Below, in pieces: positions 1 through 64,000 of a stretch of 64,000 nt of DNA. The stretch is from contig JBBFKW010000007.1 in assembly GCA_037481835.1 (NCBI GenBank), positions 116,247 to 180,246 of the forward strand. The letters are read 5' to 3'. The position numbers and the translations under genes were made by a program. The stretch's first letter is position 1. The number at the start of each line of letters is the position of its first letter. The notes beneath the pieces are model-generated. The model saw nothing but the letters and a program-made list of their open reading frames with translations. It had not been told where the DNA came from and did no database searches. Source of the DNA: Desulfosoma sp. (GTDB lineage Bacteria; Desulfobacterota; Syntrophobacteria; Syntrophobacterales; DSM-9756).

Positions 1-74
1 CAAGACTTTCCGGCAACCAACGTGGGAAGTCCCGCGGGCTGCAGGACATGGTTCTCCATATGGAAGGGGCGGTT

Positions 75-785
75 CTAAAATTTTCGGTGGATGATCGCCT
101 TTTTCAATTCGGCGATGGCTTCCGTCGGGTTCAACTGCTTGGGGCAGGCTTCCACGCAGTTGAGGATGGTATGGCAGCGCCATGCCCCGTCCCGATCGTT
201 GATGATTTCCAGGCGTTCGTCCGCTCCTTCGTCCCGCGAATCCGCAATGAAGCGCCACGCCTTAAGGAGGGCCGCGGGGCCCAAATAATTGGGGTCGGCC
301 CAGAAACTGGGACAGGACGTGCTGCAGCAGGCACACAGGATGCACTCATAAAGCCCGTCCAGTTTCTTGCGATCTTCGGGGCTCTGCAGCCGTTCCAGGT
401 CCGAGGGGGGCGGCGTTTTCGTGATGAGATACGGCTTCACCAGGTAGTACTTGGCGTAAAAGTCGGTAAAATCCACCACCAGGTCTTTGATCACGGGCAT
501 GGAGGGCAAAGGCTGGACCACGATGGGTTCCTTCAGCTCCTCGATGTGCGTGATGCAGGCCAGCATGTTGACGCCGTTGATGTTCAGCCCGTCGGAGCCA
601 CACACCCCTTCTCGGCAGGATCGGCGATAGGCCAACGTGCCGTCTTGTTCCCAGCGGATTTGGTTCAACCCGTCCAAGACCATCATGCCGGGACGGCGGA
701 GTTCCACGCGGTAGTCCTTGTAATAGGGGCGGCTGTCCTTTTCCGGATCGTATCGAAAGATGGAGAATGTGACCGTCTGCGCCAT
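75..785 (-). CDS. sdhB: Succinate dehydrogenase iron-sulfur subunit
   Basis: RRSCREGVCGSD 2Fe-2S motif, CILCACCSTSCP and CHTILNCVEACP clusters; downstream of sdhA; start taken at MAQTVTF. Confidence 0.96.
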   Translation of the reverse strand: MAQTVTFSIFRYDPEKDSRPYYKDYRVELRRPGMMVLDGLNQIRWEQDGTLAYRRSCREGVCGSDGLNINGVNMLACITHIEELKEPIVVQPLPSMPVIKDLVVDFTDFYAKYYLVKPYLITKTPPPSDLERLQSPEDRKKLDGLYECILCACCSTSCPSFWADPNYLGPAALLKAWRFIADSRDEGADERLEIINDRDGAWRCHTILNCVEACPKQLNPTEAIAELKKAIIHRKF

Positions 786-840
786 CTTGTGCACCTCGTA
801 TGGGAAAATGTCCGTTCCTCCGCGTCGGAAGGTCTTGAGC

Positions 841-2625
841 CTAGTAGACGCGTTCTTTGGGTTCGAACGTGGGCACCGTGAGCGGCTTCATGCGCACCGG
901 CTTATAGTCCAGGCGGATGGTGCCGTCCTCGTCCATGGTGGCCAGGGTGTGTTTGTGCCAGTTCACATCGTCCCGCGTGGGGTAGTCGTCGCGGTAATGA
1001 GCCCCTCGGCTTTCCCGCCGAGCCAGGGCCCCTTCCACGATGGCTTTGGAAAAATCGAGCATATGGCCCAGTTCCAAGGTTTCGATGAGATCCAGGTTAA
1101 AAGCCAGACCCTTGTCCGCAATGCCCACCTTCTTGAAGCGATCGCACAGTTTCTGCAAGATGCCCCTTTGGGTGACCAGGGTTTCTTCAGTGCGGAACAC
1201 GCCGCAGTTGAACTCCATGGTCTCTTTGAGCTCGTCCCAAATGGCCCCCATGCGCTCCGGACCGTTGCCGTTGAGGAGGTTTTTGACTTCCTCGATGCCC
1301 TTGCGGCCGGGATTTTCCGGCAGCGGCACGTGTTCCGGAAGGGATTCGGCGAATTCCGCCATGCGCTTTCCGCCCACCTTCCCGAAGACCATGATGTCGA
1401 GCAACGAATTGGAACCCAAGCGGTTGGCGCCGTGCACGGACGCGCACGCCGCTTCTCCCGCGGCGTAAAAACCCTTGACCGGCTCCTCCGGCTTGTCCAT
1501 CCCCCCGACGACCACTTCGGCGTACCGGTTCGTGGGGATGCCGCCCATGGAGTAATGGGCCGTGGGCGTGACCGGAATGGGTTCCTTGGTGCAGTCCACG
1601 TGGGCGAACACATAGGCGAGCTCCCAAATTCCCGGCAACCGCTCATGAATGAGGTCCGCCCCGATATGGTCCAGCTTAAGCAGGATATAATCGCCCTTGG
1701 GACCGCAGCCGCGCCCCTGGCGCATTTCTTCGGCCATGGCCCGGGAAACCACGTCGCGCGATGCCAAGTCCCACACGGTGGGCGCGTAGCGCTTCATGAA
1801 GCGTTCGCCGTCCTTATTGAGCAGATAGCCGCCCTCACCGCGCACACCTTCGGTGATCAAGTTGCCGACCCCGTAGATCCCCGTCGGGTGGAACTGGACG
1901 AATTCCAGATCCTCCACGGGAAGCCCCGCGCGCAGGGTCAAGGACAGCCCGTCCCCCGTATTGATGTGGGCGTTGGAGTTGGTTTTGTAGACGCGGATAT
2001 AGCCGCCGGTGGCGAACAGCGTGGCTTTGGCGTGGAAAATGTGGAAGCCCCCGTTGGCGATGTCCCAGGCCAGCACACCCACCACGTGGCCTTCGTTCAT
2101 GAGCAGTTCCAAAGCGAAAAATTCATTATAAAAGATAACGTGGTTTTTCACACACTGTTCGTAGAGCGTGTGGAGCATGGCATGTCCGGTGCGGTCCGCC
2201 GCGGCGCAGGTGCGGCAGATGGCTTCCTTGCCGAAGTTCTTGGTGTGCCCGCCGAACCGGCGCTGGAAGATCTTTCCGTCCTGAAGGCGGCTGAAGGGCA
2301 TGCCCATGTGTTCCAGTTCGATGACCACTTCCGGAGCCATCCGGCACATGAGCTCAATGGCGTCTTGGTCGCCCAGGTAGTCGCTTCCTTTGATGGTGTC
2401 GAACATGTGCCAGACCCAATCGTCCGGCTCCACGTTGCTTAGGGACGCCGCCACCCCGCCCTGGGCCGCCACCGTGTGGGATCGCGTCGGAAACACCTGA
2501 CTGATCACCGCCGTATCGACGGACTTGGAAGCTTCCAGGGCCGCTCGAAGTCCCGCGCCCCCGGCGCCGACGATCAGAGCGTCGTGCTTATGAACTATGA
2601 CTGGAATATCTCCCATGGTCGACAT
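841..2625 (-). CDS. sdhA: Succinate dehydrogenase flavoprotein subunit
   Basis: GAGGAG FAD loop, [10 protein letters not shown] covalent-FAD His, [29 protein letters not shown]; start at 2625 or 2616. Confidence 0.97.
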
Positions 2626-2638
2626 CGCTCCTTTGCTG

Positions 2639-3004
2639 CTAGGCTTGCACTTTGAGAGTGACGATGGTGAGGACGCCCAACCCGAAAAATCCGATGGCCA
2701 CAACCCACAGAGCCCCCACGAGGACCGCCCGCACGCCGGGCGTGTGCACATAGTCGTCGATGATCATCTTGAAGCCGTTCATGGCGTGATAGACGGCGAA
2801 AATGAGGAAGGCGATGTCCAGCGCTTTCCACGCGGGGGACACCATGCGCGCCATGACCTTTTGATAGGTGACGGGGCCTTCCGTGGCGTAATGCAGCACC
2901 CAGAAATGAAGAAACAGGGTGATCAACAAGGCGATGCCCGATACGCGCTGAAAAAACCAATCGAAAGCCCCGGACCGGCCGGATCCGAAATATTTGCCCA
3001 ACAT
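2639..3004 (-). CDS. sdhD: Succinate dehydrogenase hydrophobic membrane anchor
   Basis: WFFQRVSG, three TM helices, HAMNG..IIDDY motif. Confidence 0.92.
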
Positions 3005-3019
3005 AGTGTGTGCCTCCTC

Positions 3020-3406
3020 TTAAAGACCGAACGCCAGCCGAAGCATGGGGACCGCCCCGGCTCCGACCAAAACGGCTGAGACGGCCAACACGGCGTAGAC
3101 CACCTTGCGCATGATGTCCCGCTTGGCCAGGTTGCCGTAGTCGATGAAAACCACTCGGAGCCCGTTCAACCCGTGGTAGACCACCGTCGCCAGAAGGCCG
3201 ATTTCCATAAGGTGGAAAAACGGCGACTGCACGACGGCCATCACCTCATTGAAGGCTTCTTCTCCCTGAGACAGATGATGGATCACCCAAATGTGCAAAA
3301 AGAGGTAGACTCCCAGGAGGATCCCCGTGGCACGGTGGAGGATCCAAGCCAGGTAGCCCGGGTGGAGCTTGTAGCGGACCTTGGGTTGAAACACGACTTT
3401 CTTCAT
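3020..3406 (-). CDS. sdhC: Succinate dehydrogenase cytochrome b556 subunit
   Basis: ILHRATG and YHGLNGLR motifs, three TM helices; GGAGG RBS before ATG at 3406. Confidence 0.92.
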   Translation of the reverse strand: MKKVVFQPKVRYKLHPGYLAWILHRATGILLGVYLFLHIWVIHHLSQGEEAFNEVMAVVQSPFFHLMEIGLLATVVYHGLNGLRVVFIDYGNLAKRDIMRKVVYAVLAVSAVLVGAGAVPMLRLAFGL

Positions 3407-3497
3407 GAAAACCCTCCTCCTGATGACGGGATACTGCCCCACCCCCGCACTCTCGGCCTCGGCGAAAGAGAGCGGCGAGGGGCCCGCTTGATGATCC

Positions 3498-4061
3498 TCA
3501 AGCCGTTCGGGCGTAGCGCCGCACCCCTTCTTGGTAAAGATCCCCGCCGTGGACGTCGTTTGCCACGATTACCGGAAAATCCTTGACTTCCAAGCGCCGG
3601 ACCGCTTCCGGGCCCAGTTCCGGATAGGCGATGACCTCCGCTGAAAGAATGCTTCGAGCCATCAAGGCGCCGGCTCCCCCGATGGCGGCGAAATAAACAG
3701 CCTTGTGCCGGCGCATGGCATCCTTGACCGCGTCGCTGCGGGCGCCCTTACCGATCATTCCTCGAAGTCCGTGGCGGATGAGCAGCGGCGCATAGGCGTC
3801 CATGCGGTAGCTCGTGGTGGGACCCGCCGCGCCGACGGGCCGGCCGGGCTGCGCCGGAGACGGTCCCACATAGTAGATAACCTGCCCCGAAAGATCGAAG
3901 GGTAAAGGCTGCCCCTTTTCCAGCAGTTCCACGAGGCGCTTGTGGGCGGCGTCCCGCGCCGTATACAAGACGCCGTTCAACAACACGCGGTCACCGATCT
4001 TGAGCGCCGTCACGTCCTGTTCGCTCAAAGGGGTCTGCAATACGATGGCATCCGGCATCAT
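3498..4061 (-). CDS. Fe-S hydro-lyase (class I fumarate hydratase / tartrate dehydratase) beta subunit
   Basis: TARDAAHKRL, GPTTSYRMD, MIGKG motifs; upstream of sdh operon. Confidence 0.92.
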   Translation of the reverse strand: MMPDAIVLQTPLSEQDVTALKIGDRVLLNGVLYTARDAAHKRLVELLEKGQPLPFDLSGQVIYYVGPSPAQPGRPVGAAGPTTSYRMDAYAPLLIRHGLRGMIGKGARSDAVKDAMRRHKAVYFAAIGGAGALMARSILSAEVIAYPELGPEAVRRLEVKDFPVIVANDVHGGDLYQEGVRRYARTA

Positions 4062-4128
4062 GGAGAAACTCCTCCGGGCCGCCGCATGGCAGCCCACGAT
4101 TTGGGGCGCAGCTCTGCTGAGCCCCGCC

Positions 4129-4968
4129 TTACAATGAGGCTTCCTTGTGGCGCGCCGCATGGCATTGGATGTTCACGGCCACCGGAAGACTCGCGATGTG
4201 ACACGGCATCATCAGAATGTGCACGGCAAGGGAAGTGATGCGACCTCCCAATCCCTGAGGGCCGATTCCCAGGCGGTTTATGGCTTCCAGCCAGTCCGCC
4301 TCCAAAGCCCCGAGCTCGGGGTCGGGATTGGGACTGCCCAGAGGGCGCAGGAGCGCCTTTTTGGCCAAAAGGGCCGCCTGTTCGAAGGTGCCCCCGATCC
4401 CGACACCCACGATGGTCGGCGGGCATGGGTTGGGCCCGGATTCCTTGACCCGCTGCACGACGAAGTCCTTCACTCCTTGAATGCCCACGGCAGGAGTGAG
4501 CATGGTCACGCGGCTCATGTTTTCGCTTCCGCCCCCTTTGGGCGCCAGGATCAGGCGGAAATGGTCGCCCGGCTGCACATCGATGTGGATAATGGCCGGG
4601 GTGTTGTCGCCCGTATTTTGGCGGGTAAAGGGGTGGCAAATGCTTTTTCTCAGGTAGCCGTCCCGATAGCCTTGCCGGACGCCCTCTTCGACGGCCTCCC
4701 GCAGGGATCCGCCCTCGATGTGCACGTCTTGGCCCATGTCCACGAACACCACGGCGAAGCCGGTATCCTGGCACATGGGAATTTTTTCGGCGCGGGCGAT
4801 CTCGGCATTTTCGATGAGGCGTTTCAGGATGTCACGGCCTGTGGGGGACTCTTCCTTCTCCAAAGCCGCTTCGAAGGCGCGTAGGACGTCGTCGCCGAGT
4901 TCTGTATTGGCCCGGATGGCCAGGTCTCGAATGGTGCGGACGATGTCATCCACGTGGACGGAACGCAT
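4129..4968 (-). CDS. Fe-S hydro-lyase (class I fumarate hydratase) alpha subunit
   Basis: PMCQDTG, KGGGSEN, NPCPP, HIASLPVAVNIQCHAAR motifs. Confidence 0.93.
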   Translation of the reverse strand: MRSVHVDDIVRTIRDLAIRANTELGDDVLRAFEAALEKEESPTGRDILKRLIENAEIARAEKIPMCQDTGFAVVFVDMGQDVHIEGGSLREAVEEGVRQGYRDGYLRKSICHPFTRQNTGDNTPAIIHIDVQPGDHFRLILAPKGGGSENMSRVTMLTPAVGIQGVKDFVVQRVKESGPNPCPPTIVGVGIGGTFEQAALLAKKALLRPLGSPNPDPELGALEADWLEAINRLGIGPQGLGGRITSLAVHILMMPCHIASLPVAVNIQCHAARHKEASL

Positions 4969-5273
4969 GGATCCTCCTTTGTGCCGGCAGAGGTCCGAGG
5001 GAATGGGGTTTTGGATAGCGAGTCCCGGAGAGAAGTCGTCGGGGGAACAACTGGGTTTGGAGGGTTCCCGAGCCGCCGGAGGGCTCGAGTCGGCACTGCT
5101 CGTTCATGGAAGGCGGTCTCCCAGAAAAACACACAGCGCTCTCACAGATTCGCACGCGAAGCCACAGCCGTTGTCGATGGAAACTCTCGCGGGAGATCCT
5201 TGACCGTCACAACGGCTTCTAATCCAAAGCCATTACGGTGTCAATCGTTTCTCCGGCTCCCATCCAAGAAAGC

Positions 5274-6608
5274 TTACCCGACCATTTTTTGAGGGAGAAA
5301 CAAGACGATGTGCGGGAAGAGGGTCACGAGGACGACCGCTAAAATCATGATGAGAAAAAAGGGAAAGGTGGCCTTGAGAATGAAGCCCACGTCTCGGCGG
5401 CTCATGGACTGCAGCACGAAAATGCTGAAGCCCACGGGCGGCGTGATCTGGGACAGTTCCACCATGAAAACCAAAAAGATGCCGAACCACAACGGCGAAA
5501 AGCCCGCATGGAGCACCATGGGCAGGACGATGGGAAGGGTCATGACCACAAGGGAGATGCCGTCCAGGAGCATGCCGAGGAACAGATACATGAGGCCCAA
5601 GATGAAAATGAGCATGTAAGGCGACAAGTTGAGTTGGGCGATGAATCGGCTCACGGCCGTCGTGATCCCGAGAAAGCCCACGACCTGGCTCAAAAAGGCC
5701 GCCCCGACGATGATGAAGGTGATCATCGTCGACGTCCTCACGGCGCTCAAGACGGCGTCTTTGAAGACGGCCGCGGTCATGGTTCGAAAAAGCACCCCCA
5801 GGACGAAGGCGCCTAATACCCCGATGGCCGCTGCTTCCGTGGGCGTGGTGTAACCCAGGTAAATGCCGCCGAGGACGGCGGCGATCAAAGAAAACACCGG
5901 GGCCAAATCGGCCAAGGATCGGAGGCGTTGGGACCACGTGAAGGATTCCTCGCCGGGAGGGACGATGTTCGGCCTCATGAGCGCCAAGATCATGATGTAG
6001 AGCGAATAACAGCCCGCCAGGAGCAATCCCGGCAAGATCCCGCCTATAAAGAGCTGCCCGATGGAGGTGTCGGACAGGATGCCGTAAATGATCATGATCA
6101 GGCTGGGAGGAATCATGAATCCCAAAGTTCCCGCTCCGGCCAGGGATCCCAAGGCTACGGATTCGCTGTACCCGCGCTTGGACAATTCATCCAGGGTGAT
6201 TTTGCCGACGGTGGCCGTCGTGGCGGCGCTGGATCCGGAGACGGCCGCAAAGAGGGAACAGGCGAAAACGTTAATGTGCAGGAGCCTTCCCGGGATGCGG
6301 TTCAGCCAAGGGACGAGGCCGTTGAAAAGTTTGTCCGAGATGGCCGTCCTGTGAAGCAGTTCGCCCATGAAGACAAAGAGGGGCAAAGCCGTCAGTGACC
6401 AGGAGTTCACGCTGTTCCACATGGAATTGACGAGCAGGTTCCCGATCTTGGTCCACACGGAAAAGCCAGGGGGAAGGTTCAAGTCGGCAAGGAGCATGCC
6501 GGCGATGGCGGCGGCCATCAGGGAAAAGCCGATCCACAAGCCCGAAAGCAGAAAGAAAAACATGATGGAAAAAAGGGCTATGGAAAGGAGCAAAGGATCA
6601 GCGATCAT
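5274..6608 (-). CDS. dctM: TRAP transporter large permease (DctM)
   Basis: LPLFVFMGELL, FAAVSGSSAAT, IPPS, ITPPVG motifs; ~12 TM. Confidence 0.95.
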   Translation of the reverse strand: MIADPLLLSIALFSIMFFFLLSGLWIGFSLMAAAIAGMLLADLNLPPGFSVWTKIGNLLVNSMWNSVNSWSLTALPLFVFMGELLHRTAISDKLFNGLVPWLNRIPGRLLHINVFACSLFAAVSGSSAATTATVGKITLDELSKRGYSESVALGSLAGAGTLGFMIPPSLIMIIYGILSDTSIGQLFIGGILPGLLLAGCYSLYIMILALMRPNIVPPGEESFTWSQRLRSLADLAPVFSLIAAVLGGIYLGYTTPTEAAAIGVLGAFVLGVLFRTMTAAVFKDAVLSAVRTSTMITFIIVGAAFLSQVVGFLGITTAVSRFIAQLNLSPYMLIFILGLMYLFLGMLLDGISLVVMTLPIVLPMVLHAGFSPLWFGIFLVFMVELSQITPPVGFSIFVLQSMSRRDVGFILKATFPFFLIMILAVVLVTLFPHIVLFLPQKMVG

Positions 6609-6653
6609 GAACGCGGTTCTCCAAAAGAAGCCGTATGATGAGAATGCGGTGCC

Positions 6654-7157
6654 TCACCTGTGGGAACGCATGGCGAGGAATCGGGACACCGCCGTCGCGC
6701 CGTGGGCGACGAGCTGTGCCATGAACACGATCAACCCGAGAGGGATGGCCGATTGGGGGATCCACATGGGCGTTTGTGATGGGGTTTCCGACACCATGCC
6801 AAGGCTGTGGGCTTCCTTGACCAAGGAAAGGGAAAAGGCGAGGGCGAACCCGGTCAAGGCCAAGGCGGTGGCTGTGACAAGGGCGTCCAGGACGTGGCGT
6901 GTCCGTTCACGCAATCGGGACGTGACGACTTTCACGCGAATGTGGCCGTCCGTTCCAAGGGTATGCCCGAGGCCGAAAAAGACGAGCACCACGTAAAGGT
7001 AGGCGCTGTATTCGTCGGTGATCATGGTGGAGGTGTTAAACAGGGATCTCAGGAACACCTCGAGAAGGATGAGCAAGACAATGAGAAGCATGGCCACCGA
7101 AGAACACAGGGCCGCCTTCTCGGACAAAAATTGTGCGAATCGGATGAGTTTTTCCAT
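6654..7157 (-). CDS. dctQ: TRAP transporter small permease (DctQ)
   Basis: Four TM helices, GHIRV motif, lies between dctP and dctM. Confidence 0.9.
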   Translation of the reverse strand: MEKLIRFAQFLSEKAALCSSVAMLLIVLLILLEVFLRSLFNTSTMITDEYSAYLYVVLVFFGLGHTLGTDGHIRVKVVTSRLRERTRHVLDALVTATALALTGFALAFSLSLVKEAHSLGMVSETPSQTPMWIPQSAIPLGLIVFMAQLVAHGATAVSRFLAMRSHR

Positions 7158-7269
7158 ATTTTCAAAGCATGCCATGGAATAGGCGGGGTCGCCCGTTTTC
7201 GGGCAACCCCACGGCCTGCTTCATTGGGACCGAAAACCTCTGGGGACAAAAAGGTCCCCGGCCGTGCCG

Positions 7270-8256
7270 TTATTTCTTTTTCCTGAAACTTTCCACCACG
7301 GCGGCCACGTCCGGTCCGGCATCGGCAAGAAAACCCTTGATGATGGCATCCGCCGCCTGATCCAGTTCCGCGGCCAAGGCGGCGTCGGCCTCTCCGATAA
7401 CCATGCCGTTTTCCGCGATGGCTTTGAGAGACTCTTCATTGTCGGCGGCGGACTTCTTCCACTGCATCTCCTGGACTTCCTTGGCCGCCTTTTCCATGGC
7501 GGCCTTCTGGTCGGGTTTTAGCGCCTTCCAGTAGTCCAGGTTGATGACGACCATGTTGAGCGGGTAGGCGTAGTCGATTTTTTTGTAGTATTTGAGAACT
7601 TCCCAAAGCTTTGCGTCACGCCCCGAAACAGCCGAGGTGAGCACCGAATCGATCATACCCGTGCGAAGGGCCGCGTACACTTCCCCCCAAGGCAGGGACA
7701 CGGGGCTTCCCCCCAGGTTGGCCAGGAAATCCGCGCCGTTTTTGTCATAGGTTCTGGTCTTGAGTCCCTTGATGTCGGCGGCCGTCTTCACTTCTTTCGT
7801 CGTGAACAATCCGCTGGGAGGCCACGGGACCACGTAAAGGATCTTCTGGTTCCATTTCGCCGCAGCCTTGTCGTAAAGCTCCTTGCACGCTTCATAAAGC
7901 TTCCAGGCCTCGTCGTACGAGGTCACCATGCGGGGCAGGGAACTGATTCCGAAGGCCTTCTCACTCCCTTGGACGACCCCCATGAGGATGTCCGACATGG
8001 GCACCGTGCCGTCCTTGACCGTCTTGAGCAGCTCCGGCCCTTTGAACCCTAGGGCCCCCCCGGGATGGACGGCGATGTCCACGGTCCCGCCGGTGTACTC
8101 CTTGACGCGTTTGGCGAATTCCTCGGCGCCTTGGGAGTGAAAATTGGTCGCCGGGTAGATGGCGTTGAGGTTCATTTTGACGACGTCGGCGGCCGAAGCG
8201 GGCCGGGCTGCAAAGAGACTTAAGAACAGAAACAGGACGAGTGATTTTCGAACCAT
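7270..8256 (-). CDS. dctP: TRAP transporter substrate-binding protein (DctP), probably 5-oxoproline-binding
   Basis: Signal peptide MVRKSLVL...ASAA; HPGGALG, DIKGLKTR, WGEVYAALRTG motifs; downstream of pxp genes. Confidence 0.92.
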   Translation of the reverse strand: MVRKSLVLFLFLSLFAARPASAADVVKMNLNAIYPATNFHSQGAEEFAKRVKEYTGGTVDIAVHPGGALGFKGPELLKTVKDGTVPMSDILMGVVQGSEKAFGISSLPRMVTSYDEAWKLYEACKELYDKAAAKWNQKILYVVPWPPSGLFTTKEVKTAADIKGLKTRTYDKNGADFLANLGGSPVSLPWGEVYAALRTGMIDSVLTSAVSGRDAKLWEVLKYYKKIDYAYPLNMVVINLDYWKALKPDQKAAMEKAAKEVQEMQWKKSAADNEESLKAIAENGMVIGEADAALAAELDQAADAIIKGFLADAGPDVAAVVESFRKKK

Positions 8257-8308
8257 GGGTATCCTCCGTGTTTGGGGTGAAACCAAGAGCCCTTGGCGGG
8301 CCGCCTTG

Positions 8309-8426
8309 GAGCCTGTCTGAGAACGAACCCGAAGGCCTCTTGTCCTGGGAGCGCGGGCCTCCGGCCCGCACGAGAAGCGGGCGAGACGCCCGTGCTCCCA
8401 GGAATATGCCATTCTCGGACAGGCTC
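8309..8426. mobile_element. 118-bp MITE with 15-bp TIRs and 4-bp target duplication
   Basis: GAGCCTGTCTGAGAA (8309-8323) / TTCTCGGACAGGCTC (8412-8426), one mismatch; CTTG on both flanks (8305-8308, 8427-8430); internal inverted repeat 8343-8403. Confidence 0.8.
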
Positions 8427-8565
8427 CTTGGATAAACGTCCGAACCGACTCATCGAACGGCCGTTTTCCCGTTTGGGTGTCCGTTGGGCTCGGGGGCTTG
8501 AGGCTTCGACGTACCTCTTTTCTGATCCCGTCCCGGCGCGCTGACGGGGAGCGGCCGCGATCGTT

Positions 8566-8596
8566 GTTGGGGTTCGCTGCGCTCACCCCAACCTAC
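8566..8596 (-). repeat. GTAG-type REP element
   Basis: Reverse complement GTAGGTTGGGGTGAGCGCAGCGAACCCCAAC: GTAG foot plus palindrome; near-identical copies at 33223 and 33284. Confidence 0.85.
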
Positions 8597-8697
8597 AGGT
8601 TCTAAGGGTTCGTGAGGATTGCCCGGGGCGGCCATCGCTCCGTGTTTCGCACACGATTCGGGCGAAGAGCAAGAAAAAGATGAGGCCCGTGAACTTT

Positions 8698-9486
8698 TCA
8701 GGCCGTTCCCCGGCGCTGGGCTTCGAGCACGCGGCGAAGGGGGACCACCGCGATACCGGAACTTTCCAAAGCTTCGCGGATGGCCGCCGCCACGTGGGCC
8801 GCCCCCGGCGTGTCCCCGTGCACGCACAAGGTGTCCGCCTCCATGGGTACGTCCCGACCCGTGATGGATCGGACCGTTTTTTCCCGCACCAGCCGAAGGA
8901 CGCGTTCGCGGACCGTCTGCGGGTCGTGGATGACGGCGCCGGGCATGGAACGCGGCGCCAGAGCTCCTGAATCCGAATAGGCCCGATCCGGAAAGAACTC
9001 CCGGGCGACCACGAGCCCCGCTTGCACGGCCGTGCGAGCCAGCGGGCTTTGGGGCAGCGTGACCAGAATGAGCGTCGGATCGAATGCCTTCACGGCCTCA
9101 CACACCTCAAGGGCCAGCCGTTCGTCGAAAGCCGCCATGTTATAAAGGGCGCCGTGGAGTTTTACATGCTGCAGGGATGTCCTGTAGGCGCGAGCCAGAC
9201 CGGCCAGGGCCCCCAATTGGTACAGCAGGTAGTGCTTCACTTCACCGGGAAAGGTTTCCAGAGCGCGACGGCCGAATCCCATGAGATCCGGAAAGCCGGG
9301 ATGGGCGCCCACGGCCACGCCGTGATCCATGGCGAGCCGGATGGTCTTCCCCATGACCACGGGATCCCCGGCGTGGTAGCCGCAGGCGATGTTGGCCGAG
9401 GTGACGGCCTTGATGACCGCCGGATCGTTCCCCAGGGTGTAAGCGCCGAAGCTTTCCCCCATATCGCAGTTGATGTCGATCATCAT
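8698..9486 (-). CDS. pxpA: 5-oxoprolinase subunit A (LamB/YcsF family)
   Basis: DINCDMGESFG, SANIACGYHAGD, GAHPGFPD, HVKLHGALYN, TLCVHGD motifs. Confidence 0.95.
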   Translation of the reverse strand: MMIDINCDMGESFGAYTLGNDPAVIKAVTSANIACGYHAGDPVVMGKTIRLAMDHGVAVGAHPGFPDLMGFGRRALETFPGEVKHYLLYQLGALAGLARAYRTSLQHVKLHGALYNMAAFDERLALEVCEAVKAFDPTLILVTLPQSPLARTAVQAGLVVAREFFPDRAYSDSGALAPRSMPGAVIHDPQTVRERVLRLVREKTVRSITGRDVPMEADTLCVHGDTPGAAHVAAAIREALESSGIAVVPLRRVLEAQRRGTA

Positions 9487-9490
9487 GGGC

Positions 9491-10444
9491 TCATGGGCCT
9501 CCCTGCCGAAGAAGGTGGAAAAATCGACGGATCTTGTACCCCCGCTTCAAGTGGGCTTCTCGGGCTTCCAAAAGGTCGACGGCCTGGAATCGGAGCGAGC
9601 GGCCCGGCGCGGTTTGGACCAAAAGCGGCAGGTCCAAGGAAAGGACCGTGGCGATTTTGGCGTACCCGCCCGTGGTGGGACAATCTGCCAAGAGCACGAA
9701 AGGAAGGCCTTCTCCGGGGACTTGGACGGCCCCGAAAGCCAAGCCTTCGGAAACAATGTCGGCTGCTCCGCGGTGTTTAAGCCGAGGTCCGTCGAGCATC
9801 ATGCCCATGCGATCGCTTCGTGTTGTGACGCGATAAGGGGCGCTGAAAAAAGCATCGAAGGCCTCGGGGCAGAAGGCTTCCGCCTGCGGCCCGGGAACCG
9901 CGCGGACTGTGGGATGGGCGGCATACGGCGGGCGCAGACTTTCCGGAATGCGTCCCGACGGCTTCTGCGGCCCGCCGGGATCCGTTTCCAGAACATCTCC
10001 CGGGCGCAAAGTCCGCCCCTCCAAGCCTCCGAAATGCCCTCGAAGATACGTGGACCGGCTCCCCAGCACAAAAGGGACGTGGATCCCTCCGGCAAGGCAC
10101 AGGTAATGCCACAGTCCCAAGCTTCCCGCATCGATGGAGAGCACATCGCCGGCTTGGGCGGTGTGGGACGTCCAGAGATCGATGCCCCGGCCGTTAAGGC
10201 GCACTTCGGGGTCAAAGCCGGTGACGGCGAAAAAGGCTTCTTTCAGGAAGCGGGCTCGAAAGCCGCCCGAAAAGATTTCCAAAGCGGCGGCTCTGGCGTT
10301 GTTCCCCAAAAGTCTATTGCCCAATTCCAAGGCCGCCCGGTCCATGGCCCCCGAGACGGGAACCCCCTTGTCCTGGAAGCCGTAACGCCCCGCGTCCTGC
10401 ACGGTGGTGAGAGGTCCGGATGCTTCAATGGCTAAGGTTTTCAT
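9491..10444 (-). CDS. pxpC: 5-oxoprolinase subunit C (KipA/AHS2 family)
   Basis: TTVQDAGR, GVPVSGAMD, VLGSRST, SDRMG, TTGGYAKI motifs. Confidence 0.93.
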   Translation of the reverse strand: MKTLAIEASGPLTTVQDAGRYGFQDKGVPVSGAMDRAALELGNRLLGNNARAAALEIFSGGFRARFLKEAFFAVTGFDPEVRLNGRGIDLWTSHTAQAGDVLSIDAGSLGLWHYLCLAGGIHVPFVLGSRSTYLRGHFGGLEGRTLRPGDVLETDPGGPQKPSGRIPESLRPPYAAHPTVRAVPGPQAEAFCPEAFDAFFSAPYRVTTRSDRMGMMLDGPRLKHRGAADIVSEGLAFGAVQVPGEGLPFVLLADCPTTGGYAKIATVLSLDLPLLVQTAPGRSLRFQAVDLLEAREAHLKRGYKIRRFFHLLRQGGP

Positions 10445-11156
10445 ATTGTTCCCGAGAAATGGCGTAAAACCGAACCGCCATGCCCGCCTCTACCAAGAAA
10501 GGCGGATCACGGTTTAAGTCGAAAAGTCTCAAGGGGGTTCTCCCGATGAGTTGCCACCCCCCGGGGCTCTCTATGGGGTAAATGCCGGTCTGCCCCTCCG
10601 CGATGCCCACACTTCCCGCGGGCACCTTGGATCGCGGGACGGCTTTTCGCGGCGTGTGGAGCGCCGGATCCAGACCTCCCAGATAGGGAAACCCCGGGGT
10701 GAACCCAATCATGTACACGTGGTAGACGGGCGCCGTGTGGCGTCGGATGACCTCTTCCTGGGCCAGGCCGTGAAGGGCGGCGACTTCGGCCAAATCCGGT
10801 CCCAGTTCGTCCCCGTAGCACACCGGAATGTCCAGGACTGGACCGCTTTCCTTTAAAGAATCGTCAAGATTGCAGAGGGCGTCTTCCACGGCGGAGATCA
10901 GCCGTTCGAAGGAACAAAGCGTCGGATCGTATTGGAGAAACAGGGATCGATAAGTGGGGTTCAGGGAGAGAATTCCGGGGAGGGCGCACCGCTTCAAAGT
11001 TCGATACAAGGCATGAACGCGCTGGTTGACCGCCGTGTCGATCCCTTCACCCAGCTCCACCGAAAGAGCCATGTCGCCGCAGATCCGAAACCGTGGAAAA
11101 TCCGCCGTTCCGCGGACTGGTGGCCCTGAAAATGGAGGCCGGGTTTCGCCCGCCAT
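10425..11156 (-). CDS. pxpB: 5-oxoprolinase subunit B (KipI/AHS1 family)
   Basis: IPVCYG..GPDL, IGFTPGFPYLGG, VPAGSVGIA, SPGGWQLIGRTP motifs. Confidence 0.93.
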   Translation of the reverse strand: MAGETRPPFSGPPVRGTADFPRFRICGDMALSVELGEGIDTAVNQRVHALYRTLKRCALPGILSLNPTYRSLFLQYDPTLCSFERLISAVEDALCNLDDSLKESGPVLDIPVCYGDELGPDLAEVAALHGLAQEEVIRRHTAPVYHVYMIGFTPGFPYLGGLDPALHTPRKAVPRSKVPAGSVGIAEGQTGIYPIESPGGWQLIGRTPLRLFDLNRDPPFLVEAGMAVRFYAISREQYENLSH

Positions 11157-12089
11157 GGATTGTCGTTCCTTTCTTCTGGGACTGGGGCCCATTCCTGAGA
11201 CGCTTCCGGGTCTACCGGCGGGAATGGCATCGCCCAATGAGACGCTTCATAACGGTCATGGGGCTCAGCCCCCCACCGGCGCATTTATGAAAGAGTCCTC
11301 AGGGCAGGCTCTGGTCTGCGGGAAACCCACCTGCCGGAGATCCGGATCGCGGCCGAGCCTGTTTCCGCAGAGGCCCCAAACCCCTTGGGGTCCATCGGCC
11401 CGCATTCGCGGTTTTCTTTGTCACATTATTTACTTGGAATCCAGTGGAAAAGGCGGCACGGCATGGTCAACGCCACCAGTCCTTTTTGGTCTTGACTTCA
11501 TATGCCTTCTCTGGGATAAGCTTTAAGCGCAATGACCTGCCTTCCTCAATGCCTTATTCAAACGGTTCGTTGATCTCTTCTCTTCGCCTGCGGTAACGCT
11601 TCATGTTCTCCTTCTCCATGGGTTCGGAGTGCGGTTCCTTTTTTCGGCGGGGCGCCAGTTTGTGTTTGCCTGAGAAAGGAGGTGAGAGTCGGACGAAGAA
11701 AAGCCGCGTGCCCCTATGCGGGCACGGGCGGACTGAAGATGGGCATCTATTTGTTCTCATCAAAACCTTTTTATCCTGTTCTGCGGCAATGGATATCCAT
11801 CCGGACGACGGCATGTTCCAGGGGTTCGTGGAAACGGAATTGACAGAGCACATCGGGGATTTCCCGTAAAAGAGTTCATCAGGCCCCTATCCTTCGGAAC
11901 GGCGCACGCATCTCATCCATTCTTCCTCCCCACGGCGCTTCCCGACGATGCATCGGTTGTTTTCGGCGTGGAAACATTTTCGCCAGAGGCTGTTTTCCGC
12001 TCAACGAGCCTTAAGCCGGCGGCACCGGTTGGGGAGAGCCGGCGGAAGGCTGAGCCAAGAATCCCCACGAGAGGGAAGGAGGACGAAAA

Positions 12090-13373
12090 ATGGCGGATAA
12101 AGTTCCAGGAAGAGCGTGGGTGGTCACGTTTGCAGGAACCGCCATCAACCTGTGCCTGGGCATTCTCTATGCGTGGAGTGTGTGGGCGAAGGAGCTCATT
12201 AACGAAAAGATGGCAGGGCAGGTCATGACCGGCCTGAACGAAGGCTGGACGTATCTGACCAACGCCCAGGCGGCCACGCCGTTTTCTCTGTGCGTGATTA
12301 TTTTCGCCCTTCTCATGATTCCCGGCGGCCGCATCCAGGATAAGTACGGTCCCAAGGTCGGCGCGACGACGGGCGGTTTGTTCCTTGCGGCGGGCTGTCT
12401 TTTGGCCGGTTACATGAGAAGCTACACGGGCCTCATTATCGGTTTCGGCGTTTTGGGCGGCATCGGCATGGGCATTGGATACGCCGCGCCCACTCCGGCG
12501 GCCCTCAAATGGTTCGGCCCTCACAAACGCGGTCTGATCGCGGGCCTCGTGGTGGGCGGCTACGGCGGTGCGGCCTTGTACGTATCCCCCCTGGCGGCCT
12601 ACCTCATTAAATCCGGCGGTCTGTCTTACAGTTTCTACTTCTTGGGCATCATGTTTGCCGCGGTGACCATCATCGCCGGTCAGCTCCTCTCCTGGCCTCC
12701 GCCCGGCTACGTCCCGCCGGCCCCTCCGGTGAAAGCGGGTCCCACCCCGAGCATCACCAAGGTGGACTGGGTAGCTTCCGACATGGTCAAGACGTGGCAG
12801 TTCTATGCCCTGGTCTTCATGTTCATCGGCACCACCCAATCGGGTCTTCTCATCATTGCCAATGCGGCCAAGATTCTCGCGGAAGCGGCCAAAGGCAACC
12901 CGTTCTTTGCAGCCAACGCCTGGATTCTCGCGTCCTACGGCGGGCTCGTGAACGCTCTGGGACGGGTCGGCACGGGGCTCTACTCCGACAAGATCGGACG
13001 GGCCAACGCCTATACTTTGAACTGCCTGGTTTCCGCCCTGTGCCTCTTCGCCCTGCCCGCCATCATCGGGTCCAAGAACCTCTTCTTCCTGTTCCTTGCG
13101 GTGGGGATTGCCTACTGGCAGTACGGCGGCGGGCTTGCCCTGATGCCGTCTTTCACGGCGGACTTCTTCGGCCCGAAGAACTTGGGCTTCAACTACGGCT
13201 TGGTGTTCCTTGGCTGGGGTCTCGGGTTCTTCATGGCTCGAATCGGCGGAACCATCAAAGACATCACGGGGAGCTTGAATTGGGCGTTCTATCTCTCCGG
13301 TATCGTCCTTGTGATCGCGGTGATTGTGTGCCGCGCCACCAAGCGACCCATGGCGGTCGGAGAAACGCGGTAA
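12090..13373 (+). CDS. OFA-family (oxalate/formate antiporter-like) MFS transporter, copy 1
   Basis: LGILYAWSV, GGRIQDKYGP, ALKWFGPHKRGL, DFFGPKNLGFNYG; 12 TM. Confidence 0.9.
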   Translation: MADKVPGRAWVVTFAGTAINLCLGILYAWSVWAKELINEKMAGQVMTGLNEGWTYLTNAQAATPFSLCVIIFALLMIPGGRIQDKYGPKVGATTGGLFLAAGCLLAGYMRSYTGLIIGFGVLGGIGMGIGYAAPTPAALKWFGPHKRGLIAGLVVGGYGGAALYVSPLAAYLIKSGGLSYSFYFLGIMFAAVTIIAGQLLSWPPPGYVPPAPPVKAGPTPSITKVDWVASDMVKTWQFYALVFMFIGTTQSGLLIIANAAKILAEAAKGNPFFAANAWILASYGGLVNALGRVGTGLYSDKIGRANAYTLNCLVSALCLFALPAIIGSKNLFFLFLAVGIAYWQYGGGLALMPSFTADFFGPKNLGFNYGLVFLGWGLGFFMARIGGTIKDITGSLNWAFYLSGIVLVIAVIVCRATKRPMAVGETR

Positions 13374-13539
13374 CGGTGCAAGGCCCCGGGGAAAGCCTCC
13401 GAAAGGGTTCCCCTGGGAGGTTTTACAGAACGGGAGTGTTTCCGCTGTTGCCATAGAAAAGCCGCGATGGCATGCTGGAAGGCAGGAAGGGAACTTCCTG
13501 CCTTCCTCTTTGAAGGACATGAGGAGGTTTGACGGGACA

Positions 13540-14193
13540 ATGGATGGGCGCCCGCTTTTTCCCATTCCTTTCGTGCTCCGGCCGGGGGACGTCGCCCTCG
13601 ACGACGGGGTCGCCTTTTGCGTGGCCGTGTTGGTGGCCGTTTTGATCAATGCGGAAGGACAGGCTTTCGTCGCCACCCTGCTTGGAGACAAGCGTCCCGG
13701 TGCCAAGGATCGACTGCATTTCAACGTCTTCCTCCATCTGGATATATTGGGCACTTTGTCTTTTTTGGCCACGGGAATGGGGTGGTCCAAGACCATCGCC
13801 GTGGATGTGACCAAGTTCAGATACCCGAACTTTTATCTCGTGTTGACTCGGGCCGCCGGACCTTTCGCCAATTTCCTCATGGCCAATATCGCCGGCAGTC
13901 TGGCCTGGCTCCTAAAAAGCATGTCCCTCGATCCCCGTGTTTTCCTCATGGTATTGGCCGTCAATGTGACCGTGGCGATCTACAACCTGGTGCCCCTTAT
14001 GCCCATGGCGGCTGGAACTCTGGCCTCCGTGGTGCTCATGCCGAAGGATTCCCGTTTGGATGAGATCTACCGGCAGGCAGGGCCGTACCTCCTTGTGGGG
14101 CTGCTCCTTCTGGACCGCCTCTCCGACGGGGACCTCGTTGGAAAATTCCTTGCGCCCCTTGTGCGCGATCTCTTTACCCTGCTCACCACCTGA
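13540..14193 (+). CDS. M50 / site-2 protease family homologue lacking the Zn-binding residues
   Basis: Family scaffold ATLLGD..DRLHFN..HLDILG..GW..AAGPFANF..NLVP; HExxH reads NAEGQ and NLxPxxPLDG reads NLVPLMPMAA; GAGGAGG RBS before ATG 13540. Confidence 0.78.
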   Translation: MDGRPLFPIPFVLRPGDVALDDGVAFCVAVLVAVLINAEGQAFVATLLGDKRPGAKDRLHFNVFLHLDILGTLSFLATGMGWSKTIAVDVTKFRYPNFYLVLTRAAGPFANFLMANIAGSLAWLLKSMSLDPRVFLMVLAVNVTVAIYNLVPLMPMAAGTLASVVLMPKDSRLDEIYRQAGPYLLVGLLLLDRLSDGDLVGKFLAPLVRDLFTLLTT

Positions 14194-14423
14194 AGCCGCA
14201 GCCCCTTTTTCTCCCGGCCCGGCTTTATGCGGATTCACCGGCTTTGCGCCATCGGCTTAAAAACTCCCGATAAACACATGGCTCTTGCGTCCGATGGGCG
14301 ATGCCGTTATGGTCCATGGCCGTGGGCGCCCGAAGCCTTTTACCTCGAGACGGAATGGGGGAGTGCGCCGAGCGGCGGCGTTACGGACGGGCGCGGTTTT
14401 TCTTTTGGAATCGTGGAGCATCC

Positions 14424-15128
14424 ATGGTCGGCACGGCACTCAATGTCACTACGGTGGTTGTCGGGGGCCTTGTGGGCACCCTGCTGGGGTCCCGCCTTCC
14501 GGAAAAGGTGCAAGTCACCGTAATGAACGGTTTGGGACTGGTCACCACGGTGGTGGGTGTCCAGATGGCTCTGGAGACCCGCAATGTGTTGGTGGTGCTT
14601 GGAGGGATCCTCCTCGGGGGGCTCCTGGGCGAAGCCTTTCACATCCACGAAGGGTTGGAAAAGATCGGCGCGGGGTTACAAAGTTTTTTTAAGGCTTCGG
14701 CCAAATCCACGTTCAGTGAAGGGTTTGTCACGGCAAGTCTCGTCTTTTGCATCGGCCCCATGGCCATCCTGGGCTCCATTCAGGACGGTCTCAGCGGGGA
14801 CTTCAAGCTCTTGGCGGTCAAGTCCACACTGGACGGGTTTGCGGCCGTGGCTTTCTCGGCGACCCTAGGGTGGGGAGTGATCCTTTCGGCCGCCACCGTT
14901 TTCGCCTTTCAGGGGTCTGTGACCCTTTTGGCCTCGGTTTTGGATCGCATGCTGACTCCAGAGATGATCACCGAAATGTCGGCCACCGGTGGGTTGCTCA
15001 TCATGGCCATCGGATTGAAACTCCTTGCCGTGAAAGACGTTCGTGTGGCCAATTTTCTTCCGGCATTAGCCGTCGCGCCGGCAATCGTCTTTCTTCTGCC
15101 GTGGCTTAAGCTCTGGTGGCCGTTCTAG
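14424..15128 (+). CDS. DUF554 family membrane protein
   Basis: MVGTALN, GFVTASLVFCIGPMAILGSIQDGL, KSTLDG, NFLPAL. Confidence 0.88.
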   Translation: MVGTALNVTTVVVGGLVGTLLGSRLPEKVQVTVMNGLGLVTTVVGVQMALETRNVLVVLGGILLGGLLGEAFHIHEGLEKIGAGLQSFFKASAKSTFSEGFVTASLVFCIGPMAILGSIQDGLSGDFKLLAVKSTLDGFAAVAFSATLGWGVILSAATVFAFQGSVTLLASVLDRMLTPEMITEMSATGGLLIMAIGLKLLAVKDVRVANFLPALAVAPAIVFLLPWLKLWWPF

Positions 15129-15167
15129 AACAGCGTGAACCGTGCAGGTTCGACAAGGAGCTGGGAC

Positions 15168-16670
15168 ATGAAAATCTTGGATTTTCCGGATTTCATTCGG
15201 GACCGGGTGGTGCCGCAGGTTTCCGGAACCTACGTCTACCGATGTCTGGGGTGCCAAGGGACGTTCCATGTGGATCGATTGTTGTACACGTGCCCCGAAT
15301 GCCGCAGTGTGCTCATGATCGAGGACCAAGAGTGGGAGCGCCTGAAGCGGACCCCGGGAAGCCTTTGGCGCACCATCTTCGATTACCGGGCCATGATCAA
15401 CGAGCCGGCCTTGAAGGGAATCTACCGTTTTCACGAGTTGCTCGGCTCCATTCTTCCCCTGGACGCGGTGGTTTACCTGGGGGAAGGACACACACCCGTC
15501 GTCCGAGCCAACGATCGGCTGAAAGATCATGTGGGGCGGCCGTTTTTTTTCAAAAACGACGGCCAAAATCCCAGCGCCTCCTTCAAAGATCGCGGCATGG
15601 CAAGCGCCTTCAGCTACCTCCAATATCTCATGAAGACCCGGGGCATGCGCAATGTTCTGGCGGTCTGCGCCTCCACAGGGGATACGTCCGCCGCGGCCGC
15701 CCTCTACGCCTCCTATCTCGTGGATGGGGTGCGCTCGGCGGTCCTTTTGCCTCACGGCAAGGTGACGCCGCAGCAACTGGGGCAACCCTTGGGCAGTGGA
15801 GCCCGGGTCCTTGAAATCCCCGGGGTTTTCGACGATTGCATGAAAATCGTGGAATACCTTTCGGAGCGCTACCCCGTGGCCCTGATGAATTCCAAGAACG
15901 CCTGGCGCATCCTGGGGCAGGAATCCTACAGCTACGAAATTGCCCAGGCCTTCGACTACGACGTGGAGCGCCTCGTGGTCGTGGTGCCCATCGGCAATGC
16001 GGGCAACATCACCGCCGTCATGGCGGGTTTCCTCAAACTTTACGATTTGGGGATCATCCCGGCCCTGCCGAGGATTCTGGGGGTTCAGTCCGAGCATGCC
16101 GATCCCGTGTATCGCTATTATGAAATAGCCGACCCCGCGAAAAGGGTCTTTAAGCCGGTCACGGTGAAACCCAGCGTGGCCCAGGCCGCCATGATCGGCA
16201 ATCCCGTCTCCATGCCCCGCGTGATCCGACTCGTGGAACAATTTCGGGATTGCGCCGGCGGCGATGCGGTCCAGGTGGTGCAGGTGAGTGAGCAGGAGAT
16301 CATGGACGCCATGCTTTTCGCCAACAGGAACGGACACATCGCCTGCACTCAGGGCGGCGAGTGCTTGGCCGGATTCCTCCGGGCCGTTCGGGAAGGCCGT
16401 GTCCCTCACGGTTTTGCGGGCGTCTTGGACGCTACGGCCCATGCCTTGAAATTCGCCGGGTTTCAGGAAAAGTACTTCGAAGATCGGTTCGAGCCGGAAT
16501 TTCAGGTGGTCCCCAAAGAAGAACTGCGCAACCGGCCGGTTCTCGTCAAACCGCCGAAAGGGGTGCCGTGTCCCGAGCCGGGCAGGCCCATGGATCCCGA
16601 GGATTTTCAATCCTTCGTGAAGGCGACCGCCGAGGCCGTGGCCTCGCTTCTCGGTTTGGAACCGGCCTGA
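15168..16670 (+). CDS. thrC: Threonine synthase (PLP)
   Basis: LGEGHTP, NPSASFKDRG PLP lysine, CASTGDTSAA, VPIGNAGN; N-terminal CxxC..CxxC. Confidence 0.92.
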   Translation: MKILDFPDFIRDRVVPQVSGTYVYRCLGCQGTFHVDRLLYTCPECRSVLMIEDQEWERLKRTPGSLWRTIFDYRAMINEPALKGIYRFHELLGSILPLDAVVYLGEGHTPVVRANDRLKDHVGRPFFFKNDGQNPSASFKDRGMASAFSYLQYLMKTRGMRNVLAVCASTGDTSAAAALYASYLVDGVRSAVLLPHGKVTPQQLGQPLGSGARVLEIPGVFDDCMKIVEYLSERYPVALMNSKNAWRILGQESYSYEIAQAFDYDVERLVVVVPIGNAGNITAVMAGFLKLYDLGIIPALPRILGVQSEHADPVYRYYEIADPAKRVFKPVTVKPSVAQAAMIGNPVSMPRVIRLVEQFRDCAGGDAVQVVQVSEQEIMDAMLFANRNGHIACTQGGECLAGFLRAVREGRVPHGFAGVLDATAHALKFAGFQEKYFEDRFEPEFQVVPKEELRNRPVLVKPPKGVPCPEPGRPMDPEDFQSFVKATAEAVASLLGLEPA

Positions 16671-16699
16671 TCACGAAAAAAAGAAAGAAGGAATGCGCC

Positions 16700-17329
16700 A
16701 TGACGTGCGGAGGCAACGAACATTGCCGCACCTCGCCGTCTCGGGGGGTGACGGGGCAGGTGAGCCGAGGTCTTTCCGGCATTCTTCCTTATAAGGGCGT
16801 TTTCCCCAAACTGGGCCGCGATGTGTTCATCGCCCCCGGCGCCTGGGTGATCGGGGATGTGGAAGTCGGCGACGGGACGAGCATTTGGTTCAACACGGTT
16901 GTGCGCGGCGACGTTCACTTCATTCGCATCGGATGCGAAACGAACATTCAAGACAACGTGACCCTCCACGTCACGGGGAAAAAGTTCCCGCTGTTCATCG
17001 GTAACCGCGTGACCGTGGGTCACGGGGCCGTGGTCCACGGCTGCGTCGTGGAGGACGAGTGCCTTATCGGCATGGGAGCCGTCGTGCTGGACGGCGCACG
17101 GATCGGCAAAGGATCCGTTGTGGCGGCCGGCGCCGTGGTGAGTCCAGGGACCGAGGTGCCGCCCGGGAGCGTCGTCATGGGGATTCCCGCCGAAGTAAAA
17201 AAGACGCTCACCGAGGAGGAAAAGGAGAGAATCCGGGAGACGGCCGCCCACTACATGAAATTGGCCCGGCGATACATGGAGGAGGAAAGCCGCTCGGGCG
17301 AGCGGCCCGTCAAGGGGTTTCTAGGCTAA
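16700..17329 (+). CDS. Gamma carbonic anhydrase family (hexapeptide repeat) protein
   Basis: VVRGDVH, TNIQDN..LH, VTVGHGAVVHGC, LIGMGA. Confidence 0.9.
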   Translation: MTCGGNEHCRTSPSRGVTGQVSRGLSGILPYKGVFPKLGRDVFIAPGAWVIGDVEVGDGTSIWFNTVVRGDVHFIRIGCETNIQDNVTLHVTGKKFPLFIGNRVTVGHGAVVHGCVVEDECLIGMGAVVLDGARIGKGSVVAAGAVVSPGTEVPPGSVVMGIPAEVKKTLTEEEKERIRETAAHYMKLARRYMEEESRSGERPVKGFLG

Positions 17330-18155
17330 AGTCCTCGAAAAAGGCTCGTTCTGCCTGTTCAAGGGCGGCGCCGATCAATCGCTCCGCGTCCCTCAGGTCC
17401 GCAAGGGATTGAAAGACGGACCCCAAAGCCAAAAGAATGCGATGATAGGGTGACGGGCCGATTCCCCAGAGATCGTAAGGAATCTGCATTTCCTCGTATT
17501 GATCCCCGATAAAGAGATATTTCCCAAACCAGTCGGTCCCGTTCCTTCGGTAGGGCCAACTCACCTTCCAACGCCAAAAGGGCTGCAGGGCGCTGCGAAC
17601 CGACGGGCGACGGAGCCGCGTTCGGGGGACGGCTTCGCCCAGTCGATCCGAAAGGTGCCGGTAGACGCCTTTGACAAGATCGAGGTCCGTGATGACAAGC
17701 CCGTAAAGGTACCAGTCGTCCACGGTTTCTACGACAAAAGCCTGTTCGTCTTCGGTGAGGGATAGGTAGCTGGGGCAGAAATGCCCGTCGCACAGTTCCC
17801 GGCCGTAAAAGGAACAGTCCCGCCGATCCACCCCCCCGTGAAGCGCCGGGTGGAGAAGGCATCCGACCCGCCGGTGTTCGGCATCCAGGAACCCTACAAA
17901 TTCGCAATTGAAAATGGTTTGGAACCTCTTGGCATGGCCGTTGTCTCGATGCCGCCATCGCTCGGTATGCAAGGCGAATCTTTGTGCAGCGTCTCGGCGG
18001 CCGCTTTGTTCCAAGACGGCGGTGTTGCGAAGGAGCCTTCGGATTACGGCGGTGCGGCCGTTTTCCTTAAAGTTGTAAAGACCGCAACAAGCGGCGCAGG
18101 ATTTTCGAGAGTCCGGCTGGCAGAGGTGGATGGGGAAGCGGGGTCGGGTCGTCAT
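17310..18155 (-). CDS. Cys-rich hypothetical protein, probably metal-binding
   Basis: SCAACCGLYN, CEFVGF, VGCLLHP, CDGHFCPS; directly downstream of 18163-18423. Confidence 0.7.
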   Translation of the reverse strand: MTTRPRFPIHLCQPDSRKSCAACCGLYNFKENGRTAVIRRLLRNTAVLEQSGRRDAAQRFALHTERWRHRDNGHAKRFQTIFNCEFVGFLDAEHRRVGCLLHPALHGGVDRRDCSFYGRELCDGHFCPSYLSLTEDEQAFVVETVDDWYLYGLVITDLDLVKGVYRHLSDRLGEAVPRTRLRRPSVRSALQPFWRWKVSWPYRRNGTDWFGKYLFIGDQYEEMQIPYDLWGIGPSPYHRILLALGSVFQSLADLRDAERLIGAALEQAERAFFEDFSLETP

Positions 18156-18162
18156 GAAGCCC

Positions 18163-18423
18163 TCAGCCCACCCAAACCCATTGTGCCGACGGCTGGACCA
18201 AGAATCGGCTGGGCACGCCGCTTTCCGATTCCATCCGGACGACGCCTCGCGCTGCCAATTCCGCGGCGGCGGCCTGCAGGGCCTCTTGGGATGCGGCCCA
18301 TTGGGAGCGTACGGCCTCCACGGTGGGCTCCCTCCCGTCATCCAGCAGCGCGCAGATGAGGATGTAAAGAGATACGGCGTGGACGCTCACCTTGAGATCG
18401 AACACGGCGCGGTTCATGTGCAT
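18163..18423 (-). CDS. Small hypothetical protein, winged-helix-like
   Basis: SVHAVSLYILIC...ALQAAAAELAARGVV pattern; purine-rich RBS upstream. Confidence 0.6.
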   Translation of the reverse strand: MHMNRAVFDLKVSVHAVSLYILICALLDDGREPTVEAVRSQWAASQEALQAAAAELAARGVVRMESESGVPSRFLVQPSAQWVWVG

Positions 18424-18668
18424 GACGGTCCCCTTTTTTAAGGCGGTTACGAGACCTTTGGCCCTTCATTCAAATCTAAAAACTAGCAGCGGCGATGGGA
18501 GGCGTCAATCGGGCGGAACCGTGCCCATCGGGGGCGAAATTTCCATACCGGCAATCCCGCCCTGCCCTGAAGCTTTGCGTGCAGCCAGACCGTCGTAGAG
18601 TTGCCTTGCCGGGGCACGGCGTGCTAAGAAGGCGGGCAACGGGCGACCCCGCAAGGAAAGGACGCGAC

Positions 18669-19070
18669 ATGGACGAGAAGCATGTGCTGGATCTGGAACG
18701 CTGGAAAACCACCCTGGAACGCGTATGGCGTGAAATTCCGAAACCATTTCGGTCCGACAAGGCCTTGCGCCGTACCCTCCAGTGCGCCCTGTACGCCGGA
18801 CTTTCGGCCGAGGGACGTACGGTCGTGGCTGATTACCTTCCGCCTCGAGCCGATCGGCCTGTGGATCTCATCGTCCTCAATGCCTCCGAACCTTCTATCG
18901 ACTGCGCCGTGTGCTTCGACGACGTCATCACCCTCTATGCCGTCAAAAGCTTGAGTTCCTTCCAAGCGGCCGCCAAGGTGATTTTTACGACGGGACCTCT
19001 CAAGAAAAAAGTGGACGAAAGCCGCTTCTTCCTCAAGCCGGACATTCAACACGTCCACCTGGAACTGTAA
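18669..19070 (+). CDS. Hypothetical protein
   Basis: AAAGGA RBS before ATG (MDEKHVLD); globular alpha/beta composition. Confidence 0.65.
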   Translation: MDEKHVLDLERWKTTLERVWREIPKPFRSDKALRRTLQCALYAGLSAEGRTVVADYLPPRADRPVDLIVLNASEPSIDCAVCFDDVITLYAVKSLSSFQAAAKVIFTTGPLKKKVDESRFFLKPDIQHVHLEL

Positions 19071-19119
19071 AGGAAAAGACCCGCCTACCCGCCCGTTCCG
19101 CATCTGAGTCCCAAAGGCC

Positions 19120-19137
19120 TTGTGCATTTGTTAACAA
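19120..19137. promoter_or_regulatory. Candidate Rex operator
   Basis: TTGTGCA-TTTG-TTAACAA versus consensus TTGTGAA-N4-TTCACAA (two mismatches), in AT-rich intergenic DNA. Confidence 0.5.
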
Positions 19138-19672
19138 TTCAAAAACAATCAATTTTTTCTTGACCGGGTCCTTCCGGTTATGGAAATAAAAATTAAAAGA
19201 ACGTTCGGGGAATACTTTCGAGGGAAAGGGGGTATGCGGCATTGACAAGGAAAGGAGGTGAAAGGCAAGGCGTTGTTTTCTTGAGGCAGGGTTTCATCGT
19301 GTTTTCTTCCGAGTTAGGCGTTGCTGTGGAGACGAGCTGACGCTGAAAGTCCTTCCCGAACCGGGATGCGAGCCCGTTTTCTTGGGGGTTGTCCCTCGGT
19401 CTGAGATTCCTCACGGCTTTCCACGTCCTGACATGCCATTTTCTTGTCATCGATATTTGGTTCCTTTTCTCGGATGCCTTCTTGTTCTTTCCGTGCTGTA
19501 AGGGCTTTGGCCCTTTTCAAAGGGCGGGTGTCACGTTCCCTCTCAAACGGTTTGTAAGAAAAGGCAGGATTTTTCTGTCATTGGGGGAGTCAAGAGCGAG
19601 CCTGTGCGTTCTTGTCTCCATGAGAGATGGTGGGCGAGAGGTTTTCCGGTCCAACGACACGGAGGGTCCAAG

Positions 19673-20935
19673 ATGACTACGGCGCAAGCAACCGTGGATA
19701 GGGTACCGGGCAAAGCCTGGCAGGTGGTGGTGGCCGGAATTGTGGTCAACCTCTGCTTAGGGTGTCTCTATGCCTGGAGTGTGTGGGTCAAGTACCTTAC
19801 GGACAAGGATCTCATGACGGCACAGGGTTGGGCGCCGCTGACGGCGGAACAGGCATCCAACCCGGCGTCCTTGTGTATTTTGATCTTCGCTTTGCTCATG
19901 ATCCCGGGCGGCCGCATTCAAGACCGGTACGGACCGACCATTGCCGCCTCCATCGGCGGTATCGCCATCGGACTCGGGCTGATCCTCGCGGGGCTCATGA
20001 AGAGTTATACGGGGATCCTCCTGGGGTTCGGCATTGGCGGGGGGATCGGTATGGGAGTGGGTTATGCGGCGCCGACCCCTGCGGCCTTGAAATGGTTCGG
20101 CCCTCACAAACGAGGGCTCATCGCGGGTTTGGTTGTGAGCGGTTACGGGTTGGCCGCCTTTTATGTGGCTCCCGTGGCCAACTGGCTCATCACCACCTAC
20201 AGCATGAGCGCATCCTTCTATGTTCTCGGGGTGGCGTATTTGGTGGTGATCCTCATTGCGGCGCAATTTTTGGCATGGCCCGAGCCCGGCTATGTGCCTC
20301 CGCAGCCTTCGGCCGCTGTCTCGGCCGCAAAGGCAAGCACCCAGACCCGGGCCGATTGGACCGCAGGGGAAATGCTTAAGACCTGGCAGTTCTATGCGCT
20401 TGTCGTCATGTTCTGCATCAACACCCAGGCGGGGCTTTTGCTCATCGGCCATGTGAACAAGATGATCTCGGGGATCATGAAAGCGGGATACCTTCTGGTT
20501 TCCTGGGGGGCCGTGTTCAATTCCGTGGGCCGGATCGGCACGGGCATCATTTCCGACAAGATCGGGCGAACCAACGGCCTCATCGTGAACTACATCGCCG
20601 CGGCCGTCGTCATGTTTTTGCTGCCCTACTTGTTCGGTCTCAAGAACGTTCCTCTGCTGTTCCTCGCCTGCGCCGTCGGTTTCTGGTGCTACGGGGGCGG
20701 GCTTTCCCTGTTTCCGTCTTTTACGGCGGACTTTTACGGTCCAAAGAACTTGGGATTCAACTACGGGCTGGTATTCATCGGGTGGGGTCTGGGAGCTTTC
20801 ATGCCCAAGCTGGCCGGCCGCATTTATGACAGGTATCAGTCCTATGATTATGCGTTCTACATCGCCGGGGTCCTGCTCATTGCAGGCATCATCCTGGCCC
20901 TCGTGACCAAGCGGCCCAGATACTCCACGGAATAA
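19673..20935 (+). CDS. OFA-family MFS transporter, copy 2
   Basis: Paralogue of 12090-13373 sharing ALLMIPGGRIQD, YAAPTPAALKWFGPHKRGL, GPKNLGFNYGLVF. Confidence 0.9.
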   Translation: MTTAQATVDRVPGKAWQVVVAGIVVNLCLGCLYAWSVWVKYLTDKDLMTAQGWAPLTAEQASNPASLCILIFALLMIPGGRIQDRYGPTIAASIGGIAIGLGLILAGLMKSYTGILLGFGIGGGIGMGVGYAAPTPAALKWFGPHKRGLIAGLVVSGYGLAAFYVAPVANWLITTYSMSASFYVLGVAYLVVILIAAQFLAWPEPGYVPPQPSAAVSAAKASTQTRADWTAGEMLKTWQFYALVVMFCINTQAGLLLIGHVNKMISGIMKAGYLLVSWGAVFNSVGRIGTGIISDKIGRTNGLIVNYIAAAVVMFLLPYLFGLKNVPLLFLACAVGFWCYGGGLSLFPSFTADFYGPKNLGFNYGLVFIGWGLGAFMPKLAGRIYDRYQSYDYAFYIAGVLLIAGIILALVTKRPRYSTE

Positions 20936-21093
20936 CCGCGTTTTTTCCATGGGGGCCTCCGGAGAGTGGGCACAATCGGGGAGCGGGCGTGCGCCTGCTC
21001 CTTTTTTCGTCTTTCTCCTGTTTGTCATCGTGTGGACCGTGTTCCCAGGACTGGAGTAAGGGCCTCCCAGAGGGGGGAGAAGGGCGATCCCCA

Positions 21094-22425
21094 ATGTTGC
21101 GATCGGGAACGGTTTTGGTCGTCGGCTGTCGTGAGGACGAGCTGAAAGTTCTTTCGGGCATGCTGGCGCAGTTGGACGGGGCCCTTGTGGTCCAGCCCGT
21201 GGACGCTTCGGATGAGCAGGAGCTGGGTCGAATCCCGGAAGTGCGCCTTGTGATCTTTCGGGTGGGGGCCCAGGAGAGCCGGCCGGATGTGGCCGTGCAG
21301 AAGCTCAGGAATGCCTTGGGGCGAAACGTTCCCCTCATGACGTTGGTGCCTTCGGGCAAAGCACAGAGGGTTCGGGACATCCTGCGAGCCGGAGCCGATG
21401 ATTATTGGATTTTGCCTATGGACGAAAACGCCCTCCCCATCCGGCTCCAGGTTCTCTTGGAATGGGGGCATCGCATCAGGGAAACCATGCGCACCACAAG
21501 CCCCAGCCGCGACGGGATCTTGCATCGTCTTGGAAATCGCACCCGACGGGTTCTTGAGAAACTTTTCGGGCCTGGCGCTCCCGCGGGGCAGACTCAGGAA
21601 GAGGCCTCGGTGGATACGGCTCGGTTCGTGGACCGCTGGGAAAAGCTCCGGCGGCTCGGCTTCGGCAGTTTCGGCGAAGTGTGGTTGCTGCGTGACAGAG
21701 ACGCCGGGGAGATGGCCGTGGCCAAGATTCCTCATGAAGAGCGACTCAACCGAAAATTTTTGGTGGAAGCGGCCATCCTGGGGCGGCTGAAGGATCACCC
21801 CAATGCGGTCAAGCTCTTGGATGTGGTCAAAATCGGCGGCAAAGTGGTCTTGATTCAGGAATACGTTTCAGGCAAGTCCTTCCAGGAACTCATCGACGAA
21901 GGGCTGGACGCCTTGGGCAAGGAAAAGTACTACCTGCAGCTGCTGGATGTGGTGGCGTACGCCCATCGGCATCACATCATGCACCGGGACATCAAGCCGG
22001 AAAACATCCTCGTCACTCCCCAAGGGGTTTTGAAACTCCTGGATTTCGGAACGGCCAAAGATGTGACGCGCCGCAGCATCAGCAGTACGGTCATAGGGTC
22101 GCGCCCTTACATGGCCCCGGAACAGATCATGGGGCGCAGCCGTCTGGCCAGCGACGTATGGGCCTTGGGGGTGATCCTCTATGCTCTGGCCACCGAGTTC
22201 CTGCCCTTTTATTCGGAAAACGAAAAAGAATTAATGGACCTCATCCTGGAATCCCCGCCCCAGCCCCCGAGAGACCTGGTGCCCCAAATCCCGGAGGCCC
22301 TGGAACGCATCATCCTTCGATGTCTGGAAAAGGACTGGAAGAACCGCTACCATAACGCGGGGATCCTGCAAAAGGCGTTGTTGGAAACCTTTCCCCACTT
22401 CGGAACGGGCCGGACCCTTCCTTGA
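21094..22425 (+). CDS. Hanks-type Ser/Thr protein kinase with N-terminal pseudo-receiver domain
   Basis: GFGSFG, VAK, HRDIKPEN, DFG, APE, DVWALG intact; N-terminus REC-like (LRAGADDY) without the acidic pocket or Lys. Confidence 0.9.
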   Translation: MLRSGTVLVVGCREDELKVLSGMLAQLDGALVVQPVDASDEQELGRIPEVRLVIFRVGAQESRPDVAVQKLRNALGRNVPLMTLVPSGKAQRVRDILRAGADDYWILPMDENALPIRLQVLLEWGHRIRETMRTTSPSRDGILHRLGNRTRRVLEKLFGPGAPAGQTQEEASVDTARFVDRWEKLRRLGFGSFGEVWLLRDRDAGEMAVAKIPHEERLNRKFLVEAAILGRLKDHPNAVKLLDVVKIGGKVVLIQEYVSGKSFQELIDEGLDALGKEKYYLQLLDVVAYAHRHHIMHRDIKPENILVTPQGVLKLLDFGTAKDVTRRSISSTVIGSRPYMAPEQIMGRSRLASDVWALGVILYALATEFLPFYSENEKELMDLILESPPQPPRDLVPQIPEALERIILRCLEKDWKNRYHNAGILQKALLETFPHFGTGRTLP

Positions 22426-22431
22426 GCCTCC

Positions 22432-23013
22432 TCACAGAGCTTCCAGCGGCTTGAGCGTTCCCCATCGCGGGTCGTAGTGGGCCGTCACATCGCAGATCAT
22501 GATCAGGATGTCCACGTTGCGCTGGTGGATGTCCTTGACCAGCCCCTCGATGACCGCCTTGCAGCCGAAGCCCGCGTTGCGGAAGGCTCGAATGGCTCCC
22601 GGGGAATCCAAGGGAATTTCGGCCCAGAGTTTTTCCAACCCGATTTCTGACGCCAGGGCCACGAGTTCATTGAGCATGACGGTGGCGAGCCCCTTGTTTT
22701 GGTATTTGGGGGAGACCACGGTGCGCACTTCCCCGATGTGGCGTTTCCAGCCGTGGGGAATGAGGTGGAGGGTTACATCGGCGGCGATCTCGTCCCCGAC
22801 CCAGGCGAGCAGCGGCAAGACGCGGCGGTAATCCAGTTCACTGACCCACTGGTGAAGGACTTGTGGGTCCCGCACATTGTGCCGCACGTAAAGAAGCATT
22901 TCGTCGGAGAGATTTCGGAAGAAGCCATAGAGCGCATCGCCGTCGTCACGGGTCATCAACCGAACGTTCACCGGCGTGCCGTCCTTGAGCAGAACCTGTT
23001 TGCTTCCAAACAT
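22432..23013 (-). CDS. GNAT family N-acetyltransferase (Pat-like GNAT domain)
   Basis: LKDGTPVNVR start; VSPKYQNKGLA acetyl-CoA motif A. Confidence 0.85.
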   Translation of the reverse strand: MFGSKQVLLKDGTPVNVRLMTRDDGDALYGFFRNLSDEMLLYVRHNVRDPQVLHQWVSELDYRRVLPLLAWVGDEIAADVTLHLIPHGWKRHIGEVRTVVSPKYQNKGLATVMLNELVALASEIGLEKLWAEIPLDSPGAIRAFRNAGFGCKAVIEGLVKDIHQRNVDILIMICDVTAHYDPRWGTLKPLEAL

Positions 23014-23065
23014 CGTCTGTCCTCTCATGCTGAAAGCCCCCCTCCCGGAAACTTCCCCGATTCTC

Positions 23066-23815
23066 TTAAACACCGTCTTGCAAGCGCAAAGCGAGGTACT
23101 CGGGAAGCCCCGCTCTGAGAATCTTTTCCTGGGCGCGCTTCACGTCGTAGGGAACGGCTCGAAAGGTCACAGCGTAACGGTCGGTATCGAAAATCAGGAA
23201 ACAGGCCCGACTGTCCCTTTGGCGCGGCTGTCCCACGCTGCCCGGGTTGATAAGGTAGAGGTCTTGCGGGTTCAGCACCAGGGTTTTTTCAGACAAGTCG
23301 TAGGAAAGCACTTTTCCCCGAAGGTCCTGGACCCAGACCTTTTGCTGGTGGGTGTGCCCGAAAAAACACAAGCGAACGTCGGGGAATTTTTTCCTCATGA
23401 GATTGAAGATGCGCCGTGCCTGGTAGAGATTGAGAATGTAGGAATGGGGGCTTTCGGGCGTGCCATGGCACAGGAGCGCCCCGCCTTCCATGGTCCGACA
23501 GAGGGGCAGGGTGTGGAGTTGGGCGAGGTGGGACGAGTTGAGCTGTTGGATGGTGTAGTGGATGGCTTCGTAAGCGAGCACGTTGAAGGATTCGGCGATT
23601 TGGGGATCCAGGGCGGCCAGATCGTGATTGCCTTGAACCCCACGGGCCTGACAGTCTCTCAGGACTTCCAAACAGGCCGTCGGGTCTGCGTTGTAGCCTA
23701 CCACGTCTCCCAGATGCCAAAAGACCTCCACCCCGGCGGTGCGAGCGGCCTTGATCACACTTTCCAGCGCTTCCAGGTTTCCGTGAATGTCTGAAAGAAT
23801 GGCGACTCGCGCCAT
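23066..23815 (-). CDS. Calcineurin-like metallophosphoesterase
   Basis: SDIHGN, GDVVGY, GNHD, CHG, GHTH, NPGSVGQPR motifs. Confidence 0.92.
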   Translation of the reverse strand: MARVAILSDIHGNLEALESVIKAARTAGVEVFWHLGDVVGYNADPTACLEVLRDCQARGVQGNHDLAALDPQIAESFNVLAYEAIHYTIQQLNSSHLAQLHTLPLCRTMEGGALLCHGTPESPHSYILNLYQARRIFNLMRKKFPDVRLCFFGHTHQQKVWVQDLRGKVLSYDLSEKTLVLNPQDLYLINPGSVGQPRQRDSRACFLIFDTDRYAVTFRAVPYDVKRAQEKILRAGLPEYLALRLQDGV

Positions 23816-23856
23816 GGGAGCCCTCTTAATGCAAGAGTAAAACTCTTTCGGCCACC

Positions 23857-23908
23857 TGTAGGAACGGCTTTGGCCGCGACCCGGATCGGCGGCAAGCCGG
23901 TTCCAACA
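23857..23908. repeat. Degenerate GTAG-type REP doublet (second family)
   Basis: TGTAGGAACGGCTTTGGCCGCGA ... TCGGCGGCAAGCCGGTTCCAACA imperfect inverted pair. Confidence 0.55.
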
Positions 23909-23969
23909 GAGGGGGCTTCCTCGGTTCGATCTTTAACGCCGGCCTATGGCGCAAGAGCGACCGGGATCG

Positions 23970-26684
23970 TTACAAGACCAAAACGGGTTCCCGCAAAATC
24001 CGGTCGATGGCTTCCCGCGCCGATGCCGCAAGCTTCGGATGGGTTTCCGTAAGGGATTCCACCTGTCGGAGGTGATCCGCCGTTCGAAGGATCACCATGG
24101 TCAGGTCTCCCTCGTCGATTCCCGTAAGGTTCTTAACCACATCCCACCGTTCCCCCTTCGCCCAATGGAACACGGTCACCACCGTCCAGAAAGGCAGCGG
24201 CGGTGTTTCAAAACCTTCGGCATGCAGCCGATCTCTGAGGGGATGAAGGGTCTGCATCATGGCGAAATAGGGTTTGGCCAAATCGGGATATTTCCAGATG
24301 AGGGACGACAATTGGGATTCGCCGGGGCGGTCTCTGTCCATGACGAAAGGCGCCATGAGGGCGGCCAGAAGGGCCGGATCGGATTCCGGAAAAACCCGCT
24401 TGCGAATCACTTCGGAAACCAGGAGAGGCTGATCCAGACGGAGTTTGGACGCCCACAGGCCGTCTTCCGTGAGATGGCCTTGGGCCGTGACGTAGCCTTC
24501 CTCCTGGAGGATCCGCAAGTGGTGGCTGAAGGATCGCCACAGGGCTTCCTGAACGGAGAGGATGTGAGATCGGTGGGTGAAATACGTCTGAAGAAGTCTC
24601 GTAAACGGGTGCTTGGACCCTTTCTGGCATGGGCCGAACAGTTCGCAGCGGGAGCACGGGAGGCTGTCTTTGGCCAGCGCCCGCCGGGCCATCTCCTGGG
24701 TCCCGGACGTCAGGGCCTGAGGCTTTTCGCCCAGATGGACCGGGCCGAAAAGGGACGGAAAGGGTGTGTCGGCCATCTTTTCAACCAGGCGTTCCCAACC
24801 TCTTCGATCGGATAATGCCGGCAGTTCCTCCAATTTCTTTCCCAGGTCTCGAATCTGGCGGATGCGCACCCAATGCGGCTCCAGCCCGTGGGCGCGCCAG
24901 GCGAGCGGGAGGCGCAAGCGCGCGGCTTGGATGCGCTCATCCCCTTTGTCGGCGCGCTCCAGGACCACGTAGGGGGTCCCCCGCCGGTTCAGAAAAAGCC
25001 GCCCCGGCACCAACAAACCCTGGGTGGCCCACATCAAGGCCTGGTTCCGGGCGGCACGATGGGCTTTGCGTTGTTCTTCCTCGAGGCGCATGAACAGGGG
25101 ACGCACCTCGGCCAGAGCGTCCATGGACCCGCACGCCATGAGCGGTTCCCACTGGGAAAGTTCCCGCTGAAAGGCTTCGACCATGGCCGCCACGGAAGTT
25201 TCTTTGCCCAGGTGCTGGTAGGTGGCCAGGCTGCGCGAAAACAGTTCTCGGATTTCCGCCGGTTCGTGAGACAGAAGGAGGTTCAAGGCCATGGAAAAGT
25301 TCACGCGGATCTGGCTTTCGATGGGATCGGGCGGTGATTTCAACAGATCATGGATGAGCTGCGGGTTTTGGTACCGGCCAGGGGTCACGAGGACGAAGCC
25401 GATCTTGTCCATACCGCGCCGGCCGGCTCGTCCCGTCATCTGCAAGAGATCGGTGGCGGACAAGTCCACGAATTCGCGGCCGTTGAACCGGTCGCTTTGC
25501 GGGATGACCACCGTTCGGGCCGGGAAATTGACTCCTGCGGCCACGGTGGACGTGGAGAAAATGGCTTCGAGCCAGCCTTCCTGCATGAGGTTTTCCAGCA
25601 GAAGTTTCCAATGGGGCAGTTGCCCCGCGTGATGCGCCCCGACCCGGGAGCGTTTCAGAATGGAGAGGTGTTTGTGGTCCTTGAGGAAAGGCCATTTTTC
25701 CAGCAATTCGTGAAGCCTTCGCCTAAAGGCCCGGGCGTCGAAACCCGCGCATCGAGGGGCCGGCGGACACATGGTGATGGCCTTTTCGCAATCTGCGCGG
25801 GATTTGAGGAAAAAGATGGCGGGCAGAAGATCGGCCGTGCGCAGGGTTTCCAAGATGAGAGGAACTTCGGGGAAGTCTTTTCGAGCGAATTGCCTCGGAT
25901 CCAAATCGCCGATGGGACCGTACAGGCCCCGGCGCCCGCCCAGGGGCGTCAGCTCCCCGTTGGGAAAAAGGAAGAGCGGATACAGGGGCACCGGGCGTTC
26001 CACGGCGTTGACCCACAGGCAGGGGGACTTGCGCAGCCACATGAGCCATTGACAGACCTGCTCGGCATTGCGGATGGTGGCGGAAAGGAGCAGGAGGCGC
26101 ACGCGATTGGGCAGGTAGATGAGCACCTCTTCCCAGACGACGCCACGGTCCTGGTCCCCCAAGTAATGGGCCTCGTCCATGACCACCAGATCAACGGCCA
26201 GATCCTCACCCCGGTGCATGGCGTCATAGAGCTGGTTCCTGAGGATTTCGGTGGTGCCGACGATAATGGGCGCGTCGGGGTTTTCTTTCCTGTCCCCGGT
26301 GAGGATCCCCACGTTTTCCATGCCGAAAACACGGGAAAACTCCTCGAGCTTGGCGTTGGACAGGGCCTTGAGCGGGGAGGCGTACCAGCTGCGGCCCCCT
26401 TTGGAAAAGATTTCCCGGATGGCTTCGATGGCGATATAGGTCTTTCCGGACCCTGTGGGTGCGGTGACGAGCACGTCGGCGGTGCGTACCTTTTCGATGG
26501 CTTCCCGTTGGAACGGATCAGGCGTAAAGGGTTCCGGCTTTGGCACGCCGATCTGGGTCAGGACCTTACGCACCGCGGGCGCGATCTTGACGCGGAACTG
26601 CGGTTCCCGAGGGCTGATGGGGCCTTGGGCTTTTTTTCCAGAGGGTTTTTTCCGGCGATGAAGAGGTCGCGTTCGGGTTTTCAA
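23970..26684 (-). CDS. Ski2-like (HelY-type) DEAH-box RNA helicase
   Basis: APTGSGKT, SPLKALSN, GILTGD, TTEILRN, DEAH, LSAT, HHAG, QMTGRAGRRG; helical C-terminal domain. Confidence 0.92.
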   Translation of the reverse strand: MKTRTRPLHRRKKPSGKKAQGPISPREPQFRVKIAPAVRKVLTQIGVPKPEPFTPDPFQREAIEKVRTADVLVTAPTGSGKTYIAIEAIREIFSKGGRSWYASPLKALSNAKLEEFSRVFGMENVGILTGDRKENPDAPIIVGTTEILRNQLYDAMHRGEDLAVDLVVMDEAHYLGDQDRGVVWEEVLIYLPNRVRLLLLSATIRNAEQVCQWLMWLRKSPCLWVNAVERPVPLYPLFLFPNGELTPLGGRRGLYGPIGDLDPRQFARKDFPEVPLILETLRTADLLPAIFFLKSRADCEKAITMCPPAPRCAGFDARAFRRRLHELLEKWPFLKDHKHLSILKRSRVGAHHAGQLPHWKLLLENLMQEGWLEAIFSTSTVAAGVNFPARTVVIPQSDRFNGREFVDLSATDLLQMTGRAGRRGMDKIGFVLVTPGRYQNPQLIHDLLKSPPDPIESQIRVNFSMALNLLLSHEPAEIRELFSRSLATYQHLGKETSVAAMVEAFQRELSQWEPLMACGSMDALAEVRPLFMRLEEEQRKAHRAARNQALMWATQGLLVPGRLFLNRRGTPYVVLERADKGDERIQAARLRLPLAWRAHGLEPHWVRIRQIRDLGKKLEELPALSDRRGWERLVEKMADTPFPSLFGPVHLGEKPQALTSGTQEMARRALAKDSLPCSRCELFGPCQKGSKHPFTRLLQTYFTHRSHILSVQEALWRSFSHHLRILQEEGYVTAQGHLTEDGLWASKLRLDQPLLVSEVIRKRVFPESDPALLAALMAPFVMDRDRPGESQLSSLIWKYPDLAKPYFAMMQTLHPLRDRLHAEGFETPPLPFWTVVTVFHWAKGERWDVVKNLTGIDEGDLTMVILRTADHLRQVESLTETHPKLAASAREAIDRILREPVLVL

Positions 26685-26824
26685 AGGGGTCCGCCTTTGG
26701 GAAGCTGTCTTTGTCCGTATCGGGTGCGTGAATCACGATGTATGGCTAACACGGCCCACGCCAGACATCAAGGGCGGATGCCCAGAGGGCGAGAGCGGGT
26801 CAAAAGGTTTCGGGAGGCTGGTCG

Positions 26825-27307
26825 ATGACACGGCACCATGTTGACGCCGTTACCGTTACGGTTGAGGGACCATGGTTCGCTCACCGCGTGCGTGTGCCCC
26901 TTTTCGAAGTGGATCTGGGGCAGGGCGTCTATCACGGAAATTATTTTCACCTGTTTGAAATCGGTCGGGAAGCCTTCTTCAGGGCCTTAGGGTACCCTTA
27001 CAGCCTTTTGATGGCCGACGGTTTGCACTTGACCGTGGGATCCTTGCAGTGTCGTTACCGTGCGTCCTTGCACTACGACGAGGAAATCGAGGTGCAAACG
27101 GCCGTGAACCGCCTCGGGCGGCGCAGTCTTTCCCTCGCCCACCGAATTCAGCGGCTCGCCCATTCCGGGGTGCCGGAAACCACAACCGAAGCCGTCATGA
27201 ACTTCGTCTGCGTTCGCGAAGGCACGCCCGTGCCGTTGCCGGAACGGTTTTCGCAAAACCTGCGCCGCTGGATGGGGCACGATCCCGAGCTTTTTGAAAA
27301 GGCTTGA
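26825..27307 (+). CDS. Acyl-CoA thioesterase (YbgC/4HBT family)
   Basis: EVDLGQGVYHGNYFHLFEIGR hot-dog motif. Confidence 0.85.
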   Translation: MTRHHVDAVTVTVEGPWFAHRVRVPLFEVDLGQGVYHGNYFHLFEIGREAFFRALGYPYSLLMADGLHLTVGSLQCRYRASLHYDEEIEVQTAVNRLGRRSLSLAHRIQRLAHSGVPETTTEAVMNFVCVREGTPVPLPERFSQNLRRWMGHDPELFEKA

Positions 27308-27322
27308 TGGAAGACTGCCCCG

Positions 27323-28072
27323 CTACCGCGACGCCGCCAGTTCGTAGCGACGAATTTCAGGGTCCGGCTTAATCGTGGAGACGACGGCGAACAGGCGGCC
27401 TCGGACTCCCAGTTTGTCGGCGAGCTTTTCCGGCACCTCGACGGGCTGCACCGAACACGGCTGCCTCTGGACGATGCGGTCGTGTCCGTCGTAGAGAATG
27501 AGCTCAAAGCGTTTCCCGCTCAAATCCTCTTGGATGTTCACGAGGTACTTGACGACCAAGACGGCCCCGTTCTTGTGCACGCGCATCCACTGGGCCAAGT
27601 CCCCCTTGGGGGTGAGGCTGGTTCGGTAGAGCCGGAAAGCTTCGCGGGGCTCCTGGGAAGGCGCCGCGCTCGACAGAATTTGCGTGAGCTCTTCGGCGCT
27701 CAGGGGCTCCCCGGACGGCGGGGAAGGCGGGCCTTGTTTCAAGAGCGCCGCCCATTCCTTCTGCTGAGCGGGGTCCGACGCCGCGGCCGTGCGCAGGCGC
27801 GAGCCGGCGGTGTTGTACGCGATTTCCGATCCCGCGACGATTTCCTGGATGCTGCGCACCTGGCTTTTGGGGATGCCCGCAACACCTCCGGGAATTTCAA
27901 AAAAGACGGTCTCCTTGGCTTCCCAGCAATAGGGGACCTCCACCCGATTGCCGTCGTTCAACGTGATCCTGAACTTGGCCGCCCAAACTCCCGGGGGACC
28001 GAGAACCCCAAAAACCGCCATTACGGCGAGAACCTTCAACCACAATCCGCCATGTCCTTTTTCCCGTGCCAT
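27323..28072 (-). CDS. Exported hypothetical protein
   Basis: Signal peptide; ITLNDG...GIPKSQVRSIQE small beta-barrel-like N-domain; GGAGG RBS. Confidence 0.7.
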   Translation of the reverse strand: MAREKGHGGLWLKVLAVMAVFGVLGPPGVWAAKFRITLNDGNRVEVPYCWEAKETVFFEIPGGVAGIPKSQVRSIQEIVAGSEIAYNTAGSRLRTAAASDPAQQKEWAALLKQGPPSPPSGEPLSAEELTQILSSAAPSQEPREAFRLYRTSLTPKGDLAQWMRVHKNGAVLVVKYLVNIQEDLSGKRFELILYDGHDRIVQRQPCSVQPVEVPEKLADKLGVRGRLFAVVSTIKPDPEIRRYELAASR

Positions 28073-28409
28073 CAGGGCAACCTCCCTTTCCGGGTTCCAT
28101 AAACATCAAGGCGTTCAATGCCTGCCGGCGCCTCCATGAAAGAATTTGCCATACGCGGGGCTCTTCTGGAATGGCTCTTTTGCACACGAAAAATCGTTGA
28201 GGCGCACAACGGGGAAAACGCCTCACCAACGGCGAAAGGTCCTCCTGTCGTTTGCCGTCGACGCTTGGTTCTGGTATAGACACAAAGCGTTGCTCATGAG
28301 CCTTTCGTTCCACGGCGCAGAAGCGTAGAATAAGTGTGCCAAAATTCAGGCCGTCGGCCAATGAGAATGTGGAGCGCATCCCCTTTCATGTGCGGAGGAT
28401 CCCCCTTAC

Positions 28410-29867
28410 GTGATTGAAGCCCTGAAAAATCTGTTTCGACGCCTTGTGCCGTGGGGACGCCCCGATCCCCAGACGGTGACGGAAGAAACCCCTGTTTCGG
28501 AACCGGAACCGGCGCTGCCCCAGCCGAGAAAAGCGCGGGAGGAGCTGGCGGCCGGTCTGCCTTTTGAGGAATTGGGCCTTTCGCCTCCGGTGCTCCAGGG
28601 ACTCCACGAGGCCGGTTTCTATCGGTGCACCCCCATTCAGGAAAGATCCCTTCCCGTCACCCTCAAAGGCAAAGACATCGCGGCACAGGCGCAGACAGGA
28701 TCGGGCAAGACGGCCGTCTTCCTCATCACCATCTTTGAAAATTTGCTCAAGCGCCAGCCCCTCGCCCCCGCTTGCCATGCGCTCATCCTGGCCCCCACGC
28801 GGGAACTGGCCCTCCAGATCCAAGCCGACGGGCAGCTCCTCGGGCGCCATTGCCCTTTTCGACTGGCGGCCATTTACGGCGGAGTCGGCTACGAAAAACA
28901 GCTCAAAGCCCTTCGGGAAGGCGCCCATATCGTCATCGCCACCCCGGGACGCCTCATCGATCTCATGAAGCAAGGCCACCTCAAGACCGACACCCTCTCC
29001 ATGCTCGTCATCGACGAAGCCGACCGCATGCTCGATATGGGCTTCGTCAAGGACCTGCAATACATCCTGAAACGTCTCCCTCCTTTTCATCGTCGGCAGA
29101 GTATGCTTTTTTCTGCAACACTTTCTCCGCGCGTGCTGGAAATCACCTATCCTTACATGAACGCGCCGGTGGAGACGGCCGTGGATCCCGAAAAGCTCGT
29201 GGTGGAAACGGTCCGCCAGGAACTCTTCCATGTGGCGCGAGCGGAAAAGTTTTCCCTTTTGTTGGGGATCCTGGAAAGGGAAAAGCCGGAGCGCGTCTTG
29301 CTCTTTTGCAACACCAAGGTCCAAACTCTCAAGGTCGCCGAACGGCTCATGGCCAACGGCTACGCCGCCAGGGGCATTACGGGGGATTTGCCCCAGAGCC
29401 GCCGTGTGCAGTTGCTGGAGCGTTTCAAGAAAGGGGACATCAAGATCCTTGCGGCAACGGACGTGGCCTCCCGAGGCCTCCACGTGGAAGACGTCACTCA
29501 CGTCATCAACTACGACGTGCCCCAAGACCCGGAGGAGTACGTCCACCGCATCGGCCGCACGGCCCGCGCCGGCAAGGAAGGCAAGGCCATCACCTTGTGC
29601 GGGGAAGACGACGTCTACGCTTTGGAGAATGTGGAAAACCTCTTGGGTCAGAAGATTCCCGTGGTGTGGCCCGAGGAAGACTGGTTTGTGCCGGATAAGG
29701 CGGACAGTGTGCCGGGAAGACGTGCTTCCCGCGGCAGAAGGCCCCCCTCGGGCAAAAAAGAGGCCATGCCGGCGAAAAACGCGCCGCCCCACCCGAAGAA
29801 AAGGTCGGGACGGGGCAGAAAGAAACCTTCGGAATCCCCGAAAACCCCTGCGCCCAAAGGGCGATGA
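28410..29867 (+). CDS. DEAD-box RNA helicase (RhlB-like)
   Basis: Q motif CTPIQ, AQTGSGKT, PTRELA, TPGRL, DEAD, SAT, HRIGRTAR; basic tail. Confidence 0.95.
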   Translation: MIEALKNLFRRLVPWGRPDPQTVTEETPVSEPEPALPQPRKAREELAAGLPFEELGLSPPVLQGLHEAGFYRCTPIQERSLPVTLKGKDIAAQAQTGSGKTAVFLITIFENLLKRQPLAPACHALILAPTRELALQIQADGQLLGRHCPFRLAAIYGGVGYEKQLKALREGAHIVIATPGRLIDLMKQGHLKTDTLSMLVIDEADRMLDMGFVKDLQYILKRLPPFHRRQSMLFSATLSPRVLEITYPYMNAPVETAVDPEKLVVETVRQELFHVARAEKFSLLLGILEREKPERVLLFCNTKVQTLKVAERLMANGYAARGITGDLPQSRRVQLLERFKKGDIKILAATDVASRGLHVEDVTHVINYDVPQDPEEYVHRIGRTARAGKEGKAITLCGEDDVYALENVENLLGQKIPVVWPEEDWFVPDKADSVPGRRASRGRRPPSGKKEAMPAKNAPPHPKKRSGRGRKKPSESPKTPAPKGR

Positions 29868-29923
29868 ACGCAGAGGCGCCGTCGGAGAGAGGAAAAGACT
29901 TTTCTTAATGGAAGGGACGCCCC

Positions 29924-30886
29924 ATGGAGATCTACATTTCCGGATCGCTGGCCTATGACCGCATCATGACGTTTCCGGGGCATTTCGCCGATCACATCCT
30001 GCCCAACAAAATCCATGTGCTCAACGTGTGTTTCAACATCAACGGGTTGGTGGAAAAATTCGGCGGCACTGCCGGCAACATCGCCTACACCCTGAACTTG
30101 CTCGGGGAACGGCCTTTCATCGTAGCGACGGCCGGCGACGATTTTGAACACTACCGGCGATGGCTCCAAGGCAACGGCCTGGATGATCGGTGGATCAAGC
30201 GCATTCCCGGTGTGCTTACGGCCGGAGCCTATATCACCACGGATCTGAACGACAACCAGATCACCGCTTTCAATCCCGGAGCCATGGCGTTTCCGGCGGA
30301 CCTTCCCCCTCTGGACGACGGGACGCAGCCCGTGATCGTGCACATCGCCCCGGGAAACAAAGAAGATATGCTGGGGCTAACCCGGCGGTGCAAGGCCCGA
30401 GGGGTGCCGTTCGTTTTCGATCCCGGCCAGAGCCTCAATATTTGGAGCGGCGATGAGATCGCCGAAGCTGTGGACGGCGCCCTGTGTTTCATTTCCAACG
30501 ATTACGAACTCAGCCATTTTCTCAAGCTGACCCGATGGCAGCGCTCCGACCTGGAGGCCCGGGTTCGCATGATCGTCACCACTCAGGGGCCGGGTGGAAG
30601 CCTTCTGTGCATCGACGGGGACAAGGTTTTTATCCCCGCCGTCGTCCCGCCGGCCGTGGTGGATCCCACGGGGGCGGGGGACGCCTATCGAGCCGGTTTT
30701 CTCAAGGGACTGGCCCTGGGCCAGGATCCGCCCGTGTGCTGCCACATGGGCAGTGTGGCGGCTTCCTTTGCCGTGGAACACCACGGCACCCAGGAGCACC
30801 GTTTCCACTGGGACGCCTTTTCCGACCGATTGGAAAAACATTTCGGCTATCGGCTCACATCCGAACAGGGCGCTCCTCGCCCCTGA
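29924..30886 (+). CDS. PfkB family carbohydrate/nucleoside kinase (adenosine-kinase-like)
   Basis: SGSLAYD, GGTAGNIAY, FDPGQ, DPTGAGDAYRAG. Confidence 0.9.
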   Translation: MEIYISGSLAYDRIMTFPGHFADHILPNKIHVLNVCFNINGLVEKFGGTAGNIAYTLNLLGERPFIVATAGDDFEHYRRWLQGNGLDDRWIKRIPGVLTAGAYITTDLNDNQITAFNPGAMAFPADLPPLDDGTQPVIVHIAPGNKEDMLGLTRRCKARGVPFVFDPGQSLNIWSGDEIAEAVDGALCFISNDYELSHFLKLTRWQRSDLEARVRMIVTTQGPGGSLLCIDGDKVFIPAVVPPAVVDPTGAGDAYRAGFLKGLALGQDPPVCCHMGSVAASFAVEHHGTQEHRFHWDAFSDRLEKHFGYRLTSEQGAPRP

Positions 30887-30974
30887 AAGCCGCAGGACCG
30901 CCGACACCCGTGAACCTTCGCGGAAAAAGGCCCGGCGAGAAGCGCTCGGGGCGTGCTTCAGACCGGGTGCCCCC

Positions 30975-32981
30975 TTATTGGATGAGGAGCTGTTCCCGGC
31001 GCAGCCTCTTGATTTCGTCTCGAAAGGCGGCGGCTTTTTCGAATTCCAGGCGGGCCGCCGCCTCTTTCATCTGTTTTTCCAGCCGCTCGATGGTCAGATC
31101 CACATTCGGTCTTTCGTCCGCACGGTAGAGGGCCCGGACTTCCTGGAGCACCTCTTCGGGGACGAAAGTTTCCTCCTTGGAACGATAGGGCGCCAGAATG
31201 TCCGCCACGGACTTTTCCACGGTCTGGGGCGTAATACCATGGGCGGCGTTGTAAGCCTGTTGCAAAGCGCGCCTTCTTTCGGTTTCGGCCACGGCTCGCT
31301 GGATGGATTCCGTCAGCCGATCGGCGTAGAGGATGACGGTCCCGTCCACGTTGCGGGCGGCCCGACCGGCGGTCTGGATGAGGGAACGTTCGGAGCGCAG
31401 GAACCCTTCGTTGTCGGCATCCAGCACGGCCACGAGGGAGACTTCCGGGATATCCAGGCCTTCTCGGAGAAGATTGATTCCCACCAAGACGTCAAATTCC
31501 CCGAGGCGCAGGTCCCGCACGAGCTCGATGCGATCCAGGGTGTCCACGTCCGAGTGCATGTAGCGGACCCGGATTTTCAGCTCGGAGAGATACTCGGTAA
31601 GGTCTTCCGCCATGCGCTTGGTCAATGTGGTCACGAGAACCCTTTGCCCGGCGGCGACCCTCTTTCTGATCTCGCCCAGAAGGTCGTCCACCTGGTGCGC
31701 CGCCGGGCGCACTTCCACCTTGGGATCCACCAAGCCTGTGGGCCGGATGATCTGCTCCACCACATAACCCTGGGTGCGCTCCAATTCATAAGGGCCGGGC
31801 GTGGCGGACACATAAATGACTTGGTTGACCTTGGCTTCGAACTCTTCGAAACATAACGGCCGGTTGTCCAAAGCCGAAGGCAGCCGAAACCCGTATCGCA
31901 CCAGGGTTTCCTTGCGGGACCTGTCCCCCCGGAACATGCCCCGCAGTTGCGGGATGGTGATGTGGCTCTCGTCGATGAAGAGCAGGAAATCGTCGGGAAA
32001 ATATTCCAGGAGGGTCGGGGGCGGCTCGCCGGGCCGCCGGCCGGTGAGATGGCGCGAATAGTTTTCGATGCCGGGACAATATCCCAGCTCTTGGAGCATT
32101 TCCAAATCGAGGCGGGTGCGTTCCTCCAGGCGCTGCGCCTCCACCAGCAGGCCCGCCGCGCGCAGCTCTTCCAGCCGAAGGCGGAGCTCCTCCTTGATGC
32201 TCTGAACGGCCCTTTGCAAGGTCGCCTTGTCGGTGACGTAATGGCTTCCAGGGTAAATGGCCACCTCCGTGAGGGACCGCACCGTGCGGCCCGTCAGGGG
32301 GTCAAATTCGCGGATGGCATCGATTTCATCGCCGAAAAATTCCAGCCGAACCGCACGGTCTTCTTCGTGGGCGGGAAACACTTCCACCACGTCCCCTCGG
32401 ACACGGAACGTACCCCGGTGAAAATCCACGTCGTTTCGCGTGTATTGGATTTCCACAAGCTTTCTCAACACGACGTCCCGATCCACGGCCATGCCCGTCT
32501 TCACCCACAGGAGCATGTCCCGGTAGGTTTCCGGAGCGCCCAGGCCGTAGATGCAGGACACGCTGGCGACGATCAGCACGTCCCGGCGCTCCAAAAGGGC
32601 GCGGGTGGCCGCATGCCGCATCTTGTCGATGGTTTCGTTGATGGAGGCGTCTTTGGCGATATAAGTGTCGGTCTGGGGCACATAGGCTTCCGGCTGGTAG
32701 TAGTCATAGTAGGAGACGAAATACTCCACGGCGTTTTCCGGGAAGAAGGCCTTGAATTCCCCGTAAAGCTGGGCCGCCAGGGTCTTGTTGGGCGCGATGA
32801 TGAGCGTGGGCTTCTGCACTTGGGCGATCACATGGGCCATGGTGAAGGTTTTTCCCGATCCCGTGACCCCCAAGAGGGTTTGTTCTCGAACCCCGGCACG
32901 GATGTTGGCCGTGAGTTTTTCGATGGCCTGGGGCTGATCCCCCTGGGGACCCCACGGGGCATGGATCCTAAAGGCGGTCAT
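30975..32981 (-). CDS. uvrB: Excinuclease ABC subunit B
   Basis: [36 protein letters not shown]-terminal UVR domain. Confidence 0.98.
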
Positions 32982-33222
32982 GTCGTGGTTTTCTCCTAGA
33001 AAGCGATGGAAATGGCGGCCACGGCCGCTTCTACCACTAACCGGAAAGACAACTCTTTGACAATAACCCCCATGACGTGGGACGAGACAACGAAGCACGA
33101 AAGTCGTGTAGGTACAATATGTTACAGAAACTTTCATAAAAAGATTCGCGCACAAGCTGGCGGGGGTACGAGTTTCATCCTTTGTTGTGGCACCGCGACG
33201 TGCGGCGGTATCCCCGATTTTT

Positions 33223-33314
33223 GTTGGGGTTCGCTGTGCTCACCCCAACCTACATTCGCCGGCCTGCATCCTTGAATAAACTCGTAGGTTGGGGTTAGCG
33301 AAGCGAACCCCAAC
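33223..33314. repeat. Inverted REP doublet (REPIN-like)
   Basis: GTTGGGGTTCGCTGTGCTCACCCCAACCTAC (33223-33253) and GTAGGTTGGGGTTAGCGAAGCGAACCCCAAC (33284-33314); same family as 8566. Confidence 0.85.
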
Positions 33315-33635
33315 CAGACCTGGATGTAGCGAGACAACGAACCATGAAAGTCCTGCCCTCCCAGATTCTGAGCGCGACTTTCATATTAACCCCCATTACG
33401 GGCAGCCCGTGAAAACATGGAATCCGTCGGCAGGCGGCGCACCTTCCTAAAAAGCGGCAACAGCCCGCCCGGCATGCCAGAAAACCGAAAAGCCTCTGTG
33501 TCCGGCCATGTTGTGAAGAAAAGAGCACTGTCACTTGCATGAATGTGCGTTGTGCATTAGGCTGAAGACACAAGGGGATGCGCCTCGGGCGATGGGACGA
33601 AAGAAAAGAAGGAAACGGACCGGAAAGGAGACACC

Positions 33636-34496
33636 ATGGATGCCGCCATTCATCCCCAAGCATCGGATCGCCGATGGATCAATCAGGCCGTCAAGGCCGA
33701 AATCAACCTGTGTTTTACCTGCGGATCCTGTGCCGTGGAGTGTCCCGTCAACCGAGCGACAAACCGGCTGGATCCGCGACGGCTTGTGTGGATGGCCAAC
33801 CTGGGTCTGATGGATGAATTGATCCAGCTGCCCGATATCTGGCTGTGCCTCGGCTGTCGGAAGTGCTCCCACGTGTGCCCCATGACGGTCAAGCCGGCGG
33901 CCCTCATCGCCTTTTTGCGCTGGGAAGCCTTCCAGCAAGGGGTGTTTTCTCGGACCCTGGATGAAGAGCGGCGAAGGCTCCAAGATCGCCTTCACAGGGA
34001 ACGCGCAGCCGTCGTCGGCGAACTCCTTTCCGATGCGGCCCAAAGAAAAGGGCCTCAAGAACTTTCCTTACCCCGAGCTCGGGGCATTTCTTGGAAACCG
34101 TTCGCCGTCTTCCACGACCACGAAACGCGGATCAGCTCCTGTTTTGCGTGCGGCGAATGCAGCAACGCCTGTCCGGTGTGCGTCCACCGATCCGTGCTCG
34201 ACCCTTTGGTGCTCGTCCGGGGAACCCTCATGGGCTATTCCAGAGAACTCAGTGTCTCGCCCGGCCCTTGGGTGTGCCTCCAGTGCAGGAGCTGCTCCAG
34301 CGCGTGCAGCCAGCGCGTCCAAGGGCATCTTGTGGCTTTGGCCTTGCGTGAGGCCGCCCAACAGACGGGCATGGTGGACGACGTTTTCCTCCAGGCTTGG
34401 AAAGAAAAAGAGCGGAAAATCTGGCGGGATTATGCGGAGGCCGTGGTGCAGAGGCTCGAGCCCGGATTTAACTTTAAGGCACACACAAGAGACTGA
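33636..34496 (+). CDS. Tandem HdrC-like 4Fe-4S dicluster protein
   Basis: CFTCGSCAVECP..IWLCLGCRKCSHVCP and CFACGECSNACP..PWVCLQCRSCSSACS. Confidence 0.85.
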   Translation: MDAAIHPQASDRRWINQAVKAEINLCFTCGSCAVECPVNRATNRLDPRRLVWMANLGLMDELIQLPDIWLCLGCRKCSHVCPMTVKPAALIAFLRWEAFQQGVFSRTLDEERRRLQDRLHRERAAVVGELLSDAAQRKGPQELSLPRARGISWKPFAVFHDHETRISSCFACGECSNACPVCVHRSVLDPLVLVRGTLMGYSRELSVSPGPWVCLQCRSCSSACSQRVQGHLVALALREAAQQTGMVDDVFLQAWKEKERKIWRDYAEAVVQRLEPGFNFKAHTRD

Positions 34497-34529
34497 GACG
34501 ACCCGGTGATGAGGGTCGAGGAGGGTGCC

Positions 34530-34862
34530 ATGGAAAATAAAAATAATGGGCTTCAGATGTTTGAGGAACACGAGTGCCCGACTCCGGTCGACGCTTCGGG
34601 CCGACCCTACACGTGCAAAGAGCGCTCATCGGTTCTCACGTATCGCGAGCAGGACGTGTTGCAGGAGATCCGAAGGGTGCAGGAAGAAGCGGCAACGGTC
34701 AAGCGCCGTCTCCAGGAGATGCGCCAGAGGGGCGTGACAGATGCGGCCGAGGAAGCCGAATGGGAACGGCGCCTCAAAGAACTGAGGGCGCGCCGCGAGG
34801 CTCTGGAAAAAGAACGGGAAGAGGCGGCTCAAGAACGAATGCGCTTGCTGGGACACAGCTGA
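34530..34862 (+). CDS. Small coiled-coil hypothetical protein
   Basis: GAGGAGG RBS; E/R-rich heptads ending RMRLLGH. Confidence 0.7.
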   Translation: MENKNNGLQMFEEHECPTPVDASGRPYTCKERSSVLTYREQDVLQEIRRVQEEAATVKRRLQEMRQRGVTDAAEEAEWERRLKELRARREALEKEREEAAQERMRLLGHS

Positions 34863-35634
34863 AGGCGGGGGCGGTGTGTTGGCGACCGTGGGCCTTTCCA
34901 GCATGCCAGAAGGATTCCAGGAACGACGCGCCGCCGAGAAGCTCCATCTGCCGCAGGATCCATGCCGCTCTCTTTTCCACGTATGGGGTAGGCTTCGCAG
35001 GGGAAAACCGCCGGGGATTGGGAAGGACGGCCGCCAAGAGTGCGGCCTGTCTCTTTGTCAGCCGGCCTGGGGTTGTGTTGAAAAAGATCCGTGCCGCGGC
35101 CCCGACGCCGAAAACGCGATTACCCATTTGCGCCGTGTTTACGTAGACTTCCAAAATCCTTCGCTTGGACCACAGCGTTTCCAAAAGAACCGTGACAAAG
35201 GCTTCCAGGGCCTTGCGCACAAAACTCCGGCCGGGCCAGAGAAACAGATTTTTGGCCGTCTGCTGTGAAATGGTGCTGGCGCCGCGAAGGGGTTTGCCGC
35301 GTTCGTGGTCTTCCAGAGCCTTTTTCACGGACGCCACATCGAATCCCCAATGTTCCGGAAACGTTTGGTCCTCGGCGGCCATGAACGCCAAGGCCACATG
35401 AGCGGGAATGGTCGTGTATGGCGCCCACTCATAGTGAATGGTTTTGTCCGGAAGATTTTCCCGGAGCGCCTTCAGCTTTTCCAAGAGCATGAACATGGTC
35501 ATGGGCGGCGGAACCCATCTCAAAAGAAGGATGAGCGCAACGAGAGCGGCCGCGACAAGAACCGCCGCACTGCCCATAAGGCGAGCCGCGGTGCGGCTCC
35601 ATGAGCCATCACAAATATCGCGTATATGAAACAT
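34774..35634 (-). CDS. mtgA: Monofunctional peptidoglycan transglycosylase
   Basis: AAEDQTFPEHWGFD, RGASTISQQTAKNLFL, RKALE, KRRILEVYVN GT51 motifs; start uncertain. Confidence 0.92.
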   Translation of the reverse strand: MFHIRDICDGSWSRTAARLMGSAAVLVAAALVALILLLRWVPPPMTMFMLLEKLKALRENLPDKTIHYEWAPYTTIPAHVALAFMAAEDQTFPEHWGFDVASVKKALEDHERGKPLRGASTISQQTAKNLFLWPGRSFVRKALEAFVTVLLETLWSKRRILEVYVNTAQMGNRVFGVGAAARIFFNTTPGRLTKRQAALLAAVLPNPRRFSPAKPTPYVEKRAAWILRQMELLGGASFLESFWHAGKAHGRQHTAPAFSCVPASAFVLEPPLPVLFPEPRGAPSVL

Positions 35635-35731
35635 GAGCCGAGAAAACTCTTGTTGCATTCATGGGATTTATGTATTGATGTAAAAGAGACCGAACGTATA
35701 AACCTCTTGACGAGGAAGGGAGGCGATGCGC

Positions 35732-36199
35732 ATGGGTAAAAGACTTTTGGAAATGTGTGTGCAGATCGTGGAGGCTCAGGCCTCGGCCGGGATGATGTCC
35801 ACGGAGGAAATCGAGCAATCGCTCAGAAAAATTTACAAGGTTCTCCAAGAGTTGGACGCCCTGGAGGAAAGCGGAGCGGGAGTTGAGATTCCTCGACCGG
35901 TTGGGGAAACGAAGGGGCCGGCCAAAGCCCCGGTGCTCGGCAGAGGCCCTTATGAGTCCATTGGAGAGGATAGTGTCGTGTGTTTGGAATGCGGGGCTCA
36001 GTTCCGGCAAATCACGGCCAACCACCTCAGGAGTCATGGTCTGACCCCTAGGGAATACAAGAAGAAATGGGGATTTCGCCTCAAGGATTCCCTTGCGGCG
36101 AAGGTGGTGACCCGATCCCGCAGTGAATCGGCCAAGGCCCGGGGCATTCCCGAAAATCTCAAAGCCTATCAGGAAAGCCGAAAGAAGAAATCGTTTTAG
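35732..36199 (+). CDS. MucR/Ros family zinc-finger transcriptional regulator
   Basis: VCLECG..F..ITANHLRSHGLTPREYKKKWG. Confidence 0.9.
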   Translation: MGKRLLEMCVQIVEAQASAGMMSTEEIEQSLRKIYKVLQELDALEESGAGVEIPRPVGETKGPAKAPVLGRGPYESIGEDSVVCLECGAQFRQITANHLRSHGLTPREYKKKWGFRLKDSLAAKVVTRSRSESAKARGIPENLKAYQESRKKKSF

Positions 36200-36240
36200 A
36201 ATCTTCATCGTCGGCGACCCCAGCGAGGAGCCACGGCACC

Positions 36241-36918
36241 ATGAAGGAGCAGAGCCCCATCCGAGAGATTTTGGCTCAACTGGAAACCCTCTATGAGATT
36301 TTGGCTCAACTGGAAACCCTCTATCCGGACGCGCCGTTGGAGCTCGCCTATAAAAATCCCTTTGAATTGCTCATTGCGGTCATTCTCTCGGCCCAATGCA
36401 CGGACGAACGGGTCAACCAGGTTACCCGCACGCTCTTTGAGCATTATCCCACGCCGGCGGCGCTGGCGGCCGCTCCTTTGGAAAGCGTGGAGGAAATCAT
36501 TCGACCAACGGGCTTTTACCGCAACAAAGCCAAGGCCGTCAAAGGGTGCGCGGAACGGTTGGTGCTGGACCACGCCGGGGACGTGCCGAAGACGATGGAA
36601 GCCTTGGTCCGGCTTCCCGGCGTGGGTCGCAAAACGGCGGCCATGGTCCTCGGCAACGCCTACGGCATTCAGGAAGGGATCGCCGTCGACACGCACGTGC
36701 TGCGCGTCTCCCAGCGCTTGGGCATCGCCCCGGACAAGACGCCCGAAGCCGTGGAAAGCCGGCTCATGACGTTGGTTCCCCGCGAAAAATGGACTTGGTT
36801 CAGCAACGCGCTGATCCTGCACGGGCGAAGGGTCTGTACGGCGAAAAAACCTTCGTGCCCCCGATGCGGCTTGGCCCAATGGTGCGCTTACGCCAGGGAT
36901 GCGGCGAAAAGGGGTTGA
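36241..36918 (+). CDS. nth: Endonuclease III
   Basis: LIAVILSAQCTD, HhH LPGVGRKTA, AVDTHV, C-x6-C-x2-C-x5-C Fe-S motif. Confidence 0.96.
   Translation: MKEQSPIREILAQLETLYEILAQLETLYPDAPLELAYKNPFELLIAVILSAQCTDERVNQVTRTLFEHYPTPAALAAAPLESVEEIIRPTGFYRNKAKAVKGCAERLVLDHAGDVPKTMEALVRLPGVGRKTAAMVLGNAYGIQEGIAVDTHVLRVSQRLGIAPDKTPEAVESRLMTLVPREKWTWFSNALILHGRRVCTAKKPSCPRCGLAQWCAYARDAAKRG
36265..36324 (+). repeat. Perfect in-frame 30-bp tandem duplication in nth
   Basis: GAGATTTTGGCTCAACTGGAAACCCTCTAT x2 (EILAQLETLY x2). Confidence 0.95.
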
Positions 36919-36925
36919 AGGCGCC

Positions 36926-37324
36926 ATGAAGCAGAAGACGGTCACGGCGGCCATTTTGGAGCGCGATGGGTGCGTCCTTCTGGCGCAAAGGCCCGCGGGG
37001 GATCCTTTGGCCATGATGTGGGAATTTCCCGGCGGCACCGTGGAGCAGGGGGAGACACCGGAGGATTGCCTGCGCCGTGAAATCCAAGAAGAACTGGGAA
37101 TTCGCGTGGACGTCGACGCCTTCTTCGGGGAAAACCGGCACCGCTACGACCACGGAGAGATCCGGCTCAAAGCTTACAGAGTGCGCTGGATTTCAGGCCG
37201 CATCCGACCCGCCGTCCATGCGGCCGTCCGGTGGGTTCCCATCGGCGAACTGCCTGGGTACGAACTGGCTCCTGCAGACCGACCCTTTGTCGCCCGGCTT
37301 CTTCGTGAAAGCGGGCCGGCGTAA
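36926..37324 (+). CDS. mutT: NUDIX hydrolase (MutT/NudG-like)
   Basis: WEFPGG.VEQGETPEDCLRREIQEELG Nudix box; APAD motif. Confidence 0.85.
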   Translation: MKQKTVTAAILERDGCVLLAQRPAGDPLAMMWEFPGGTVEQGETPEDCLRREIQEELGIRVDVDAFFGENRHRYDHGEIRLKAYRVRWISGRIRPAVHAAVRWVPIGELPGYELAPADRPFVARLLRESGPA

Positions 37325-37337
37325 AAAGGAGGCACGC

Positions 37338-37775
37338 ATGTGTCTGCATCAAAGGCGCTCATGCGAATGCGGCCGAAATGAGGCCTATGTCTTCCACCGG
37401 GACAGTATCCTCCCGGAAGAGGTTTTGGTCCATCTTTACTGTCCCGAATGCGCGGTTTCGGTCACTTGGGATGGCCGGACCATGGTCCGGGACGTGGGCT
37501 GGATCCTTGAATACGACATGGAAGCGGCCCGCTTTTACCTGGGCCGGCGACTCGGACGCCTCGACTATTCCCCTGAGGATGTCTTCGACGAAGACTACTG
37601 CAGCTGGTACGGTCTCACACCCATGGATCTGGAAGCCAGCAGGCGGCTCCATGAAGAACTGGAGCCGCTCAAGCGAGATGACCTCAAAGCCTACATCCGC
37701 GAGATCACGCGACGCCGTCAGGACCAAGTGCAGGCCCTGAAGCTCCAAGGATGGCGCAAAGCCGCCCGCACCTGA
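37338..37775 (+). CDS. Hypothetical protein with CxC/CxxC motifs
   Basis: AAGGAGG RBS; CECG and YCPEC. Confidence 0.7.
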   Translation: MCLHQRRSCECGRNEAYVFHRDSILPEEVLVHLYCPECAVSVTWDGRTMVRDVGWILEYDMEAARFYLGRRLGRLDYSPEDVFDEDYCSWYGLTPMDLEASRRLHEELEPLKRDDLKAYIREITRRRQDQVQALKLQGWRKAART

Positions 37776-37915
37776 TGCCGCCGACGGGGACGGAGGCACC
37801 CTTTCGGCTTTCAAGCTTCGCCCCTCCCTTTCCGATTATTTCAATAAGACCCCGCCATGGCGACGTGAGAAGTGTCGCCTGAGCGGAATTTTTGGGTTTG
37901 AGGGAGGTGCGGGGG

Positions 37916-38581
37916 ATGAATCCCTATCAACTGGCCGTGTGGAAACTCGTGCGCCAACCGTACCGGTGGTTCCTGTCGCCGGAAGTGAGCGACCTCCACA
38001 ATGTCTCGAGAGCGCTGGATCAAGCCCGCGCGGAAAAGAAGGGGCTCCTGCTCATCGCCAACCATATCAGCGCCTGGGACCCGCTCTTCATCTGCGCCGC
38101 TCTGGATGCCGGACATCTTTATAAAATGGGGACCGTGACGTTTCTCGGCAAGCGGGAACTGTTCGATCGGCCCTGGAAGCAATGGATCATGTCTCGCTTG
38201 GGATGCGTGAACATCCGCGAGCGTACCGTTCTCCGCCGTGTCATCCAAGGGCTTCGGGAAGGGAAAGTCTTTTTCCTCTTTCCCGAAGGGTGCGTATCGA
38301 CGGACGGACGCATGGGGAAGGATCTGGGTGCGGTGCGGTTTTTGGCCAAGCACACCTCTCTTGTGGTGCTGCCCATTCGCGTCCAGGGCATCTGGGGCGG
38401 CTTTCGAAGGGATTGGAAAAACATCGCAGCGGGTCGGCGTCGATTCCAGGTGGCGTTTGGAAAACCCGTTCTGTTAAAAAAAGGGGACGATCCCAGCCTG
38501 GACGCCATGGCCATGATCCGGGAAGTTTCCTTTGCCCCAGGGGGAAGAACGCAGCGCGTGCCGGTTTGGGCCGCCTCCTAA
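37916..38581 (+). CDS. Lysophospholipid acyltransferase (PlsC family)
   Basis: NHISAWD (HX4D) and FPEG motifs. Confidence 0.88.
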   Translation: MNPYQLAVWKLVRQPYRWFLSPEVSDLHNVSRALDQARAEKKGLLLIANHISAWDPLFICAALDAGHLYKMGTVTFLGKRELFDRPWKQWIMSRLGCVNIRERTVLRRVIQGLREGKVFFLFPEGCVSTDGRMGKDLGAVRFLAKHTSLVVLPIRVQGIWGGFRRDWKNIAAGRRRFQVAFGKPVLLKKGDDPSLDAMAMIREVSFAPGGRTQRVPVWAAS

Positions 38582-38652
38582 AAGTCCGTGCACCGTGCCT
38601 TTCCGCGTGGGGGCTGTTCCGACGAAACGCGGCAAAGCCGCGTGCGGGACCG

Positions 38653-38946
38653 TTATGGAGTGCGCAACGGCCGCCCATGGGTCGGCGGGGGCAGAGTGCC
38701 CGTCCGGCCCCCTTGCCTCTGAAGACGAAGATCCTCCCTGTCATGAAAGGTTTTGTTGATCAAGAAGTCCACCCCGTATGCGAGAATGCCCAGGCACGCG
38801 ACGAGGATCAGGAAGCGACGCATGAGGGTGCCGAAGCGGATTTTGGCGCGCAGGCGCTGCGCCCAAGGAAAGGGGGCGAGCCCCAAGGCCGTCGCGAGAA
38901 TGAGCAGCGGCAGCACCACCCTGAGAAACAGCAGCTTCGTGAACAT
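38653..38946 (-). CDS. Small membrane hypothetical protein
   Basis: Two hydrophobic segments, GGGGAGG RBS; low-complexity tail. Confidence 0.45.
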   Translation of the reverse strand: MFTKLLFLRVVLPLLILATALGLAPFPWAQRLRAKIRFGTLMRRFLILVACLGILAYGVDFLINKTFHDREDLRLQRQGGRTGTLPPPTHGRPLRTP

Positions 38947-39094
38947 GAAGATCCCTCCCCGCCGGTTTTAAAAACCCTTGCGAAATCACAGCCGATTAAC
39001 CATATGATATCCAAGAATGTCTTCGGCGGACAGAGCCCAGGAGGACGGGGCGCGGGTGGCGGATCGGAAAGGGCAAGAAAAAGGCGGCGACGGC

Positions 39095-39712
39095 ATGACG
39101 GCTCCCATGAAAAGGCGGGCCTCTTCCCCGGCGACCCTTGAGGACAAATGCAAGGAACTGGAAGTCTTCTATGAGACGTTCGAGCGGGCGACGGCGCCTT
39201 TCATCGCCCAGGCCGTTTGCGGTCCCGGCTGTGCCGATTGCTGCACCAACGTGGGCGAGATTTACGCCGCTACGCTGGAAGGTTTGCGCATCATGACCTA
39301 CATGGAAGCGTTGCCGATCTTTCAAGCCGCCGCCCTACGTCAAAAGATCGCCGAAAACCGAGCGCAAAAAAAGCACAACGTTCTTTTGCCCTGTCCGTTC
39401 CTCGACCCCGACAAGCGGTGCGCCATTTATCCGGTGCGCCCTTTCAGCTGCCGGCGTCTGTATTCCGTGGAACCCTGCGGGGCCAAAGGCCCCGTGGTGC
39501 ATCGAGAGTTCTGGGCCCTGGCGGAGCAGTTCACGCGGGCTCTCCAGCTGCTGGATCCCAGGGGCTATTCCGGCCACGTGAGTTACATTCTCGGGCTCCT
39601 GGAGGACCCTTCTTTCTTGGAAGCCTATTTGGTCGGCCGAGCCTACCCGACGGGCTTGGCGTCCGTCGTTCAAGAGTTCGATCTTTTGGCCCATGCCCAC
39701 CTGGGGGTTTAG
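39095..39712 (+). CDS. YkgJ family (CxxCxxCC) cysteine-cluster protein
   Basis: CGPGCADCC, CPFLD..CAIYPVRPFSCR; start uncertain (39017/39095/39107). Confidence 0.88.
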   Translation: MTAPMKRRASSPATLEDKCKELEVFYETFERATAPFIAQAVCGPGCADCCTNVGEIYAATLEGLRIMTYMEALPIFQAAALRQKIAENRAQKKHNVLLPCPFLDPDKRCAIYPVRPFSCRRLYSVEPCGAKGPVVHREFWALAEQFTRALQLLDPRGYSGHVSYILGLLEDPSFLEAYLVGRAYPTGLASVVQEFDLLAHAHLGV

Positions 39713-39714
39713 TC

Positions 39715-39936
39715 ATGGCCTGGCACGCCATCGTGTTTTGGAAAAGCGCCGGATCCGGTCCTTTGGGCTGGCATTGGCGTCTCACCAACGCCGAACTGGG
39801 CGTGGACGAGGGTGCTCCGGCGGATTCGGTGGAGCAGGCCTCGGCTGCCATCCGCGCCGCCCTGAAACAGCACGGCGCCGCCCCTGAAACCGTCCCCGTG
39901 GAGATTTGGGACGAGGGCGTCTGGGAAAAGTGTTGA
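39715..39936 (+). CDS. Small Trp-rich hypothetical protein
   Basis: ATG 3 nt after the ykgJ stop; MAWHAIVFW..GWHWRL..beta-beta-alpha pattern. Confidence 0.6.
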   Translation: MAWHAIVFWKSAGSGPLGWHWRLTNAELGVDEGAPADSVEQASAAIRAALKQHGAAPETVPVEIWDEGVWEKC

Positions 39937-39966
39937 TCCCTTGAAGAAATCCGCCCTGCACGAGCT

Positions 39967-40695
39967 ATGAGCTTCTTCTGTTACCTCATCGTGGACCGCT
40001 GCTGCGTGTTGGCGGCGGACAACAAAAAGCACGTCGTCACCGTGAAAACCACAGGGGAAGGCCGATCCACGGTCGAAGAGCTGACCGCCGGTGATGCGCG
40101 CAAGATCTTCCCTCTGGGGGACGGCTGGTGGATGACGGGGGTGGGCCTATCCGCCTTTCTCCAGAAGGTTCTGGGCCAAGTGCGAGAGGCTCTTCAAGGC
40201 GCCCGGCCGGGTGCCGAACCGCCCTTTGCCGTTATGGAGAGGTTGGCGGAAAATCCCGGGTGGATGCAGCGCCTCTACCGTCAGGGTTTGGAGGCCCTGA
40301 GAGACAGGCTTCCTGCTGGGCTAGGACAGATCGAAGCGCTGGAAGGGGTTCAGGAAATCGTTTTTGCGGGCTTCGACGCCGCGTCTTTTCCCGTTGTCCT
40401 GCGCTCGCGAAGTGACGCCGACTTCGCCTTCCGGCGTGGGTGCGGCCCCGGCGTCGTGGGTTTTACCGGCGAAAACGGCTTCTGGGATTCGGCTGTTGAA
40501 GAAGGAATCCGCGTTTTCCTTGCCGATGTGGCCGAAGACCTCCGGGCATGTCCCCCGGCCCGAATCGCAGACCGTGCCTGGGATCTTCTCCCCCCGCTCT
40601 TTCAAAGACTCTCCCGCGCTTTTCCCCGGTGGCTTTCGGCGCACGGAGACCTGGTGTGCCTCACGCCCCAGGGTCATCGCTGGTTTCTTTTCTGA
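39967..40695 (+). CDS. Proteasome-beta/HslV-like Ntn-hydrolase-fold protein with N-terminal Ser
   Basis: After Met removal: S1, VLAAD17, RKIF with Gly 14 residues later (K33/G47 spacing), IVFAGFD. Confidence 0.65.
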   Translation: MSFFCYLIVDRCCVLAADNKKHVVTVKTTGEGRSTVEELTAGDARKIFPLGDGWWMTGVGLSAFLQKVLGQVREALQGARPGAEPPFAVMERLAENPGWMQRLYRQGLEALRDRLPAGLGQIEALEGVQEIVFAGFDAASFPVVLRSRSDADFAFRRGCGPGVVGFTGENGFWDSAVEEGIRVFLADVAEDLRACPPARIADRAWDLLPPLFQRLSRAFPRWLSAHGDLVCLTPQGHRWFLF

Positions 40696-40743
40696 TTTCG
40701 CGAAACTTCTCGAGAAGCAGGCTTTCAGGCTTTTTCATTTTTC

Positions 40744-41604
40744 TTACAGCGTCAGGAAGCTTCGAGCGTCTTCCATGGCTTCGATGATCTTGATCAGGTA
40801 TCCGTCGATGCGTTCCTGAGTGATCCCCAATTTTTCCAGGATCTTATCTGAATCGGGTTGGAGGAAATCGGCGGCGCTCACCCCGATCCCGATGCTGTGG
40901 ACCAACCGATTGGCCGCATAGAGGATGGCGGCCACGTCCTGGTGATGCTTGGCGTCTGTGGGATTGTGGTGGAATCGGATCCCCGTTTGGACCTCCGGGG
41001 GGAAGTTCCATCGATGGGCGATGAGGGCGCCGAGATCCTGATGGTTGATCCCGATGACTTCCCGTTCGGCTTCAAGGAATGGGATGCGGCGCTCTTTCGC
41101 CAGCAGATAAATGGTGTCGAAATAGTCGGGAACCTGCCGGTCCAGAACCGTTTTGCCGATGTCGTGGAGCAACCCCGCCGTGTAGATGGTCAGGACCCGT
41201 TGTCTTTGAAGGTCTTCGGCGATGATTTGAGAAAGGAGCGCTACGGCCACCGAATGAATCCAAAGTTCGCCTTCGCGCAGATCGTAGGACCTCAGCTGGC
41301 CTCGGAAGTAATGGGCCGAACAGGCCATGAGAATGATTTCCACGAGCTGGCGCTGCCCGAGGACGATGATGGCGTCGCGCAGCGAACGGATCTTGTAGCG
41401 TCGGGCGTAAAAAGGGGATCGGGCGATGGAAAGGACCCGGGCGGTGATCGCTTGATCGTAACGAATGACGGCCTCGATTTCCGCAACGGGGGCCATGGCC
41501 CTCAGCAAAGGGATGACGCGGGTGACCACCTTGGGAAACGGCGGCAGCCGATCCACGGCTCTGAGGATTTCATCCAGAGCGGGCTTGGTGACGATGGTGG
41601 CCAT
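40744..41604 (-). CDS. HDOD domain protein
   Basis: LPPFP, DQAITARVL, WIHSVAVA, AGLLHDIGK, HRWNFP..IRFHH. Confidence 0.9.
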   Translation of the reverse strand: MATIVTKPALDEILRAVDRLPPFPKVVTRVIPLLRAMAPVAEIEAVIRYDQAITARVLSIARSPFYARRYKIRSLRDAIIVLGQRQLVEIILMACSAHYFRGQLRSYDLREGELWIHSVAVALLSQIIAEDLQRQRVLTIYTAGLLHDIGKTVLDRQVPDYFDTIYLLAKERRIPFLEAEREVIGINHQDLGALIAHRWNFPPEVQTGIRFHHNPTDAKHHQDVAAILYAANRLVHSIGIGVSAADFLQPDSDKILEKLGITQERIDGYLIKIIEAMEDARSFLTL

Positions 41605-41648
41605 GGCTTGCGTCGCGCTCCTTCGAGCGTCCCCATGCCCCGTGAAAT

Positions 41649-42176
41649 TCACAGGGGCGGCAGGAGGTGGAATTCCCGCCCGTACCGAACCTGATCCACG
41701 TTTTCCAACTGCTCGATCACCTGTTGGATTTCCGTGGGATCGTCCACAAGATCCCGGGCTTTCTGCAAGAGATGGATGGCGGCCTGCAGGTAGATCCCCG
41801 CCTTGGTCCGGCGCACCTCGTAGTCGGCCCCGATCCAAATGGTGAAGGACTTGTCGTCCTGTTCCACCGTGAAATTGCCGACCCCCCTAGCAAACCGCCC
41901 GAGGGCCTGCAGGACGCCGATCACTTTCTTGTGCGTCTGCGCATCAACGACGCCTTCCATGTCGATACGGAATTTGCCCGTGTGCGGATCGAACTCCACG
42001 ACCGGAAGCGCGTCCGATTCCTCCAGGGATCGGGCCGTCTCCTTGAGGAAACGAAGAGGCGGGCCAAGCTCCTTGTCCCGGGAAGGGTCCAAAATCACGG
42101 AACCGTAATAGGATGCGTAGACTTCCATCGAGTCCATCTCCCCCAAACTCTCATCGGTCGTTTCCTCAAAAAACAT
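41649..42176 (-). CDS. Hypothetical protein
   Basis: Plausible ORF co-oriented with the HDOD gene; start may be an internal Met. Confidence 0.6.
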   Translation of the reverse strand: MFFEETTDESLGEMDSMEVYASYYGSVILDPSRDKELGPPLRFLKETARSLEESDALPVVEFDPHTGKFRIDMEGVVDAQTHKKVIGVLQALGRFARGVGNFTVEQDDKSFTIWIGADYEVRRTKAGIYLQAAIHLLQKARDLVDDPTEIQQVIEQLENVDQVRYGREFHLLPPL

Positions 42177-42299
42177 AAATTTTTTCCCGCCCCTTCGGCC
42201 CACCCCTTTGACCGTTCAGGGGGCGTTCTTAAAGTAATGCGTACGAAGTCTATGACGCGTCGGGGATCTTCTGGCAATCCTTTTCGGAGAGGCACCGTG

Positions 42300-42662
42300 A
42301 TGATGGATGAGGAAGCCTTGAAAAATCGGCGGGATCTTGTGGCGGAAATCGACTGGGACATGACGCCCGAACGGGCCGTGGAAACGTACCTGGAATGGGG
42401 CACGGGATGGTCCCGCAAAGGGCAGGCCGCCACGGTTCCCGGTCAGGAATCGCTCTATTTCGTGATTTACGCGTGGGAAGAGCCGCCCCAGGCCACCCTG
42501 GTCCGGCAAAATTCCCTAGGAATGGAAGAAGTGGCCAAGATCGCCGTGCCGGCTCCCATGGTGCGGGAAATCGTGGAACGCGAAGGTCGAAAACCCGGGG
42601 TCGGAGTCTACGCCTTGAGCGATGAGCTGAAACGACGGCTTCAAGAGCGCCTGGGCCTTTAG
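42300..42662 (+). CDS. DVU0772-like protein
   Basis: IDWDMTPERAVETYLEWG signature, YFVIYAWEEPP. Confidence 0.7.
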   Translation: MMDEEALKNRRDLVAEIDWDMTPERAVETYLEWGTGWSRKGQAATVPGQESLYFVIYAWEEPPQATLVRQNSLGMEEVAKIAVPAPMVREIVEREGRKPGVGVYALSDELKRRLQERLGL

Positions 42663-42676
42663 ATCGGCCATGGCTT

Positions 42677-43561
42677 TCAGAATGCGCCTCGATAGAAGGC
42701 GAGCCTTTTGCTGTAGGGGCGAAAGACATTCAGCACTGCGGCCTGTTCGTCCGGCGTCATGGGCTGAAAGGGTCGAGCGCATGAGGCTAAGGTACGCACT
42801 TGGTCCGGGGTGCGGCATCCCACGACGATCAAGGTCACGGGCTGGGACAGGGCGAACCGGATAAGCATTTCGGCGGTGATTCCGGCTCCTGGCGCCAGAT
42901 ATTCCCCCGCCCCCAAAACCTTCATGCCGATAACGGCCATCCCCTTTTCAGCGGCGGCGGGAAGCGTTTCATCCAGAAAGCCGCCCAGCAGGGCTTCCAC
43001 GGGGTTGACGGGAAGGAGGACCGCATCCAGGGGCCATCGCATGACGGCGTGCGTGAGCACCGCAGGATCGTGATGGCCGGTGACGCCGATCCATCGCGTC
43101 ATGCCCGAGGCCTTGGCTTCCAGAAAGGCGTGGAGCGCCCCGCCGGGTCTTTCCAAGGCCTCAAGGTCCTCCGCGGTCCGCACATCGTGGATTTGCCAAA
43201 GATCCAGTCGGGAAACACCCATGCGCCCAAAGGTCCGCTCCAAATCGCGAAGCGCCTCGTCACGAGTCCGTTTTGCCGACTTGCTTGCCTGAAAAATCCC
43301 CTGCCGGGCCTCCGGCCTTTTTTTCCATACCGAACCGTAATAATCTTCGCTCCCCGCATAGGCCGGAGCGCTATCAAAATAAAGAAGGCCCTCCCTCAGG
43401 GCCGTCTCGATGACGGCTCGAGCGCCGTCCCAATGGTCATGGGTGCGCAGGATCCCTTCGCCGCCCAGACCCACCCGGGTGACGGACTCCCCCGTGCGGC
43501 CGAAGATCACCCGATCCAAAGGCTCACGGGCTTCCGCGGACAACGCTTCTCCTTTTCCCAT
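42677..43561 (-). CDS. Aldo/keto reductase
   Basis: FGRTG..VTRVGLG, YFDSAPAY, SK, LDLWQIHD, IGVTGH, GMKVLG. Confidence 0.92.
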   Translation of the reverse strand: MGKGEALSAEAREPLDRVIFGRTGESVTRVGLGGEGILRTHDHWDGARAVIETALREGLLYFDSAPAYAGSEDYYGSVWKKRPEARQGIFQASKSAKRTRDEALRDLERTFGRMGVSRLDLWQIHDVRTAEDLEALERPGGALHAFLEAKASGMTRWIGVTGHHDPAVLTHAVMRWPLDAVLLPVNPVEALLGGFLDETLPAAAEKGMAVIGMKVLGAGEYLAPGAGITAEMLIRFALSQPVTLIVVGCRTPDQVRTLASCARPFQPMTPDEQAAVLNVFRPYSKRLAFYRGAF

Positions 43562-43585
43562 GCCCCAGGACTTTTGCTGCCGTCG

Positions 43586-43628
43586 AAAAAAAAGACCAGA
43601 CGGCGGGGCTGTACCGTCTGGCCTTTTT
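43586..43628 (-). terminator. Intrinsic terminator
   Basis: GGCCAGACGG-loop-CCGTCTGGTC followed by T8 on the minus strand. Confidence 0.7.
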
Positions 43629-43658
43629 CGAGGAGGAAAGAGTTGGTTTCTTTCGCTG
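43586..43658 (-). ncRNA. Candidate ~72-nt sigma54-dependent sRNA or attenuated leader with CCUCCU motif
   Basis: Between a consensus -24/-12 promoter and a stem-loop + U8; contains CUCUUUCCUCCUC. Confidence 0.45.
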
Positions 43659-43668
43659 GTTGTGCAGA

Positions 43669-43685
43669 AGCAAACGGTGTGCCAA
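43669..43685 (-). promoter_or_regulatory. Sigma54 (-24/-12) promoter
   Basis: TTGGCAC-ACCGT-TTGCT matches TGGCAC-N5-TTGC(A/T). Confidence 0.75.
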
Positions 43686-43827
43686 GAGGGGCCGCCAGGC
43701 TGTCGACCCGCTTTCCCCAAGAGGGGATGCCCTGTCCTTCCTTGTCCTGCCCCACCCCGTCTCGCCTTGAATCGCGCCCTAATCGCGCCATATCCGCCTT
43801 AATCCCGCCTTTTTCTCGCCAAAGGTG

Positions 43828-44271
43828 TCACCGCCGCAGCAGGCGGCGCCACCATGGTTTCTTGAGCTGGTGCAGTTCGGCTTCCAGTCGGCCGATGAGG
43901 TGTTCTTTTTCCAGCAAGAGAGCATTTTTTTCTTGGGCTTCCGTTCGATAAAATTCCAAGAGTTGGCTTTGATAGCGCAGTCGGCCCAGCTCTTCCAGCA
44001 AGGCGTCGTAGTGGGGCACGGGAATGGAGACCGTGTGGTCCTGGACCCTTTTGGAAGGGGCAGGCTCCCGGTGCGTGCTGACGGGTTCTTCCGTTTCGCG
44101 GGGCCTTCGCTTCTTTTCTTCCAGGAGCGCTTTGACTTCCTGGGCGGGGATGAAGACCCTCTTGCCCTGACGGATGGATTCCATCTTGCCCGTGCGTTCC
44201 AGGTACTCTTCCAGGGTATCCGGGGAAACGCCGAGGGCCTGGGCTGCGGTGCGGACGGTCATGCGTGCCAT
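43828..44271 (-). CDS. MerR/excisionase-type HTH protein with coiled coil and basic-aromatic C-terminal helix
   Basis: MTVRTAAQALGVSPDTL HTH; coiled coil; ends KKPWWRRLLRR. Confidence 0.75.
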   Translation of the reverse strand: MARMTVRTAAQALGVSPDTLEEYLERTGKMESIRQGKRVFIPAQEVKALLEEKKRRPRETEEPVSTHREPAPSKRVQDHTVSIPVPHYDALLEELGRLRYQSQLLEFYRTEAQEKNALLLEKEHLIGRLEAELHQLKKPWWRRLLRR

Positions 44272-44443
44272 GCGGCTCCCTCCTCAAAGGCAGGCTCCCT
44301 TGGTTGACCATCTGTAACATAAAAGCCTTTCCATCCCAAGAGCTTGTTTGCATTCCGAGGGCAACGTGTTCTATTAGGAGCAGGCATTTTTTCTCAACCA
44401 CAACGAGAGCCGCCAAGCGGCTCGACAAGGGGAAGGACGGACC

Positions 44444-45277
44444 GTGTCGGATGATGCCTTTCCCGCCATCGTCCAACATCTGTCCGAAATCCGGGGGCTC
44501 CGGGTTCGGGGGATTCGCACGGCCGTCTTGGAGCGGCGCTGTCGCGAAAGGGCGGATCGGGCAGGGTGTGGAACGCTTTTGGACTATCTGAAGATTCTGC
44601 AAACCTGTCCCGAAGAAGTGAACGCCCTTTTGGACGCTTTGGTGGTGGGTTACACGCGGTTTTTCCGGGACCCTCTGACAGACGTTTTCCTCCATCAGCG
44701 GGTACTTCCGGAGATGATCCGCACCAAGGTGGAGCTTGGGCAGGATTTCTTCCGCGTGTGGTCGGCGGGGTGCGCCACCGGCGAGGAAGCTTACAGCTTG
44801 GCTTTGATCCTTTGGGATACGGCCCCGAAGGTTTCCGAAACCTTTCGCCTCCACGTGTTGGGAACAGACCGGGACGCCGGGGCTTTGGAAGTGGCCCGCT
44901 TGGGACGGTACGACAGGGACCGCCTCGGTGATCTTCCCCTAAGATTGGCAGACCGCTGTTTCCGGCACGAAGGCGGGTTCTTTCAAGTGGTGCCGGAACT
45001 TCAGAGTCTCGTGCGTTTCGTCGTCCATGATCTGCTACAGGACGAGCCGACGCCTCTCGCGGAGGCGGTTTTCGAAGATTTCGACCTGATCTCCTGCCGG
45101 AACGTGCTCATGTATTACGATCGCCTGACCCGGGAGAAGATCCTGCGGCGGCTGCACCGGAGCTTGGAGATGGGGGGAGTGCTCGTGTTGGGTGCCGTGG
45201 AGGGGGTCCCGCCGGGTTTGGGCGGGGCTTTTCAAAGGCTGGATTCGTGCTGTCCCGTGTACCGTAAAGTGGCATAG
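44444..45277 (+). CDS. cheR: CheR-type protein-glutamate O-methyltransferase
   Basis: TRFFRD, VWSAGCATGEEAYSLA, FDLISCRNVLMY. Confidence 0.92.
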   Translation: MSDDAFPAIVQHLSEIRGLRVRGIRTAVLERRCRERADRAGCGTLLDYLKILQTCPEEVNALLDALVVGYTRFFRDPLTDVFLHQRVLPEMIRTKVELGQDFFRVWSAGCATGEEAYSLALILWDTAPKVSETFRLHVLGTDRDAGALEVARLGRYDRDRLGDLPLRLADRCFRHEGGFFQVVPELQSLVRFVVHDLLQDEPTPLAEAVFEDFDLISCRNVLMYYDRLTREKILRRLHRSLEMGGVLVLGAVEGVPPGLGGAFQRLDSCCPVYRKVA

Positions 45278-45285
45278 GAGCCTTT

Positions 45286-48200
45286 ATGGATCTTTTTCGG
45301 AGAGCGAGCCTCAAGAGGCGGCTGGTTTTTTGGTTCATCGCGGTGGGATGGCTGCCTGTGGCCTTGGCCTCTTTTCATGTCTATCGGCATGAGGCGGATC
45401 GGCGCCGGCATGAAGGATTGGCCTTCTTATGGGAGGTGCACCAGCGCCGCGCGGCGGCCGTGGACCGGTGGGTGCATGCCATAAATCATTTGTTCGATCT
45501 TGCGGAATCCCAAATGGGAGTCCTGATGGGTGGGGAAAGCCCGAACCTGGGTCGGATATTGACGGGGCAGGCGCGCTCCCTGACCAATGGGCCGGCGCTC
45601 TGGATCGTGGAAGGGCGTCAGGTGCGCCCCCTGGACCCTGCCAATGCCGCTTCAGCCCAAGGCGAGACCATTCCGGGTGATGTACTGAAAGACCTGCAAG
45701 ACCTGAAGACGCGTTCCGTCGGAAGATTGTCCGTGTCACCGTCTGGATCCGCCGTGCGCGTCTTTTCTTCGGTGCCCCTCTACGGCGGGACGGACACAAA
45801 GATCCCGGCGGCCCACTTGGTCTTGAGCATTCCGGGAAGGGATCCTTTCCGGGATCTTTTGTCCGAAGAAGCCCATGTCCCCTCGCTGTTTCTTTCCTAC
45901 GTACAAACCGAAGACCGATATTATGACCCTATCAAGGACGTTTTCACCCGGTTTCCCCGGGACCTGCAGCCCACACACTCGGTCAGGGAACGTCACCATT
46001 TCGACGGAGCGCCCCCCGTTTTGGACGGAGCGGCGCGCAACGGCGATTTTTGGGTGGCGGAAAGCCTCGTTACCGGAACGCCGTGGAAGCTCGTCACCCT
46101 CTTTTCCCTGTCCGGCCTCGATGAGGATCTCAATAACCTTCGGCATCGCCTGCTCCTCGTTGTCGTGCTGAGCGCCCTCGGTTTTGTGGGTCTTGCGGGG
46201 TTTTTGAGTCGCCGGCTCACGGTCCCGCTGGATGCCATGAGGGTGGCGGCGATGGAGATAAGCCGCGGGAATCTTGCCGTACGGTACGATGCGGCGCGTG
46301 GGGATGAGTTCGGCGAGGTGGCGGAGTCGTTGAACGCCATGGTTCGGTCTTTGGAACAACGGCTGGACATGCAGCAGACCGCGGCGATCCTCCACGAAAC
46401 CATGGTCACGGCGGAGGACATGGAACACTTTGTGGACGCCATGCTCCTGCGTCTGATGGAGGTTACGGGTGCGGAAGCCGGGGCCGGTTATGTTTTGGAT
46501 GCCCACCAGGGGCTGTTCCGGCCAGCCTGTAGTGTGGGGCTCCGAGCGGAGGCCCTGGGGGCCTTTGATGCGGGGCTGAGGGAAGGGGAGTTGGGTCGAG
46601 CCCTCACTACCGGCCGCCTGGTACGTCTCAGGGAGGCGCCGCCCCACGAGCGATACGTGTACCGGGCGGTTGCGGGAGAGATGGTTCCCAAGGAAGTGCT
46701 TACAGTGCCCGTCAAGGGAGACGATCGGATCGCCGTGATCTTTTCCCTGGTTTCCCTGGGTTCTTTTGCGGAAGAGAACATCCGGGTTTTGGAAGAAGTG
46801 CGCCATGCCATGGATACGGCGTGCGCCCGTTTCCTTGCCGTGGAACGCATTCGGCACATGGGCCGAGAGCTTTCGGAAAAGAATGCGCAGCTTCAGGAAC
46901 AAAAAAAAGAACTGGAGATTCAGGCCGAAGAGCTGCAGGTGCAGGCGGAGGAGCTCGTGGCGCAAAACATTGCGCTGGAGGCCCAGCAAAAGGAGCTCGA
47001 CGCGGCGAACCGGTTGAAGGATGAGTTTCTCGCGACCATGAGCCACGAGCTGCGCACGCCGTTGCATTCCATCCTGGCGTTGTCCCGCCTTTTGCAAGGG
47101 CACGAGGCCGACCTTGATGAGTCCCGCCGGCGCGATTACGTGCACCTTATCGAAAAGAACGGCACCGTGCTGCTGGAGCTCATCAACGATGTTCTGGATT
47201 TGTCCAAGATTGAAGCCGGCCGCTTGGATGTGTTTCCTGAAGCCGTGGACCCCGAAGGGGTGGTGCGGACCCTCGCCGAAAATCTAAGGCCTCTGGCGGA
47301 AAAGAAAGGCGTGGAATTCCATGTCCATGTGGAAAAGGGGCTCTCTCGGGTGGAAACGGACGCCGCAAGGCTCTACCAGATCCTGCAGAACCTGGCGGCC
47401 AATGCCTTGAAATTTACGGATCGGGGCAAAGTGACCATACACGTCAGGCATCATGGGGACGATGTGGTTTTTTCCGTGGAAGATACGGGAATCGGCATTC
47501 CGGAATCCGATCTCCCCTATATTTTTGAAAAATTCCGACAGGTGAACGGGACCACGAGCCGCCGTCACGAAGGAACGGGCTTGGGTTTGGCCATCGCCAA
47601 GAAGCTGACGGAACGGTTGGGGGGCGCCTTATGGGCGGAGAGCCGCTTGGGGCACGGATCTGTCTTTCACTTGAAAATCCCCGCCTTGTGGAAGGGGCCT
47701 GAAGCGGTCAAGGCGGCCGATGATCCTCGGAAGGCGGACCGAACCGACGCGCCCACGGTTGTCGTGGTGGATGACGACCCCAAGATTCTGGCCTCCATGC
47801 GGGATTGGCTCGAAGCCGAGGGGTACCGGACGGAGACCTTTGGTTCCGTGGCGGAGGCCGTGGCCTTTTGTGAAAAGGCGCCTCCGGCTGTGATTTTTGC
47901 GGATGTGGTGCTTCCCGACGGAGATGGGTACCAAGTGGTGCGCCGGTGCCGTCGATGGGAAGCGCTGAAGAAGGTGCCCGTGGTGCTCATGTCCGCCGCA
48001 CGGGACGACGGCACGGCCCGGGCCATGGGCGCAGACGGCTTTGTGGGAAAACCCCTCAGCCGAGCCCGTGTCTTGTACCATGTGGATCGGCTCCTTCGCC
48101 TGAAAGATTTGCCCTTCGACCCTTCGACCAAGCGGATCCTTGTGGTGGAAGACGACGAGGCGGCGTTGCTGCAATTACAGGCGGTTTTGGAAGGGGCGGG

Positions 48201-49008
48201 CTACAGGACGGCCGCAGCCGCCACGGGTCGCGAGGCTCTGGATCTCGTCGGGCGTGAGCGGCCCGACGGTATCGTCTTGGACCTGAAATTGCCCGACCTG
48301 GATGGATGGTCGGTTCTGGAAAAGCTTCGGGCCCGGGAGGACACGCGGGACGTCCCTGTTTTGGTGTTCACGGCCCAGGAAATCACCCCTGAGGCCTTGG
48401 GCCGGCTGAAAGCGAACCACATCTTTCAACTGGTCTTGAAAGGGGACATCCGCCGGCGGGAACTGGTGCGCCGCGTCGATGCCATGATGAAAGAATCGGG
48501 GCAAGAGACCGCTGGCCAAAGCTCGAGGGCGCGGGATGAGCGGCCCTCTGAGGAATCGGGGATTGGGGAGGCCGGCTTGTCCCAGGTACAGGGGCCGCCT
48601 CGTAGAGGACGAGTGCTTATTGTAGAAGATCATCCGGACAACCGGATGCTCCTGGCGGATTATCTGGGGGCGGAATTCGACCTTGCCGAGGCCGCCGACG
48701 GCGAGGAAGGATGGCGGCTGATCCAGGAATGGAAGCCGGATGTGGTCCTTTTGGATATATCCCTGCCCGGGATGGACGGCTTGGAAGTGGCCCGCCGGGT
48801 TTGGGAGAATGAAGAAACGCGGCGGATTCCCCTTATCGCCATGACGGCCCATGTCATGGGGGGAGATCGAGAAAAGGTGCTTCGGGCGGGTTTTTCGGAC
48901 TACGTGGGCAAGCCGTTCCGGCTCGATGATCTGCGCACGAAACTCCGTACGTGGTTGGCCGGGCTTGAAGGGCGCCCGGAGCGGCTCGGAGAAGACGATC
49001 ATGAGTGA
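45286..49008 (+). CDS. Hybrid sensor histidine kinase (2 TM, HAMP, GAF, coiled coil, HisKA, HATPase, three REC)
   Basis: MSHELRTPL H-box, NALKFT, DTGIGI, GTGLGL; three receivers (FADVVLP, VLDLKLP, LLDISLP). Confidence 0.94.
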   Translation: MDLFRRASLKRRLVFWFIAVGWLPVALASFHVYRHEADRRRHEGLAFLWEVHQRRAAAVDRWVHAINHLFDLAESQMGVLMGGESPNLGRILTGQARSLTNGPALWIVEGRQVRPLDPANAASAQGETIPGDVLKDLQDLKTRSVGRLSVSPSGSAVRVFSSVPLYGGTDTKIPAAHLVLSIPGRDPFRDLLSEEAHVPSLFLSYVQTEDRYYDPIKDVFTRFPRDLQPTHSVRERHHFDGAPPVLDGAARNGDFWVAESLVTGTPWKLVTLFSLSGLDEDLNNLRHRLLLVVVLSALGFVGLAGFLSRRLTVPLDAMRVAAMEISRGNLAVRYDAARGDEFGEVAESLNAMVRSLEQRLDMQQTAAILHETMVTAEDMEHFVDAMLLRLMEVTGAEAGAGYVLDAHQGLFRPACSVGLRAEALGAFDAGLREGELGRALTTGRLVRLREAPPHERYVYRAVAGEMVPKEVLTVPVKGDDRIAVIFSLVSLGSFAEENIRVLEEVRHAMDTACARFLAVERIRHMGRELSEKNAQLQEQKKELEIQAEELQVQAEELVAQNIALEAQQKELDAANRLKDEFLATMSHELRTPLHSILALSRLLQGHEADLDESRRRDYVHLIEKNGTVLLELINDVLDLSKIEAGRLDVFPEAVDPEGVVRTLAENLRPLAEKKGVEFHVHVEKGLSRVETDAARLYQILQNLAANALKFTDRGKVTIHVRHHGDDVVFSVEDTGIGIPESDLPYIFEKFRQVNGTTSRRHEGTGLGLAIAKKLTERLGGALWAESRLGHGSVFHLKIPALWKGPEAVKAADDPRKADRTDAPTVVVVDDDPKILASMRDWLEAEGYRTETFGSVAEAVAFCEKAPPAVIFADVVLPDGDGYQVVRRCRRWEALKKVPVVLMSAARDDGTARAMGADGFVGKPLSRARVLYHVDRLLRLKDLPFDPSTKRILVVEDDEAALLQLQAVLEGAGYRTAAAATGREALDLVGRERPDGIVLDLKLPDLDGWSVLEKLRAREDTRDVPVLVFTAQEITPEALGRLKANHIFQLVLKGDIRRRELVRRVDAMMKESGQETAGQSSRARDERPSEESGIGEAGLSQVQGPPRRGRVLIVEDHPDNRMLLADYLGAEFDLAEAADGEEGWRLIQEWKPDVVLLDISLPGMDGLEVARRVWENEETRRIPLIAMTAHVMGGDREKVLRAGFSDYVGKPFRLDDLRTKLRTWLAGLEGRPERLGEDDHE

Positions 49009-49915
49009 TTTTGCCAAGCGCTTTCAGCAGGTCTTGGGTATCCGCATCTCGGAATGCTACGACGCCTTGCTGGCACACCACAATGAACAGCTTTCCGCGG
49101 ACCCCTTGTCCGAACCCGGATGGATTCCCGGCGTGGGCAACGCGGATTTTGCCATCGGCACGACCCAAACCTTCCGAGACATGTTTCCCCAGTTCCCCCA
49201 TCACTGGGTGATCATCGGCATGGAAGGCAAACGCACCATTGAAAAAATCAACGAACAGATCGACGTGTACGTGGCTTTGGACGTGCGCGACGACAGCGTC
49301 CACCTTGTGGATTCTTTGGGGAAAGCCTGGAAGGAAGCGGACCATTTCCGAGATTGGCTTGCGCATAAACTGGCCCGAGCCCTGTGGGAACGGACCCACG
49401 AAAGCCACCTTTTCGTCGTCGGGGACAAGACGGAGGCCGTCATCCGAACCTTGCGGGAGCAGCTCGTGGCCTGGCATCGCCAAGGTGTGGTGGACATCGA
49501 GGGGATGCTGACCCTGCACAGGGACGAGCAAGGACGCCTTTCCCTTCAGCATGCCCAGTACAGCGGACTTAAAGAAACGGCCGTGGGGAGCATCGCCGGG
49601 CTTTTGGTGGGGTCCCTGCTGTTTCATCCCGTGTTGGGGGCGGCTTTGGGGACGGTTACAGGAGCCGCCGCCGGAAGCCGCCGCTTCAGTCTATCCCACG
49701 TGGGCATTGATGATGAATTCGTCAAGCAGGTCGCCTGTGCGGTCCTGCCCGGCATGTGGGCCTTGGTCGTGGTCCTGCGCCATGCCAAGATTAACGGCAT
49801 GGTGGAAACCCTGAAGAAAATCGGGGGAACGGTCTTGGTCACGTCCTTGAGCAAGCGCGGGGAAGAGCGTCTGCGCGCTGCCTTGGCATCCTCTGGGAAC
49901 GACCCGAGCGGCTAA
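49001..49915 (+). CDS. SMI1/KNR4-like domain fused to DUF1269-like glycine-zipper membrane domain
   Basis: N-terminal FQQVLGIRISECYDALL...ADHFRDWL; C-terminal GSIAGLLVG..GAALG..GIDDEFVK..GGTVLVTSLS; overlaps kinase stop. Confidence 0.65.
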   Translation: MSDFAKRFQQVLGIRISECYDALLAHHNEQLSADPLSEPGWIPGVGNADFAIGTTQTFRDMFPQFPHHWVIIGMEGKRTIEKINEQIDVYVALDVRDDSVHLVDSLGKAWKEADHFRDWLAHKLARALWERTHESHLFVVGDKTEAVIRTLREQLVAWHRQGVVDIEGMLTLHRDEQGRLSLQHAQYSGLKETAVGSIAGLLVGSLLFHPVLGAALGTVTGAAAGSRRFSLSHVGIDDEFVKQVACAVLPGMWALVVVLRHAKINGMVETLKKIGGTVLVTSLSKRGEERLRAALASSGNDPSG

Positions 49916-50219
49916 GAGCGTGCAAGCCGAATCCAAATCTTTGCCCGTATGCCCGAGACCCACGCAAAGACCTTCTGGAAGACCAATCCACGACGAAAGA
50001 CGGCCTTGAGCAAAGGGCGCCATGTTTCAAAGCCTCGTGGGGCTCGAAAAGGTCCGCAGGCGGCCTTGGGACCGAAGTTTCCCTGAGAGGACCTTGCGGG
50101 CCCCTGGGGTTTACGCCATCGTGCAATTCAGTCTCGATTGAGACAAATTGCCTCGAGAAAACGATCATAAAAAGCAACATGGGGTCCGGCGCACTGCGAA
50201 AACTCTGGGAGCGTGTCCG

Positions 50220-50549
50220 TTGCTGATCCTCAAGATCATCATCAGCGTGGGGATTATCCTTGCGGCTACGGGGCTTGCGAGGCGCTTTCCGTCAGCCGCC
50301 GGGCTCATCGGGGTCATGCCGCTTACAGGGGCCCTCACCTTGGTCTGGATCCATGTGGAAAACAGGGGGGATCCCCTGGTAATGGAAAAGTTTACGAAAG
50401 GGGCGCTGTGGGGGATCCTGCCCAGCGTGCTCTTTTTTTTGGCCGCCCTATGGGGCTTCAAGAAAGGCTTTTCCCTGTCCATGGTCCTGGCCTTGAGCTT
50501 CAGCGCCTGGGCCGCAGCGGCGGCGGTCCACCAGTGGTTGTTCCGGTGA
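50220..50549 (+). CDS. DUF3147 family membrane protein
   Basis: KIIISVGII...AGLIGVMPLTG.L.LVWI; TTG start assumed. Confidence 0.7.
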   Translation: MLILKIIISVGIILAATGLARRFPSAAGLIGVMPLTGALTLVWIHVENRGDPLVMEKFTKGALWGILPSVLFFLAALWGFKKGFSLSMVLALSFSAWAAAAAVHQWLFR

Positions 50550-50749
50550 CAACGAGGCGGCTCGTTTTTTTAAGGCGCCCTTCTTCCCACCGCTTTTCGG
50601 TTCCGGTGGCTTTGACAGGGGGATCGGTCCGCATTTTCCAACGGGATGCCAGTCCTGCACATGTTTCGAAACATACCGGCGGCACCAAGACGGGAAAGGG
50701 ACAGTGTTCCGCGATGGAGGCGGGGTTGTTCGGCTGACTGGAGGATGGC

Positions 50750-51502
50750 ATGGACTCGCAGGCGCCTGACGTGAGTGTCGTAATTCCCGTCTACAATGAA
50801 GAAGAAAATGTAGAGGAAATGGCTGCGGAGGTGGACCGGGCCCTGGAAGGCACCGGTCTTACCTGGGAATGTCTCTGGGTAGACGACGGGTCCACAGATG
50901 CGACGGCGGAAAAGCTGCGGCGCATCGTCAACGGGGATCCCCGGGGGCGGCACCGGTTTTTGAGATTCGAAAAAAATGCGGGCCAATCGGCGGCCCTGTG
51001 GGCCGGGTTCAACCACTCGCGGGGAACCCTCATCGCCACCCTGGACGGCGATGGACAAAACGATCCCGCCGACCTGCCTCGACTCCTAGAAATGCTGCGC
51101 AGCGGCGAATACGATATGGTCAACGGCTACAGGGCCGTAAGGCGCGATTCCTTCGTTCGGCGGGTGTCTTCACGCATTGCCAATGCCTTCCGCAACTGGG
51201 TGACCGGCAAGACGGTTCGCGACGTGGGCTGTTCCACGCGGGTTTTTCGGCGGGAATGCGTGACCCATCTTCCTCCCTTCAAGGGGTTGCATCGCTTCCT
51301 GCCCACGCTGGTGGTCCTTTACGGATACCGAATCACGGAAACGCCGGTCCGCCATAGGCCTCGGCGCAAGGGGGTCACCAAGTACGGCATCCACAACCGG
51401 CTCTGGGTGGGGCTCCTCGATTCCTTCGGGGTGTGGTGGCTGAGAAGGAGGGCTTTCCGCTACCGGATTGCCGAGAGCTTTCCAAAGAGGGAAGGCTCGT
51501 GA
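50750..51502 (+). CDS. GT2 glycosyltransferase (polyprenol-phosphate glycosyltransferase, ArnC/DPM1-like)
   Basis: SVVIPVYNEE, VDDGSTD, NAGQSAA, TLDGDGQNDP, HRFLP. Confidence 0.93.
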   Translation: MDSQAPDVSVVIPVYNEEENVEEMAAEVDRALEGTGLTWECLWVDDGSTDATAEKLRRIVNGDPRGRHRFLRFEKNAGQSAALWAGFNHSRGTLIATLDGDGQNDPADLPRLLEMLRSGEYDMVNGYRAVRRDSFVRRVSSRIANAFRNWVTGKTVRDVGCSTRVFRRECVTHLPPFKGLHRFLPTLVVLYGYRITETPVRHRPRRKGVTKYGIHNRLWVGLLDSFGVWWLRRRAFRYRIAESFPKREGS

Positions 51503-51665
51503 CCACGGAAAAGGTCTGGGGTGCCGCGGGCCTCGGGGTTCAAGCCCTCTTTTCGGCGCGGTTTTTCACTCGAGGGATTGCCGTCGAGGGAGGGCGCGCA
51601 AGAGCGGGGTTCCGGAGGCGTTTTGGGTCCTGAGCCTTTTGGGAGGGGTGCAGCTCTTGCCGAAA
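51499..51665 (+). pseudogene. Degraded LAB-N (lipid A biosynthesis N-terminal domain) gene
   Basis: GVQALFSARF in one frame, then SGVPEAFWVLSLLGG in another; truncated afterwards. Confidence 0.7.
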
Positions 51666-51738
51666 GGACCCGTAAAGAGCAAACTCGTTGCCCAAAATGG
51701 GTTTTTACAGGGTATCGGTGGAGGCTTCCTTGGCCCCA

Positions 51739-52053
51739 TCACCCGGGAAGAATGCGGCGGGTTGCGGCCACAACTCCCATCCCCACCATCATGGCCAGAA
51801 AGACGTTTTTCGTTTTATAGGCCACGGCGGCCGTGCAGCAACCTGCCAGGACGCCTGACGGCCCTGCGGCCAAAATGCCCGGCGCCACCAGGGACACCAG
51901 AAGCGTTCCGGGCAGGGCATCCATAAAAGTTCTGAAGCGACCGCCCCGAGGCAGCCTGCTCGAAAGCAGCAAGCCTCCGAACCGCAACGCATAGGTGGCA
52001 AGGGCTGCGGCTCCGATGGCAAGGTAAGCTTCCATTTCGTGAAGTTCAGGCAT
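51739..52053 (-). CDS. azlD: AzlD family protein
   Basis: ATYALRFGG, LPGTLLVSLVAP; coupled to azlC. Confidence 0.82.
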   Translation of the reverse strand: MPELHEMEAYLAIGAAALATYALRFGGLLLSSRLPRGGRFRTFMDALPGTLLVSLVAPGILAAGPSGVLAGCCTAAVAYKTKNVFLAMMVGMGVVAATRRILPG

Positions 52054-52786
52054 CAGGAGCGCGCTCCTCACCCCTTTGTTTACTCATCGCGGCGCTCAAG
52101 GATCCCGCCAATGCGCCACCGAGAATGTACCACTTGCCCGGAAGAACCCTCTCCACGAGGACGGCTGTCCCTGCCGCCACAAGCCACGGAACGGCGTCGC
52201 CCCGACCGCGCCACAAAGACACGGCCAAAGCGGTAAACACGGCGATGAAGGCAAAATCGAGAGCATAGGCGCCGGGATCTTTCACGGCGGCCCCCAGCAG
52301 GTGGCCTGACAAAGTCCCCAGGCACCATGCGGACACCACGCACAGTCCTCCGCCCAAAAGAAAGGCTGTAGACACGTCACCCCATCGGCGCCGGGCCGCC
52401 ATGGTCACGGCCCAGTTCTCATCGGCCACCCAATGGATCCGGGTGGCCTTGTGCCAGAACGATGTCCCTCGAAACACCGGTTCCAGGGACGCCCCGATCA
52501 AAAGATACCGCAAATTGATGGCAAACACCGCCAGAGTCATCTCCGCAATGGGAAGAGGGGGCACCCACATGTCGACCATGACAAACTGGGCGGAGCCTGC
52601 AAAGACGCTCACGTTCATGACAAGCAACTGGAACCAGCTGATGTGCTTCTGAGCCGCGAGCACCCCGAGGACGCTCCCATAGGCGGCGACACTCGCCGCC
52701 ACAGGGAGATTGGCCGCAAAACCCCGCCGCAGACCTGCGTGCCCGTCAAGGTGCGCCGATGTATGGACTTGTTCCTTCCGTTTCAT
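52046..52786 (-). CDS. azlC: AzlC family branched-chain amino acid exporter permease
   Basis: VFAGSAQF, INLRY, ADENWA, LDFAFIAVF. Confidence 0.9.
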   Translation of the reverse strand: MKRKEQVHTSAHLDGHAGLRRGFAANLPVAASVAAYGSVLGVLAAQKHISWFQLLVMNVSVFAGSAQFVMVDMWVPPLPIAEMTLAVFAINLRYLLIGASLEPVFRGTSFWHKATRIHWVADENWAVTMAARRRWGDVSTAFLLGGGLCVVSAWCLGTLSGHLLGAAVKDPGAYALDFAFIAVFTALAVSLWRGRGDAVPWLVAAGTAVLVERVLPGKWYILGGALAGSLSAAMSKQRGEERAPDA

Positions 52787-53084
52787 CAAAACAGATCCTT
52801 TCGGCGGTTTTGAAGGGACGGGAGCTTTTGGCGGACCGACCGAACTCGCTGCGAAGAAATCCAAGCGCTCACAAGGCCTTCCCCGAAACCTCCTTTTCCA
52901 TGTTGCTGGCGCACTGAGGCATCCTGTCAGCCACGCTTTTTTTCAAGGCCGACTTTAGGCTCCTTTACAGGATGTCAAGAAAGCTGACAATCGTCTCAAG
53001 ACGCCGCCCTCGGAGACACCCGCCGTTTTCCATGAAGGCTCAATGGATCGCTCTGGCTTAAGCCGTGCCGGAAAGAGCTTCGCA

Positions 53085-53101
53085 TTGGCACAAGGCTTGC
53101 C
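53085..53101 (+). promoter_or_regulatory. Sigma54 (-24/-12) promoter of the ech operon
   Basis: TTGGCAC-AAGGC-TTGC about 70 nt before echA. Confidence 0.72.
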
Positions 53102-53168
53102 TGTTTTCGTTGACCGGGCGTCCCGACAGGGGCACGCGGGCTCTGGGCTGAAGTCGAAAGGAGCGTCC

Positions 53169-55106
53169 ATGGAGCTGAGTGCATCGGACCCGATCCTCAT
53201 GCCGGCCCTGCTCTTTACCCTCATCCTTTTTCCGTTCCTAGCTGCGTTTGGGGCTTATCTCGCGGTCTCCGACCGTTTGCTAAAGGTCATCATCGTGGTT
53301 ACGGGCGTGGCCCTCGTGACGGCCTCCTTGGTGCTCAGCGCACAGGTTCCTTTCTCCTTTGCGCTTTCGCCGGATGGGCCCATTGCTTTCCGTGCCGTGA
53401 TCGAAGTCGCCGATTTTGCTCTCCTCAGCTTGATTTTCTATTTCGGATGGAAGCATCGGCACCCGACCATCATGGCTTTGGCTGCACTTCAGGGGGTGCT
53501 TCTCCTCTATGTGCAATTTCTCCTTTCCGAGGGGCAGGCCCACTGGCCTGTCTTCTACGGCGACAATCTGGCGCTGATCATGATTTTCATCATTTCCGTG
53601 GTCGGGTCGATTATTTGCTTTCAGGCCCTCGACTACATGAAGGCTCACGAACAACACCAAGGCCTGGATAGGAGTCGCCGGAGCCGGTTTTTCTCCATCA
53701 TGGTGCTTTTCCTTGGAGCGATGAATGGGCTGGTCTTGGCGAACGATATGGCTTTCTTCTACTTCTTTTTTGAAGTCACCACGTTATGTTCCTTCCTGCT
53801 CATTGCCCATGACCGCACGCCCGTGGCAGTGAGTAACGCACTTCGAGCGTTGTGGATGAACTGTTTGGGAGGTGCCGCCTTTACGGTCGCCATGACCGGC
53901 GTGGCGCTGCACGTCAATTCTCTGGATCTCAGCCGGTTGACCAGCGCCGGCCCTGCGGACGGTGTTCTTCTGCCGGCCCTGGCCTTCCTGGGCCTGGCCG
54001 CCTTTACCAAGGCGGCCCAATTCCCCTTCCAGAGTTGGCTGTTGGGGGCGATGGTGGCTCCGACGCCGGTGTCCGCCCTGTTGCATTCAAGCACCATGGT
54101 GAAGGTGGGGGTCTACCTGGTCTTTCGCATGGCGCCCGCAATCCGGGGGACCTTTTTGAGTCACTGTTTGGCCGTGTTTGGCGGGTTCGGCTTTCTCGCA
54201 GCGGCGGCTCTGGCGGTTGGGCAAAGCAACGGGAAGAAGGTCCTGGCCTATTCGACCATCAGCAATCTCGGTCTCATGATCGCCTGCGCAGGGCTCAATA
54301 CCTCAGCGGCGTTGACCGCCGGGGTGTTGCTGATCCTATTCCATGCCGTTAACAAAGCGCTTCTCTTCCTGTGCGTCGGAACGATCGAGCAACGCATTGC
54401 GAGCCGCGATATCGAAGACATGCGCGGCCTTTATACGATCATGCCGGTCACCGCCCTGATGACGGTCTTTGGCGTCATCATGATGATCATGCCGCCTTTC
54501 GGGCTCATGCTCGGCAAGTGGATGGCGATGGAAGCGGCCGCGACCAATCTTTTCGTGATCGTCATGGTGACGTTGGGCAGTGCGCTCACAGTGATGTACT
54601 GGGCGCGATGGGCCGGGATTCTGATGAGCGACCCTTTTGCCGGACGCTTCACCCCGGAACGCCAGCCGTGGCCTACGTGGACGGCCCTGGGCTGTCTGTG
54701 TCTTGGCGGGGGAATCCTCAGTGTGGCGGCGCCGTGGCTCTATTCCCTGTGGTTCACCCGTGCGCTCAGTCCCGGCTATGAACCTCCTTATGGAGTGCAC
54801 GGGGGAATCCTGGAAAATGCCGTGGGCGCCTTTGCGGTATGGCCGCTTGCCGGGGTGGCGGCAGTGGGTTTTGTTCTCGCCGTCGTCGCGGTCTATCGGG
54901 CCGGCGGGGCTCGTATCGTCAAGCCTTACGTGAGCGGGTTGCAGACGGATACCCCAGGTGTTTTCACCGGCCCCTTGAATCAACCTGTTCAAGCTCGTGC
55001 TTCCAACTACTACCTCTCTTCTCTTTTCGGTGAAAGCCGGCTGACAGTGTGGTTCAACCTGGCGGCTGTTGCGCTGCTTGGCCTCATTTTGGGGGGTGCC
55101 CTATGA
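53169..55106 (+). CDS. echA: Ech hydrogenase antiporter-like subunit A
   Basis: NuoL/MrpA-like FFEVTT, TKAAQFPF..WLLGAMVAPTPVSALLHSSTMV; AAAGGAG RBS. Confidence 0.9.
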   Translation: MELSASDPILMPALLFTLILFPFLAAFGAYLAVSDRLLKVIIVVTGVALVTASLVLSAQVPFSFALSPDGPIAFRAVIEVADFALLSLIFYFGWKHRHPTIMALAALQGVLLLYVQFLLSEGQAHWPVFYGDNLALIMIFIISVVGSIICFQALDYMKAHEQHQGLDRSRRSRFFSIMVLFLGAMNGLVLANDMAFFYFFFEVTTLCSFLLIAHDRTPVAVSNALRALWMNCLGGAAFTVAMTGVALHVNSLDLSRLTSAGPADGVLLPALAFLGLAAFTKAAQFPFQSWLLGAMVAPTPVSALLHSSTMVKVGVYLVFRMAPAIRGTFLSHCLAVFGGFGFLAAAALAVGQSNGKKVLAYSTISNLGLMIACAGLNTSAALTAGVLLILFHAVNKALLFLCVGTIEQRIASRDIEDMRGLYTIMPVTALMTVFGVIMMIMPPFGLMLGKWMAMEAAATNLFVIVMVTLGSALTVMYWARWAGILMSDPFAGRFTPERQPWPTWTALGCLCLGGGILSVAAPWLYSLWFTRALSPGYEPPYGVHGGILENAVGAFAVWPLAGVAAVGFVLAVVAVYRAGGARIVKPYVSGLQTDTPGVFTGPLNQPVQARASNYYLSSLFGESRLTVWFNLAAVALLGLILGGAL

Positions 55107-55954
55107 ACGAGGGTCTGCTTGTGGCCGGGTTTGCCCTGGTGGGGGCGCCCCTTTTGGGAGGGTTAATCACGGGGGCGGACAGGATTATCACGGCGCGGCT
55201 TCAAGCCAGGATCGGGCCTCCGTTGATCCAGCCGTTCTACGATGTGGCCAAACTCCTGGGCAAAGAGCAGATCGCCGTCAATGTCTGGCAGGTTTTCGGC
55301 GCCTGTGCGTACCTCATGGCTTCGGCGATCGCCGTGGTTCTCCTGGCGCTTCGCACCGACCTCTTGGTGATCCTCTTCACGCAGGCCGTGGGATCCGTCT
55401 TCTTGGTGGTGGGCGCGCTCGCTTCCGCTTCACCATACAGTCAGGTGGGAGCGCATCGGGAACTCTTGCAGGTCTTGTGCTACGAACCCTTGTTGATTCT
55501 CGTGGCTGTAGGCGTTTATCTCCACGTGGGCAGTTTCAAGGTTTCCGATATCCTCGCATGGCAAACGCCCCTGTTGTCCAAACTGCCTTTTCTCTTCTTG
55601 GCTCTTGGCTGTGTGCTGACCATCAAGCTCCGCAAGTCGCCTTTCGACCTTTCCACCAGCCATCACGGGCACCAAGAAATCGTCAAGGGGCTTCTCACCG
55701 ATTACTCGGGGCCCATTCTCGCCTTCGCCGAAATCGGCCATTGGCTTGAGACCGTCTTGCTGCTGGGCCTCTGCGCGCTTTTCTGGACCACCCACTGGTT
55801 GGGGATGATTCTTTTGGCGGGCGCAACCTTCGCCCTCCAAATCCTGATCGACAATGTGTCGTCCCGCATGAATTGGCGGTGGATGCTGGGCTACGTGTGG
55901 GCTGTGGGTTTGAGTCTTTCGGTGGTGAATCTGGTCTGGGTCCAGGCGAGGTGA
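55103..55954 (+). CDS. echB: Ech hydrogenase membrane subunit B
   Basis: NuoH-like ARLQARIGPP..QPFYD..KL, KSPFDLS..HQEIVKG. Confidence 0.92.
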   Translation: MNEGLLVAGFALVGAPLLGGLITGADRIITARLQARIGPPLIQPFYDVAKLLGKEQIAVNVWQVFGACAYLMASAIAVVLLALRTDLLVILFTQAVGSVFLVVGALASASPYSQVGAHRELLQVLCYEPLLILVAVGVYLHVGSFKVSDILAWQTPLLSKLPFLFLALGCVLTIKLRKSPFDLSTSHHGHQEIVKGLLTDYSGPILAFAEIGHWLETVLLLGLCALFWTTHWLGMILLAGATFALQILIDNVSSRMNWRWMLGYVWAVGLSLSVVNLVWVQAR

Positions 55955-55959
55955 TCCTC

Positions 55960-56442
55960 ATGTGGGAACGTATGACACAGGGGTCGAGGATCAAATCCCC
56001 TTGGCTGCTCCACTACGATTGCGGCAGCTGTAATGGATGTGATATCGAAGTGTTGGCCTGCCTGACCCCGATCTACGATCTGGAACGATTCGGCGTCGTC
56101 AATGTGGGCAATCCGTTGCACGCCGATATCCTGTTGGTTACCGGCACGGTCAATCATCGCAACAAGAGGGTGCTTCGGAACCTTTATGAACAGATGCCGC
56201 GGCCCAAGGTGGTCATAGCCGTCGGCTCTTGTGCCCTCACGGGCGGTGTGTTCCGCGAGGCCTACAACGTGGTAGGAGGCGTGGCCAAAGTGATTCCGGT
56301 GGATGTGTACGTGCCGGGGTGCCCCGTCAAGCCGGAAGCCGTCATCGACGGCGTCATCCTTGGCCTGGAAAGATTCAGGAGGAAAAAGAGTGGAAAGAAT
56401 CTTCTGGAGCCGGGGGACTGGGGTGAGGAGCGAAGGGGATGA
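55960..56442 (+). CDS. echC: Ech hydrogenase small subunit C
   Basis: SCNGCDIE, GSCA..GG, VYVPGCP. Confidence 0.93.
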   Translation: MWERMTQGSRIKSPWLLHYDCGSCNGCDIEVLACLTPIYDLERFGVVNVGNPLHADILLVTGTVNHRNKRVLRNLYEQMPRPKVVIAVGSCALTGGVFREAYNVVGGVAKVIPVDVYVPGCPVKPEAVIDGVILGLERFRRKKSGKNLLEPGDWGEERRG

Positions 56443-56846
56443 GCATGGAAGCCATTGCCGTCAGCCCGGAACATGTGGTGGGCGCATGCGCCGAAAGAAA
56501 AGCCGCGGGCTATCGATTCGTCACCATGACGTGCGTGGCCGTGGATGAGCACATGCTTGATGTCCTTTATCATTTCGACAAGGACATGGAGCTTGAACAT
56601 CTGCGCCTCAGGATCCCCAAGGACAGCTGCGTGCCGAGCATCACCCCCGTCTTTTTCGCCGCCTTTCTGGTGGAAAACGAGATCCAGGACCTGTTCGGAC
56701 TGCGCTTTTGCGGCCTGGCAATTGACTACAAGCACTCCCTTTACTTGGATGAGGCAGCCCCCAAGGCGCCTTTCTGCAAAGGTGCGGTGGACGCCTCTCC
56801 GAGGCCGGGCGGAAAACCGCCTGGAGATCCTGAGTCATCTGAGTGA
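56439..56846 (+). CDS. echD: Ech hydrogenase subunit D
   Basis: NuoC-like YHFD..VPSIT..AFLVENEIQDLFG. Confidence 0.88.
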   Translation: MSMEAIAVSPEHVVGACAERKAAGYRFVTMTCVAVDEHMLDVLYHFDKDMELEHLRLRIPKDSCVPSITPVFFAAFLVENEIQDLFGLRFCGLAIDYKHSLYLDEAAPKAPFCKGAVDASPRPGGKPPGDPESSE

Positions 56847-56877
56847 TGCGGAATCTGGAAGAGATGCAGGAGTCACC

Positions 56878-57954
56878 ATGCCGGTGTCTGTCATCCCCTT
56901 CGGCCCTCAGCATCCGGTGCTGCCGGAACCCATCCACCTCAAACTGACGGTGGAAGATGAGGTCATTCGCGAGGCTGTTCCCGCCTTGGGATATGTTCAC
57001 CGAGGGCTGGAAAAGCTTGCTGAAATCCGGGACTTTCAGCAGATGATTCAAATCGTCGAGCGGGTCTGCGGCATCTGTTCCATGATGCATTCTCTGTGCT
57101 ACGTGCAGGGCATCGAAGCCATGATGGGGATCGAGGTGCCGCCGAGAGCGAAATACCTTCGGGTGATTTGGGCGGAACTCCATCGCATGCACAGCCACCT
57201 CCTCTGGCTGGGACTTTTTGCCGACAGCTTCGGTTTCGAGAGCCTGTTCATGGAGATTTGGAAGATTCGGGAAAAGATCATGGATCTGCAGGAAGCCACG
57301 ACCGGAAACAGGGTCATCGTCTCGGTCAATGTGATCGGCGGTGTTCGGCGCGATCTGAGTCCGGAGCAGCAGCGGATGATCCTCACGACTCTCAAGGACG
57401 TGGAAGACGAAGTGCGGCGACTGGAAAAGACCTTGTTGGACGATTACACGATCAAGAAACGAACCAAGGGAAAGGGCGTGCTTCGTTCCGACCAGGCCCT
57501 CGAACTTGGATGCGTGGGACCGGTGCTGCGCGGAAGCGGTGTCGCCAAAGACACCCGCCTCCTGGGCTATGCCGCCTACAACGAACTGAGCTTCCAGCCG
57601 GTGGTGGAACCGGATGGGGATTGCCATGCCCGCGGTAAGGTTCGGTACCGGGAGGTCCTGCAAAGCATCGATTTGATCCGGCAGGCACTTTCCAAACTGC
57701 CTGACGGCGAACTCAGCGCTTCGGTGCGAGGCCGACCGGAAGGCGAGGGCACGGCCCGGGTGGAGCAACCCCGAGGAGAGCTCTTTTATTATATCCGGGC
57801 CGACGGTGGGAGGCAGCTCAGCAGAGTGCGGATCAGGACTCCCACCTTTGCCAACCTGCCGGCGCTGGTGACCATGCTGCCCGGCGTTTACCTTTCAGAC
57901 GTCCCCGTTGTGGTGATGTCCATCGATCCGTGCATCAGTTGCACGGAACGGTAG
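56878..57954 (+). CDS. echE: Ech [NiFe] hydrogenase large subunit E (group 4)
   Basis: PFGPQHP, GYVHRG, ERVCGIC and DPCISCTER Ni-binding motifs; no C-terminal extension. Confidence 0.95.
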   Translation: MPVSVIPFGPQHPVLPEPIHLKLTVEDEVIREAVPALGYVHRGLEKLAEIRDFQQMIQIVERVCGICSMMHSLCYVQGIEAMMGIEVPPRAKYLRVIWAELHRMHSHLLWLGLFADSFGFESLFMEIWKIREKIMDLQEATTGNRVIVSVNVIGGVRRDLSPEQQRMILTTLKDVEDEVRRLEKTLLDDYTIKKRTKGKGVLRSDQALELGCVGPVLRGSGVAKDTRLLGYAAYNELSFQPVVEPDGDCHARGKVRYREVLQSIDLIRQALSKLPDGELSASVRGRPEGEGTARVEQPRGELFYYIRADGGRQLSRVRIRTPTFANLPALVTMLPGVYLSDVPVVVMSIDPCISCTER

Positions 57955-57982
57955 GGGACGACCCCGGGAAGAGGAGGCGACC

Positions 57983-58342
57983 ATGTTCTCGATGGCCCCC
58001 AGCCTGATGCGAAACTTCTTTTCGAAAAAGGCTACGCGGCGTTACCCGCAGGTCGCGAGACCGCCTTTCGCGGACGCTCGCGGCGAACTCACAAACGATG
58101 CCGCTCTGTGCACCTTCTGCGGGGTCTGCGCCGCCAAATGCCCGTCCCAATGCATCCGCGTGGATAAGAAATCCGTGTCTTGGCAATATGATCCCTTCGC
58201 CTGTATTTACTGCGGTATCTGCGTGGAAAACTGCAAAGCCAAGTCGCTTCGGATGCACCCCCACTATCGGCCGCCGACGGTGGTCCACGAGATCATCGTC
58301 TTGCACGGCAAGGCTCCTGGCGCTGTGTCTCGAAAAGACTGA
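57983..58342 (+). CDS. echF: Ech hydrogenase ferredoxin-like subunit F
   Basis: ATRRYP; CTFCGVCAAKCP and CIYCGICVENC. Confidence 0.9.
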   Translation: MFSMAPSLMRNFFSKKATRRYPQVARPPFADARGELTNDAALCTFCGVCAAKCPSQCIRVDKKSVSWQYDPFACIYCGICVENCKAKSLRMHPHYRPPTVVHEIIVLHGKAPGAVSRKD

Positions 58343-58479
58343 CGATCCCCCTCGAATCTCCATTCGTCATTCTGGGAAGCTCCCGATTTCGGCACGAAGG
58401 TGAAAAGGACGATCATGCGCCCCTTCTCCTGCTCCATCCGCATGAGCGAGGGAGGTCAAGACTGGGTTGTCATAGCGGG

Positions 58480-59247
58480 TCAGTTTTCGGCTGTCGCTTC
58501 GATCCTCGGCATCAGCGCGAACACCCCCCAGCCAAGGTACTCCCGTGTGTACGTGGCATAGCGCACGGGTTCCGAGGTCAGTAGGGCTCGAACCTCTTTC
58601 GCCAACTCGTCGTCGGGATGGGTTTCAAGCCATCGGCGCATGGTGAGCCATTTGGCCGCTTCGTATCTGTCCCAGCTGTCTTGGTCGGCCAGGACCATTT
58701 CAACGACGTCGTAGCCGAGGCGGCCGAAAGACATGAGAAGTTCCGGGAGCCCGAGAAAGTCGGAGATTGATTCGGCCAGACACCCCTTGGCAACGTCTTC
58801 CGTCGGCGGGATCTTCCGCCAGTAGGGCTCCCCGATAAGGATGATCCCTCCGGTGCGGAGGCTCCGGGCCAGAAGCTCGATAGTGCCCGCGACTCCGCCT
58901 CCGATCCATGTGGCCCCCACACAGGCCGCCACATCGACCTGTTCGTCGGCCGTGTAGCCCGCAGCGTCGCCGTGGATGAACGTGACTCGATGGGCCACGC
59001 CGAGCTCTTCGGCGCGGAGTTTCGCGTGCTCGGTGAACAAATGACTCATGTCGATGCCGGTGCCGACGATTTGGTAATCGCGCGCCCAGGTGCACAGCAA
59101 TTCCCCCGAGCCGCTGCCAAGGTCGAGCACACGCATCCCCGGCTCCAAACGCAACGCCGCGCCGAGCGCAGCGAGCTTTTCGGGGGTGAACGGGTTATGG
59201 ATTCGGTGTGCACTTTCGGTGATGTTGAAGATCCGTGGAATGTCCAT
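58480..59247 (-). CDS. SAM-dependent methyltransferase (YjhP-like)
   Basis: VLDLGSGSG motif I; MDIPRIFNITES..HRIHNP and TREYLGWGVFAL termini. Confidence 0.88.
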   Translation of the reverse strand: MDIPRIFNITESAHRIHNPFTPEKLAALGAALRLEPGMRVLDLGSGSGELLCTWARDYQIVGTGIDMSHLFTEHAKLRAEELGVAHRVTFIHGDAAGYTADEQVDVAACVGATWIGGGVAGTIELLARSLRTGGIILIGEPYWRKIPPTEDVAKGCLAESISDFLGLPELLMSFGRLGYDVVEMVLADQDSWDRYEAAKWLTMRRWLETHPDDELAKEVRALLTSEPVRYATYTREYLGWGVFALMPRIEATAEN

Positions 59248-59788
59248 GTGGGGAAACCTCTTTATGGGTCAGGTTCGGTCACAGCCCCACAATAGGGAGA
59301 TGGACCGGAATGAAATAATAGATGTTCCGTTTTGGACCATGGAGGTCTTTCCATTGTGAGGACAAAAAACCGGTTCCGATAAGGAATTTTTTCTGCCCTG
59401 AATGAGCCGCGACTTCGACGGGGCAAAGCTCTGTACCGTTTTAGGGGGCTCATTCCCATTGGATCGAAAGCGTATAAAAGTCCGGCGTTCCTTCGGTCTC
59501 CCTTCTTCCATCAGGCTTGAACGTATAGACCCGATCCTTCCTGCGCTGCATGAGAGCGCGAAAGGCTTCGTGTTGTCCGGCCCCGATGGGCTTGCGTTCC
59601 ACTGTTTCAAAGGCCTCGATGGAGTTGATCGTCTCACGGGAGTCCAACCGCAGGTCCGGTTGGGAAAGGAGGTTTTTCCCATCCGTCGAAGAAAAGGGCG
59701 AATCCCGGTCTGCGGCCTGACGTTGGGGGGCGACGCGGAGCCGACCGGGCACGGCGGATCGGCTCCTCGATTTTTTAAGTCTTTCGGC

Positions 59789-59986
59789 TCATTCCTCAAT
59801 AATGATGGCGCCCGGGGCGCATTCCTCCGCGGCCTGCCTCACTTTGGCTTCCAAAGGCTTCGGGACCACTTCGACGATGACCCGGGAAAGCAGCTGGTCT
59901 TCGTCGTACTGGAATACTTCGGGACACACCTTGGTGCAATTGCGGTCTCCCATGCACAAATCATAATCGATGCGCACCTTCATCAC
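59789..59986 (-). CDS. Monocluster ferredoxin with CxxDxxC motif
   Basis: LCMGDRNCTKVCPEVF...ECAPGAI. Confidence 0.88.
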   Translation of the reverse strand: MMKVRIDYDLCMGDRNCTKVCPEVFQYDEDQLLSRVIVEVVPKPLEAKVRQAAEECAPGAIIIEE

Positions 59987-60450
59987 CCTTCTCCCCGTCC
60001 GTCGCCCGATGAGTGCGGTCGAACCACCAAGACTGGTACGCGGGCGTTTCGCACCACCTTTTCCGCCACGCTTCCGAAGGGAAAATGCCCCCGCATCCCG
60101 TGACTCGTCAGGATCACCAGGTCAATTCCTTCGGATTCGATGGTTTCCAGAATCTTTTTCGCCGGGTCGCCGCCAAGGACCAGCCTTTTAAATCGAGGGC
60201 AGCCCTTGAGGCTTTCCCGACAAAGTTGATCCAGACGTTCTTCGGCTTCCTTGACAATCCAGCGATGGAATTCTTCCAAATGCTTTCGGCCCCATTCCCC
60301 GTACCAGGGCTCATGCCCGGTCATGTCCTCCGCCACATACAGAAGAATGATCTCCGCCCCGTATTTCCCGGCGAGGTCCAAGGCGAAAGGCAAGGCGGCC
60401 GAACCGCTCTTGGAAAGATCCGTCGGCCACAAGATTTTCGTCACCTTCAT
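59983..60450 (-). CDS. Universal stress protein
   Basis: KILWPTDLS, GDPAKKI, DLVILTSHG, FGSVAEKVVR..PVLVV. Confidence 0.93.
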   Translation of the reverse strand: MKVTKILWPTDLSKSGSAALPFALDLAGKYGAEIILLYVAEDMTGHEPWYGEWGRKHLEEFHRWIVKEAEERLDQLCRESLKGCPRFKRLVLGGDPAKKILETIESEGIDLVILTSHGMRGHFPFGSVAEKVVRNARVPVLVVRPHSSGDGRGEG

Positions 60451-60873
60451 GGCTGGATCCTCCTCTCACGCGTTTTGTTGAGAGAGACCTCCCCGACGCG
60501 CAGACCGAGAGTCTCCCTTCTTGCGGGATCCATCTTCACAGTAAGACTCACGGCGGAGGGGCACAAGGTCGTCAGAGGATGCCCTTGATGAAAGGCAATG
60601 AGCTTTGTCCACGTGCCGTCCCCTGGGTCTCCAGGCGCCATATCCCGACAATGTCGCCGTTGCCGGTTTTCCCCTTTGTGGGGTTGAACGCACCAAAGCC
60701 TTCACAGAAAACGAAAAAGGACCTGGCCGTGTGAGCCAAGTCCTTGACTTTCCAGGTAGCAGAGCCGTCATGCCGCCGCGCGACCTCACACGCTGCGGAG
60801 CTGGTCGGCGACGTTCTGGACCGGCCGATGCCGGCAGGCTGCGACGTTCTTGGCCGGCCGACCCCTCGATTTT

Positions 60874-61245
60874 TTATGGAAGGCCTTCGTCTTGGTTTCC
60901 CTGGGAAACATCAGCAAGGAGCCGCTCAAGCAGCGGGAGCAATTCCGGGATATTCTTCGTCGCCGTTTCCCACACGATCCGGCTGTTCACCCCAAAGTAG
61001 TCGTGAACGACAATATTGCGCATCCCGCGTATTTCAAACCACGGGATATCCGACGTTCGGGAGACGATTTCCTCCGGCACATGGGTTGCCGCCTCACCCA
61101 ATATGGTCAACTGGCGGATGACAGCATCAAAGGTTTTCTCATCCCGGGCAAAACCCTCGAATGTCAACCCCTCGACGTAAGCTCCTCTTTTCCTCGCCGC
61201 GTTCAGCATATCCTGAATGCGAAACCGCCACTTTCTAGGCGACAT
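60874..61245 (-). CDS. hepT: HepT-like HEPN ribonuclease toxin (DUF86)
   Basis: ILGEAA, IPW..IRGMRNIVVHDY (R-x4-H). Confidence 0.9.
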   Translation of the reverse strand: MSPRKWRFRIQDMLNAARKRGAYVEGLTFEGFARDEKTFDAVIRQLTILGEAATHVPEEIVSRTSDIPWFEIRGMRNIVVHDYFGVNSRIVWETATKNIPELLPLLERLLADVSQGNQDEGLP

Positions 61246-61531
61246 GAACGGCCTCCCTCAGGATGTCGTCCCTGAGCGCAGGGTGTAGAGCATCAGGCGT
61301 CCCCAAATCCACTTCCATGCCGAGCAATTCGCTCAGCTCCCGTTTCAGCCTCATGAACTCAAACAGCCCGACGGCTGCACCCGGTTCAAACTCAACGAGA
61401 ACGTCGATATCGCTGCCCGGCCCCGCCTTCCCGCGCACCACCGAACCGAATACCGACAAGGAGCGCACATGATGCCGAGCCAGTAGCGGGCGATGATCAC
61501 GAAGGATCTTGATGATCTTTTCCTTGTCCAC
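61235..61531 (-). CDS. mntA: MntA-like minimal nucleotidyltransferase antitoxin
   Basis: VFGSVVRG..SDIDVLV (GS-x10-DxD), VDLG; overlaps hepT; GTG start after GGGGGTG RBS. Confidence 0.9.
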   Translation of the reverse strand: MDKEKIIKILRDHRPLLARHHVRSLSVFGSVVRGKAGPGSDIDVLVEFEPGAAVGLFEFMRLKRELSELLGMEVDLGTPDALHPALRDDILREAVHVA

Positions 61532-61989
61532 GGCTACACCCCCCCTCTTGGGACCCGGTGAGATTGAGCCGTTTGCCTGGGTTAAGAAGTCCGGCCGGGT
61601 TCTCCCGAATGCTAGCCGGCCAAGACCAAAATCCACCGTTTTGGCAATCACGGCGGGTTCCACAAGATCGGCGGCTTCCACGACTGTCTCGGCCTCCAGC
61701 TCCCTCACCTCTGGCACATCTTTCTGTCCACCTTCCACTGACCGCTGCCCACTCAATCGAGCCGCGATCTCCCCGCGGTCCTGGTCAAGGCTGTCGACTC
61801 ACGGAGCGGCAGGAAAGCTGAAATTTGCGTAAAATACTGAAATAGAAAAGATTTTCATTGTGCCTGCCCGACGGTTGTGCGACAGTGCTCCATGTCAAAG
61901 AGGGAAGCAAAACGTCAAGCTACACGAAAGCACAGAACCTGCCGTGAAAGCCTATCCCAAATTGCCCCCATCTTTCAAGTCTTTTGAGC

Positions 61990-62580
61990 CTTATTCCCAA
62001 AAACATGACCCCGGAAGCCAGGCGCTCCGCCGAAAATTTCACCTGCACTCGCAAGCTCCCTTTGTAGCGGGCATCTTCCGTGATTGCCGTCGCGGTGACC
62101 GTTTCCGCGTTCAACGCCATGCCGTCGGGATCAACCGTTTGCATGCACGCTTCCTTCACAGCCGCCATGACGGCATCGGTGCTGTTGTTCAATTTACCCG
62201 GCAGGTCAATGTCTTTTGTGGGAAGGGACACCGGTGCCGTCCAGGCGGTGGATCGCGATGCCCTCGGTGAAGGATTTGCCGCCGAAGCGGAAGGACCGTA
62301 TGCGAGGGAAATCCAGCCGGGGTTCCTTCGCACCGCGCGGCAGAGCCAAATCGACCTAGGAATTTGGGGCGTCAGGTCATGAAAAGCCGGTGCCGAAATA
62401 AGGCAAACCACCCTGGGGGGAATACGCCTCCCCACGATCACGAGGTCCGGGTTTTCGAGAGGAGAGCCGTCGGCGAGCCGGTATACCTCGCAGTTGATCT
62501 TTCCCAGCCGGCCTGTATCCCGCATTGCGTGAGGGTATTCGGGTGGATTCCCGGACGAAGGGCATCCGCCGCTGATGGGA
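61990..62580 (-). pseudogene. Frameshifted, internally deleted abiEi/abiEii (type IV TA) remnant
   Basis: AbiEi-like GIHPNTL / VYRLAD..NPDLVIV..VVCLISA..FHDLTPQIP / LPRGAKEPRLDFP..FTEGI, then AbiEii-like PTKDIDL..DGM..ITEDARY; boundaries approximate. Confidence 0.72.
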
Positions 62581-63229
62581 TTGTCCGATTATCGGCGGAT
62601 CGCCACGGCCAGTCGCCAAAGGTTTTTTAAAACCTCGGGCTGCCAGAGCTCCAAGGCCACAAGAGTCGCGACCCCCGTGATCCACCCCGTCATGGCGGCG
62701 CACGCCACGGCCGTCCACTGAAGGTTCTCGCCGACGGATTGGATCTTCCGGGCCGCCTCGGCCGCCTGCCCGGCGAAGGGATCTATCTCATAAGGGGAAG
62801 TTCCGCGTCGAAATTCGGGTGCCCGGAAATGCACCCACGCGCCTTTCAAGGCTGTTGAAGAAGGCTCGGGATCTTGGAATCGGTTCTAGTTTCTTGATGC
62901 TTGGCAGTTAATATCAACATAAATGGGTTCGTTGCCACGGGCTCTGGAAGGTTCCGTCCCAGGAACAACAGTCGGGCATCTCCTGGGGTGCTCGAGTGTG
63001 TGGGCGAAAGAAGAGCGGAGGGGGGTGTCCGACGAGCCATGAGTGAGCCCATTCTGGGCACCCCTCCGGAACCCGGTTTGCGGCAAGGGGACGTCTTTTG
63101 GGGCATATTGAAAAGCCGGGTACTCAAAGCAGGATCATAGGGAGAAAGGGAACCGGAAGCGGGATTGCCAAGAACCGAGGCAGCACACTACTTTTCTCTG
63201 AGCCTTGTCTTGACAATGGAGTTCACCTA

Positions 63230-63472
63230 AAAGTGACGGCCAAGATCGATCGTGCTACCGGCGCCGCCCGGCGTGAGATCGAGCTGCTCAAGGAGTTTCG
63301 CAGCCGCCTGATCGCCGACGTGGTCACCGGCAAGGTGGACGTAAGCGAGGTGGCGGCGCGGCTGCCGGAAGAGCCCGAGGAGTCGGAATGGTCCGATCTC
63401 GAAAACGTTCCTGAAAACGCCGACGCGGATGATGATAGCGTCCCTCCCGGCGAGGAGGATTCCGATGGCTAG
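63230..63472 (+). pseudogene. hsdS: 3' remnant of type I restriction specificity subunit
   Basis: AKIDR..RREIELLKEFRSRLIADVVTGKVDV HsdS C-terminal helix plus acidic tail; no upstream TRD. Confidence 0.78.
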
Positions 63473-64000
63473 GGCGAAAACCGATCACAACGAGCCGAGA
63501 CAGACACGCACCATCGCTGCGGAGCGGGGTGGAGAGGTGGTGATCTACGAGGACCCCGAACGCCGCATGCGCGTGGATGTGCGGCTGGAGCAGGAGACGG
63601 TTTGGCTCAATCTCAACCAGATGGCAGCGCTGTTCGAACGCGACAAGTCCGTTATTTCTAGGCATTTGCGCAATGTTTTTCGGGAAGGGGAGCTTGACCC
63701 AAAGGCAAGTGTTGCAAAATTTGCAACAGTTCAACGGGAAGGGAATCGTGAGGTGGTGCGGCAGGTGGAGTACTACAACCTCGACGCCATCATCTCCGTC
63801 GGCTACCGGGTGAACTCCAAGCGGGGCACACAATTCCGCATCTGGGCGACGCAGGTGCTGCGCGAGCACCTGGTGCGCGGCTATACGGTCAATGCCCGGC
63901 GCCTGCAGGAGCTGCACCAAACCATCCGGGTGGTGGCCGGCATAACCGGACAGCGCCTGCTTTCCGGCGACAAAGCGGCAGCCCTTCTGCGGTTGGTGCG
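63465..64000 (+). CDS. rhuM: RhuM family protein (runs off window)
   Basis: ETVWLNLNQMAALF, ISRHLRNVF.EGEL, YNLDAIISVGYRVNSKRGTQFRIWAT; not in ORF track because it has no stop in the window. Confidence 0.9.
   Translation, partial: MARAKTDHNEPRQTRTIAAERGGEVVIYEDPERRMRVDVRLEQETVWLNLNQMAALFERDKSVISRHLRNVFREGELDPKASVAKFATVQREGNREVVRQVEYYNLDAIISVGYRVNSKRGTQFRIWATQVLREHLVRGYTVNARRLQELHQTIRVVAGITGQRLLSGDKAAALLRLV

Follow-up and report, generated by a model that had tools for sequence, protein, structure and literature searches.

The gene at 39967..40695 of a 64,000-nucleotide stretch of Desulfosoma DNA (the window) encodes a protein of 242 aa which, according to its predicted structure, is an Ntn sandwich of the proteasome type at the superfamily level. 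The best explanation, to which a probability of about 55% is assigned, is that it is a catalytically competent, propeptide-free proteasome-like Ntn hydrolase, which acts as a substrate-specific peptidase or transpeptidase and works together with p73, the product of a neighbouring gene. That it is such a specific enzyme working with p73, rather than a bulk protease, is our best guess. The 73-aa gene is a real partner of the enzyme gene. The features of the region are the following:

38653..38946, minus strand: conserved 97-aa predicted membrane protein, upstream boundary, present at the same place in loci L001 and L004
39095..39712, plus strand: YkgJ-type CxxCxxCC protein (PF03692, E 4.5e-7, 30.9 bits vs a cut-off of 23)
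39715..39936, plus strand: p73, 73 aa, no known family, C-terminal invariant Lys-Cys, conserved neighbour of the enzyme gene
39967..40695, plus strand: 242-aa proteasome-fold Ntn hydrolase homologue of the Ser1 type, no propeptide (AF2, VIA-align, Foldseek)
39970..39972, plus strand: Ser2 codon, predicted N-terminal nucleophile after Met removal (47/47 homologues, structural alignment)
40018..40020, plus strand: Asp18 codon, counterpart of proteasome Asp17 (49/49, end of model strand 12-18)
40033..40092, plus strand: family-specific insertion, residues 23-42, between Asp and Lys (spacing, low pLDDT)
40102..40104, plus strand: Lys46 codon, counterpart of proteasome Lys33 (49/49 sequences)
40144..40146, plus strand: Gly60 codon, counterpart of the oxyanion-hole Gly47 (49/49, follows model strand 54-59)
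40744..41604, minus strand: convergent HDOD/HD-domain gene, downstream boundary (PF08668, E 1.1e-51)

The enzyme gene starts with an ATG, and the N-terminus of its product is MSFFCYLIVDRCCVLAADNKK. Position 39967 is the first in-frame start after a stop, and the open frame comprises only 252 codons. The motif strings quoted in a preliminary description of this DNA were all found in the 242-aa frame, i.e., Ser2 to Asp18 (S1 and D17 without the Met), the segment RKIFPLGDGWWMTGVG with K46 and G60 exactly 14 residues apart, IVFAGFD at residues 131-137 and DLVCLTPQG at residues 228-236. A family alignment contained 49 distinct sequences, 47 of them with the N-terminus. In each of these 47 a Ser directly followed the start codon, which bore out the proposed start position, and the spacing from Ser to Asp was 16 residues, as in the proteasome. 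The expectation that homologues retain the other catalytic residues was likewise confirmed: Asp18, Lys46 and Gly60 were each present in 49/49 sequences, and the distance from Lys to Gly was always 14 residues (49/49), again as in the proteasome. The distance from Asp to Lys was 28 residues in the Desulfosoma enzyme and 24-25 in distant members vs 16 in the proteasome. Compared with the proteasome, the family thus carries an insertion of 8-12 residues, in agreement with the roughly 12 aa that had been described for the Desulfosoma protein. The second residue after the Asp was Lys or Arg in 38/49 sequences; proteasome beta subunits have Arg19 at this position. Counterparts of proteasome Ser129 and Asp166 were not conserved in the family, residues 165-168 being variable, and by position only Ser224 (44/49) resembles proteasome Ser169. 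Invariant in 49 distinct homologues and accompanied by a proteasome-type predicted fold, the motifs of the enzyme are beyond chance.

The fold was predicted with AF2, which yielded a model with a pLDDT of 84.8 and a pTM of 0.84. A structural comparison with VIA-align revealed a 20S beta subunit as the best match (Z 17.1, 186 residues aligned, rmsd 3.4), in line with the Ntn sandwich that had been predicted earlier. Other relatives were Anbu (Z 15.7), HslV (Z 12.9) and connectase (Z 12.1). Rows 1-18 of the comparison, down to Z 12.1, consisted only of proteasome-family chains, and penicillin V acylase, bile salt hydrolase and ceramidase were found at Z 9-11. Residue 2 of the model pairs with residue 1 of the mature chains 6e5b_K (beta subunit), 5loy_A (Anbu), 1m4y_A (HslV) and 6zw0_A (connectase). 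Foldseek returned at least 500 matches at E<1e-3, and among the matches listed, all were proteasome entries. Judging from the ranges of the structural alignment and the register of the secondary structure elements, the Ser/Asp/Lys triad probably clusters in space. Confidence in the model is low at the insertion (residues 23-42); this stretch between Asp18 and Lys46 was modelled as a hairpin with pLDDT values below 50 at residues 23-30 and 32-42. The helices H1 and H2 (62-78 and 86-114) are kept between strands 4 and 5, an additional helix follows H1, three helices are found late in the model (175-193, 197-207 and 209-218), and a C-terminal helix H5 is missing, the last element being the strand 236-241 of the 242 residues.

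These elements bear on the strongest rival explanation, namely that the protein is a self-compartmentalising homo-oligomeric ring protease of the Anbu, BPH or uncapped 20S type, which would degrade unfolded peptides without an ATPase, while p73 would be a cap, a gate, an assembly factor or unrelated. Its best structural matches, 20S beta and Anbu, are indeed ring-forming subunits, and the model contains H1 and H2, the helices that mediate ring contacts in proteasomes. However, the model has three helices where proteasome subunits have two (H3 and H4), it contains the additional helix after H1 and, beside the active site, the insertion, and the protein ends without H5. According to section 3.3 of PMC8665760, insertions between H3 and H4 could be incompatible with double rings; ATP-independent roles of such orphan homologues, which would suit a ring protease, are discussed in section 4 of the same article. 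All in all, a ring protease is considered unlikely, albeit a contender to be taken seriously.

As a second alternative, the protein could be an Ntn amidase whose target is a modified peptide or a small molecule, e.g., an amide produced by neighbouring ligases, and its protein-like context would be incidental. The Ntn fold is also that of small-molecule amidases such as the acylase, hydrolase and ceramidase mentioned above, and in three loci of one genus (g9) without p73 the enzyme gene is located beside genes for an Amidoligase_2 protein (E 2.7e-29) and a class-II amidotransferase (E 4.3e-14). But the g9 genomes are closely related and their context therefore counts only once, the proteasome-family chains score far higher (Z 12-17 vs 9-11), and the catalytic set consists of the proteasome residues Ser, Asp, Lys and Gly at proteasome spacing, which makes an amidase of this kind quite improbable. 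A catalytically dead scaffold that retains the proteasome fold, as alpha and inactive beta subunits do, is very improbable indeed, because, although the nearest outlier relative of the family (genome G003) has lost the Lys, the Ser, the Asp, the Lys and two Gly never vary and the start keeps its position in members down to 24% identity, a pattern that is difficult to account for unless catalysis has been under selection.

At the sequence level, profile scans gave no match of the enzyme in Pfam, NCBIfam or the PDB, and with the proteasome profile PF00227 none of 23 family members reached E<0.1 (best E 0.29). A link to the superfamily came from the outlier in genome G003, a protein of 214 aa, which is the closest outlier relative of the enzyme family. 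It was aligned with the family profile by hhalign over 202 columns with a probability of 96.9% and an E-value of 1.3e-10, and with PF00227 it scored 21.1 bits (E 2.6e-4), 1.3 bits below the gathering cut-off of 22.4 bits. A search with the outlier over 401 genomes of the phylum matched only the outlier itself. The top matches of a profile search against the PDB were the beta2 chains 8p0t_I and 8oix_I, with the Lys-Gly segment aligned and Lys placed on Lys, at an E-value of 0.18 that is not significant alone. An atlas look-up of the enzyme led to unnamed clusters at 0.96 and to one cluster with PF00227 on 19% of its members, which is taken as a lead only. Scans with PADLOC and PHROGs matched neither the enzyme nor p73, and thus a defence or phage origin is unsupported.

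An alpha subunit or AAA+ partner had been reported to be absent from the window. This was corroborated by a Pfam scan of 60 of the 85 open reading frames (at least 110 aa, from 27 to 53 kb of the window), among which neither gene was found. In the host genome, which is 99.4% complete, a search with PF00227 revealed no 20S alpha subunit; the sole match was an ordinary HslV, encoded beside HslU on another contig (C10). An identity of the enzyme with HslV was rejected, because the HslVU pair is on that contig, hhalign gave a probability of 1% for the family against the host's own HslV, and no AAA+ gene was found among the 60 open reading frames scanned around the enzyme gene.

On either side the three genes are flanked by a conserved gene of opposite orientation. 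The downstream HDOD protein is kept in a 286-aa form at 77-94% identity in loci L001-L004, and a Pfam scan of the upstream 97-aa predicted membrane protein yielded no match. The first gene of the unit had originally been read as 39017..39712. A start at 39017 is possible, but homologues of YkgJ have 193-206 aa, and therefore Met27 at 39095 is the likelier start. The genes are closely packed: the YkgJ stop codon (TAG, 39710-39712) and the ATG of p73 at 39715 are 2 nt apart, and between the p73 stop and the enzyme ATG there are 30 nt. The p73 frame, which begins with MAWHAIVF, is the 3' part of a mechanically called open reading frame at 39217..39936.

The enzyme was found in 11 of the 122 genomes of its class that were examined, and 8 of these 11 contain p73, in all eight cases adjacent to the enzyme gene. 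In the 111 class genomes without the enzyme no strong match to p73 was obtained. The gap between the reported matches of p73 and the enzyme was 33-40 nt in seven genomes and about 110 nt in the eighth, G456, which belongs to another bacterial family. In G456 the order of the two genes is reversed, p73 has 36% identity (tblastn E 4e-13), and the locus lacks a YkgJ gene; the pairing is based on only two independent lineages. The three remaining enzyme-bearing genomes, all of genus g9 (completeness 99, 95 and 86%), are devoid of p73, indicating that the enzyme can exist without it. The YkgJ gene adjoins p73 in 4/4 loci examined in Desulfacinum and Desulfosoma and in 0/4 loci of the other bacterial family. 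Of the proposed three-gene unit, therefore, the linkage to p73 extends beyond close relatives, while the linkage to YkgJ is confined to one bacterial family. For 5 of 8 p73 protein clusters the longest contig had the same size as that of an enzyme cluster. Fold, start, residue and partner checks were all in favour of the preliminary interpretation of the enzyme, which is thus supported.

Among 13 sequences of p73 the invariant residues include W9, G18, W19, W21, D66, G68, W70, K72 and C73. An AF2 model of p73 had a pLDDT of 88.3, with the last three residues disordered; its best match to PDB folds had a Z of 5.4, which is in the range of chance arrangements. A Pfam scan of the 13 members gave nothing at E<=10 beyond noise, and it provided no support for DUF2188, the name on one UniRef record of a member. 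The atlas look-up of p73 led only to unnamed clusters, below 0.9. A complex prediction for enzyme and p73 scored 0.00 vs a mark of 0.32, a result that counts neither way on binding.

For the preferred reading, a proteasome-like hydrolase working with p73, the following mechanism is proposed. Methionine aminopeptidase prefers a small second residue and would therefore strip Met1, making Ser residue 1. The Ser hydroxyl would then attack a peptide or amide carbonyl, its proton being taken by Lys46 (the Lys33 counterpart), itself held by Asp18 (Asp17). The backbone NH of Gly60 (Gly47) would stabilise the oxyanion, and the amino group of Ser1 would shuttle the proton. The enzyme would serve no AAA+ unfoldase, and p73 would be its dedicated substrate or regulator. 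The flexible insertion of 8-12 residues may help to select the substrate, which would make the enzyme a substrate-specific peptidase or transpeptidase rather than a bulk protease. It is tempting to speculate, although it is a doubtful proposition, that the enzyme cuts p73, or uses it in a transpeptidation, at or close to the flexible and invariant C-terminus ...Trp-x-Lys-Cys, and that YkgJ acts on the same Cys in Desulfacinum and Desulfosoma. If so, the pair would represent a bacterial equivalent of connectase, or else a proteasome-fold system for the tagging or maturation of a small protein. Connectase itself was reportedly an obscure, narrowly distributed proteasome homologue until it turned out to be a protein ligase that is precise and useful in biotechnology. 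The conserved p73 would offer a first clue to the targets of such orphan enzymes; if p73 is irrelevant, the family is a further proteasome homologue that lacks annotation and merits a Pfam entry. The host organisms are thermophilic sulfate reducers, and therefore both proteins can be expected to be stable and to express readily.

Connectase (MJ0548/MM_2909) is a monomeric archaeal protein ligase with a proteasome fold, which acts on one dedicated protein, and by analogy this single target serves as a working model for p73. Both proteins have an Ntn fold (Z 12.1), no propeptide and an insertion near the active site. The insertion of the enzyme is presumed, from proteasome topology, to occupy the site of connectase's substrate lid; it is modelled as a low-confidence hairpin, whereas that of connectase consists of two helices. 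The enzyme model is nearer to beta subunits than to connectase (Z 17.1 vs 12.1), and it keeps the H1/H2 pair, which connectase lacks (PMC8665760, section 3.3). Connectase had been introduced as a Ser1 relative, which holds for M. jannaschii, where an S1A mutant is described, but not for M. mazei, which has Thr1 (as given in the available text of PMC7980362).

With 20S beta subunits, the best structural match, the enzyme shares the catalytic residues and the Ser-Asp and Lys-Gly spacings, but it has Ser in place of Thr, no propeptide, no alpha subunit in its genome, the insertion before the Lys and additional helices, both behind H1 and in the stretch from H3 to H4, and it does not reach PF00227. 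HslV is also a bacterial proteasome homologue, but the enzyme exceeds it in length by about 65 aa, carries Ser1 and is not encoded beside an HslU gene. Like Anbu, the enzyme is bacterial and has no ATPase partner; however, it ends directly after its last strand, while Anbu has a long C-terminal helix H5 (PMC8665760, section 3.3).

Orphan proteasome homologues with Thr1 or Ser1, Asp17, Lys33 and Gly47, without propeptide and without a co-occurring AAA+ partner, are already a described class (Fuchs, Alva and Lupas 2021; PMC8665760, sections 3.3 and 4). The suggestion that the module is undescribed therefore has to be qualified. The catalogue contains 22 further homologues, and it reports an informative gene context for none of them, unlike the enzyme family with its conserved 73-aa neighbour. 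The enzyme is either a new or an unannotated representative of this class. It resembles the group II members PMI-5/PHD, which as described there are bacterial, about 240 aa long and narrow in range, with the same catalytic set and neither propeptide nor AAA+ partner; PHD stands for "Proteasome Homolog of Deltaproteobacteria". PMI-5 occurs only in Proteobacteria (a taxon that at the time still contained the Deltaproteobacteria), is represented by 19 nr90 sequences, and has two insertions, an unstructured one at the S3/S4 site and another one between H3 and H4, both resembling the enzyme model in a comparison by description only. The representatives WP_179179973.1 and OGP72033.1 do not occur in the accession lists of the enzyme family's clusters; the literature search retrieved no paper on them besides PMC8665760, and the supplement text did not mention them.

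The enzyme family is rare also in the phylum as a whole, where it was present in 6 of the 401 genomes sampled. A literature search retrieved no paper on the family or on a proteasome homologue of Desulfacinum or Desulfosoma. Metagenome contigs were scanned for neighbours of distant members; with the query A3 no relative was confirmed, and with the distant member P0026 only two partial matches with 33% identity over residues 158-231 were obtained, which were set aside.

Three ORFs are closely packed on the + strand of the window. They encode a protein of the YkgJ type, a 73-aa protein (p73) and a 242-aa proteasome-like Ntn hydrolase homologue (termed the enzyme), the residues of which are numbered from Met1, so that Ser2 is the predicted residue 1. 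Conserved genes on the opposite strand border the unit.

Genes of the unit and its borders
38653..38946, opposite strand: conserved predicted membrane protein, 97 aa, upstream border
39017/39095..39712, + strand: PF03692 CxxCxxCC (YkgJ type) gene, Pfam E 4.5e-7, 30.9 bits against a cut-off of 23
39715..39936, + strand: p73, 73 aa
39967..40695, + strand: enzyme, 242 aa
40744..41604, opposite strand: conserved HDOD/HD gene, downstream border

Only 2 nt separate the stop codon of the YkgJ-type gene from the ATG of p73, and the gap between the p73 stop codon and the ATG of the enzyme gene is 30 nt. For the YkgJ-type gene, Met27 at 39095 is more likely to be the start than 39017, because its homologues are 193-206 aa long. 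The translated enzyme ORF contains, at the same positions, all motifs that had been quoted in the preliminary description. Conserved ORFs without a Pfam match were also seen past the HDOD gene (41649-42203, -, and about 42300-42662, +; both also present in locus L004) and at 37344-37775 (+), where a 143-aa Cys-containing protein with two CxxC-like pairs is encoded between NUDIX and acyltransferase genes, syntenic in loci L001 and L004.

The enzyme matched no Pfam or NCBIfam family at E<=1, and none of the PDB sequences was significantly similar, the best match (E 0.23) being an unrelated enzyme. A word-indexed search of 5.8 billion proteins yielded 14 relatives (229-242 aa, 34-100% identity), and the named ones belong to Desulfacinum or Desulfosoma and are all annotated as 'hypothetical protein'. 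When the enzyme was compared exhaustively with 1.84 billion cluster representatives by phmmer, 15 proteins were retrieved at E<=0.001, mostly of 225-265 aa and 25-64% identity, one of them a 97-aa fragment, and a profile search added one further relative. The accessions seen for the enzyme-family clusters were all unannotated.

An AlphaFold2 model of the enzyme was generated with a family alignment of 23 sequences (A2). The mean pLDDT was 84.8 and the pTM 0.84, and values below 50 were confined to residues 23-30 and 32-42. Foldseek returned at least 500 PDB matches with E<1e-3 (best E 8.3e-8, TM 0.45-0.66), and the matches listed were all 20S proteasome entries. VIA-align, which is independent of Foldseek, was used to search 48,161 chains.

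VIA-align matches of the enzyme model
20S beta subunit: Z 17.1, 186 residues aligned, rmsd 3.4
other beta and alpha subunits: Z 13-17
Anbu: Z 15.7
HslV: Z 12.9
connectase: Z 12.1
BPH: Z 10.7
small-molecule Ntn amidases: Z 9-11

In the alignments with 6e5b_K, 5loy_A, 1m4y_A and 6zw0_A, chain residue 1 of the mature enzymes pairs with model residue 2. Asp18 is located at the end of the second strand of the model, Lys46 immediately before strand 47-51 and Gly60 after strand 54-59, and the predicted order of strands and helices fits the known proteasome topology. Three helices (175-193, 197-207 and 209-218) are present where proteasome subunits have two.

The conservation of the catalytic residues was determined with 49 distinct family sequences (51 minus 2 duplicates) from protein searches, cluster members and loci. 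A Ser directly follows the start codon in all 47 sequences with an N-terminus, the remaining two being N-terminal fragments. The preceding residue is Met in 39, Val in five and Leu in three cases. As five of the Val/Leu cases have called ORFs that are 14-25 residues longer, and one cluster also contains a 240-aa form starting with Met-Ser, these residues would most simply represent GTG and TTG starts. Asp18, Lys46, Gly58 and Gly60 are each present in 49/49 sequences. The distances from Ser to Asp (16 residues in 47/47) and from Lys to Gly (14 in 49/49) both match the proteasome, whereas the Asp-to-Lys distance exceeds the 16 residues of the proteasome, with 28 for the Desulfacinum/Desulfosoma group and 24-25 for a distant group. 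Therefore, the family has an insertion of 8-12 residues, which coincides with the low-confidence stretch of the model. There is no conservation at the positions equivalent to proteasome Ser129 and Asp166, and Ser224 (44/49) may by its position correspond to Ser169. The protein is very likely an active Ser1 Ntn enzyme, given its predicted fold, its fixed start position and a Ser, Asp, Lys and Gly that never vary and are spaced as in the proteasome; for the predicted fold and catalytic set the probability is about 0.9. The preliminary description had proposed a proteasome-type fold, this start, a Ser1/Asp17/Lys33/Gly47-type residue set and an insertion of about 12 residues before the Lys; the finding proved to be real and its interpretation correct.

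With the A2 profile the top PDB matches were beta2 subunits over the Lys-Gly segment (E 0.18, insignificant alone), and hhalign of the family against HslV from the same genome gave a probability of 1%. A 214-aa protein from G003, a genome of the same phylum (locus L013, 361-1005), matched A2 in hhalign with a probability of 96.9% (E 1.3e-10, 202 columns) and scored 21.1 bits on PF00227 (E 2.6e-4; cut-off 22.4). It has a Met-Ser start, the Asp and the Gly, an Asn at the Lys position and no insertion, and it is a singleton, no other relative having been found in 401 phylum genomes.

The module had been called undescribed, which applies to only one part of it. In 2021, 22 new families of prokaryotic proteasome homologues were described. 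According to that paper, the Thr1/Ser1, Asp17, Lys33 triad and Gly47 are common to all of them, insertions sit at defined sites, propeptides are confined to beta subunits and HslV, and neither a co-occurring AAA+ partner nor informative gene context was found (PMC8665760). They include PHD ('Proteasome Homolog of Deltaproteobacteria', 55 nr90 sequences) and PMI-5 (Proteobacteria only, 19 nr90 sequences), the latter with an unstructured insertion at the S3/S4 site and an insertion between H3 and H4 (PMC8665760). Compared by description alone, the enzyme family could be PHD or PMI-5; the accessions that represent these two families did not appear among those seen for the enzyme-family clusters. 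The likeness to PMI-5, again by description, lies in the unstructured insertion before the Lys and in three helices instead of two. The enzyme thus belongs to a kind described in 2021, and what is new is its conserved partner gene, p73.

The family profile detected the enzyme in 6 genomes out of a phylum-wide sample of 401 and in 11 of the 122 class genomes, with one copy per genome. The latter comprise 7/9 genomes of the window's own bacterial family (its own genome counted) and 4/81 of a second one. The order YkgJ-p73-enzyme-HDOD is common to all four Desulfacinum/Desulfosoma loci examined, which are close kin with a syntenic wider neighbourhood as well. The informative case is G456, a genome of the second family, in which the enzyme gene (1678..2400) is followed after about 110 nt by a p73 homologue (2511..2732; tblastn E 4e-13, 36% identity across the full 73 residues). 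This 7.4-kb contig carries no YkgJ gene, and the neighbours are otherwise unrelated and include genes recognised by eye as encoding ribosomal proteins. A p73 profile search gave strong matches (E<=3e-31) in 8/122 class genomes, each of them one of the 11 that have the enzyme, with p73 adjoining the enzyme gene in every case. The sole other match, in G493, is a 36-residue partial one (E 0.0025) inside a 466-codon frame, and this genome has no enzyme match. The enzyme occurs without p73 in three genomes of one genus, G368, G444 and G446 (99, 95 and 86% complete). Only eight p73 clusters were found in the protein database, five of which have a longest contig as long as that of an enzyme cluster. 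As p73 adjoins the enzyme in two independent lineages and YkgJ is absent from the G456 contig, the conserved core is the enzyme-p73 pair; of the proposed three-gene unit, YkgJ is a part in one bacterial family only.

W9, G18, W19, W21, S38, L50, G54, V60, D66, G68, W70, K72 and C73 are invariant in 13 p73 sequences, all of which end with Lys-Cys. The AF2 model (pLDDT 88.3) predicts strand-strand-strand-helix-strand and a short terminal helix, with pLDDT <50 for the last three residues. No Pfam family matched the window ORF or the 13 members, PADLOC and PHROGs gave no match, and a fold search yielded nothing convincing (best Z 5.4).

The favoured reading is a putative peptidase or transpeptidase that is substrate-specific and acts together with p73. 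Three observations speak for it: p73 is paired with the enzyme gene, the insertion lies next to the active site, and an unfoldase is lacking. Connectase, for comparison, is a monomer that works through an amide intermediate formed at the N-terminus; the active-site mutant is S1A for the M. jannaschii enzyme and T1A for that of M. mazei (PMC7980362). A ring protease remains as a less likely rival, the model being closest to 20S subunits. The absence of an alpha subunit or AAA partner, noted previously for the window, agrees with two scans: in the 99.4% complete genome PF00227 detected one locus, an HslV gene directly followed by HslU on contig C10, and of the 85 ORFs with 110 aa or more at 27-53 kb, the 60 that were scanned included no AAA+ protein, the other 25 overlapping genes of the enzyme unit or genes scanned earlier with Pfam. 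The scanned ORFs encode DNA repair, helicase, kinase, Fe-S, transglycosylase, regulator and signalling proteins. HslV (locus L005, 1453-2022) and HslU (2027-3403) are 4 nt apart, and about 18 residues precede Thr-Thr-Ile-Leu in the HslV ORF, so that either a propeptide is present or the actual start lies further downstream.

A small-molecule amidase also remains as an unlikely rival; such amidases stand at the lower end of the VIA-align matches. In the three enzyme-bearing genomes without p73 the enzyme gene adjoins an Amidoligase_2 gene (PF12224, E 2.7e-29). Also beside it are class-II glutamine amidotransferase-like genes (PF13230, E 4.3e-14), one or two in number, which belong to another N-terminal-nucleophile family. 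This context may hint at a pathway in which amides are both formed and cleaved.

Amidoligase_2/amidotransferase neighbourhoods
L012 (G368): 6820-9671
L028 (G446): 918-2625
L027 (G444): 4502-4810

A dead scaffold, which would retain the fold and no activity, remains as the last and a very unlikely rival and has to be set against the invariant catalytic residues.

The same three genomes have, next to the enzyme gene, a conserved ORF of about 95 aa that is rich in Cys and has no Pfam match (L027 3239-3559; L028 about 3706-3996; L012 5602-5895). L028 differs from L027 and L012 in how this ORF is oriented with respect to the enzyme gene. A small gene near the enzyme gene of this genus was taken by eye to be of the GYD type.
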